From the human T2T-CHM13v2.0 reference genome, Homo sapiens, in NCBI RefSeq assembly GCF_009914755.1, contig NC_060927.1: DNA of 64,000 nt. The stretch is one strand, 5' to 3'. This document shows, piece by piece, positions 1-64,000 of the stretch. The translations under genes were made by a program, and so were the position numbers. Each line of letters opens with the position of its first letter. Positions within the stretch are counted from its first letter, which is position 1. Below the pieces are notes generated by a model. That model was not told where the DNA came from. It did no database searches and saw only the letters and a program-made list of their open reading frames with translations.

Positions 1-630
1 TCATTTTAATTTTCTAAAATTTTATATAAATAGAATAATGTATAATCTTTCTTTGTCAGTGACCTTTACACCAGCACAATCATCCCTATTGTACTATGTA
101 TCAATAGTCCATTCCTTTGATTTGTTTCTTTGTTTGGTTGGATATAGTACAATTTGTTAACCCAGTAAACTTTTACAGACATTTGTTTTGTTTCAGTTTA
201 GGGGTGTTTACAAACAAAACTGCTATGCATGCATCTTTGTATGTCTATAAGCTTTCATTTCTTTTAGGTAAATATTTAGAAGTGGAAGAGCAGTATCAAA
301 TGATAGGCATATGTTTAACTTTTTAAAAAACTTTCAAACTGTTTTCCAAAATGTATCATTTACAGTCTTGAAGCAGAGCATGAGAATGTCAGCTCCGTTC
401 TATCCTTTTCAATATTTTGTAAGTTCAGTTTAATTTTAAACATTCTAACAACTATATAGGGGTAATTTGTTGTGGTTTTAGTTTGCATCTCCCTAAAGGC
501 TAATGTCAAGCATATTTCATGTGCTTATTTGTCCTCCTGCCCATTTTTGATTGCATTGCTTAATAAGGATTGAGTTTGGAGAGTCCTGTATCTATTATGG
601 GTAACGTCCTTCACCAGGTGTATGTTCTCT
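1..630 (-). mobile_element. Old L1M (ME/MC-type) ORF2 3' fragment
   Basis: Antisense L1 3' motifs (ttgtggttttagtttgcatctccc, catatttcatgtgctta); heavily decayed; boundaries approximate. Confidence 0.75.
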
Positions 631-769
631 GAAAATGGTGGTTGTAAGCATTGACCTGCTAGGTGGCTAATTAAGGGATTGGCTTGGGAGCTTGCCTCTG
701 TTTTGCCCACCTCAGTGCTTTCTCATGGATGGGGTGGGCTCCCAGGTGGCAGTAGTGAAAATATTTAAA

Positions 770-1232
770 GAAAAATATCCCGTACTAGTTGTAGCCACCT
801 GAGGCAAGCAACAAGCAAACCAAATATCTGCAAGCAAAACTCTGGGAAAGGAGATTCATAAGAGAACAAAGGCTTTGAGAAACTGCACCTATACCAGGAA
901 ATCTAGAAGGCAACGTGAATGCCATGGGCTGGACACACGCTCAGAGAGATCTGAGAACACCCTAAGCTTTCATTTTGGGCTGACCTTTCAGTTCTGTGCA
1001 AGCAGGAGGCAAAGGCTAAAGAAGAGTTCAAGTGGCCTGAATAAGCATTGAAAGGGTGCCCCAATACAGAGCCAGTCTGCAAAAGGTGTGTGCAGACATT
1101 TAAAGAAATCTCCGCCAAATCACTAGCTGACCACTAGGCTCAAAGAACAAAGATGTCAGTGGCCACGGAGAGACCAAACAAAAGATACAGTCTTTACAAA
1201 ACTGATTTAGAAAAGTCACTAAAGAAATAAAC
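770..1232 (+). mobile_element. L1M 5'UTR-type fragment
   Basis: Same repeat family as 57300-57700 (gcaagcagga..., cagtggccac... motifs), which there leads into L1 ORF1-like sequence. Confidence 0.55.
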
Positions 1233-1714
1233 ACCTTTCTCTCATAGCTCCTTAAGTAGCTTAATAATCAGCCTTCTGAATTCTTTATCTGGCAATTCAG
1301 AGATTTATTCTTGGCTTGGATCCATTGCTTGGGAGCTAGTGTGATGTTTTGAGGATGTTACGGAACCCTCATTTATCATATTACCAGAATTACTTTTCTG
1401 GTTCCTTCTCATTTGAGTAGAATATTTGTTCATTTTGTTCTTTATTTTTGATTCAACTGGATTTTTTGTCTTTTAATTTGTTTTTTCCCCCCTTGAAGAT
1501 GTAACTTTAATGTTTCTGTGGAGAAATCAGCTGTGAATATGACTGGTTTTCTTTTATAGGTTACTTGATGCTTTTGTCTCACAGATCTTAAGATTGTTTT
1601 CTTTGTCTTGACTGTAGATAACCTGATGAATATGTGCCTAGGTGATGATATTTTTGCAATGACTTTCCCAGGAGTTCTTTGAGCTTCTTGTATTTAAATG
1701 TCTAGATCTCTAGA
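1233..1714 (-). mobile_element. L1 (PB/MA-type) ORF1-region fragment
   Basis: Antisense L1 motifs (tccattgcttgggagctagtgtga, gagaaatcagctgtgaat, ttcccaggagttctttgagc). Confidence 0.7.
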
Positions 1715-2139
1715 TGAGAGAATTTGAAAACATAATTTGAAGACATACTATCGAAATGAAACACAGAATGCCAAATGACTTAAAAACTGAACAGGTGATT
1801 AGTGAACAGTTGGAAAAACTTCAAGCAGTAAAGTATAAGTGTAATTCAAGTCTCCAAAGGGCAGTGGGTCAGAAAATATTTAAAGAAAAAAATATTTAAA
1901 AACTAATGGCCAAAAGTTTTTAAAATCTGGTAAAATCTGTAAAATCACAGATTCAGTAAGTTTAATAATCCCAAGCTTCTAAATAAACATGAGGAAAATG
2001 ACACCAAGACCTGTGAAAATAAAACTGTTTCAAACTGCTGTTAAGGAAAAAACATTTTAAAAGCAGGAGAGAAAAGCAAATGGCTTACCAAGAAGTCAAA
2101 AATTGTTTTCTGTAAAATGTCAGATAATATATTAGGCCT

Positions 2140-2375
2140 TGTGGCCGAGGTGGGCGGATCACTTGAGTCTAGGAGTTTGAGACCAACCTGGGTGACATGG
2201 CAAATCCCTGTCTCTACAAAAAATACAAAAATTAGCTGGGTATGGTGGTGCACACCTGTAGTTCCAGCTACTGGGGAGGCTGAAGTGGGAGGATCACTTG
2301 AGTCTGGGAGGTAGAGGTTGCAATGAACCAAGATCATGCCAGCTTACTTGACAGAGTGAGACCCTGTCTCAAAAT
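2140..2375 (+). mobile_element. AluJ, 5' truncated, followed by AT-rich/(TA)n tail
   Basis: ggcggatcacttgag...gagtgagaccctgtctcaaaa. Confidence 0.9.
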
Positions 2376-2489
2376 ATATATACATACATATACAGAAGCA
2401 TATAATATAAAAATAAAATATAAATATTAACTTATATTTTATAATTTTATAAAATATATTATTTTGATTATATATATATATATATATTT

Positions 2490-2645
2490 ATGGCCCTTGG
2501 GAGGGGTCATACAGTCTGTCACATTTACTCAACCCTGCCATTGTAGTATGAGAGCAACCATAGATAATATGTACATGAATGGGTGTGGCTGTGTTCCAAT
2601 AAAACTTTATTTAAAAACCACAGAATATAGTTTGTTGACATCTGA
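2490..2645. mobile_element. MER58-like hAT-Charlie fragment
   Basis: tactcaaccctgccattgtag...gtggctgtgttccaataaaactttattt. Confidence 0.75.
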
Positions 2646-3020
2646 TACAGAGGAACAAAAATATGAGGACAAACATACAAGACAGTATATTTCTTAACAG
2701 ACACAATGAAAAATAGAAGATAGTGGAGCAACAACTTCAAAGTAGTACTTTGAAGTACTACTTTGTACTTCACTTCAGTGAAAGAAACTCTTAACCTAGA
2801 ATTTTTTACCAGATAAAAATATCTTTTATAAAAGGAGGAATAAAACTATTTCAGACATATAGAAGCTGAGTGAATTTATGATCAGTATAGTCACACTGTA
2901 AGAAGTGTTAAAAGAAGTTCTTTAGGCAGAAGGAAAATGATACCAGATGAAAACCTGGATGTACACTTTTTCTTTCACTATGTTTTTTCTGTTGATTTTT
3001 CCTACTCTTCATTTTTTTCT

Positions 3021-3316
3021 TTTTTTTTTTTTTTTGAGACAGAGTCTTGCTCTGTCGCCCAGGCTGGAGTGCAGTGGCCCAATCTTGGCTCACTGAAAGC
3101 TCCGCTTCCCAGGTTCATGCCATGCTCCTGCCTCAGCCTCCTGAGTAGCTGGGACTACAGGCGCCCACCACCACACCCAGCTAATTTTTTGTATTTTTAG
3201 TAAGGACAGGGTTTCACCATGTTAGCCAAGATGGTCTCGATCTCCTGACCTCGTGATCCGCCTGCCTCAACCTCCCAAAGTGCTGGGATTACAGGCATGA
3301 GCCACCGTGCCCGGCC
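3021..3316 (-). mobile_element. AluY-like, full length
   Basis: Dimeric Alu with poly(T); tgacctcgtgatcc; TSD tcttcatttttttct at 3006-3020 and 3317-3331. Confidence 0.95.
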
Positions 3317-3621
3317 TCTTCATTTTTTTCTATTAGTTGAGATATAATAAATAATTTTCAGTTTATTTCTTTTATATAAACATTTACAACTAGACATTTC
3401 CTTCACACAGTCTCTTTCTCTGCAGTCTATAAGCTTTCCTATGGAGTGTTTTTATTGTGTATTTTATTATTATTGTTATAAGTAATTTAAAGTTTTCATT
3501 AAGTTTTTGACCAATGTGTTACTTAGCAGTATCTTTTATAAATTTCTAAATGCATTGTAATTTTAAAAAGTTTTGTTTATTTATTCTAACAATTATGTTG
3601 TGTTCAGAGATAGCATTCTAT

Positions 3622-3830
3622 ATCAAGAGTCAGCAAATTGTGGTTTCTGAGCCAAATACTGCCTGCCAGGTATTTTTCTAATAAACTTTGATTGGAACAC
3701 ATCTAAGCTCATTTATTTAAATATTTTCTATTAATTTTTTTGTGTTACAACGGCAAAAGCAAGTAGTTATATTATAGAATGTATGCTGTGCAAAGCCTAT
3801 TTAGGCCTTTTACATTGAAAAAACTTGCTA
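3622..3830. mobile_element. MER58-like DNA transposon
   Basis: gagtcagcaaatt...gccaaatactgcctgcc...attggaacac. Confidence 0.7.
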
Positions 3831-5527
3831 AGAGCTATCCCACAGGAAAGCTGTTTTTAAGCAATTTGTTGACACCAATTTACACCATAATATAGGATAA
3901 ACTTGTAACGGTTTTCTGCATGTGCTTGAGAATAACACATACTGTCTAAACTTCATATATAATACCTTGTTCAAATCTTCAATAGAAGTGCAATTTTATA
4001 AAAATCTGCTTGGGATATGTCTCTTTGATCCCTAGTCTGTTGAGGATTTTTAGATTTTTATCATGAAGGGATGTTGGATTTTTATCAAGGCTTTTTCTCC
4101 ATCTGTTGAGATGATGATGTGATTTTTGCCTTTAATTCTGTTTATATGTTGAATCACATTTATTGATTTGTTCATACTGAGCCAGCCTTGCATCCTCAAA
4201 ATAAAGCCTACTTGATCATGGTGTGTTAACTTTTTGATGTGCTGCTGGATTTGGTTTGCCAGATTGAGGATTTTTGCATTTATGTTCATCAGGGATATTG
4301 GCCTGAAGTTTACTTTTTGGTTTTTTTCCTCAAAATAATAAGGGGCATCTATGACAAACCTATAGCCAACATCATACTGAATGGGCAAAAGCTAGAACCA
4401 TTCCCCTTGGGAACTGAAACAAGATAAGGATGCCCACTCTCACCACTCTTATGCAACATAGTACTGGAAATTCTAGCCAGAGCAATCAGGCAACAGAAAG
4501 ACACAAAAGGTATCCAAATAGGAAAATAAAAAATCAAACGATATGTTTCTTCACTGACAATATAACTCTATAACCAGGAAAGCCTAAAGACTCTGCCAAA
4601 AGACTACCATAACAAATAAATGATTTTAGTAAAGTTTCAGGATACAAAAGCAATGAACAAAAATTAGTAGCATTCCTATAATTCAATAACATCTAAGCCT
4701 AGAGTGAAATCAAGAACACAATCCCATTTACAATAGCCACAAAGAAAATGAAATACCTAGGAATACAGCTAACCTAGGAGGTTAAAGAGCTCCACAAGGA
4801 GAAAACATTACTGAAAGAAACACTACTGAAAGAAATCAGAGATGATGCAAATAATGAAAAACAGTCTATGCTCATGGACTAAAACAGTCAGCATCATTAA
4901 AATGGCCAATTGCCCAAAGCAATCTGCAGATTGAATGCTATTCCTATAAAACTACCAATGTTATTCTTCACAGAATTAAAAAAAAAACACTATTCTAAAA
5001 TTCATATGAAACCAAAAAAGAACCTGAATAGTCAAAGCAATTCTAAGCAAGAAGAACAAAGCATTACCCGACTTCAAACTATATTTTAAGTTATGGTAAC
5101 CAAAATAGCATGGTAATGGTACAAAAACAGACACATGAACCAATGAAATAGAATAGAAAACTCAGAAATGAAGCCTTCTACTTACAATCCTCTGATCTTC
5201 GACAAGGCCAACAAAAGCAATGAGGAAAGGACTCCCCATTTAGTAAATCATGCTGGGATAATTGGCTAGTCATATGTAGAAGAATAAAACTGGACCCTTA
5301 CATTTCACCATATACAAAAATTAACTGATGATGGATTAAAGATGTAAATGTAAGACTTCGAACTGTAAATGTCCTATAAGGAAACCTAGGACATACCCTC
5401 CCGATATCAGCCTTGGCAAATAATTTTTGGCTTAGTAGCCAAAAGCAATTGCAGCAAAAACAAAAATTGACAAGTATTGCCTAATGAAGTTAAAGAACGT
5501 CTGCAGAGCAAAATAAACTATCAACAG

Positions 5528-5927
5528 TGTCAGGCCTCTGAGCCCAAGCTAAGCTATCATATCCCCTGTGACCTGCATGTATATGTCGAGATGGCCCGAA
5601 GCAAGTGAAGAATCACAAAAGAAGTGAAAATGGCCGGTTTCTGCTTTAACTGAAGCCATTACCTTGTGAAATTCCTTCTCCTGGCTCATCCTGGCTCAAA
5701 AGCTCCCCCACTGAGCACCTTGTGACCCCCACCCCTGCCAGCCAGAGAACAACCCCCTTTGACTGTAATTTTCCATTACCTACCCAAATCCTATAAAACA
5801 GCCCCACCCCTCTCTCCCTTCACTGACTCTCTTTTCAGACTCAGCCCACCTGCACCCAGGTAATTGAAAAGCTTTATTGCTCACACAAAGCCTGTTTGGT
5901 GGTCTCTTCACACGGATGCGCGTGAAA
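5528..5927 (+). mobile_element. Solo LTR7-family (HERV-H) LTR
   Basis: Starts tgtcaggcctctgagccc, TATA-like cctataaaa, ends cacggatgcgcgtgaaa; TSD aacag at 5523-5527 and 5928-5932. Confidence 0.95.
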
Positions 5928-6228
5928 AACAGGTTAAACAGACAACCTATATAATGGGAGAAAATATTTACAAACTATATGTCTGAGAAAGGTTTAATAT
6001 CCAGAATCTATAAGGGAACTTAAATCAATAAGCAAAAACAACACCATTATAACGGGCAAAGACAATGAACAAACATTTCTCAAAAGACATATGAGCAGCC
6101 AAAAAAAATATTAAAATTGTTCATCATCACTAATTATTAGAGAAATGCAAATCAAAGCCACAAGGAGAGATCATCTCACATCAGTCAGAATGGCTGTTAT
6201 TAAAAATCCAAAAACAACGGTTATTCTG

Positions 6229-6618
6229 TGTCACGCACGTCCCTGTGAAGAGACCACCGGCAGGCTTTATGTGAGCAACAGGGCTGTTTATTTCACCTGG
6301 GTGCAGGTGGGCTGAGTCCGAAAAGAGAGTCAGGGAAGAGAGATAGGGGTGGGGCCATTTTGCAGGATTTGGGTAGGTAATGGAAAATTACAGTCAAAGG
6401 GGGTTGTTCTCTGGCAGGCGGGGGCAGGGGTCACAAGGTGCTCAGTGGGGGAGCTTCTGAGACAGGAGAAAGAATTTCACAAGGTTATGTCATCAGTTAA
6501 GGCAGGAGCAGGCCATTTTCACTTCTTTTGTGATTCTTCAGTTACTTCAGGCCATCTGGATGTATACATGCATGTCACAGTGGATATGATGACTTAGCTT
6601 GGGCTCAGAGGCCTGACA
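6229..6618 (-). mobile_element. LTR7-family LTR (3' LTR of HERV-H remnant)
   Basis: Reverse complement of complete LTR7; preceded on minus strand by a purine tract (aagaagataggaa) and internal sequence. Confidence 0.95.
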
Positions 6619-7209
6619 TTCCTATCTTCTTATATGAATAAGAAAAATAACATAAAATAGTGTTGAAGTGTTGGGGCAGCGAACATTTTTGGCAGGTGGT
6701 ATGGAGAGATAATGGGTGATGCTTCTCAGGGCTGCTTCAAGCGGGATTAGGGGCGGCGTGGGAACCTAGAGTGGGAGAGATTAAGCTGAAGAAAGATTTT
6801 GGGGTGAGGGGTGATAGTGTGGGGTTGTTAGAAGGAACATTTGTTGTATAGAATGGCCTGGATATGGTTTTGTATGAATTGAGAAACTAAGCAGAAGTTA
6901 CAAGGTCTGAATAAGAGAAGGAAAAAAACAGGTATTAAAGGACTAAGAATTGGGAGGACCCAGGACATCCAATTAGAGAGTGCCCAAGAGGGTTCAGCAT
7001 AATGACTTGCTTGGTTGGTGAGTTTTTGGGCTCTGTCCTTGAGTTTTTTTATGTTGTCATACACCAGGCCAGATTGATTTAGGTAAAAACAACACTCTTC
7101 ATTAAAAAATGTACAGTCTTCCTTTTTTAGCAGTAAGTAAGTCAAGGCCTTGGCAATTTTGGAGGAAAGAGAAACGCAAAGCCAGCAATTGTTTGTTAAA
7201 GAAGTTTAA
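6619..7209 (-). mobile_element. HERV-H internal 3' segment with defective env TM fragment
   Basis: Minus strand gives LQNCQGLDLLTAKK (immunosuppressive-domain-like), then after a frameshift DCTFFNEECCFYLNQSG (CX6CC) and a hydrophobic TM segment (ORF 6828-7145). Confidence 0.92.
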
Positions 7210-7598
7210 TGTCAGGCCTCTGAGCCCAAACTAAGCCATCATATCCACTGTGACCTGCAGCATACATCCAGATGGCCTGAGGCAACTGAAGAATCACAAA
7301 AGAAGTGAAAATGGCCTGTTCCTGCCTCAACCGATGACATTACCTTGTGAAATTTCTTCTCCTGGCTCAGAAGCTACCCCACTGAGCACCTTGTGACCCC
7401 TGCCCCTGCCTGCCAGAGAACAACCCCCTTTGACTGTAATTTTCCATTACCTACCCAAATCTTATAAAACGGCCCCACCCTTGTCTCCCTTCACTGACTC
7501 TCTTTTCGGACTCGGCCCGCCTGCACCCAGGTGAAATGAACAGCCTTGTTGCTCACACAAATCCTGTTGGTGGTCTCTTCACACGGACACGTGTGACA
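7210..7598 (+). mobile_element. LTR7-family LTR, inverted relative to the adjacent internal segment
   Basis: tgtcaggcctctgagccc...cacggacacgtgtgaca, followed by ttctg (7599-7603) matching 6224-6228. Confidence 0.95.
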
Positions 7599-8255
7599 TT
7601 CTGGTGAGACTGTGGAGAAAAGGGAACACTTCCACACTGCTGGTGGGAATGTAAATTAGCCACTGTGGAATGCAGTTTGGAGCTTTCTGAAAGAGCTGAA
7701 AACAGAGCTACCATTCAACCCAGTGACACCATTACTGGGTATGTACCCAAAGGAAAATAGATCATTATACCAAAAAGACACATGCGCTTGTGTGCTCATC
7801 ACCACACGATTCACAATAGCAAAGACATAGAATCAACCTAGGTGCCCAACGTTTGCCTGGATTAAAAAAAAAATGTGGTGCATGTACACCATGGTATACT
7901 ACACAGCTATAACAAATAATGAAATCAGGACCTTTGCAGCAACATGGATGGAGCTGGAGGCCATTATCCTAAGTGAACTAAGACAGGAACAGAAAACCAA
8001 ATACTGCATGCTCTCACTTATAAGTAGGAGCTAAACATTGAGCACGCATGGACATATAAACATGGGAACAAAAGAGACCATAGGCTACTTGAGACGGGAG
8101 GGAGGGAGAAGGAGGTGGATTGAAAAACTAACTATTGGGTACTGTGCTCACTACCTGGATGCAATATACTCATGTAGCAAACCTGCATTTGTACTCCCTA
8201 TATCTAAAATAAAGCTGATTAAAAAAAAAAGAAATCAACAGAGTAGAAAACCTAA

Positions 8256-8669
<414 letters not shown>

Positions 8670-9372
8670 TGAATTTGTTTAATTTTCTTGTAAATCCATC
8701 AATATTTCAAGCTATTTTAATGAGTAATTATTTAAAATTATCATTTATGTTCTGCCAATTAGATTTTTATAAGTATAAAGTGACATTGTCTATCTCTAAT
8801 TTTATTCTTAAGTCTATATTGTCTGCTATTGATACAGCTACACCATCTTCATTGTGTACTATTCTTCTAACACATCTTTTTTCATTCTCTGACTTTCAAC
8901 ATTTTCAGTGCATTTTACGTTAATTTTTTTTAAAGTCCACATAGCTAGTTTTTAACATTCAGTCTCAAATTTCTGACTTTTGATAGTCAGTTGATTTCAC
9001 TTACATATTGCCTGATAATTAATATATTTGTACTTTTTAATCACCTTTTATTTTTACTTACATTTTTGTTCTATTTTTATGTTCTTTTCTTCTTTCTTGC
9101 TTTCCATCCCAAATTTGGAGAGTTGAGTATCTTTTTTTAATAATTTTCCCTTTATTCCACTTTCATTCTGCTTATTTCTTGAATCATCTCAACAGACTTG
9201 TCTATTTGGTTAGCCTTTCCAAAGAATGGCATTTCTATTGTTTTAGTAATTGACTATAAAATTTTAGCATTATTATAATTTAAATATTAACTATACCTGA
9301 ACCTGCATACTCACACAGTAAAATTATTTAGATTTATGGGCTCAAAATATTTCCAGGTATTTTAGTTTTGTC

Positions 9373-9662
9373 CAGAGTTGCTAGAAAAATACAGGCCTAA
9401 CAGTTAAATTTGAAGTTCAGATAAGCAACGTATAATTTTATAATATAATGTAGACCAGGGCAGTATTTGGCACATATTTATACTAAAAATTTATGTTGTT
9501 TTCCAAAGATTGAAATCTAAAAGAGTACCCTATATTTTTATTTTTATTTATTTACTTTTTAAGTGAAAGCAAGTTTACTAGAGTACTAAAGAAACAAAAG
9601 AATATCTACTCCCTAGACAGAGCAGCCTACCCTATACTTTTAATACTAAATTTGGCAAACTT
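9373..9662. mobile_element. MER53-like palindromic hAT MITE, interrupted
   Basis: gttgctagaaaaatacagg...cagttaaatttgaagttcagataagcaac...tttggcaaac. Confidence 0.75.
9541..9627 (-). mobile_element. Retroposed 67-bp ERV1 (MER4-group) LTR R-region with poly(A) tail
   Basis: Minus strand ggctgctctgtctagggagtag...agtaaacttgctttcactt plus A-rich tail; 15-bp TSD taccctataYtttta at 9526-9540 and 9628-9642. Confidence 0.8.
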
Positions 9663-10004
9663 AGTTTTATCTTTAATTTTAATTTTGTATTTAGCACAAT
9701 AATGACTATGGTACATAAATAGTGTTTGGGTTTACATGATTTTTGCTTTTTTGGTAACCATTTTATTGTAGTACATCACTTCTTACAACTTATACTGTTC
9801 CTCTAGGATTACTTTCCTAGTTGGATGTATATAAAAATAGCTTTTATTTGGTCATTTTTCTTGAATAATAGTTTCTCTTGAAGCAAAATTACATATTGAT
9901 ACTTTCATACTGTCAGCTGTTTTTAGATACTGTTCCCCTGGTGTCTTGCTTTCATTAATATTGAAGAAAAGTCTCATGCCATTCTCAATGTCATTCTAGT
10001 GTAG

Positions 10005-10198
10005 GTCAAGTTTTCGCAAATTACCTGTGGTCCAAATCTTGCCTGTGTTGTTTATGTACAGCTCATGAGCTAAGAATATCTTTCACATTTTTAAGGGGTT
10101 GTACCAAATAACAAAGAAGTATACGTGACAGAAACCATATAAAACCTGCTAAGTCTAAAATATGATATATCTTTTTACAGAGTATTTATCAATCCCTA
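10005..10198. mobile_element. MER58B-like fragment
   Basis: gtacagctcatgagctaagaat...ttcacatttttaagggg. Confidence 0.65.
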
Positions 10199-10619
10199 TT
10201 GTAGGTTATCTGTCTTTTGAAAATGGCTGATTACAAGATCTTGTATTTAGTTCAATATTCTGATACTTTTACTGTTATATTTGTTGCAGATAGCTTTTGT
10301 TGCTATTATTAACATACTTTCTTATGTTTTCTTGTCAGTTACTTTTCTAAAGTAGAGAAAGTTAGTACTTACATATTTGCATTTTTTCCAGCCAACATAC
10401 AATGTTTACTTATTAATTTTAGCCGTTCTAACTAGTTTTCTAGGTACACGCTGTCAGCAGAACAGTGAGATATTTTTATATTTTCTTTTCCAATATTTGC
10501 CCCATTACATAATTTGCTTTTCTTCTGCATTTGCTAAAACTACTAATAAAATGTTAAATCATCGTAAGATTATAAAAAGGACTAAAATAATTATAATTAT
10601 CTGAATGCTTTGGATTTTT

Positions 10620-10823
10620 CTGACTTCCCAGCTTCTGACTTCTAAATCTAGCTAGCTCATATAAAAAAGGTCACACCCACCTACGTAATGTTCCTTTTGA
10701 TTAACTCAGAGTCACCTGATTAGGAGACTTACTTGCATCAGTAAAATCCCTTTTGCCATTATTATAGGCATAATGTAGGGAATCGGAGATCATGGGGATC
10801 ATCTTAGAATTCTTCCTACCACA
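10620..10823 (-). mobile_element. MLT1 (MaLR) LTR fragment
   Basis: cacctgattagg...aaaatcccttttgcca...cttagaattcttcctaccaca. Confidence 0.6.
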
Positions 10824-12654
10824 TTCTTCCACACGTAAAAGTCTGGCTTTTATTGAGATTTGTGCAACTTTGCTATAACTTTCTTTACCAAACTTTCTTG
10901 CATTAGTCACCACAGTGTTTTGGTTTGTTTTATGTAGGTGTCTGGTACAGCATTGCCCCTTTATTTTATACTCTCTGGTGACTTGGATCAATAAATGTCT
11001 TACCTGTTTCTTCTCCAAAATCTTCAAATTATTCATACTCTTCAAGTAGTCATGATAAAAATGGATTGAAGTATATTACTGTCCAGGAATTGTCTATCTC
11101 AAAGCATGTAAGCTCCAACATTTCACTCTAAGCCCAGCCTTTCATTCCTCTAGCTGCCTCACTATCTCAATCTAAAATCACCCTGTGATTCTGGGGCCTC
11201 AGATTCTTCAACTGCCTACTTTTTTCTACTCTTTGACAAAATTTTCTTCTCTAGGAAATCTAAAATATTTTTCTTAGTACAATCATACTTTTCAAACCCT
11301 TAAAATTTAAGGTTAAGATACTCGCTAAGACTCTATAAATAATAATTCGGAACACCATATATCAACCTGAGCTGTAGAGATAGATTTTTGAGTTATCAGC
11401 ATATAGATAGTGTTATAAAATGTGAATGCTGATGAAATCTTCTAGATATCTTATCTACAAATTACAAAGGGGACTTGGAGAATTAAGGAATACACCAACA
11501 TAAATGGATGTATGTTTTAGGTGAAAAGTAATAACTTTTTAAATGGTATAAAAAAGCATAGTTTTCTAAAAGTTACTCCTAAGTTTTCAAGAGAAAAATA
11601 TATGGTTAGTATTTACAGTTTTAATTAATTTTTCTTTTTCTTCAGATTTAAATATATCCCACATGTGAGTATGTAAATACATACATGTGTATTTGGAAAA
11701 AAGGATAAAGCAAATAACTCTGTACCCCATTACCTAGGCCAACAAATAGAATGTTATACCAATAGCAGAAATCCCCTATTCTCTCCTCTGTAAATTGTAC
11801 ACTACTCACGCCCCTCTACAGGCAGCCACTATGCTGAACATTGTGTTAATCATCCTCTGCTTTTACTTATGTCTCTTAAGTGCATATACCTAAATGAAAG
11901 CTTATTTTTTACTCTTTCTGGACTTTTATAAGTAGAATTATATAGCATATATTTTTCTGTAACTTGCTTATTTACCTTAGTGTTATATTTTAGAAATTCA
12001 CTCAATGACTATAGCTGTATTGCATTTATTTTCATTGCAATATATGTTTTCATTTAAAGAATATGCTGTAATTCCTTTTTTCATCCTACCATGTCAGAGA
12101 ATTGAGTAACTTCTGCTTTTTTCTTTTCTGTTATAAAGAATGCTACTGTCTTATACATATCTCCCCGCATGCGTATGCCAGGAATTTCTATGGTTATACT
12201 CAGAACAGTAATTATTGTTGGACAGAGTAGGTGCATTTCAAGATTACTAGGCAATGCCAAAATATTTTGCAAACTAGTTGAGGCATCTACTACTGTTTAT
12301 GTATCCCTGAGTACATGGGAGTTTCCACTTCATCAAACCTCACCAAATCATGATATTGTCCGACTGTAGTTCTTGACAATCTGCTAGTTGTGAAGATGTA
12401 TCTTTGAATGGTTTCCAATTAATTTTTTCTATTAGTGATTATAACTAGCATGTTGAGTCCATGGGCTACTCCATTATCTGTTAGTTTCTCCTATTCTCTG
12501 AAATTTCTCTTAACTCTTTTGCCCATTGTTTGTTTTATTTTTTATTCTTGTTCATTGATTATATTTACTTCATGTAATCTAAATGATAATTATTTCCTGA
12601 GTTTATATGTTGAAAATACATTCTCCCAGTTTGTGTCTCAGTATCCAGTATCTT

Positions 12655-12972
12655 TTTTTATTCTTTTCTTTTTTTTTTTTTTTGGAGACAGGTTCTTGCT
12701 CTGTCACTCAGGCTGTAATGCAGTGGCACAATCTGGGCTTAGCTCACTGAAGCCTGGACCTCCTGGGCTCAAGTGATCCTCTCACCTTCAGCCCCAGGAG
12801 GAGCTGGAACCACAGCTGCATGCCACCTTGCCCAGCTAAGTTTTGCAGTTTTTGTAGAGATGTGGTTTTGCCGTATTGCCCAGGCTGGTCTTGAACTCCT
12901 GGGCTCAAGTCACCTACCCACCTTGGCCTTCCAAAGCGCTGGCATTACAAGCATGCACCACTGCACCCAGCC
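12655..12972 (-). mobile_element. AluJ
   Basis: ctcctgggctcaagtgatcct; TSD tccagtatcttt. Confidence 0.92.
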
Positions 12973-13431
12973 AATGTCCAGTATCTTTATTTTTTGGATT
13001 AAAATTTTGTAACTGTAATATATTTGTTATCAATATTTTCTTTTATGATTTATGTCTTTTTGTTTGCTTTCTATACCAATATAGGATATTCTACATGAAT
13101 TTTTAAAATATTTACAGTTTTAGCTTTTACATTTAGAAATTTAATGTAAATAACATTGATTTTTCACTAAACAGTCACATTATTATTTAGAGTTCAATTT
13201 TGTCTTTCCATATGGATAACAAATATTATCATACCAATTCTCAAATTCAATTTTACTCCAATGATCTGTAAAATCACCTCTATGATATCAAGTGCCCATG
13301 TTTATGTAGGCCTGTCTCTGTGCTATTCTGATCCATTGGTCCAAGTATCTAAAACTAGGTTAATATAGGTCTTAACTACTATAGTTTTATAACAAGTACT
13401 GAAAATTTGTTAGGAAATGTGTTATTCGTGG

Positions 13432-13831
13432 TACTATGGTTTGGATTTGGTTTGTTTGGCTCCACCAAGCCTTATGCTGAAATCTGATCTCTGGTGTTGG
13501 AGGTGGGGCCTGGTGGGAGGTGTTTGGGTCATGGGAGTGGATCCACCATGAATGGTTTGGTGCCATCATCGATCTATTAGTTCCTGCAAGAGTTTCCTCA
13601 AGAGCTGGTTGTTACAGAGTCTGGCAACTTCTCTCTAACTCTTGCTCCCTCTCTTGCCATGTGATCTGCATATGCTGGCTCCCCTTCTCCTTCTGCCATG
13701 AGTGGAAGCTTCTTGAGCCCCTTACCAGAAGCAGATGCTGGTGCTGTGCTTCCTGCACAGCCTGCAGAATCGTGAATCATAAATTACCAGCCTCAGGTAT
13801 TCCTTTATAGCAACACAAATGAACTAAGACA
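13432..13831 (+). mobile_element. MST (MaLR) solo LTR
   Basis: tactatggtttggatttgg...atagcaacacaaatgaactaagaca; 5-bp TSD cgtgg/catgg. Confidence 0.88.
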
Positions 13832-14199
13832 CATGGTTATTTTGATTATTTATATTCTCTATCATTTTTAAAACCTTTATTAAATTATACTGAATATATA
13901 AATCATTCTGGAGGAAATCATTTCCTTGTGAAATTGAATATTTCAATACATGAACAAGGCCTTTCTATTTATGTGTTAGTATATATATTTCAATAAAGTT
14001 TTATAATTTCCTGCATAAAATCTTATATGTCCTTTACTAGAAAGTTTTCTAGGTACTTTGTATTATTATGTCATTTCAACTGGTATGTTTTAATTTCAAA
14101 TTTATGTTATAACTGTTTATTTTTCTTCCATAGAAATAAAATGATTTTTGCAGTGATCCTAGTGCAAGAAAATTCCTCAATCATTTTTCCTGATTGGTA

Positions 14200-14750
14200 T
14201 ATTTTAAATTAATAGACTATTTTTGGAATAGCTTTAGATTTTTTCAGAAAAAAAATTGAGCAATTAGGATAGTGAGTTCCCATAGCCACCTCCTGACAAA
14301 CACACAGTTTCTCTTCTTGTTAACATTTTGCATCAATGTGGTGCATTTGTTATAACTAGTGAACAATACATTATCAACTAAAGTTCATAGTTTACATTAA
14401 TGCTCTTTGTGTTGTAGAGTTGTGTGGATTTTGACAAGTGTATGCTGTCATGTTTTCACCATTACAGTATCAGAAAGAATAGTTTCATCACCCTAAGAAT
14501 CTCTTGTGCCTCACCTCTTCATTTCTCCTGTCTTTCCCCTGAATTTTGTCAACCGCTGCTCTTTTTATTATCTACAGTTTTGGCTTTTAAAGATGCCATG
14601 TAGTTGGAATCACACAGTATGTACCCATTTCGGCCGGCTTCTTTCACAAAGCAACATGCATTTTAGGTTCCTCCATGTCTTCTCGTGCCTTGAGAGTTTA
14701 CTCTTTTTTTTTTTTTAATCACTGAGTAACACCTTCTTATATGGATACAA
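14200..14750 (-). mobile_element. L1MC 3' end
   Basis: Antisense 3'UTR motifs (ttaacattttgcatcaatgtggtgcatttg, ccatgtagttggaatcacacag). Confidence 0.75.
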
Positions 14751-15544
14751 CAAAATGACATATAGTTTTAGCTCTGACATGGAAAAACTTTGAAGTAGTC
14801 ACTTTCATCTTCACAAGAAAAAACGCTGAACAAACTGAAAGTCAACACCTTATTTTGGATTTCAGAATTGAGCTCACAGAAAAATCACCACTCCAAAATT
14901 TTGAGACAGGCAAATACAGAGAACCATAGTCAAGATAAGCTTGCTTGAAGCATAAACTGCCAGAACCAGTTACTGGTAGTAGCACTTAGATAGTAATGTT
15001 GATGAACTGATGGAGGCTAAGTGGAAACCAAACTCCTGGGATCTTAGGTGTCCACCGACTCTATCATGGTTTCTGCACCAAACTCTCACAGTGAAGATAG
15101 AGAAAGATGCTCTGTGTTTTAGGTGCAGGTGGAAAGCAACTGTGGAATACACAAAGAACATTCTCCATTACGAACAGAATTTCTTTCTGTCTCAAGTAAC
15201 AGGAGAAAAAATAAGGTAAGAAACATTTCCAAGATATAGTTGTATTTAGATCAGGAGCTATGGAAATGTATGTAAATTATAGAAATATATTTGGTGTTTT
15301 GAAGACATTAAAGTATAAGGAATTCACATAAGGAGGTCACATAGAGAGAGCAGGGAGATAGAGAATTCTAAGAAGGACCAAGAGCTAAAGAACAGTCCAA
15401 AGAAGATAAAACAGCAAATGAGAGGAAAATATGGAACAGAGAGTTGCGTATCTCCAATACATTTTTGTTACTAGAATAAGATCCTAAGAGCTGACAGTTA
15501 CTACTTTATTTGGGGGAGGAGGGTGTGATAACCATGTGTATTAA

Positions 15545-16515
15545 GATGTAATTGACACATAATAAGTGGCACATATTTAAAATGTACAATTTGATGAGTG
15601 TTAATGTACATATATACCTGTGAACTCACCACAATCAAGATAGTGAACATATTTATTACCCCCAAAGCTTTCCTGACATGCCTCTGTTACTTCTCCCTCC
15701 CACCCCTCTTGACCCTCTGACTCCCCAGGTAATCACTGATCTGCTTCTGTCATTATTAATGCAAGGCTTGCTTTTAATTGGCTAGAATTTTATATACATG
15801 GAATCAAACTGTATGTACTCTTTATGGTCTGACTTCTTCTACTTAAAATAATTATCCTGAGATGTATCTATCTTGCTGCGAAAATCAATAACACTTCTCT
15901 TTTACTGTGAAGCAATATTCCATGGTATTGATATAGCCATAATTTGTTCATCCGCTGACCTGTTGACAAGATAAAGTCTCTAAGATATCATATTATTTTA
16001 GTCAACGAGTGTTTTAACTTCTACCGTGGCCACACACTGTGCTAAGCACTAAGTTGGGGTAGTGGATAAGACAGAAAAACTTTCTACTCTTTTAGAGTTA
16101 AAAGTTTCACCCAAGAGAAGTAAAGCATATGTCCATATGAAGACTTATGTACAAATGTTTACAGAAGCTTTACTAGTAGAAAGCTGTAATCGATATTATT
16201 GTTTACCAATAAGGAGTGAAATGCCTGAATCATATGTTAGGTTTATATTTAAATTTTTAAAGAAATTGCCAAACTGTTGTTGAAAGTTCTTGTGCAATTT
16301 TGTATGCCCATCAGCAGTGTATGAGAATACCAGCTCTATCACATCCTCACTAGCATTTGGTATAGTCAGTAATTTTAATTTTAGCCATTCTAGTAGATGT
16401 ATAGTGATATCTCATTATGGCTTTCATTCATATTTCCCCAGTGACTAATGATGTTGAGTATCTTTTCTTGCACTTATTTGCCATCTGCAGCCATTATTTG
16501 GTAAAGGATCTGTTA
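15545..16515 (-). mobile_element. L1M (MC/MD/ME) 3' end with internal rearrangement
   Basis: Antisense 3'UTR/ORF2 C-terminal motifs; see finding at 15965-16205. Confidence 0.75.
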
Positions 16516-17295
16516 ATTTTCTTTACTGGTAGTTCTAATATCTATGCCAGGTCTGTATTCATTTTTATTGATTGCTTGCTTTTCCCTCATTATGAATTGT
16601 GTTTTCCTTCTTTTGGTATTCCAATAATTTTTAATGGATGTCAGACTCTGAATTTTACCTAGTTGAGTGTTGAAAACTTTTGTATTCTTATAAAACTTCT
16701 TCAGCTTTGTTCCGAGGTGCTGTCAAGATAATTGAAAATGGTTTAATTCTTTAGAATCTTGCTTTTTGTGGTTTTCAGTTGGATTCTGAGAAATACTTAC
16801 CCTAAGGCTAATTATTCCCACTACTGCCGCAGGACATATCTGAGTACTCTACCCAATATCCCATCAATGATTGATTTATTTATTTTTTGCAGCGTGGCTT
16901 GTGAAAACAGACACTAGTTCTGGGCCTGTTTTATCTAGGGCACTGTTGCCTCTAATTCTTTCAGTCGGTTCTTTCTCACTCTTAGCTAGTTTTCTCACCC
17001 ACATGTGGATATCATTACTCTATTGAATTATTGAAGGGAACTCTACAGATCTCAGAGCTCTGTCTCTAAACACATCGCCCCTGTTTCTATACCCTGAACC
17101 CTCTAGTGCCCCCTTGATCTCCCCAGACTCTGTCACCTCAACTCAGGTATTCTGTAGGCTCTGCCATGGTTCCCCCTTCCTGTTCTACAGCCTGGAAACT
17201 TTCAGAATGCAGTCAATGGAGATAAATAATAGGCTATTTCAAGAATTACTTTCCGTAATCACCTGATATTCAGTGTCTTAAAAATAGTTGTTTTA

Positions 17296-17593
<298 letters not shown>

Positions 17594-18637
17594 TAGTTGT
17601 TTTATATATCTCCTTTTTCTTTAGATTGTTTCAGGTGGGAAAGTAAGTGAACTTCCTGTTTTCGTGCAGTTTTTAAATTGCTACTACTGTTCTACATTTT
17701 TTAAATCTGACTTTAGTTTATATCTTTTCACATCTTACAAAATCGGCTATGCCTGTTTCTTCATATCTGTAAATATTTCAACTAAGTGTTATTTTCAAGT
17801 CACCAATGGTCAACTATTTGAGATATGTTAACATTTTCATGACCAGAAAGCAACTAGTGAGCCGCTTATTTCTATGTACAAGTAAAATTATAATTCATTA
17901 AGATGTCTTGTGGACTCATCTAATACCAGCAGCACTAAAATTATTTTATATGTGTTAATCTTCAATTATCTGTTATTTTTGGACATAGTACCAGATAGAT
18001 ATTTGCTTTCACTGATTAATACAGTAACAAAATGATCAAATCTGTGCAAACAATCCTACATGTGAAACTCAATAAATCCAACAGCACTTTATAGTTAAAT
18101 AGTAAACTAGATTTCTAGGTTATGTGACCAGGGAATTTTGTAGATTTCTGTCTCCCATCCTATTAAAATGCATATCACAGAAACAAAAGAAAGAAAATAT
18201 AGCAACAGGAATATAAACTAAATATGGATTAAGAAATATACCCAAATCCAGAGAGACTTTACCCCGATTACATCAATTATGAGGAAAAGTTTAGAAACAC
18301 TGTAAAAAACTAGTAACCATATGCTCTATCTTCTGATGGAAAATAGTACAAACAGTATCAAAGAAGTATTAAACCCTGTTGTTGCTAGAATTCTGGGATG
18401 CAGAAGCTTCACTAACCTGAGAAATAAACTGCAATTATCTATTTGAACAGGAACTTTCTAGAACACTAAAAATAACCAGGGCATCTCATTTTCCCTTATT
18501 TCCCCTTACTTACCATTATCTTTCTCTTTCAAAATCCCAATAAGGATTTCAACTATTCATATAATGTTGAATATAAAAGTATTCTAAAGGTGATATCTTG
18601 GGTCTTTCTTGAGACACAGAAATCAGGAAAAAACAAA

Positions 18638-18934
<297 letters not shown>

Positions 18935-19369
18935 AACAAAACCTTTTAAATGAGGTCATTGATGGGAAAATATACAGAAGCAAGTCTTCCCAAGAAATAA
19001 AGGTGAGTGACTTGACTCCACATTCCAAATGTCTGTTCTCTCACCCCATCTCCATTTAGACGATCCGTGTTTATTATATTTCTTAACTTCTCTGTTTCTC
19101 ATTTAATAAGAATATTAAATAAAATAAAGCATGAGAAGTTTAGTGCATGAAGTAATAGATAGTAAACTTTCAGTAAGTATTAACTATAGTCATTGTCATT
19201 GTCATCATTATATTAACTCTCAACATCATTATTATTATCACTTCTTTACATTGTTGTATAGAAAAAATTAATAGGGAGAATTTAGCTTCGTATGAGAAAG
19301 AACATGATCCAAGTCTAACATCTAAGATATTAGATTCAAAACCTTAGCTAATAATACAGAATGTGCAAT

Positions 19370-19581
19370 AGTAGAGAAATTATAGTTATCATTAATGTGT
19401 TGTATATTTTAAAATAGCTGGAAGGGAATAATTGTAATGTTCCCAATACGAAGAAAAGATAAATGTTTGAGGTGCCAAAAATCCCAATTACCCTGATTTA
19501 ATCATTACACATTTTATACATGTATTAAAATATCACATGTTCCCCCAAATATGTACAACTATGATACAGAAGTCTAAAAAG
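19370..19581 (+). mobile_element. Short L1MA 3' end
   Basis: ccaattaccctgatttaatcattacac...aaaatatcacatgttccccc; TSD tacagaatgtgcaat at 19355-19369 and 19582-19596. Confidence 0.85.
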
Positions 19582-20559
19582 TACAGAATGTGCAATTACC
19601 TGGACTGTTTGTTTTGCATATTTTCCTCAGTTGTGCATAGCCCTTTAAAAAGATATTGGAGAAAGAAATTGACATTTCTAACAATATGAGAAAGAAATTT
19701 AATAAAGTTTAATAACTATTCCTCATTAAAATGCTGAGAAATCCAAAATAGAAGGGTATTTTTCACGTGATAAAAAGCGTCTGTTATTCTGAAATCCAGT
19801 AGCAAATATTATACTTAACAGAGAAACACTGGCAGCTCAGCTCTTCAGTTTGCAACAAGCAACAATAAGACAAATTAATAAGAGCTACTGGCAAGAGAGA
19901 CACTATAATCATTTTCCAATAACAACTTCTTTTTCTTCAATACTCTAGGATTTCTGCTGAATAGCTCTTGGAATTAATGAGGGGGCATAAATAATATCAT
20001 AACTTAGACCAAAATAAATTCCTGATGTATTTAATTTCCAAAGTAAAATGGCTTAACTGAAAGGAAATTTTTAGACTAATATTTTCTAAGATAAAGAAAC
20101 ACATGCTAAACATAATTCCAATGGGAGAAGTCACCAAAGTTAGAATCCAAACATTTTATTGCGTTGCAAATTTTAAAATCTGTATCTTCAAACAAAAACA
20201 AAATGAAAAATTGTAAAATAGGAGAAACATTTACAAAAAGCATTGTATAAAAACAGCTAAATATGTTGGTCATTAGAGTTAATAAAAATTCATAAGAATA
20301 CAAGTATTCCTTTATGTCAATGAAACAGTTATGGCTTTCTGATTTATAAAATATATAGTTAATGCATATGTAAAAATAAATAGTAATTAAAGGAAACATA
20401 AACTAAAAATATAATTTTTACTTCAGATACTAGTAAACATTTCATAAAATATGCAAATTATTCTTCACGATAGTATGTTGTTAGTACAGCACACTCGTAT
20501 TGATACTGATATTGATCACTTATTAAATCTTTTGCATACAGCATATTTACGTAAATTCT

Positions 20560-20745
20560 TTTACTTCATTAAATATTCAAACATCCTTATGAAGTAGGTA
20601 TTTTATTTACATCACTTTACAAACATAAATAAAGAAACACAGAGCAATTAAAAACTTGCCCAGGCAGGCAGTTAGCTGAAGGGAAATTGGGGCTTTAACT
20701 CATGTGGTCTGATTAAAGATTCTACCTCCTTAATCACAGTACTAC
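20560..20745 (-). mobile_element. MIR
   Basis: ccttatgaagtaggta...gaaacacagagcaattaaaaacttgccc. Confidence 0.65.
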
Positions 20746-20839
20746 CCTGATAACAAGTACATACTTTTCTGAAAAGGATTTAAGTGCAAAATCAAAGATT
20801 TAAAACAAAATTCTTTAATACCTTAATTTAATTTCTTGA

Positions 20840-21228
<389 letters not shown>

Positions 21229-21974
21229 AGTATGATTTATTTTTAAAAGTGAAAACAAACCAAATGTCTAATATTGAAGAGTTCAATAAATAATTATATA
21301 CAATTCACGAAATATTATTCAATAATCAGTGTGTGTACATAGAAATTTTTACGATTACCAAAAATGTGATAAATATGTAACAACCTAAGAATGATGCAAG
21401 AAAGCAAAGGATTAATGAATACAAAATTCAGAATAATAGTTCACTCTTGGGGTTAAAAAAATTTACAATATTCAGTTTAAATTACACAGTGGGTACAAGT
21501 TCTTCATCTTACTATTATTTACACCTTTCACTTATGTTAAATGAAAACAGGAATATAAATATTCATTTGTGTGTATTAAACTCTTTATAAAACAGTATAA
21601 AGACAAAAATGTAATATAAAGTGATGTATTCAATATGACAAAATATAAATACCTTGGTAAAAATGGAAATAAATTACCCAAAAGTTTCATGGATTTGTTC
21701 TTCATACTTACATTGTAGTGCTTTTCAATTGTTATATTCCTCCGTATACCAATTATTTACATTGAATGTGTCAGATTTCCCATTTCTGACAGTGGCAACT
21801 CACCTATCATTAAATACGAGAGAAAATAACAAAGAAGCCACAAAGCACTGAAAATCCGGGAAACAATTGCAAGACTAGAGCCTAACAGAAGAGGAGAAAA
21901 TAAAGCAGTAGGTTGAGGCTAGAAGTTGTTTTTGCGCTACAGTGGCTTACTTAATTGAATAGGAATTTGACTTT

Positions 21975-22148
21975 TTAAAATTTTTCATTTAGAAATGTTG
22001 TCCCGCTCTGTTGCCCAGGCTACAGTGCAGCGACTATTCACAGGTGTGATCACAGTGCACTGCCGCCTGGAACTTCCGGCTATTAGGGATCCTCCACCTC
22101 AGCCTCCTGAAGAGCTGGGACCACAGGTCTGCAATACAGGGCCTAGCT
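21975..22148 (-). mobile_element. FAM (fossil Alu monomer, 7SL-derived)
   Basis: Monomer retaining 7SL-type ctattcacaggtgtgatc segment. Confidence 0.75.
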
Positions 22149-23021
22149 AGGAAATTGAGTTTTGCGGTGAAAAAGACAGCAAACTTTAAGAACTACCAAT
22201 TGGAGAGCCCTCCTAGGGGACAAAGGTATGCTTTCAGGACAACTGTGAATCGGAAAAAAACTATCCAATCCATCCAAGCAACTACACAGCACTGTGCAAA
22301 GTTGTTCTGAGTCCCACACATCCCCTTAGTCCTAGAAAGGTGAAATGCCTTTTTCAAGGTAAAGAATCTAGTCAGGAGCCAAACTAAGCCTTGAACCTAA
22401 GTCTTGTTATTAAATCCTAGGGCTATTTGTGCTAACCACAACTGTAGAGGGAAAAAATTATTTTTTGACTTTTTATTTTTTATTTCAAAACTGCCATAGT
22501 GAGTGGCATCCCCCCTTCATTTATATTCCAGATGAATATAAATAAATAAAGCCCAATGCTACAATATCTTCAGAGAGCACATAACTGAATGCTAAAAAGC
22601 AATAATGACTGGGGTGTTACTAATCACAGTGCTACCTATTTCCTTGTATAAAAGTTGTAGAGTCTTCTACCCCTGACAAAGAGGGTTTTAAAAATATTTT
22701 AAAAGTAAAATATTTCTTTCCAAACTAGGATAAGTATTATACATAAAGAATTCCAGTAGCATTTTTCAGCCATTTCCAGCTGTCAATGTATCTCTAAAAT
22801 TTCAGGGTCAAGGAAAATTCTATTTCCCCATAATGATAGACATAGTATTTTCAAATTTAAACAAAAGTTAAGATAACATACCTGCAGAGACTCATGCACA
22901 ATATATTTGGAAAGGTTAAAGCTTAGATTTCCAAGGGCCTAAAAAGAATAGTCACAGAGATACAGGAATACCTACCTCATCACAAAGCCATGGTTCAAAT
23001 CTTTCCCCATTTAAGTCAATG

Positions 23022-23395
23022 AGTCTCAAATGGGAGACTGGGGAGATTTTGCTCCTTGAAGAAAATTTGGCAATGTATGGAAACTTTTGGGGTATCAAAA
23101 CTGGAGGTGTGATATTGGCTTGGCATTTAGTAGGTAGAGGCCAAGCGTATTGCTCAACATCCTACAGTACACAAAGAGTGTTCCCCATATAAAAGAATTG
23201 TCCGCCTACTGGGGTGGCTTGTATCTGTAACCTCAGCTGCCTGAGAGGCTAAACCGAAAGTGTGAAGCTGCAGTGAGCTATGATCACACCACTATGCTCC
23301 AGCCTGGGTCACAGAGTGTGACCTCATCTCTGAAAAAATTAAAAAAAAATTATCTGACCAAATATTTTATTAGTGCTTAGGCTGGAAAACCCTGC
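23022..23395. mobile_element. MER20-like DNA transposon interrupted by a deleted FLAM/Alu monomer (about 23208-23350)
   Basis: tttggcaatgtatggaaac...ggtagaggccaag...catcctacag; insert gctgcagtgagctatgatcacaccac. Confidence 0.75.
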
Positions 23396-25822
23396 TTTAG
23401 GCTGAATTTGTCACTAATTATTTCCTATAGACTTAAGTTAAATATAAGTCATTCAAGGATGACTTTTTAATGATTTTTCACTTATTTCCAAGTCTTCATG
23501 TTTTCCTGTGGAAGAACTTCCCTGGAATAATCTTTTGGTCTCTTTCCTTACCATTTTTTCTCTATTCCTGGCAAGAGGAGAGGTACCTTTCTGATTAGCA
23601 AATTTGGAGAGAGGAACTAGCCATGCTCAGTTAAACTCCAACTTTCCTGCTTTTTCAGAAGCATATTGCCCACAAAAACATACATTCTAAGCATTCTCCA
23701 CTTCTCCATGGCTAGTTACAAAGGCATCCATGTCAGGGAGGCCTACAATTATCCAGCCAAATTGTTTAACTACAGTGCAGCAAGACGATTGGCTACAGTC
23801 CGGCTCATCCAAAAACCCCAGCTATTAAGCTGATTTATTTACCTATATCTATTGGATTCCCATGTCCTATTTAACAACTGATTGGTTCAGAACTCAGGTA
23901 AAGAAGAGGGATTTAATCATTGTACCCTCTTTAATCTCTATAATCCCTATTTTCCCAAGTTTTTTAACAATTTAGTCTTCTCTGTATTTAGATTGCTTCC
24001 TTGAAGGTTTTGTTCATCATTGTGTTATTTTCTGAACTAGTCCAATCATCCAGTCTCTGCCTCTATTCCTCTTGAACTTTATGGTCCCTCCAAATTAATC
24101 TTTTCATACCACAGTTCTGATTTGGGGAGTCGTTTGTTTCACAGCCTTCAAATATTTCTCTTCAATTCTATTCATAAAAATACCCAAATTTCTTAGCATT
24201 AATTTCAAGTACGCTTTGAACTTGTTCTAACCTACACCTCAAATCTACATTCCGATAAAATTGGAGCAATCATTATTCTTTTTATGTTTTATAGATGACC
24301 ATCACCAGAGTGACAATAGTGTAAATTTAGTCTCTAATGGGATCATAGGCAAATGACTTAAACTCTCTGTGCCTCTATTTTCTCATAATACAAAGGGTTA
24401 ATAATGTCTGTTTTATTCCAGCAGAATAATGAGGATGATTTTTAAAATTCATAAATGTGCTGTTAACTTATATGCAAATGTAGAAAGCTAATATAACACT
24501 AAGGAAATGTGCATAGCTCAAACACATATAGACAGAATTTTGATTGTAATTGTCAAACATTGGCAGGAGTCCTAATTATAATTTCTTACATTTAAATTAT
24601 AGAAAATTGATACTAAAGATTTGAATTCTACCATTTCATAATCATGTCATAAATTTTGCACTATGATAACTTTTTGTCTTTGCTTTTCCTTTTAACAGAA
24701 AAGTGAAAAATTACAAATTGTCAGTGTTTTCTAAGTATGTATTTATAGGGTTTATGTAGATTTTGAAGTTAATATTTCCTTTAAGATGGATGTGTCTAGA
24801 GCCTTGAGCATTCACACATCAGTGCAGTGAATAATGTTTTCTAATTACATAAGGCTTTTCCTCAGAGAGCTCAAAGCACCTTATATATTACAAAACCATG
24901 CAAATTAATACCTATTATAAACTCAGAAACTAAATACAATGAAGCAAAAATGTTAACTTAAAAAAGAAAGTGAGTCTGACAAAAATACTGTAAATTTTCC
25001 AATGATAATGATAACAAACAATTTAATTATAAACTTACTATTATAATTCATGAATTACTCTTTTTTGATGAGTCTCAATTCTTCCAAATGTCCATGGAAA
25101 TTAATTATTATTATCCCCTTTATCTCTGTTCACATATAAATGGACTAAGAATCTGAGAGGTTGTGTGGTATGTTGAAAGCCTTCCAGCTATTATATAGTA
25201 ACCTTAGAATTCATATCTATAACTCACTCCATAGCCCTCACATATATCGATAATCCTACCAAATCTCTAAGATTACACATTCAATTTTTCAACGCTATCC
25301 CTAGAATGGGCCCAGAATGTCATTCTGCTTTGAAACTGAAAGCTTCAACAACAATTCAGCAAATGTCTCTGTAAACCAGAGAGAAGGGTTGGAATTCAGA
25401 CAAGTCAGGTGATTAGTCGGTGTCAAGTACAATATTTGCAGTAGGGCAAATACGACAACCCTTTGGTTCTGAGTTCCAGGCCACTGATTTCTTTTTTTTT
25501 TGGGGGGGCTGGGGATGGAGGGAGGCATTCTGGTGAAGAAAAAATTATTGTCTACCCGGATACAGATATAACTTGTATGTAGTGAACACAGAACAACTAA
25601 AATTAAAACCTCATTGAGGCTGGAAGGCAAAAGGTAGAATGCAGCATTTCCTAAATGTGAGCAGCCAAGGAAGAGTGGGACCCTCGGCTAAGGTGGGGCT
25701 CTGCAGTTGATGAAAGAAGGAAGAAAGGAAGAAGACAGGGAAAGAGGAGGGAATATCATAGATAAAAAGGACTTTACCTCAAGGGAGGCAATCTTTCTGG
25801 TAACACCCAACCCAAAATATAT

Positions 25823-26154
25823 TGTTTCCTCCCTCACGCTTGTGGAAGAAAAATTCATTTCCTTGGAAAACTATGGCACCCCTTTGTAAAGCACTCATAA
25901 GAGGAGTGTTGCTGAGCTTCCTGGCTTGGTAAGCATATTTACATTTGAGAAAACATCTCCTGTACTTGTAGCATTTGGACAGATCTGTTCAATAGCTAAT
26001 GACAAGAAGAATCAATTGGATTGACATAAATGCAGCTGATGAGATCTTATACTTGAAGCAGAAAGACATTTTTATTAAAAAAAGTTGATTAAATTCTAAC
26101 CAAAGCCTTGAGAACTCTCTATAACTAGTGAATCATGTAAGGATGTTACTAGTC
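25823..26154 (+). repeat. Copy 1 of 332-bp direct duplication
   Basis: Ungapped match to 27832-28163, about 14 mismatches by manual count. Confidence 0.97.
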
Positions 26155-26527
26155 GGATATGAGATCATGGGATAAATAGGAACAAAAAAGAAATATAAAC
26201 CAAAAAGGGGAATGCAAACTATAACCATGAGAAATTGGCACTCTAACAAATCTAAGCACAGGGCTTTAATTGTACTTTGAGATTGGACTGATTTTCAATA
26301 GTAAAACCACTGTGTAGCTATGATTGACTATTATTTATAATTCAGTCTGCTAATAACTGTGTGTGTGCAGTTAATTGCTAGAATATTGTCTATAGTCAAT
26401 TCCTATTCTCCTAAACAGCTTGACGTGTAACAGCACCTTTAAATTTTTAAGAAAAGAAACCAGAGAATATGCAAACTTACATTTTTAATCTAAACCATAT
26501 TACCTAGTTGGAGCTGAGTTTGGCAGC

Positions 26528-26910
26528 TGTAACCCAGTCACAGGTTGGGTCCTCTGAACGCAGATACTAAGTCAGAATTTCGGATGCAAGATGTTTTAAA
26601 GATCAACACGTGTGAAGGAAGGCAGGGGAAACAAAATTGGGCTGAAGAAGTTGAACTGAGGTGTACATGAGATAAAGCCTGGCCAATCTGGCAAGGAATT
26701 CTAAAGAGAGCAGTGCCTCAGAATTTTCTCTGATCAGGCCAAAATAGCTGGGCCTTTCTACCTCTGCCTCCTTCAATTATGCATGTGGACATCCTGGCAA
26801 GGGTGGACCTCAGGGAGGGGAGGAATCTGCAGTTAAGGGAGACACTAAAGACGTTGACAGCTGACCTCTTACAGCTCCTTCCTTGAAGAACTTTCTTGTG
26901 GTGCCATACA
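26528..26910. mobile_element. Old ERVL-type LTR (LTR16/LTR33-like)
   Basis: caggttgggtcctctgaacgcagatactaag motif; family uncertain. Confidence 0.5.
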
Positions 26911-27831
26911 GAACTATATTAGAGCCTAAAGCAGAAAGAAATCTGCAAAGTATTTATCCCATCTTTATTTTAATATTAATAGTTGCTATTTAATGTATTT
27001 GCATAACTTTTTAATTTTAAAAAATGTTGCATTAAAATATTTATCTTGGTTGCTGAGTTTTGGGGCAGCTCCTTAAATTTTGCAACTCTACTCCCAGCAC
27101 TACCTCTTTGTCTATGATATTCCTCATAGAAAAAAAATGAAAAGACCTATATATCATTCCATGTGCTCTCTCTTCCAGAAGGCACATTGTCTTCTGGGAG
27201 TTTTTAATCCAGTCGAGATACAATAGACAGTCTGTTATAAGAGAAAACCATGTTGAACAGACACTCAGAAAAAAATGACTTTATACCCCATTTCTACAAG
27301 CTCTGTAGAATAAATCATTCCACGTTCTATGTAGATTTCCTGTGATACCTATACCCTGATAGTCATAGCACTCGAGATAATTTAAAAGAGGAACATGCCA
27401 TATGGCTTACAAATATTAAAGAATTTTATTAGCCACATAACTAACGTCTACCATATAAATGGATATCAGGCAAAATGCTGACTGAGACTGACTGAGAAAT
27501 AAAAATATTCACAAAGATTTTAGAAGTACCAATATTAGAATATTCTCCAGATGCTTTCAAATTCCATTTAATTCATCATCAAGCCAACTCACATCATGAA
27601 AGTAGCAAGAACAGAATTTTCTAGTGTGTCTTTTTTCAGGAGCCTTTTTTCCTTTAATATATCATGATTTATAAAGCCACCATAAATTTAACTTTATATC
27701 CTAAAACATGACAGGTATTATTTCCTATGAAGTAAAATAGATATTTGAGATAAAATAATCTTGAAATATTTCTCAATCAGGTTCCCTTATAAAGAAGGCC
27801 ATCTTTTTCTCTTGTACCCTAGTCTTTACTG

Positions 27832-28163
27832 TGTTTCCTCCCTCAAGCTTGGGGAAGAAAAATTCATTTCCTTGGAAGACTATGGCACCCCTCTGTAAAG
27901 CACTCATAAGAGGAGTGTTGCTGAGCTTCCTGGCTTGGTAAGCATATTTACATTTGAGAAAACATCTCCTGTACTTGCAGCATTTGGACAGATCTCTTCA
28001 ATAGCTATTGACAAGAAGAATCAATTGGATTGATATAAATGCAGCTGATGAGATCTTATACTTGAGGCAGAGAGACATTTTTATTAAAGAATTTTGATTA
28101 AATTCTAACCAAAGCCTTGAGAACTCTCTATAACTAGTGAAACATGTAAGGATGTTACTAGTC
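27832..28163 (+). repeat. Copy 2 of 332-bp direct duplication
   Basis: Ungapped match to 25823-26154, offset 2009 bp. Confidence 0.97.
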
Positions 28164-29324
28164 TACTAGTTAGCACTAAGGCTTGAGTCAAAAGAATATG
28201 GCCTGGAAAAAGCAAACATCTAGGCTGTCTCACCAATGGATGAAGAACAACCTTGCATATCCAAAAAGAGAAAAGCAAAACAGAAACACATACATCTTCT
28301 AAGAGATTGTGGGAGAATAAAGGATTCCATTGAGCCAACAAAGCAGAGGGTAGAGTAATTCTGCCCACCCGCCATCTCCAGATCAAAGTGCCAGAAGAGA
28401 GACACGTTGGAGATGCTGAGAGGGATATGAAGGCAGAGAGGACTTTGAAAGACCACTGTGTGTGTCAGTCCCAGGCCAGCCTGGAGCAGCCCCAGCCAAG
28501 TATACCCTGCAGTGTGGTACTATTAGGCAAAGAGAAGACTTCTTTTTGGCTCTTCCAATAGGATGAGCAACTGGTTTTCACAGAAGTATCCCAGTTTTAG
28601 CACTGAACTTCTTGCTTCCTTGGAAACCTCTCAAGCTTAGGCAAGCCAAAACAGTTAGTTCTTCATCTTATTTCCCAAACCATACTTGCTTTATGTACAA
28701 GAGACTCAAGAATCCTGTGATTTCACGGGGGTCTGGTGTACATGTTTCAGCAGTTTTAATAACATTTGTCCTTCCATGGAGTACACATCTTAGCACAGAA
28801 TGAGGAAACTTCATGGCAATGTGTTGTCATGGACAGCTTAAGCCATGGACAATAGGGGGAAGGTGGTAGATGATAAGCAGAAGTCATGTAGCACCAACAA
28901 GAACCCAGAGATACAAAATCAGATAGGTAGCAGCACCAGGTCCTGTCTGAGACAAAAGAGAATGGATCAGAAGTTGAAGAATACCCATAGTTAAGAGAAT
29001 CTAGAAGTTTCTATATGGATTTGAGGACCTCTATTTTTTTTTTCTTCAAGCACATGGTAAACTCTCTCATGCACCTAACTATCAATTTGGGGGAAAAAAA
29101 CGTGCATATTTTTGTGAGGTGTGAAATGTTTGAAAGACTGAATATTTATCCAAAAGAGATTGAGTCTTGCAACCCTAATAAAATAACTTATTCAAGCAAA
29201 GATCAACAGTGGACATTGAAACTATTAAGTGAAATGATGAGAGAGAGCGGGATAACTGCATGAATGCAAAACATGAACCCATAAAATATCTGGTTGCAAG
29301 GGGAAATGTAACTATACAAACTCT

Positions 29325-31097
29325 TTTTTTAGAATACCTCATTTATGGGGAAAAAGTCATAATTAAAATTTCAATTGCTTATTCTACAACTTACAAAATA
29401 ATACTTTGATTTATAAAATGAGTTCGTTTTCATTATGTAAGTACAAATGGTAAAAAATAGTAATAATCAATCCGATATATCATACATATGCCTTTCAGAG
29501 AAACTCACATCCCTGTTGCATGGTTTACATCAGACATTTTACATCTCTTTACCAAAAAAGACCAGATTTTTAACTATATGTAGGTGTCTGCTTGCAGTTG
29601 CAATCTACCAGAAGCTGTGTCTATGTGACTACAACCCAGTTAGGCCTGAGGGAAAAAAAAAAAAAAACACAAGCTGTTTCTTCCTCTTAGGCTGTTTTAA
29701 TAGCACTCCTGTGATAGGAATGGCCCTTCTAATGCTTCACTACACAACCTAATCAGGACTATGAGTCATGATGAATTAGACCCAGTACATCTTTCAACCC
29801 AGTCTACTTTGGTTCTGAACATATAGACACGAAACAGTGCAGATTTATTTATTTATTAATATAGCATTTTCCCACACCCTCACCCTTTAAGAATTTTAAA
29901 CGAGAAAACTTCATCTAAACATTTTACTGCTTAAGAAGGCCTTACCACTGCAACATGTTTTGGCCATGAGACAATCATTTCCTAAATGGCATGTAAAGTC
30001 AACATGAAGCTTAGCAAAACCAATTAATTATTCAAGATATTAATGAGAAATTCTCACAAATTATATGTATTTAGGAAACTATTTTGCATCTTTAAACAAT
30101 TGAAGGCTCACAAAAAATTTTTGTTTTGCATTTCTTTATAGAATATTTGATCAATGACAATTTTTTTACTAATATCTCTCTCTTCTCCTTAGCCCTTAAT
30201 AGATACAGTCCATTCTATCTGGAAATAACAAAAACTTGATCAGATTATTAAGTCTTGGAGGCTTTTTCATTTTTACTGTATAAAGTGATAAGTTTCATGT
30301 TTATATTCTCTTATAAATGTAATATAACTGTTATGGATAGATATAAGGTTAGTGAAAGCAAACATGTCAACTCCAAAAAACATATATAAAAGGTGAATAT
30401 GAAATTATAACACAATATTTTCTCCCAAATTATTGTAGCGTTTTCTACTAATTTAATAATGTGAACACTGCCAAAAAACAGGTTGGAAGTCGCCTAGGGA
30501 AACAGCCTCCTCCTCTGGAGTCCTTCTCGGCAGCGTCTTCTCCGGGTCTCCTCCCCAGCCAGGCGGATGTGGAAGTACCTGGGCTTGGCGCCTCCCAGGA
30601 GGTTGTCTTCGCCCTTCGGGCCGCAGCAGAAGGAGAAAGGACAGCCAATCAGGATAATTGTGGCCACCCACGGGAAGCCACGGGTCCAGTGACACATGTG
30701 ATGTGACGGCGGGGTTGGCATGAAGATTGAAGGTATGGGTATACTTCACAGGGTTGATTACCAGGGAGATGACCTGCAACACAGCAGCCAGGGTAGGGAG
30801 GCCTCCAACTCACTCTTAGGAGGACTAGCGTCAGGGGTGCACAGAGGGCAAAGAAGGTGAGGATGAAACAGGTCACCAGCATGATACAGCCACAGAAGAG
30901 CATGGCAGCGGCTGCTCTTCCTCCTACGTACTCCACGAGGCTCTGGCAGCCATCCTGGGGGGGCCTGCTGCCGCCATCCTGGGCATCGCCACGATGGTGA
31001 AGGCGATGGAGCTGAGCAGGGGCAGGGGCAAGGTCCAGAGCAGCAGCGCGGCAGGCCCACGTAGCGGCGCGAAGCGGAGGAGCACCGCCCGGAGAGG
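29325..31097 (-). pseudogene. PERP (pseudogene): Processed pseudogene of PERP (p53 apoptosis effector related to PMP22)
   Basis: PERP peptides spread over frameshifted ORFs ([11 protein letters not shown]; [31 protein letters not shown]; [26 protein letters not shown]; [16 protein letters not shown]...[13 protein letters not shown]); intronless; about 1.2 kb 3'UTR; poly(A) remnant 29325-29330; TSD ctatacaaactct (29312-29324) and ctgcacaaactct (31098-31110); no ATG at the expected start, internal deletion. Confidence 0.95.
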
Positions 31098-31110
31098 CTG
31101 CACAAACTCT

Positions 31111-31790
31111 GTAACATAGTAATCCACCTTAGCATCACGAACAGTGGGAAAACTGGAAGTCATGTGCCTTCTAACATAATGCGGTAGGAAGCACCCAGCA
31201 TCATCCAACGTATTCTCTCTGAAAGAGTTTAACCCAAACGTTGGGTTATTCTACAGGATAATCCGCCTGGTGTCTTCAGCAGGTCAATCAATGGTATATC
31301 AAAAGAAAAACGTAGGACACTTCTAAATTTCAAAAAACCTTACAGGCTTAACAAAATTCAGTTGATGTCTTTGATTTGATCCTGCTTTGAACAAAGTCAT
31401 ACAAACACACATTGGGGACAATTAGAGGATTTAAAAAATAGACTGCATAGTGAGCCGAGATTGTGCTACTGCACTCCAGTCTGGGCGACAGAGCGAGACT
31501 CCGTCTCAAAAAAAATAAATAAATAAATAAAAAAGACTGTATATTAAGTGGTATTAAAATATTGTTACTTTTTAAGGTACAATAATCATAGAAAATATAT
31601 AAAGAAAAAATCTGATTTTTAGAGATACATATAAAGTATTTAGGAGGTAAAATGGAATGACGTTTGTGATTAACTTTCTAAAAATAGAGTAAGAAAAAAG
31701 GAAAAACTAACTTGCCAAATGCTACTGATTATTAAATTATGTGATTGGTAATTAGGGTTTATACTGTTTCTTCTACTTTTATCTTAATTT
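31111..31790 (+). mobile_element. L1ME/MC 3'UTR fragment (host of the PERP retrocopy; continues from about 29150-29324)
   Basis: aaggggaaatgtaact | ...cttagcatcac...catgtgccttctaacataatgc motifs. Confidence 0.6.
31450..31533 (+). mobile_element. Severely 5'-truncated Alu (terminal 60 bp or so plus tail)
   Basis: gtgagccgagattgtg...gagactccgtctcaaaa; flanked by agactgYata. Confidence 0.9.
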
Positions 31791-32554
31791 TGAAAAGTAA
31801 TGTACACCGAGACAGTTCAGATAATAGAGAGTGTTTAAAGTTAGTTTACCTATTTGTGTATTTGTTTTGTTACCACATAGTAGGTAAGGGCTAATAAGAA
31901 AAATTAGATCAGTTACACACACACACAAAAGAACTGATTTCTTTTGGATGAGTGTGAGTTCTGCATCTTATAGAATTAATGCTGATAACAGTGAAGAGAC
32001 ACACACACTATATGATACGTAGATACCAATTTAGCCCTATGCTTTCTAAGACTCCTATGTCTCTTGAGAAGAACCTCCTCCTAGCATCTTCTCTGATTTA
32101 TTCTGCATCATTCACTTCCATCTTCACTCCCTATAAATATCTCAATAGGGTGCCCCTTGGGCACCTCAAACCCCAGGAGTTTAAAATGAAATCCAACATA
32201 ATTATCTCTACTAATCAAATCTTATTAATTTGTAAGATGGTGTATTAAATGACCAGCATGACATTTGAAATATAGTAAGTTCCTAATAAGTAGTAGTTGC
32301 ATTATTATTTTAATTATTGATCTCCTTATTGATTAACCCCATTAACTTATTTTATTTCCCTCAACATTCAATTTGATTCTCCACAATGCTTGCCACACAT
32401 ATATCAGGCTATTTTTCCCTTTCCATTTTTACTACCATTATAAGTGGTACATCATGGTAAGAATATACCACCGTCACATACTCATCAGTTCTCATCTATT
32501 ATTTCTGAATTATTTCAAGTATATTTTACCTTGGATTCATACCATTCATGGCAT

Positions 32555-32770
32555 GGTATAATGGAACTTGGTACAGTGCCTAAGAGCTTGGGCTGTGGAG
32601 TTAAGTTGTCTCAATTCAATCCCGACCCTATTATTTTTAGCCGGGCACTAGCTAATTGTTTAACTATTACCTCATCTGCAATGTGGCTGTACTAATAGTG
32701 CCTATTAAATTGAGTTATACATATACATCACTTAAAACTGAGTCTGATACATTGTAGGGACTTTAAATAG
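32555..32770 (+). mobile_element. MIR
   Basis: aagagcttgggctgtggag...cctcatctgcaatg. Confidence 0.6.
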
Positions 32771-33889
32771 CTTCCAGAAATAGAATTAATGGTTAAAATG
32801 GACCATGAAACACTAATCTACTTTCTTAATTTTAGATATTTATGCAGTTAGCTATTTTTAAAATGTGGCTGTAATGAAAATTTTTGCAACTAAGAATTAG
32901 ATGCTCAGCTCAAATTTTTATGCCTTGTAAGTAGGTTGTACCAATTTACATATCTGCTTGCAGTTTATAAGAATGTCCATTTCCAAAGAAATTTGCCAAG
33001 TTATAATTTTTATTCCTTTAATATTTGACAGATTGATAAACATTTCATTGCTTAAATTTTAATTTCCTAAATTTACAGAGACCTGTATACATTGGAAATT
33101 TAATTTTGTGCTGTATAATTCAAATCCCGGATTACAAATAAGAAACTACGGCTGAGAAAGGTGAAGTTACTTGCCAAATGTCACGCAGTAATTTACTCTT
33201 CAATCCAGGAAAATGATTCAAGTCTTCCTCCTCCAATCTCATTTGCGTTCTTCACAGGTCATGCTGCTATTGTCAATTATATTTGGATTTAATAATTTTA
33301 CATTCCCAACATTATGCTGAGCATTTTCAGAGAAGAGTCTACATTTTCTGCTAGCGCTTCCCCCAGTGCTTTGCATAGAGCACTTTTCAAGTAGACATCT
33401 ATTAAATGATTACATAAATATATGAATCACATGTCAAATAAATAGGAACAAAGGAAATTACTGAGAGGTATTAAGCAAGCCACGTATTTTAACATTTTTA
33501 TGATATGTTTGTCGCTATGAAGCCACAACATTAATCCACAGATATGTAGAACAGTTTCGTATAGAACAAAATAAAAGGCAGGAATGGGATTTTGAAGATT
33601 AACCTGAGGTGGATAGGGAGTCAAAAATTAAGAGCCTTGCTTAGAGAAACATAAACGTGAGCCTGTATATAAATCAATCATCATAAAATGGGGGAATGTG
33701 TTTTGGGATTTGGGGGAATTTCTCATTCCAGTTTAAACTACCAACATATCCTTGTAGGGCATGATTATTTTCCTAGAAAATTGGATTTAGGATCAAGATC
33801 AAATGCCCCAATTTTTTCTGTCTTCCATGCAGATGAGTCATGCAGAAGCAGAAAGAGCTCGTGAATCTGTTTGGTATATGGGCGAGCTT

Positions 33890-34620
33890 ACTTTATTTAT
33901 TCAACACATATTCATGGAACAGCCATTATGTTACAGAAACTGTATTAAACTCAAAGGATAAAACAGTGACCAAAACAGACAATTTCCCTGCTTCAGGGTT
34001 CAATATTCCAATGGGAGAGACTCACATTACACAAGAAAACAAAGAAAAAGGCAGTGACAGGATGACATGATACAGGGGAGCCAATATATAAGAGGATTAA
34101 CTCAGGGCTACTTTAGGTAGAGTTGTCAAGAAGGCCTTTCTGAAAAGCTAATATTTAAGCTAAAATCACGTGAAATGAGTTGTTAACCCTGTACAAGAAA
34201 ATAGCATGAATGAAGGCCCAGGTGAGGGAAATAATCTGCTAGTTTTTAAAAATAACTACTTCAATAAAACTGGAACTAAGCGTATTTCTAGAGGAGTGAA
34301 GGGATGAGACTAGTGAGCTAGACAGGAGGTAGATTAGGAAAGATTGTGCTCAACTAAGGAGCACGGAATTTATTTGCTGACATTGAGAAGCTGTCAAATA
34401 ATTTGTAGGCAAGAAGTACATGTTCATATCTATATTTCAATACAATCAATCATCAGTCAGGTGGAGAATATACTGGATATGAGGCAATCTAGAACCTGAG
34501 AGAGGACTATGATAATTCAGTTAAGAAGTAGTTAAAAAAAGAGAAAAGACTCCATAAGGATAAGACCTAAAATATTGACAGAGGACTTGGAAAAGTTAAA
34601 GGAAGAGATGATGAGACACC
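33890..34620 (-). mobile_element. L2 fragment
   Basis: atttattcaacacatattcatgg...aacagtgaccaaaacagac. Confidence 0.7.
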
Positions 34621-36924
34621 TAGCAACACTTTGTTCATGTCTCTTTTATAGCAATTATTAAATTGTTCTGGGGTCATTTAGTTTCTGGCCTATCTTCTCC
34701 ATCAGAACATTGGTTCTTTGCGGTATTGTACTTATGACATGTGTCTGTTTTTTAAAGTACTTGCCACATAGTACTTTACATTTTATCCAAAAAATTTTCA
34801 TTTTTTGGATAAATGGATTAATACATAAAATAATTTTATGTGGAAACACAATTTTGCTCTGTATTTTTATACTCAGTGCCTCTTGTGATATGTAGAACCA
34901 CTCCATTTTCCAGATGGGGAAAAATGAGGCTCACTTGGGGAGAGGACAGTCTTCTTACCTTCTCTTTTTGTGCCTCTTTTCTTTCCTCATAACCAAAATA
35001 ATTTACAGGAAAGGCAGGAACATTCAAGCAGTGATGTACATTCACAGTTCACAGTGATTCCCCATTTCCTCCCATTCTCATTAAGATAACTTTTAAAGAT
35101 GGGATTATTATGTATGTTTGACTTTCCAAAGTATGACTCTTTGTCATTTTCACAGAATTTTAAAATGTAAAACGGAACAATGGTAGATTGAATTTTCCAG
35201 TTCAGTTTATTTTGGGCTCAAGTAGACTTGAGATACTTCAACAAATATTTTCTTTTGAACTAAAGATCACATGAAACTGGAGACTTCTTAAGTTATTCAG
35301 TGGCATGAACAGTGGAATTGCAAAAGTAGAATTTTGCACATCAGTTGTTGAAAGTGCAAGGTCTCAGAATTTATAATATGAAAACAAAACATGTAAGTAT
35401 TGAGAGCTTACTTTGTGCCACGGTTTCTTACAGGCAACCTTTATTTAATTCAAAAAGATAGGATAGCACATGGAAAGCAAAAATGCATGGCAACACAGGG
35501 TCCAAAGAAAGGGAGAATTTTAAGAAGCATTGATCAACAATGACAAATCAGCCAACAGGTCATGTAAACCATAACTAAAAATAGCTGTTGGTTAGAGAGA
35601 CATAGAGGTCCTTCCTAATGAGTTTTTGGTTGTGGTGGTGGAACACATCAAGTTAGAATTACTTGCTGAGGGAAGGAGGGAGGGATGGAGAAGGAGGAAG
35701 GGAAGAGATGACAGTGAAAGAAAGAAAAGCTAGAATACTCGCATTTTTTTTATTAACAGTACAAAAATTTTTGACAAAGTATATATAGGTATCCATATAT
35801 TGACTGATTTTTAAAAAAATAAAATTATATAAGCAAATCTTTATTTAGTAACCTAGGAGAATATTATTATACCCTTTTAAGCTCAGTTTTCTCGTTGATT
35901 AACTAGAATTATTATATAACTACTCATGGTACTGTTGTGTGTATTAAATTTAACAATCCAAATAAAATACAGGCATATGGCTTGAGGCATAATAGGCCTT
36001 TAATAAATGTTAGGTGTAATTATTTCATATGATCATTATTATTATTTGATAGCTTTTTTCTTTCCTTGTTTCTATCTCTTCCTCAGAAATATCAATTGTC
36101 TGTAAGTTTTTGGCTTACCCGCTGGCCATATCAATGGTGTCTTTCATCTTTTATAGAAATACGCCTTTTTCCTCTCATCCTGCGGGAGTTTCAAGTTTGT
36201 GAGCTATATCATTGATTTGATACTTGCAATGAAGATTCATATTCTGCTATTTAGTTTTCAGTTTTCTTTACATATTTGTTTATCTCTTCCATCTCCATTT
36301 TCATCAAAGGAAAATTTCCCCTTATGACTTTCATATCCATTTTCATAGAAGACGCATCTTCTTTAATTTTAATGAAGATCTTGATACAGTTTACTGTGGT
36401 TTTCTTTTAGATCCAGCAGTAAAACATTTTCTGAAGTTGTGCAATTCCTTTGAATCTTCTGGATGCTGTGTTTGCTCTCTTATTCTGTAGAATTTTCCCT
36501 TAAGGTATATGTTGATTTTTTTAATGTTTTTCTTCCATTTTAATAAAAAATTAATTAAATTTAATTGAGTTTATTTTTTCTTACTCATCTTCATAAAAAG
36601 ACAAAGTCTTGTCATTGGATAACCCTTGGAATTTCCCTGGGTCCACCTGGGGGGTGGTGTAACCCTCCTGAGATCTGTAGCTGAGGAGAAGATGGACATA
36701 GGTGCACAGCTCTGCATGTAACACTGAACTGGCTTTTATCCAATTAACTATTGCAGGTAGCATCTTCCTCTGTCTCCTTCTGGCGGGTTCCTCATTAATT
36801 TAAATTGATGTAATACATAAAAAGCACAATTGCTAGCAAACATAGACACTTGTGGCTGCCCACTTTTGTTGACTTCTATGGTACTTTTCTTGTGAGGATT
36901 ATCCCTCTCAATTGCCACATGTCA

Positions 36925-37482
36925 CTGCCAGATCCCAATTCTTATGAGAGACTGAATATACAAATACACCATAGGCAGTCCATATATAAACATAGAATTC
37001 TAACCACAAACTGCAGCAACCAACCCAGTAGGCCAGCCTACTACCTACAAAAGCAGCCCAGGAAGCCTACCTACGATTTACAGTGACCAGTTCAGGAAGA
37101 CGGTACCAGTCCAGGAAGCCAAACACTAACCCCTGTAGCAATAGATCCCAAATAGCCGAGGCTTGATAACTAACAGCCTTCTCTATTTTTGCTCCTGCTT
37201 CCAACGTAGGATCAACCAGAGAAAGCCAAATATACATCCTAAACCAATCTCACAGGATGCTCTGCTTCTAGTTAGCCTGCCTTCAACATTCCCATGTCAA
37301 CAGCCTCTACTCAGGGCGTACATAAAACCTTCTTTTTCTTCCTCTATAAAGCTTCCTCATTCCTCTGTCTGCTCTTGAGTCTCTGTAAAGCACACAGGTT
37401 AGTAGCTAACTTCCTTGCTGTAGCAAGCTCTGAATAGCCTTTGTTTGTTCTCATTTGAGTGATCTTCATTTATTTCCTTACT
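36925..37482 (+). mobile_element. ERV1 solo LTR (MER34-like)
   Basis: accagagaaagccaaatat...aaccaatc...cctctataaagc; family from recall. Confidence 0.6.
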
Positions 37483-37862
37483 AACTGCCATGTTGAATTC
37501 TGGCTACAGAGCCTCTGCCTAGATAAATAAAGATGGATCAACTTATATTTTCGGCAATAATGTATTTTAAAAAGAAAAGCAAGATACATTGTAAGCTAAA
37601 CTTTGAAAATTTTAGTCATTTGCATCTGCCTCATAATTGTAGTACTAGTTTTTCATTACTTTCAGTTTTCAATTTTTGTTTGTTTGTTTTGTCTTCATAG
37701 CTGTTTTAGTGTAAAGTTACAAGAGGGTGCTTAGTGCAGGCACCTTATAACAGGAGTATCTGTATTACTCTTTATAGGTATATACTATTATGATACAAGT
37801 TTTAACACACTAAAGGTTAATATGTTTCTAGGGCTGGCAACCTTGACTCTCTCCATGCACAG

Positions 37863-37863
<1 letters not shown>

Positions 37864-37905
<42 letters not shown>
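37864..37905. repeat. (CA)n microsatellite, about 21 units
   Basis: Direct reading. Confidence 0.98.
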
Positions 37906-37908
<3 letters not shown>

Positions 37909-38734
37909 TTCCAGTGATTAATCAATCCTATTATCCAGATCTTTTTTTATTTTTAAAAATTTGCCCTCAAATATATTCATATTTTAGAAAACAGTATTAT
38001 TTTCCCAGAATTGACCATAAGCTAATTCACAGAACCACCTGGCTGTCTAGTAAATTTTCTAATTAATGGGATGCCTTCTAATTAACAGAAATGTTTATGC
38101 CTCACATCGTGCTGTTAATAGCTTTGTAGATTTTAATGAATAAATGAGGACCTAGGACTCATATATATTGTTAAAGGAAGAAAAGCATCAGACTATTTAA
38201 AAGCAATGAACAGTTCTTTTTTTCAGTTCTTTCTAATCAACTGAGAAAAGTTAAACTTAACAACTTGTGGTTGCTGTGTGAGTAGTCAGTTTTTCTTTTA
38301 ACTGCTTTTCACCTCTGCACACAGCCTTGTGTCCTTGAGACACGAAATAATTTAGAGAAGCTCTTTGCTATTCTTGGTAATTCAGCCTTGTTTTTCTATT
38401 GCACGCTCCAAAGCTCAGTGTGAAACATTTATCCTACTTAATCATGACAATGTAGATGCCAGAAGGAATTGAGTAAAACAGCAGTGCAGGGAGGATCTGG
38501 CCCTGAGTGAGGGAGAATCCTGGCTCCTTCGTTCTTTGTAATTTCCATTGCCATGTACTCCTTTCAATATTTTAGTAATATTTTCTTCATATGTGATTAC
38601 TGTCTTAAGTTATCAATTTGCATTCTGCTCCAATTGAAAATCATTTTTCTTTTCAGCCACATCTCACAAATATGTTACATAGGCTGATGAGATTTATAGG
38701 ATAATTTCTACATCTCCAATATAGACAGATGAAT

Positions 38735-39033
<299 letters not shown>

Positions 39034-39615
39034 TGAATTCCTTATCATTTATTTAAATCAATTTGATGTTGTCAATATGTTCTATACTGCATTTAACTTG
39101 AAGGATTCCAGTGAAATAGATCTTCTTATCTGAGTTGACATTCACACTGACTCAGAGAATTGTCATTTTAAAAGTAAAATAGCAAGCTTTAAGTCAGCTA
39201 GTTTACCATCAGGCTAAGTACTCTATCATTTGATTCCTTCCTCAATATTCCTTCATCTACCAAACAAGTATACAAAAGAGAAGTACATATTTTACTAAGC
39301 AGCAATAGTTGAATCACTTGAGTGACATTAATCAATAAAATTACTGACAATGCAAGCTCTGGCAGAAATTATTGTCAAGTGCTTGCTATGTGCTGGGCAC
39401 TGAGCTAGGGAGTTATAGCTCACAGCAACCACGTGACACAATGAGCATTCTTGTCTCCTTTTAACGGAAGAAAAAGCTGACTCTTCAACTGGACAAGAAA
39501 TTTTCTCAAGGCCACATAATGTTCAGTCCGCATTCTTACTTTGAATGGGTTGTTATCTAATAGTTCCTGTTAAAACTTTTCGAAAAAGCAAGCAAAAATC
39601 TCATGCAAATCGTTT

Positions 39616-40308
39616 TGTAGATGAAAAAATAAAATCTTAAGCCCCTCGCTGAGTGAGCCCCATTTTGGCCAAGGGGACCCCAGAGAAACCTTAAAAATTG
39701 AGTTCCCAGCCATGATGGGAAGGAAAGTCAGACACTCTTCATTATACCACCTCCTTTTTGGAGTTTAGGCACAACCACAGACCAGCATTAATGTTAGAAC
39801 AGGGATCCTGAGGCTGACAGAACAGACTCTTTGTGGCAGTAAGATACCAAATTATAAACAAAACCTAAGGCCATGCAAGGCAAGTGTTAAGTCACATCTG
39901 CAGGGCATTCATCTTGCTAAACAGGTCACATTATAGCTGACTGACACCACATCTTTATCTTAATGTAAACATTCCTTCCTGCTAACTCCAAGTTTTTAGA
40001 CAAAATTTTGTCCCTTAACTATTTGCAGATTAAAGAGCCTCTGAATCCACTTATGGTTTGTAAGCCCCTGATTTAAGACATCCCATGTTCTTGGGAGGAA
40101 CTAATGTACACCTTCCATGTATTGATTTATGTCTTTGCCTGTAACTCCTGCCTCCCTGCAATGTATGAAACCCAGCTGTCATCTAACTGCCTAGGATATA
40201 CCTTCTCAGGACTCTTTGAGACTGTTTCTGTGAGCTGTATAGTCAGTCATACTGGCTCAGAATAAGCCTCTTTAAAATACTATACAAAATTTGTTTCTTC
40301 ATTAACAA
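39616..40308 (+). mobile_element. MER39-like ERV1 solo LTR
   Basis: tg...ca termini; ttggccaaggggaccccagagaaaccttaaaa motif. Confidence 0.75.
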
Positions 40309-40569
40309 TTTAAACTTTACTTCTTAACTACAAGTATGAAAAATAAAGTGAAAAAAGGTGATCGAAGGGAGAGATTGCATTGCGTTCACGTACTAGCTCT
40401 TTTAAAAAAATCTTTTTAATTTAAAATATAGTATTTCTTTGCAGAAAGGATTGAAAGATTAGTCATAGAACATGGCACCGTTCAAATGAAGCCTGTTTAG
40501 GAATCAAGGTTGACTGCCTCCAGAATCTGTTATTGTAAGATTTTATTTTGCCTCCCCAATATGCTAACT

Positions 40570-40740
40570 CTGTACTTCTTATCTTTGTTGGCTTATGTAA
40601 GTTTCTTAGATTCCATGAGCCTCAGCTTCTTCATCTGTAGAATGGAGATCTTTGTTGTGAAGATTAAATCAGATTGTGGCTTTCAAGTGCTTAGCAAAGC
40701 ACCCAGCATCTACTAAGCCTTCCATAAATAGTAGTTAAGA
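40570..40740 (+). mobile_element. MIR
   Basis: gagcctcagcttcttcatctgtagaatggag core. Confidence 0.75.
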
Positions 40741-40967
40741 GCTTTGGGATTTTGCTCACATTGTTAGCCCATTCCTTTCCTTGCTTTGATTTATTCCCTA
40801 TCACAATTTTATTGTGGATATAAAGATAAGATTTTGTGTTAATATCTAGCATGGTATGACATAAGGAACGCTGGGATGAGGGAGATTAGACCTCATTTCC
40901 CCTCTCAGGTTTTTTCCCTAATCACTAAGCTTTACCTGCGCTCAAATTCACCTGTACGGAAAAATAA

Positions 40968-41735
40968 TGTAGGTATAATGAGTTCTGACAACAAATACTC
41001 AAAGTTAAGCCAAACTTCACAGGCTTTGGGCACAATCTGCCATACTGACGCCCTCACTTCAGACACCAGACACAAGTTTAGGAGTCTTCAGGTCACCCTC
41101 ACTTTAGACCAGCCGGCTACAATTTCAGGGGCTTCCATTGTTCTCTAGGTTTGATAACATGCTAGAAAGATCCACAGAATTCAGGAAAGCACTATTTTTA
41201 TGATTTCCATTTTATTATATCAAAAATGATACAAATCAGAATTGGCCAAAGAGACAGATGCATAAGGCAAGGTGTGGGAAGCTCTCACTTGCAAAGCTTC
41301 CATTGTCACCAAGGATGCATTACTTTTCCAGTACATCAATGTGTGACAGTACATAGAGGAGTGCCAACCAGGGACACCCACCTCAGCTTTGATGCAGAAA
41401 GTTTTTATTGGGGTTTCATTAATAAGTATGACTTATTCAGTCATAGGTCACACAGTTGAACCCAATCTCCACAGAGGTCAGACTGATATCACATGGCTCA
41501 AAGCCTCAAACACGGCATCACCTGGTTGGTCTTTCTGTTGTGGCCGGCCCCCCATCCTGAGTCATTTCCTTAGCATAAGCTATCTAGGGGGCCCCCGCTG
41601 TGAGTCACCTCATTAGCATAAAGTATCAGATGTGGTCCCACTGTGAATCACAAAGACACTGTGAAAAATTCCTAGGATTTAGAATTTACCTCCTAGGAAG
41701 TGGGAACAAAGCCTGGCCAAATTCTCTATTACACA
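40968..41735. mobile_element. MER21-like LTR
   Basis: ttctgacaacaaatactc...cttcagacaccag...gtttttattggggtttcatt. Confidence 0.75.
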
Positions 41736-42064
41736 GTAGGTAATATAAAATATGCTCTCTAGGAGCATGCTCATTCTATTTTCATATACCTCATCTTAAA
41801 ATACAGATTCCAGGAATATTTTTTAAATGGAATAATCATAAAAAGACAGTAAAAAAGTATGTGAAGAGGATGTTCTTTCTTCCATAATTGTCTTCCACAA
41901 AGTAGGCACAGAAGGAAGACACGATTGGCATCAGAAACACACTCTGGCTGGGGGAAAAAAAAGTAGCTGGAAAAGGTGGCAGTGAATAAATTATGTCCAA
42001 TCATATATTCATCTATTATGTAAAGCTTCAACCACATGCTATTATTAATCAGTCATATTGATAG

Positions 42065-42404
<340 letters not shown>

Positions 42405-43577
42405 GGTGTCCTTTTAATTGTGTGCCAAAAGCTTTAGAATTACAGTAGGTTATGGGACTTGATTCCTCACATCTTTCATTCTTAAATCTTGTGATCCAAC
42501 CCTTTTCCTATACAAATATTATTGGGCAGTAATAGGATTTTCCACCTATCAGACCATAAAAAGTGTCAATACAACACATGAAACTTAAACATATTGTTTT
42601 GTTTTTCAGCTCTTTCTAAAAAAAAAAAAAAAGACAAAAAAAAAGCAACCTGTTTCAGGAAAGTATTTTAAGCATATCATAACAACTTAAATAACTTACT
42701 TATTACCATAAACAGTCATATACTAAATCATCACAGCTTTGCTACTCTTTACCATCAAAAGATGTCTTCTCTGTTTAATTTCCCAAGCTTATAAGTAGAA
42801 CATCACCCTGCTGTACATATAGGTATATAGAGGTGCATTCTTTGTGATAGGAAGTGATTAATATTGCAAAGAAAATGGACATCATCCTCCACTGAGATGA
42901 TCAATTAAAATGTAATGCTTTCACACTTGTACTTTTGTTTGTAGAGAGATGCAAGGACTTAAAAAAAGCATTCTCTGTGCAATTTCTTATGCAAAATGCT
43001 CTTAGATATAATATACTCAGAAGTTTTAAAATACTAATTGGCAGTGTAATGCACTGTTTGTATGGAAAAAATATTTCTAAGATGTAATATAGAACCAAAT
43101 GAGAATAAACGATTGGATTTTTTTTTCAGTCATCTTTTAAGCCAATAGGTAGCCAGGCTAAACTAGTCTAGGTCCTAGCAACAAAGAGATATGGAATGTC
43201 TTGTTCTCCTGGGACTCATCTTCTGTTGAAGAGGTAGACATATTTCATAATTTATTCCAATCAGTTTGATGATGATAACATGTTCTATGAAGCAACAGAT
43301 CTTAATGATCCCATTCAGCTATACCTCCTTATTTAATTTCTTATGAAGTTGACACAAATACATGTGTTATTGAGGTATGTGATATGGAATGTTCTAAGAG
43401 TTTTGGATGAACTAAAAGACTTATTCTACCTAGGTGCTGTGAGAAAATCCTTCAGAATGAGTGTTATTGGAGATGAATCTTGAAGGATGAGTAGTAGCTG
43501 CCTAAACCAACAAGGGATGAAGAATATTTCAGTGAGGGGTAGCTTGTGAGCAGCATGAGCATAAGACATAAAAGAAT

Positions 43578-43952
<375 letters not shown>

Positions 43953-46900
43953 CTAGGATAGATTGAGTTTTGAGTTTAGATAAATGCTACCTGAGGAAAT
44001 AGAGGAATATGAAGAAGGTCACTGGTGATTTAGAGAAGTCTCTGCTTCTAATTTGCTGCAAGAAATATACAGCAGGAAGCTCACTGCTTCCATCTCTCAT
44101 CGAAGGTTCAGGACCCTTCCATGAGCTGTTCCTGGAGCCTTCTTGTGTGTGATCTCCCACAAAAGCCACACGATGAATTGGTTTACAGTGACAGGAAATG
44201 AAACAACATACAGAAGCCTTCCTTCATTCTATATCTCTCCATTTCTTCCTGTTTTGCAGCTTCAGCCAATTACTTCTCTGTCTCCAAGCTTATTGGGAAC
44301 TTTCCTGTTCCTGGACACAATTCCTGCCTGGAATACTCTGCTCACCTTCTGCCTCAGGGGTCAGCTCCCCAAACCCTGTTTCTCTTTAAAGCCTTTCCAA
44401 AACACCCAAACTAAGATGAATCTTTTTTTGTCCTTTTGCATTACTATCTCACATTTGTCGAAGTAGATTCCATTTGTGCATCTATTTCAACAGATCACTC
44501 TCAGTCTTATGTCACAGTAAGTGTTTGCTTCATAAATAATAAACCTTTCAGGGGAGGTCACCATGTTTGGATCTCCAGTGGTCCCTACAACCATGTATGG
44601 CACATAAGGGATCTACAATGTACATCTGGTCAATAAAAATTAAGCTGCTGAAAATTTTTAATAAAATTTTCAAAGCAGAAATCATGCCTCTATAATAATT
44701 TGACTTTTTTGGACATGTAAGGCAGCCTTTTATACTATATATTAAGCTTTATTCTAGACTTTCACTAAAAATAGAGACATACTATCAGTTAATTGGGCAC
44801 AGAATATTCAGGTACAGGCTTATGTTTTTTGACACTTCAAACTATAAATTCATTTTCCATTTTCAAAGCCGTAAACCATGTTCTCTGATATCTGGTTCAA
44901 CCAGAAGGTTTTACTATGTAATTTTATACTCCCTTTGTTGATGTACCTAGATAACTTATTGCTTTATGAGCTATAGCCTATTAACAGTCATTTATATGGA
45001 GCAACTTCTTTTGAATAAAACATTCCTGGGGAAATACAGATACTGCCATGTTATTATTAAAGCACTAAGGAAATCTATCACTTTTTGGGAAAAGAAAAAT
45101 CTCACGCTAACCGCATCCTTTTTGCTTCTAGTGTCAAATGCTTTTTAACCAGTTAATAGCTGTTCTTGTGTTTTCCTCTCTGTTTTGTTAAAAATATCTA
45201 CAGTCTTAGTATTCTTTTTCTTACTTTGTACTAGAATGTTCAAAAGTAAACTTGATTTTTCTATCTGCAGTCCTTTTATTTAATGTAATAATGAGTCATC
45301 CTTACTATTTACTCAGTGATTGATATATTTGTTAACTCAAAATCTGAGCATCAATGAGATGAAAATCTACCAAATTAAATTCTCTTTATAATGATGAGTT
45401 GCCTTACTCTAGCCTCAATATGGTTTTAGCAGTTGGTGTTATTTTACCTTCTCATAGCAATGCTTGAGATTATCTCCAAAGAACCCAAATATGACAAAAA
45501 GAAGAAAAAAAATCACTGAGCAAAAGTCAAGAGCTTGATACTTTTTTTAGGACTCACTTGTGCCAAATTAATTTCCCTCCCTTTGATTTAATTTCCTTAT
45601 TTTGAAAAGTAAGTCATACTTGATATTTAGGGTTCTTTTCTGCTCGAATACGCTGTGGCTTCTAGGAGACAGCTCTTCTTTAGTGCATTTAAACATAAAT
45701 CATCTTAGATAAACCTAGTTTTCAGGCATCCACCTGATTCTCTATGCTTTCCTAATAAACTAGCCAATAAATTTATACATCTAGGAGCCTAAATTTATTA
45801 AAATAGCTGGCTATATTAATCTTACTTATTACAGACAAAATTTATTTTTCAGATGATTTCCTCTATTTGATCTGGCCTAAGGATTAATCTAGCAGAGAAG
45901 AAAACAGAAGTTTAGTAATTGAGTAGTGTGCTCTCATTTTCTGGAATCTTCCTTAAATAGGGAATCTAAGAAACTTGGTTCATTTTTTAAAAAACCTTTG
46001 GCAGTTTAAAAAACTCTCTCCATTTTAGTATAGTAGAAAAATTCCATGATATCCAGCTGACCTATTGTCCTTGCTTCTATCTGTATTTGCACTGTTGAAC
46101 AATACTGCCTGGGCCCCCAGCCTATGGACCTTAAAGATGTTTCATATTCATCAACAGAACAAAATCCCAGTCTTTTTCTCCTATACATCCCCTTCTTCCC
46201 ATTCTGACTCTGTCTTCCTCCACTTTCCACACATAGTGTTCTCACATGTGGTCTTCAGTATCTTAAAGAAAACTCATTCCTTTGCCTCACAAATGAAAGT
46301 CAGGTATAATCATCACAAGATAATGATAGTTTTAAATTCTCTTTCTATTTTTATTCTCTTGCTTTACTTATCCCATTTTTATTTCAATCTCTGCCCTCCA
46401 GGAGGTCACCACGAGAGCAAGATTTCTAGGAAAACACACCTAGATTCTCAGTGCCACAATTTTTTGGGGTCCCATGTAAAAATAGAAAGGATACCCTTAT
46501 TCAAATGAGGAGTCACTTTTATCATGTGGGCTAGGAAATAATACTCCTTATACCCACCAGAGACTTGTAAAGTATTTTGTGAAGGTAGAGTCTTCAGCTT
46601 CAGGACTAATCTTTTTCTTTGTAGGACATTAAATCCATTCTAAATGAAGAGGGAGAGTCTATACCGATCTTCCCATTGTCTTCGTCTTTCTCTTTTTGTG
46701 CTCTGCCACAAGGTCACGTGATTAGAAAGATCTGGAAGCCTGCTTCTTTCTCAGATTTTAGTCCCCTAAACCCACACCCCTATGCTGTGTCAATTTAGTT
46801 TGGACTCAGCTAGGAACCTCTGCAAGTGGAAGTTCTTACTGTATTTTTTCCTAATAATTATTTATTAAAAAGAATCACTTAAGTGTCCCCACAAACATCT

Positions 46901-47164
46901 GGTAGACTCTCTCTAAGTCCATATAAGCAGCCGTATTTGACGTCTTCTAGGAATTAACAATATCTGATAGTCAAGGTATCCAGGACTATATTTTACAATG
47001 AGTAGAGCTGAATTGTATTTAGCTTTTGTATTCCTAGATAAAAAAGCACAGTAGCCAACATCTAGTCAGTAACCTTACATTAGGAGACTTTACCTCTATT
47101 CAGACAGTTTTGAACCCAAGGGAAAAAAAAAGGAGGCTGACGAAGATCAGAAAATTACTGACAA

Positions 47165-47390
47165 GTGTGCTGTGATGCAAAGTATATTGTACATGGAGTC
47201 AAAAGCTTAGGGTTCAAGGCCTACAGTTAAAACTTACTGGCTATACGGACTTACAAAATCTGGTCTGCTTCATCTGAGTTTGTGTTTATTTATAAAGTGA
47301 AGATAATGATATCTAGCACTCACTTTTGCACTGATTATTACACAAAACAATATGTTGAAGTGTTTTATAAATTGTGAACTACCATATAAA
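47165..47390 (+). mobile_element. MIR (decayed)
   Basis: tggagtcaaaagcttagggttcaagg...tataaagtgaagataat. Confidence 0.55.
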
Positions 47391-48254
47391 GGTATTTTGC
47401 CCCTTTTACATAGTATATAGTTACTGATTTCAACTTGGCTGTTTTATACCTCCCAAAAGATAAAAACAGGAAAAAGGAAAAAAAAAAAAAGAGAACCAAA
47501 TAAGTATTCTTATTGTGAAGCAAAATTATTATGAAAGAAATGCCAACTAACCCCACAACATTAGAGAAGAAGATATTAAAGCCACCATAGGTAGACTATA
47601 TTGTTCTATGATAACATAATGGTTATTCATAATGATAATCCTCAATATCAACAAAACATGGACCAAATCCTGTGCTATAGAAAACAATGGTTTTATCCAT
47701 TTTCAAACAGTATTAAAACAAATTATAGAGGGTAAATTTGAGTTATCTGAAGAATTCAATTATATGAAATACCATATTCCCAAAACTTTTGATTAAATGG
47801 GATCTCATTAAATCTAGTTCTTAACAGTGAGTCACCTCTCAAAACCCTTCAGGAGAAGAAAGTTTGAATCTCGTTAAAACCAGAATAACTTAAAGGATAT
47901 ATGTGCATTAATATTGTCCATTTTTGTTAGAGAGAAATGATGATAAAAAGTTCTTAGTAAGTGAAACAGCAGATGATAATATAGAAGTGAGCTCACTTTG
48001 CCTATTTTTCACTTTAATTAATGTGGGTTTCTTCATTTTTATCTAATATATTTAATTGAATTATGACCTCCTTGACCAGAAAATACCACCCTATCTTAAA
48101 GATAGTTGATTTCTTCCACCAAACAGAAATTAAGACGTCAGCACACAGTCTTTTCATTTTATATTAATAATACTTGCCAGAGCTGAAATAACCTTCCTTC
48201 GTGATTGATAGTAGGTTTTTTGTGTGTTTTTATAACAAATGGCTAAAGTTCACT

Positions 48255-48405
48255 GAATGTGGTGGCACAAGTCTATAGTCCCTTGGGAAGCTCAGGCAGA
48301 AAGATCTTGAGCCCAGGAGTTCAAAGCTGTCCTGTGCTATGATCCCACCTCTGAATATCTGCTGGACTCCAGCCTGGACACGATAGTAAGTCCTTTTTTA
48401 AAAGA
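48255..48405 (+). mobile_element. FLAM/FAM monomer
   Basis: gtggtggcacaagtctatagtccc...cttgagcccaggagttcaaagctg. Confidence 0.75.
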
Positions 48406-50199
48406 CTAAAATCACTTGTAAAAAGAGGTCTAGCCATTATATATGTTTGTCAAGGTTTTCTTCAAGGCAAGAAGGTTAAAAGCATTGCTATAAAATACTT
48501 CAATAAACAGTGGTACATAGTATGAAAATCTTAGAGACTTTGAAGTTTTGAATATAAAGTTTATGAAAGGAGTAATGGAAAAAAGATGTTTGAAAAAGAT
48601 GACCTAGTGAGAAGTCATGTGGAAACTTGAATGTCAGGCTAAAAGTACTTGGAATATATTGTCGAAATAAAATGGAAACCATTGGAAGATTACAAACAAA
48701 ACCAAAACATGATTGTGTTAGTATTGTTGAAAAGTTAACCAGGCAGCATACAATTGTTGACTTGATTAAAGAAATGTAAGAGAAATAGGAATCTGAATAG
48801 AGCTCTTGCAATTGCTCAAGGGAGAAATAATGGTGCTTCCTTTAAAGTAATAGTTGAAGAAATGAAGAACAAGTGCTAAATCTCCCCTTCTCCCACGACT
48901 AGTGCCAAATCAACAAGATTTGGCAGTTGATTAGATATCAGACTCTAGAGAGGTGATGAAAAAGATTATGCCAATATTTGAAGATGGGTGACTGAAAACG
49001 GTAACTCTATATGCAGTTTATATCTATTCCCATTAAAATTCTTATGATTGATATAGAAGGTGTGACCTCAATGGAACTACAAAGTAAATGGAATTTCAGA
49101 GATCTGACCATATTGATTATTTCCAAGGCATTTACATGCATTCATTTAGTATAAATTTGTTAGAGCACGTCAGTCTCCAGCAGCTATTAGCCTAGAGAGT
49201 GTAAAATGACATTTGAAGTATATGTATCAACTGTACCCAGGAAGCCCCATGAGATTCTAGCCAACAAAAATAGTTCCATTTGATATTTCATTTTGAGAAA
49301 TATGTATACTCACTGTTATTATTTATATATCACTTATAAATTTTAATAGGAAATATGAAAGATTTTATAGCATCGCTCAAAATAGCTTCTGTCAAGTTAT
49401 TTGAAATATTGTGTTTCAAAGCCACTTTTTTCTATAATCAAGTGCTTGTTAATACTGCAATCAGGAGATGCTGTTTTCTTCTTTGGTACAGTGTTCTTTT
49501 GTGATGTCTTGTCCTGCTTTCATCTTTTTTTCTCTCTTTTTCTTCCTATTTTTTTATTTTTTTTTTTAGTAGATTAAAAAATCAGGCTTCAGAGCAAAGG
49601 AAAAAATGGTGCTTTTTGGGATGCATAAATTGTCAATTTTTATAAAAGCAGTTTTTTTGAGGAGTTTCTTCCATAGCTCTGTCAGGTCAGGATAAAAAGC
49701 CTCAGACTTGTGGAAGCTTTCGGAACTATTAGGTGACTTATGAAAAAATAACTAGAATTATACAAAAATGAATAGTCTGAATTTTGAAGAATCAAATTAT
49801 AGAAAGGTCTAGAAAAAATTCACTGGATGTGTTTCTTTTATTATTTAGAGGTTGTTGCTAATTGGGAGCACACATAAATATCAGTGGAATCAAAGGACAT
49901 TGTTGTGAAATCTGCTCCAATACCAACTAGTGTGTGATTTTGGGGAAGTCACTTCCTCAGTTCTTGGGGAAGTTACTTTTTCAATTTCCCAAAATGTAAC
50001 CTTAAAACTATTCAAATGAAAATAAAAATTAAATGTTAAATTGAGGTATCTAGATGTATAAAACTTTAAAAGTATTTAATCCGAAAGCATTAGGTTAGTT
50101 CCTCTAAAGAGTATGAAGATTAACAATATAGAAGAAGAAATTATATATGCACACACACATATATATTCCACACATTCACACAGATATGCAAACATTATT

Positions 50200-52630
50200 A
50201 AAAGTAAAAAAAAAATTTATTTCATTAAAAGCCATCAATAAAAGAATGAAAAGGCAAGTCACAGACTGGAAAAGACATTGTAATATGAATATCTGAAAAG
50301 TACTTATTCTAATTCCATATAAAGAGCTTCTTCAAAACATTAAGTATTAAAATATCGAATTTTCAAAAATAGGTGAAGGTCCTAAGTAAGTATTTCAGAA
50401 AATAAGATATTTTAGTAACAAGTAGGTATATGAAAAAGTACTATTCACTAGGGAAATGCAAATTTAAATCATAATGAGATACCAACATGTATTTATCAGA
50501 ATGACTAAAACTTTTTTCTTAAATAAACTAACAATACTAAGTGTTGGTTAGTGTGTAGAGCAATTGGAACTCTCAAACATTGCTGGCAAGAGGATATATT
50601 GATAAAAACATATTAGAAAATTATTGGTAATATCTATTAAAGCTGATATTATGCCACTCTTACGACCCACCATTTCTACTTGGAGATGCATTTCCATGAG
50701 CATGGAGTCTATACATTCACCAAAGACAAAAAAAATAAAATGGAGATTACTGGAAGTTTTATTTATTATTGCCCCAAAGTGGAAACACTCCAAATGTTAC
50801 AGGATCTTTGAAGTGTTGCTTTTCTGGTCAGAAACCTCTGTGGCCAGTGGCACCTTTGCTTGACTTTTGCTTGGGCCTGCCCAGCTCATTCCATCCATTC
50901 AGCCTGCCAGGCTGCACTTGGCTCATGCAGTGGGCCTGGATCCCACGCCTGCCAAGGATGAGCCAGGCGTGGAGGGGTAAGGGGTGTGTGAGCGAGTAAG
51001 CATGGGATCCAGTCACTGCACATGGTCAGGCATGCTAGCTGCTACAGTCGGGTGGGCAGCTCTGCAAGGCTGTGGCTGGACCAGGTGCACTGCAAGCAGC
51101 TTCCTCAGCTGGCAGCAGGAAATGCAGTGGTGTCCCTAAGCTCAGAGTTGCCAGGAACCACAGGGCCTTAAAGAGAGAGCCACAGCCCTGGCTTGAAGGG
51201 CTAAACCTCTTCTCTCCCTCTCTTCACCCACCATGTGGTGAGCAAGGGTCATGTTTCAGACCAGTTTGTATTACAGGTCTTCTAGACTTGCCATTCGGCG
51301 GTCCAAGTTCTTGTCCTGTGACCAGGAACAATGAGGCACGCAGACAAGTGGAGGATGAGCAAAACCAAGAAGAGCTTTATTGAGCAGTAGACCAGCTCAG
51401 AGACCCACTGTAGGTATCTCCTTCCTGCAGCCACAGTGTCACGATGAGTGTTCAGCCCTCAGCAGAGAGCAGGAGGCCATGTGGTGGGTGGCTCCTCTCT
51501 GCAGGCAGGTCATCCCTGGAGTGGGAAGCTCCTCTCTGCTGCTGGTCACCCATTCTCTGCTGAACTCTGGCTGAGCCCAGGGCTTCTGTGGGCCTCAGAG
51601 GGGAGAAAGTGCACACCGATTAGTTCATGGCTGGCCACAGGTGAGCTTGGAAAAGGAACCACAAGTTCCCACTCCAGTGGTGGGACTGGCAGATGGCCCC
51701 CAGCCTTTAGGTCCTCCCTGGACTGAAGCTGAGGCCTCACCAGAAACCCAACCCCTTTCACCCAGGAACCTGTCTGCCTCCTGCTGCATTTATGGTGCCT
51801 GGGCTGGGCCCTGACTTTGCTCCATTGGAGAAGGCACTCACAGCAGGGAGAAGCCAGGCATCAGGAGCAAGCACTTCTGAGCCTGCTAGGGCAGGGGGGC
51901 CTTCCTGGACTGCCAAGAGTTCAAGGATGCCTGAGTCTGCAGCTATGGTTTTCACAGCTGCAGCTGCTAAGGAAAGAGGGGGTCCACTCGAGAAGCAGGA
52001 GGCCCAGGTCTGAAGTGGGAGGCCTGGGTCTGCTGCCACAGTTTAGGCGCCTGCTGCTGTACCCAGGAAGGCAAGGCTCTTGCCTGCTGCTGGCCCCTCA
52101 AGAGCACAGGGAGGCTCAGATCTGCAGCTACAATTTGGGCAGCTGCCACTCCACGCAGGAGGGTGGGGCTACTGTCTGCTGCATGGAGTTGGAAGCCCAA
52201 GTCTGCAGCCATGGTTTGGGCAGCTGCAGCAGCACCCGGGGATCTCCCACCCCAGCTTGGAAGGGGCGGGGCTCCCACTTGTCCTGGGCTTCCATCAGCT
52301 TCATGGAGTGTGCCGCTCAGGCTGCCTGCCCCTGCTGCAGCTGGCCTGGTGGCAGCTGCAGGCCTTCTGGAGCAGCCACTGCCATCACGAACATCCATCT
52401 AATAAAACCAAAGTAGACATCATGCATTGAAATGTTATGCAACATTGAAAAGAATGCAGTACCCCTCCATAGAGCAAATAATCTCACAGGCTGATAATGA
52501 GAAAATGAAGTTGAACAGAAAACCTTATATTATATATGATTCCATTTGTATGAAGTCCAATTACAGACAAAACTGAGAGCTAACTTTATGGTTATAAAGT
52601 AAAACGTTGCTTTTGTTGGGGTATGAGTTG
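50200..52630 (+). mobile_element. L1ME ORF2 3' end interrupted by MER52
   Basis: aaggcaagtcacagactgg...ggaaatgcaaatttaaa...ggaaacactccaaa | catccatc. Confidence 0.7.
50795..52387 (-). mobile_element. MER52-family ERV1 solo LTR (about 1.6 kb, GC-rich)
   Basis: Minus strand starts tgatggcagtggctgctcc and ends ...gatcctgtaaca; 4-bp TSD-like caaa/cgaa; explains the ORF cluster at 50769-52430. Confidence 0.85.
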
Positions 52631-52772
52631 TCACTTCTCATAAAAGCAGTTCTTTTTTTACTTGCTATGCTTCCCCTAAAGTACAGGAGAAAGTTTCCCC
52701 AAATGTAACAATAAGAGCCAGCCAGATAAACTACAGAATTATGGTATTTTTTAACCCATCAGAGAACAGAAT

Positions 52773-52963
52773 ACCGGCCATCCCCAATTTATGATGGTTC
52801 AATTTATAATTTTTGCAACCTTATGTTGGGTTTATCTGGCCATAACTCCATCATAAATCAGACTGTATCTGGACTTACTATAGTGGTTTGACTTATAATT
52901 TTTTTCTTACTTTATGATGGGTTTATCAAGACATAATCCAATGATAAGCCAAGGAGCATCTGT
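52773..52963. mobile_element. MER47-like Tigger MITE
   Basis: ttatgatgggtttatc...aaggagcatctg terminus with ta flank; internal repeated unit. Confidence 0.65.
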
Positions 52964-54139
52964 ATGTAAGGAAACCTAAAGGAAGTGGATTTCAAAATAT
53001 AAAAAAGCTATATTTAGGAGTAAAGAAATCCATGGCTGCTTTCATCTCTGGCAGAATAAAGGGAAGAGTAGAGAAAATATACCTTAGACAGGGGTATGAA
53101 AAAAAGCAGTCAAATGTTAGCAGATTTTTAATGGGCATGTATAGTCTCGTATGATGGATTTGAAATCCAGGGAGCCCCAGTCACATTCCTAGTCTGCACA
53201 TATCTGCTACTCTTTCTCATAGGCCTTCACTGAGTACATGAGTGTAGTAAGGTCTGAGGGAAGAACTAAGGAGAACTAAGAGACATCACTCTGAAGGGCG
53301 CAGGTTCTTTAGCATGTGCAAGCAGCTTGCTGAAGATGGAGGGCAGGGGAGGTGAGCTAAAAGACATCTCTCTGAGGTTCTCTGGGTCTTCACTAAGTAC
53401 ACTGTAGCTACTCTGTGAAAGCCTAACTTGGGCAGAACTGATAAAAACCTGCCTGAGTTTTGCTGCGCCTTCTCTTAGTGCACTGAAGTGGCCTTCTGAA
53501 GGTTATTGGAAGGACAGCAGAGTATAAAGCCATCTGCAAAGTTCCAGAGAACTGGAGGCAGGAATGGAGAGCAAAGAGAAGGGCCTAGATACCAGAAAAG
53601 GTGGCATACAGCCTTTAACACAATGATATCCTCACATTTCAGAAAGCTGGCGCCTTGAGTATAAAGCAAAAGGAGGAACCTCCAGAATTTCACCAGTGCT
53701 CACATTCTAAGGCTGCTAAAGGGAAAGTCCTACTGTAACTCCAGAAATATTTGAAACCAGTGGCAAACTGAGTATAAAGAGCTATAATAAGTCTCAGGCT
53801 ATACCTACTACAGATTAGATTCTCTCAAACTACACCCTCGCCCAATTATAGAATGAGGGCACCACATTTTTGGAAAGTGATTATTTTTTACTACTAGCTC
53901 TGTCGTTCTCTTACACAGACTGTTCAATATAAAAAACAAAATTTATGAAACACAAGAAGAAGCAAAGAAATCTGTTCACAGTCGAGAGGAAATCATTGAC
54001 TAATGACAACTCAGAAACAGTCTAGAAACTGGGCCAGTAATGGAAGTTTGTCGGGCTTTCAAAACACTGAGACAGGTGAACCTTTGTCTGCATACAGTAG
54101 AAATGCGCTACCAAGAAAACAAGACCTAACCCTATTGCT

Positions 54140-54160
54140 TCTCTCTCTCTCTCTCTCTCC

Positions 54161-54193
<33 letters not shown>

Positions 54194-54221
54194 CGTGCGT
54201 GTGCATGTGCACACACACACT
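54140..54221. repeat. Compound microsatellite (CT)n-(GT)n-(GC/GT)n-(CA)n
   Basis: Direct reading. Confidence 0.97.
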
Positions 54222-54239
54222 CCCACCATTGGGTCAACA

Positions 54240-54818
54240 ATGTGATGAAATCACACAATTGGTTAGTTTCTAAGGCCATTCTCAAATTCAGTAATTCACT
54301 AGGAGGACTCATAGGATTCTGCATAATAATTGTATTCATGGCTGTGGTTTGTTACAGAGAAGGGATTCAAAGCGAAACTAGCAAAAGCAAAAATGCATGG
54401 GACCAAGTGGGAAGGAATCCAGATATAAGTTTTCAGGAGTCCTCTCTCAATAGGGTTTCACAGAAGGCACTTACTTAAGCCCAGCAGCAAGTTATGGCAA
54501 TGTGTGAAATATTGTCTACGTGAAGAGCTCACTAGAGACTCAGTGTCCTAGGTTTTGGTTGGGGGCTGGTCACACAGGCACTCTGTGTGGCATGAAACAA
54601 AAATGAAAAACTTCCAGACACTCAGAATAAAAGCCTGCTTTCAAAATAAACCATATTGTTTTTACAAACAATTTAAGCACAGTGAACAACTATTATCTTG
54701 GCATGGTGGGAAGCCTCTTGAAATCCAATTTCACAAAAACCAACCAAGGGCCATTCTTGAAAACAGGTCTTTCTAAAGGATCTGTTTCAGGCCTGCTGCA
54801 TTAATTTTTTTCTATACA
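54240..54818. mobile_element. MER21-like LTR
   Basis: gtaattcactaggaggactcatagga...cccagcagcaag...gagctcactagagactcagtgtcc. Confidence 0.7.
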
Positions 54819-55439
54819 CCCAGGAACAGAAAAATACGGAGGATACTGCAGGGAGAGAGTTTTTTGGAAAGCAACCACATGAAGTTGTTTATGCACTCCT
54901 GGGTTTGCTCCTGACTTATACATGTCTGGGATCTGTTCCTAATTGACATATGAAAGCTTTCAGAGCTGAACGAATCTACCAAGACAGTCTTCTGGGAGGT
55001 GCACATATAGTCATATTTGAACATCATTACAAAGCCCTAGAGAACTGAACTGACATTGGAACCACAGGTGAAAGAAAGCACATCAGAACATGTAGTTTGG
55101 CATTAACTAGATCAAGTGGCTGCTAAAACAAAAATATTAACATTCTCCATAGATTTAAACAGTACCAAGCTTCACACATTTCAATATTCAAAGTTTCCAG
55201 GATACAATAAGAAAGTGCTCAGCATACACAGAGCTACACAAATCCCAGCTGGAATTGTAAAATACAATCAATAGATACCAACAATAAGATGGCACAGATT
55301 TTGGATTTTCTGAAAAAGATGTTAAAAATAGCTGTTAAAAATTTTTTTTGAACAAGCAATTACAAATACTCTGGAAACAAAAGGTAAAAGGGAAAGTATT
55401 AATGAACAATAGATTATTAAAAAAAATATTTTAAAAAGA

Positions 55440-56345
<906 letters not shown>

Positions 56346-56357
56346 AAGAAATGACAG

Positions 56358-56757
56358 CCTGGATAAAGAAAATGTAGTACATATACACCATGGCATACTA
56401 TGCAGCCATGAAAAAGAACAAGATTGTGTCCTTTGCAAGGACATGGATGGAGCTGCAGTTCATTATTCTTAGCAAGTTAACACAGGAACAGAAAACCAAA
56501 TACCACAGGTTCTCACATATAAGTGGGAGCTAAATGATGAGAACACATGGACACATAGGAGGGAACAACACACACTGGGGCCTATTGGAGAGTGGAAGGT
56601 GGGAGGAGGGAAAGGATCAGGAAAAATGACTAATGGATATTAGACTTAATACCTGGATGATGAAATAATCTGTACAACAAAGTCCCATGACACAAGTTTA
56701 CCTATGTAACAAACTTCCACATGTACCTGTGAACTTAAAATAAAAGTTAAAAAAAAA
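56358..56757 (+). mobile_element. L1PA (older) 3' end with poly(A)
   Basis: tggataaagaaaatgtagtacatatacacc...gaacttaaaataaaagttaaaaaa. Confidence 0.9.
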
Positions 56758-56759
56758 GA

Positions 56760-60078
<3,319 letters not shown>

Positions 60079-60548
60079 CAGAACCAATTAGTGTATACCT
60101 AATTATTAAAGCTGTGAATGACCGTAAGGACCCTCAAGTTTGTAGGCAGCTGGTGTGAAGTCAGGGTAGCCTGAGAACTCCTACACTTGCAGCTCGTGTC
60201 TGAGATGAAGAGTCCTGGAGGGCTGCTCCCTCAGACATTGCAGTTGGCAAGCTCACTGCAGTAGGCCTCTCAAAATTGCGGGCAGATTTGGGTGACTGTA
60301 AGACTGGTCTTGAACCATGAATTTTACTGGCTCTAGGTAATAACTATAAAATTTTAAAATTATAAATTATTATTTCAGCACCCCTTTTCACTCTCAAATA
60401 TCTTTATTTGGATAATGGATAGTCATTCTACTATTAGATAACTAAAATCATTTAATTTACTATATATGCCCTTTTTACTTAACATGTAAATTATCAAATT
60501 CTTTTATAATTTTCTTGGTGTTTTGTGACAAAATAAAACTGGGAGCAT

Positions 60549-60551
<3 letters not shown>

Positions 60552-60578
<27 letters not shown>
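60552..60578. repeat. (CA)n microsatellite
   Basis: Direct reading. Confidence 0.97.
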
Positions 60579-60581
<3 letters not shown>

Positions 60582-61179
60582 TTCTCTAAACACTACTGAG
60601 AAAAAAAAATATTAAACAGAAAACTTAAACAATGAGAAAGTACCAAAAGGCTGAGTTTGCCTGGCTTAGATGTGTTGGGACGAACCTTTGTTAAACAACG
60701 TATCACATGAACCATAAGAGCAGATGATTTCTCAGAGGAGAGAAAATATTTTGATCCATCCTCATTCTCTGCACCTGATTCCCAGATGCAGGGATGCACT
60801 GATAAATAAAAAGATACAGCTGTCACAAACTACAGTAGAATGGTCTTTTGATGAGTCAGTTCCCTGTCTGAATCAACAACTCTCTTCAGGAATTTTCATT
60901 CAGATTATCATTCCCTTCATGTAGTTCACCCAGGAGAAGAGGGAGATAGGCATCATATCCTGTCCAGTGGTGTGATAATATATTCAGGCATGATTACTTG
61001 CAAAAGAATAAAAAAACTAATTAGAAAAGTTCATATTTGGAAGGTAGATTAATACAGCATTTTATATTCTACATCGTTCCAAGATATACTAGGTGCATCT
61101 GCTTAGCTTACAGAACGCTAATCTCAGTCCACATAGCCTTTATTGAATTAATAGCCACCCTAGCTGATATTTATAGATT

Positions 61180-61390
61180 GCTGAAGATACACTAGACCCT
61201 GTGCTACATGTTCGATATGAAGTATCTCTTCTAACCCTCACAACCTCCATATAAACAGGGTACCATTATGGTTTCCCATTTTAAAAATTACGGAAGTGGT
61301 GTTAAAGAAGTTCAATATAATGTCAGTTTCACTCACCTAGGCAGAGCATGGACTGACCAGGCCATCTGACTTCAAAGGCATACTGCCTTT
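61180..61390 (-). mobile_element. MIR
   Basis: ccctcacaacctcc...cccattttaaaaattacggaag...catctgacttcaaagg. Confidence 0.65.
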
Positions 61391-62699
61391 GTGGTCCCAA
61401 ATGAGATGGGTATATCTATGGCCCTTCAAGTTTACCTGTGAAATAGGAACATTTACAGCAACCAAGTAATATTGATGGTCTCTAAAAATGTTCTACAAGT
61501 GTTGTGTATTGACAAATGCCAAGTCTGGGCACCGTTCTTTCTATTTATAGATCAGAGAAGCCATATTTTTATATTTACAAAATTGGTATAGGACATAGAC
61601 TATATTTGGTAGCCAAAGGGAAAGAGAATATTGTCTTTAATATTTCAAAAAAAGAACTTCTTTCAAAAAATGTTTTTCTATGTTACAGCCTTGAAATGTG
61701 TGTCTTCTAAAGAAAACATAAGGGCTTGGCCTCTGTGTCTAAAGTAGGGAACCATAAATAGGGGTTAGCAAAAACAAAGAAACAACAAACAAAAACCAAG
61801 AAAGACAGAGAGAGAAATGAATAAATGGATGTCCTAAATGTAATAGCATTGGTGTTCCCCAGCCTTATACCTTAAGAACCATTCAGGATTCTGTATTTCC
61901 AGTTTGAGAAGAGGTAAAGTAGACACTCTGAAATAAAGGTAGCACCTATTATAAATCTTTAGTTTTCCAAAAGCTAGGAAGAAAAACAACAGCCCTCAGT
62001 AATCAGCATGTTTCAGTGCTAATACAATGGACTATAATGATTCACCTAGGCTACCTCTACGCTTATAGAGTCAGCAAAATAGAAGAATAGGTTATTACCA
62101 CTTTAGTATACAGAAAACTAAATATATTGTATTGATATTTATTAAACTCATTATTATTATCCTGTAATAACAATCTAATATATCAATAATCTCAGAAGAA
62201 ATGGAAGTGAAGATTAAAATATGTAAACCCAGAAATATTTCATAAATAAAATTAAATAGTAAAATAATGTACAAAAGAAGTTATTACACAAACATATGAA
62301 GGTTAATCCTCAAAGTTATTTTTAAAAGTAATAAAAATTTGAACAAAATATAGTTGTCAAAATCTCTATAAAATAAGCAGTTGTATTAAAAGTATATTAT
62401 ACAGGGCTGGTAATGGTATGGAAGAATGACATACATATTTATGCACTTTAGGTAAGAGTGTTCAATTATGTGCTATTTTTGAAAAATGTTTTGTCATTAT
62501 ATTCAAGAACCTTAAATATATTCTTATGTTTTGACCCAGTAATTACCTTCTGTGAAATTAAATTAAACAGAATACTTCTAAATATATAAGATTAGTGCAA
62601 AAGTGTATTAATTGCTACAATATATGTAACAAATAATCTAGTTAAGCAATAATATGTATATGATTAAATAGAATATAAATAATTAATATTATCAGAAAA

Positions 62700-63150
62700 A
62701 CCAAGGTATATCAAATTTTAGTAAGTCCTAGACTGAACTTCTGATCTTCCCCCTAAAACCTGTTCTTCCTGAAGTTGATCTCAAATGAATTAACTAAGGC
62801 AAATCCAGACTTATCATTTCCTTAGGTCAGAAATCTTGTCCTTATCTTCGGCTGCTTCCAAATTCTACACCCAGTTTATCACCAACTGTGCCTAAACGCA
62901 CATTTAAAAATTATCTGAGTCCTCACTGCTTTCACTGTGGTCCAAGTGCCATCACCTCTTGCCTCGATTATTGAAGTTGTCTCCTATGTAGTTACCTTGC
63001 CCTTCAACCCTCTATAGTCTATTCTCTGCACAGCAGTCAGAGTGATCCTATTAAATGAGAAGTCAAATCACGCTACTCCTCAACTCATAACCTTCCAGAG
63101 GCTCCTTAATTCCCTATGAGTAAAAGTTAAAATCTTTATAACAGTCTACA
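62700..63150 (+). mobile_element. L2 fragment
   Basis: ctgaacttctgatcttccccc...gtccaagtgccatcacctc...cagcagtcagagtgatcc. Confidence 0.75.
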
Positions 63151-63154
63151 ACAA

Positions 63155-63975
63155 CGCTCTCCAATAGAAATATAAAGGTAGCCACAGTTTTTTATTTTAT
63201 GTATTTATGTGTTTATTTTTGTTTATTTTATTTTATTTTTTTTTGAGACAGAGTCTTGGTTTGCATCATCTCGGCTCACTGCAACCTCCACCTCTGGATT
63301 CAAACGATTCTCCTGCCCCAGCCTCCCAAGTAGCTGTAATATAGAAATACATTTTTTGAAAGAAGTTCTTTTTTGAAATATTAAAGACAATATTCTCTTT
63401 CCCTTTGGCTACCTTAAATATGGATTAACAAAAACAAACAAAAACCAAGAGAGACAGAGAGAGAAATGAATAAATGGATGTCCTAAATGTAATAGCATTG
63501 GTGTCCCTCAGCCTTATACCTCCCGAGTAGCTGGGATGACAGGCGCGAGCCACCACACCCAGCTAATTTTTGTATTTTTAGTAGAAATGGGTTTCACCAC
63601 GTTGTCCAGTCTGGTCTCGAACTCTTGACCCCAGGTGATCCACCTGCCTCGACCTCCCAAAGTGCTGGGATTACAGGTGTGAGCCACCGTGCCCAGCCAG
63701 TAGCCACAATTTTTTCTAGTAACCACTTAAAAAATAAAAAGGAGCAGATCAATTAATATTTAAATATATTATATTTTACCCAATAAATATATTATCATTT
63801 TGCTATATAATCCACATAAAAATGTATTAATGAGATAATTATTCTTTTCTCTATAGTAGGTAGTCTTCGAAAGTCAGTGTATATTTTTCATCTAATACGT
63901 ACCTCAATTTAGACAAGCACTCAAGAACTCACCAGCTAGCCAAAAGTGACTAGTGGCTACCACAGTGAAGCATAG
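63155..63975. mobile_element. MER33-like hAT-Charlie element interrupted by Alu
   Basis: tccaatagaaatata...gccaca | ...ctagtaaccac...tcttcgaaa...ctagtggctacc. Confidence 0.75.
63188..63698 (-). mobile_element. AluS carrying a 182-bp non-Alu templated insertion
   Basis: Alu pieces 63188-63336 and 63519-63698; TSD gtagccacaRttttt. Confidence 0.93.
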
Positions 63976-64000
63976 AACTCTAAAGTCCGATATGGCCTAC

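What the first reader, a model, noticed from the sequence alone, without database searches (positions are those of the whole stretch)
6224..7603. HERV-H remnant with inverted LTRs (two outward U5 ends) inside a single 5-bp TSD
Seen: ttctg | LTR7 minus (6229-6618) | env-TM and purine tract, minus (6619-7209) | LTR7 plus (7210-7598) | ttctg. The host L1 reads colinearly across the site. The plus LTR is joined to env at its exact TG terminus, and the 5 bp left of it (tttaa) are not repeated on its right, so it is not a simple nested insertion. The two LTRs share diagnostics (atccactgtg, no ctcatcctgg duplication, aatRaacagcc signal, ...tgaca end) that the LTR at 5528 lacks. Established: proviruses have direct LTRs with one U3 and one U5 end, and HERV-H makes 5-bp TSDs. 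Inference: either an aberrant or auto-integrated cDNA integrated through two U5 ends, or a nested opposite-strand insertion was followed by a deletion using the tgaca microhomology shared by both LTR termini.
Basis: partly seen in the sequence, partly recalled or inferred. Interest (0 to 1): 0.8.

Follow-up and report, generated by a model that had tools for sequence, protein, structure and literature searches.

The report
HERV-H remnant with inverted LTRs
An ancient retrovirus fragment in human chromosome 3 has its two end-repeats facing opposite ways inside one insertion scar, which most likely records a malformed viral DNA copy that was still inserted by the viral integrase.

Summary
The structure is real: ttctg | LTR7 minus 6229-6618 | HERV-H PPT and env-TM remnant, minus, 6619-7204 | 5 odd bases tttaa | LTR7 plus 7210-7598 | ttctg. 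The host L1 holds that 5-mer once.

All 12 solo LTR7s I sampled carry a 5-bp duplication, so the two outward U5 ends look like one integrase event.

All 12 HERV-H copies that span the site read gatta where this locus reads tttaa. The last two bases, AA, are those that precede U3 at 9 of 10 PPT-U3 junctions.

So the inner joint looks like an unprocessed U3 end plus about 3 filler bases. It does not look like an integrase joint.

Best reading (about 0.55): a truncated minus-strand DNA became joined to a complete LTR by RT end-to-end switching or by end joining. That gave a DNA with two U5 ends, which integrase inserted.

The LTR tree neither supports nor rejects sister LTRs. Rivals are a nested insertion plus an exact deletion, and a rearrangement after integration. 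No second case and no printed description were found. No genome-wide scan or primate orthologue check could be run.

The parts
6224..6228 (.). left copy of the 5-bp target-site duplication, ttctg
   Evidence: L1 copies hold this 5-mer (as tgctg) once at the site.
6229..6618 (-). LTR7, minus orientation. Its U5 end faces out to the left and its U3 end abuts the PPT.
   Evidence: 88-93% identical to 39 other LTR7 copies.
6619..7204 (-). HERV-H internal 3' end: PPT (6619-6633), 3' untranslated stretch and the C-terminal part of env TM
   Evidence: colinear with other HERV-H copies over query 1-586 at 87-89%. PPT motif.
6831..7205 (-). open env-TM remnant of 125 aa holding the CX6CC motif. The immunosuppressive-domain-like stretch lies in another frame at 7105-7230.
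   Evidence: ORF list. TLV_coat E 1.5e-16. The second piece has E 0.0064, below the curated cut-off.
7205..7209 (.). 5 junction bases, tttaa, not colinear with env. The last 2 (AA) match the bases that precede U3 in unintegrated DNA; the first 3 are filler.
   Evidence: 12 of 12 spanning copies read gatta. AA at 9 of 10 PPT-U3 junctions and at 3 of 23 host-flanked LTR7s.
7210..7598 (+). LTR7, plus orientation. Its U3 end faces inward and its U5 end faces out to the right.
7599..7603 (.). right copy of the 5-bp target-site duplication, ttctg
5933..6223 (+). host L1 (ORF2 3' region), left flank
   Evidence: 75-76% identical to L1 copies in L005, L020 and L049, in the same orientation as the right flank.
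7604..7900 (+). host L1, right flank, colinear with the left flank

Best explanation
One integrase-mediated insertion of a malformed HERV-H DNA that had a U5 end at both tips.

Read on the window's plus strand, the element has three parts. First comes a truncated minus-strand DNA: its 5' end is the U5 terminus, followed by R, U3, the PPT and 586 nt of env, where it stops. Next come about 3 filler bases. Last comes a complete LTR that begins with the unprocessed U3 terminus (AA before TG) and runs to U5. [quoted passage not shown]

The inner joint was therefore made by something other than integrase. [quoted passage not shown] The other is cellular end joining of a free U3 end to a broken viral DNA, before or just after the ends were inserted.

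Integrase then processed and joined the two U5 tips to L1 DNA with the usual 5-bp stagger.

Shown: the anatomy, the single duplication, the two canonical outer joints and the non-colinear inner joint. Inferred: which enzyme made the inner joint; whether a longer three-LTR form existed first and later collapsed by LTR-LTR recombination; and whether both LTRs came from one RNA.
For: 1. Both outer joints are exact LTR termini. On the left, tgtcac follows ttctg directly with no AA. On the right, the LTR ends gtgtgaca. They sit inside a perfect 5-bp duplication of a site that L1 copies hold once. In my sample 12 of 12 solo LTR7s have 5-bp duplications.

2. The inner joint is unlike an integrase joint. 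The 5 bases before the TG differ from env at 3 of 5 positions, although 12 of 12 spanning copies agree with one another. At about 11% local divergence that has roughly a 1% chance.

3. The 2 bases next to the TG are AA, as at 9 of 10 PPT-U3 junctions and only 3 of 23 host-flanked LTR7s. The matching TT lies between U5 and the PBS in 5' LTRs. The unintegrated ends would therefore read AATG...CATT.

4. All three break points (two U5 tips and one U3 tip) are natural termini of reverse-transcription products. Only the env end is arbitrary.

5. The two LTRs share a rare transversion: 10 genome matches including these 2, against at least 1002 for the common form. They also share a 1-base deletion seen in 2 of 38 other rows. 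Each is among the other's best hits out of about 3000 candidates: tied 3rd-4th non-self and 2nd. Private changes are balanced at 14 and 16.

6. Their 9.0% divergence matches an old clade. A probable proviral pair of the same clade (L027 and C3:182319144) is 91% identical, and L087/L088 differ by 6.8%.

7. Supporting literature. MMLV-type RT adds untemplated bases and switches templates at template ends (PMC6885630, listing and start of abstract only). An integrase complex binds two U5 duplexes in vitro (PMC3623958, passages). Complex LTR-element insertions inside one duplication have been attributed to aberrant reverse transcription (PMC1950507, passages).
Against: The LTR tree does not make the two LTRs sisters. 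Both fall in the same weakly supported 18-row clade (92/87), but the plus LTR pairs with L023 (84/22). Forcing them together costs 4.96 log-likelihood units (AU p 0.385, so not rejected).

They share only 1 strictly rare event. Of 10 true proviral pairs, 8 share at least 1 (median 3), but so do 155 of 1700 non-partner pairs.

Their 9.0% divergence exceeds all 10 sampled proviral LTR pairs (1.9-7.6%). It is near the between-element median of 10.0%, and 37% of between-element pairs are at or below 9%.

Another LTR7 in the same clade (L072) also carries the rare A. A small source lineage could therefore explain the shared base.

The exact filler is unexplained: a PPT-microhomology priming model predicts bases that are not there.

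No second example was found, and how often two-U5 integration happens in cells is unknown.
Confidence: 0.55

Rival explanations
1. Nested insertion plus deletion. A normal minus-strand provirus inserted at ttctg. A second, plus-strand HERV-H then integrated into its env. A later deletion ran from the U5 end of the second element's LTR to the U3 end of the first provirus's 5' LTR, using the tgaca shared by both termini.
For: Two independent LTR7 insertions lie within 700 bp in this L1: the solo LTR at 5528-5927 has its own duplication, aacag. The LTR tree does not pair the two LTRs, and their divergence looks like that of unrelated copies. The tgaca microhomology exists at both termini.
Against: It needs a deletion whose two ends fall exactly on 5 bases out of several kilobases. 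An integrase joint should leave env colinear up to the TG, but 3 of the last 5 bases differ from the 12 of 12 spanning copies. It leaves the AA to chance (3 of 23). It also needs the second element to carry the same rare A by chance (8 other genome copies against at least 1002).
Confidence: 0.15
2. Rearrangement after integration. A normal minus-strand provirus was remodelled in the chromosome. A replication template switch or break repair copied or flipped an LTR into inverted orientation and removed gag, pol and most of env.
For: Short fillers and small templated pieces are typical of such repair. The tttaa is the reverse complement of ttaaa 4 bases upstream. The AA would also arise if the minus LTR's own flank had been copied.
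Against: Both ends of the inverted copy would have to fall exactly at LTR termini (within 2 bases on the U3 side and 0 on the U5 side), for which this model gives no reason. The two LTRs are as diverged as old proviral pairs, so any such event would have to be about as old as the insertion itself.
Confidence: 0.15
3. Autointegration. The U3 end of the viral DNA was inserted by integrase into its own env, inverting a segment, and the product then reached the chromosome.
For: Intramolecular integration gives an LTR whose U3 end is joined to internal sequence in inverted orientation. This is recalled from work on murine leukaemia virus circular DNA; it was not seen here.
Against: Such products are circles without free ends. 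An integrase joint would drop the AA and leave env colinear up to the TG, and neither is seen. The U5 next to the PBS would have to be cut free exactly.
Confidence: 0.05
4. Assembly artefact in this telomere-to-telomere assembly.
For: None found. Inverted repeats can in principle mislead assemblers.
Against: The arms are only 91% alike, so they are easily told apart. The flanks are colinear L1, and the joints are clean.
Confidence: 0.03

Closest known systems
Complex LTR-retrotransposon insertions inside one target-site duplication, attributed to aberrant template switching (Sabot and Schulman 2007, PMC1950507; rice cases in bioRxiv 10.1101/452573). Passages read.
   Same: More LTR material than a simple element, one flanking duplication, and an explanation by an abnormal reverse-transcription or pre-integration product inserted by the normal integrase.
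   Different: Those have three LTRs in direct orientation around two internal regions. 'Inverted' and 'opposite' occur 0 times in both texts. Here there are two LTRs in inverted orientation, with two U5 ends facing outward.
Autointegration (intramolecular integration) products of retroviral DNA. Recalled; PMC2644782 seen as abstract only.
   Same: An LTR whose U3 tip is joined to internal viral sequence, with the segment inverted.
   Different: Those are dead-end circles, and the joint is made by integrase. Here the element is chromosomal, and the inner joint keeps AA plus filler.
Two-LTR circle junctions made by end joining (recalled)
   Same: The terminal 2 bases that integrase would remove are retained at a non-integrase joint.
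   Different: That junction is U5 to U3 of one molecule. This one joins a U3 end to a broken env end.
Defective HIV-1 proviruses with internal inversions (PMC9278108, passages)
   Same: Integrated proviruses that carry inverted segments arising around reverse transcription.
   Different: In the passages read, inversions are internal and rare (2 of the classed proviruses). LTR asymmetry there means deletions. No inverted LTR pair is described.
In vitro intasomes and concerted integration with two U5 ends (PMC3623958, passages; the wider practice is recalled)
   Same: Integrase can synapse two U5 ends.
   Different: That is a test-tube substrate with HIV-1 integrase. Here the pairing is a germ-line insertion by an ancient gammaretrovirus-like element.

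Membership tests
HERV-H (LTR7 with HERV-H internal region) | LTRs homologous to LTR7 | tested here: met
   each arm is 88-93% identical to 39 other genomic LTR7 copies over its full length.
HERV-H (LTR7 with HERV-H internal region) | Internal region with gammaretrovirus-type env TM and a PPT abutting U3 | tested here: met
   colinear with other copies; TLV_coat E 1.5e-16; PPT motif as in other 3' LTR junctions.
HERV-H (LTR7 with HERV-H internal region) | 5-bp target-site duplication | tested here: met
   ttctg on both sides, present once in L1 copies. 12 of 12 solo LTR7s show 5-bp duplications.
HERV-H (LTR7 with HERV-H internal region) | tRNA-His-type PBS next to the U5 of a 5' LTR | tested here: not met
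   One search shows TT then tggtgcc after U5 in 5' LTRs of other loci. No such stretch lies between 6229 and 7598. The element is a remnant without gag, pol or PBS.
Canonical provirus | Two LTRs in direct orientation, with one U3 end and one U5 end facing outward | tested here: not met
   the LTRs are an inverted repeat; both outward tips are U5 ends.
Solo LTR nested in an older provirus (two clean integrase events) | The inner insert has its own 5-bp duplication, and the host element is colinear up to the insert's TG | tested here: not met
   tttaa on the left against ttctg on the right of the plus LTR matches at 2 of 5. The last 5 bases differ from env in 12 of 12 spanning copies.
Autointegration product | Integrase-processed U3 tip (terminal AA lost) joined to colinear internal target | tested here: not met
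   AA is present and 3 further bases are not env.
Autointegration product | 5-bp duplication of the internal target at the second joint | not testable with these tools
   The second joint is not present in the locus.
Complex single-event LTR-element insertion (aberrant reverse transcription) | One duplication flanking the whole complex | tested here: met
Complex single-event LTR-element insertion (aberrant reverse transcription) | The outermost LTRs are each other's closest relatives | tested here: inconclusive
   91% identical. Not sisters in the tree, but not rejected (AU p 0.385). One rare shared base and one semi-rare shared deletion.
Complex single-event LTR-element insertion (aberrant reverse transcription) | Direct orientation with a shared middle LTR | tested here: not met
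   Only two LTRs, and they are inverted.

The most novel reading that the evidence does not exclude
This is a germ-line fossil of integration through two U5 ends. An ancient gammaretrovirus-like integrase synapsed two U5 tips in vivo, on a DNA built by joining a truncated minus strand to a complete LTR. If so, inverted-LTR elements inside single duplications are a small, unrecognised class of ERV insertion. They could be mined across genomes to read how often reverse transcription and end pairing go wrong in nature.
Probability: 0.5. Interest if true: 0.55.

Novelty: new variant of a known kind. Interest (0 to 1): 0.5.

Why it matters
ERV annotation and dating assume direct LTRs that were identical at insertion. 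An element with inverted LTRs inside one duplication breaks that rule and would be split into unrelated pieces by standard pipelines.

If the reading is right, it is natural evidence of three things. Integrase does not need a U3/U5 pair in vivo. Incomplete reverse-transcription products can be rescued into the germ line. And the inner joint preserves an unintegrated viral DNA terminus about 20-40 million years old. That age is my inference from K2P 0.0975 and commonly used primate substitution rates, which are recalled.

A side point: a 390-bp inverted repeat with a 591-bp spacer would fold into long double-stranded RNA if transcribed. Inverted LTR pairs are among the reported host sources of Z-RNA (PMC12711578, passages). 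RefSeq marks an enhancer at 6918-7470 (hub annotation).

It is one locus, and the mechanism is inferred, so the weight is moderate.

Tried and rejected
1. A second case on chromosome 19. The hit lists showed LTR7s at C19:23172292 (minus) and C19:23173331 (plus), 648 bp apart. The sequence (L093) shows that the left LTR is a 5' LTR next to its PBS and that the spacer is host DNA with an Alu. These are two unrelated elements head to head, not a second case.

2. Head-to-head LTR7 pairs with 0-30 bases between their U3 tips: 0 matches in the genome.

3. Fold-back priming of the truncated minus strand on its own PPT. The last 6 env-colinear bases, AAGAAG, equal the PPT core. This route predicts PPT bases between AAGAAG and AATG, but ttt is there, so the register does not fit.

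4. Sister test by tree and by shared rare states: inconclusive.

5. Dating against proviral pairs. Searches without loci found a partner for 1 of 4 old-clade LTRs. The partners of the other 3 were not among the 40 scored hits.

6. Literature. Searches found no description of an ERV or provirus with inverted LTRs inside one duplication. Searches returned 0 papers. One search returned 7 papers, none on this. Subscription journals and older retrovirology are outside that library.

Full report
WHAT IS THERE

One search gives the sequence and the repeats. The order on the plus strand is:
- ttctg (6224-6228)
- LTR7 in minus orientation (6229-6618)
- 586 bases of HERV-H internal sequence in minus orientation (6619-7204)
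- five bases, tttaa (7205-7209)
- LTR7 in plus orientation (7210-7598)
- ttctg (7599-7603)

The inverted repeat is reported as two pieces, 337 nt at 91% and 52 nt at 94%. Both outward tips are U5 ends and both U3 ends face inward.

The middle part matches 39 other HERV-H copies in this genome at 87-89%, colinearly, in most over query positions 1-586. It holds a 125-aa open stretch with a CX6CC motif. Pfam places that stretch at the C-terminal end of TLV_coat, E 1.5e-16, profile positions 475-560 of 560. Its PPT abuts the U3 of the minus LTR, as in other 3' LTR junctions.

THE HOST SITE

The flanks are one L1. L1 copies that happen to lie in loci L005, L020 and L049 align to the left flank and then to the right flank in the same orientation, 5 bases apart. 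They read tgctg once where the window has ttctg twice.

In my sample of LTR7 loci, 12 of 12 LTRs flanked by host DNA on both sides have a 5-bp duplication, 9 perfect and 3 with 4 of 5. The duplication around the whole composite is therefore the normal mark of one HERV-H integration. The plus LTR on its own has no duplication: tttaa against ttctg matches at 2 of 5.

THE INNER JOINT

Of 19 HERV-H loci examined around the break, 12 span it, and all 12 continue gatta after the shared ...gttaaagaag. The other 7 are L005 and six near-identical chr16 copies, which leave the family sequence 7 bases earlier for a T-rich insertion.

The window reads tttaa, which matches 2 of 5. At the local divergence of about 11%, three changes in five bases has about a 1% chance (my arithmetic). 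An integrase joint into env should be colinear up to the TG.

The two bases next to the TG are AA. AA precedes U3 at 9 of 10 PPT-U3 junctions in my loci but at only 3 of 23 host-flanked LTR7s. In 5' LTRs the U5 end is followed by TT and then the PBS. From established retrovirology, I infer that unintegrated HERV-H DNA ended AATG...CATT and that integrase removes those two bases.

The left outer joint lacks AA (ttctg then tgtcac). The outer ends therefore look processed and the inner U3 end looks unprocessed.

MOST LIKELY MECHANISM

On the plus strand the element reads as three pieces:
- a minus-strand DNA that starts at its natural 5' end (the U5 tip), passes R, U3 and the PPT, and stops 586 nt into env
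- about three filler bases
- a complete LTR starting at the natural 5' end of plus-strand DNA (AATG)

Three of the four ends involved are natural termini of reverse-transcription products.

I therefore read the element as a malformed DNA with a U5 tip at each end. It was made by RT end-to-end template switching with a few untemplated bases, or by cellular end joining of a free U3 end to a broken viral DNA. Integrase then inserted it through two U5 ends.

End-to-end switching with untemplated bases is a documented property of MMLV-type RT (PMC6885630, listing and start of abstract only). A longer three-LTR precursor that later lost a genome by LTR-LTR recombination would give the same end state.

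That integrase can hold two U5 ends is shown in vitro for HIV-1 (PMC3623958, passages). For HERV-H it is an inference. Which enzyme made the inner joint is not shown.

ARE THE TWO LTRS SISTERS?

This test was not decisive.

For sisterhood:
- Each LTR is among the other's best hits out of about 3000 candidates, of which 40 were scored per search. The partner is tied 3rd-4th non-self and 2nd.
- They share a C-to-A change. None of 38 other sampled LTR7s has it. It has 10 exact matches in the genome including these two, against at least 1002 for the common form (the 501+501 count may be capped).
- They share a 1-base deletion seen in 2 of 38 others.
- Their private changes are balanced at 14 and 16.

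Against sisterhood:
- In a tree of 48 rows both fall in the same weakly supported 18-row clade (92/87), but the plus LTR pairs with L023 (84/22).
- Holding them together costs 4.96 log-likelihood units, which the AU test does not reject (p 0.385).
- One more LTR7 of that clade, L072, carries the same A. Five other A-carriers form a separate clade and two are distant.
- With a strict rarity rule, the pair shares 1 event. Of 10 true proviral pairs, 8 share at least 1 (median 3), and so do 155 of 1700 non-partner pairs.

On divergence, the pair differs at 35 of 389 sites (K2P 0.0975; 0.072 outside CpG). Ten proviral LTR pairs from chromosomes 1-2 differ by 1.9-7.6% (median 3.5%). Unrelated pairs differ by a median of 10.0%. 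Those ten were chosen because both LTRs keep an exact 18-mer, which favours young pairs.

In the pair's own clade, L087/L088 differ by 6.8%, and the probable partner of L027 is only 91% identical, ranking about 24th. For three other old-clade LTRs, no partner appeared among the 40 scored hits. So 9% is in range for this clade.

A two-molecule version of the model does not require identical LTRs in any case.

RIVALS

Nested insertion plus a deletion on the shared tgaca needs an exact deletion. It leaves both the five odd bases and the AA unexplained. It does gain from the fact that a separate solo LTR7 lies 296 bp away in the same L1 (5528-5927, duplication aacag).

A chromosomal template switch or repair event could make fillers. 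It gives no reason for both ends of the inverted LTR to fall at LTR termini.

Autointegration would give a clean integrase joint and a circle.

Misassembly is unlikely with arms only 91% alike.

My rough prior argument is inference, not computation. Opposite-strand HERV-H-in-HERV-H nestings should number only a few per genome. An exact 5-base deletion among kilobases is rarer still by orders of magnitude. Grossly rearranged proviruses are about a percent of integrants in the HIV passages read.

SEARCH FOR MORE CASES AND FOR PRIOR DESCRIPTION

A chr19 inverted pair seen in hit lists is two unrelated elements. No LTR7 pair has U3 tips 0-30 bases apart. A real genome-wide scan could not be run, and no other primate genome is held.

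Eight full-text searches found complex direct-orientation elements inside one duplication (PMC1950507; bioRxiv 10.1101/452573). They found no inverted-LTR ERV inside one duplication. Older subscription literature was not searchable.

VERDICT

The aberrant-cDNA reading is favoured at about 0.55. It is a new variant of a known kind, of moderate interest.

Noticed in passing
window 5523-5932: A solo LTR7 (5528-5927, plus strand) with its own 5-bp duplication aacag sits in the same L1, 296 bp upstream. It belongs to a different subfamily: it has the 10-bp ctcatcctgg duplication and ends tgaaa. There were thus two separate HERV-H insertions within about 700 bp.
   Followed up: partly
window 7195-7216: The last 6 env-colinear bases, AAGAAG, equal the core of the element's own PPT. 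The filler tttaa is the reverse complement of ttaaa 4 bases upstream. Either may hint at how the joint formed or may be chance. Several such patterns were looked at after the fact.
   Followed up: partly
L093 (G000:C19:23172200-23173810): Two LTR7s lie head to head, 648 bp apart. The left one is a 5' LTR next to its PBS, and the spacer is host DNA with an Alu. These are independent elements.
   Followed up: yes
loci L037, L043, L055, L058, L066, L067: Many LTR7 5' LTRs end tgaaa rather than tgaca before the TT and PBS. In a large subfamily the usual terminal CA reads AA. The two LTRs of the finding have tgaca.
   Followed up: no
loci L066-L070 and a second LTR in L054: Five of the eight other LTR7s that carry the rare A, together with one more copy, form a well-supported clade (100/99) apart from the finding's LTRs. 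The same base change therefore arose or spread at least three times.
   Followed up: partly
loci L013-L015 and L018-L020 (chr16): Six near-identical HERV-H 3' ends on chromosome 16 share the same T-rich insertion 7 bases before the break point. They are probably copies within segmental duplications.
   Followed up: no
window 6229-7598: The 390-bp arms at 91% with a 591-bp spacer would form a long hairpin if transcribed. The hub's table lists a RefSeq enhancer at 6918-7470 across the inner joint.
   Followed up: no
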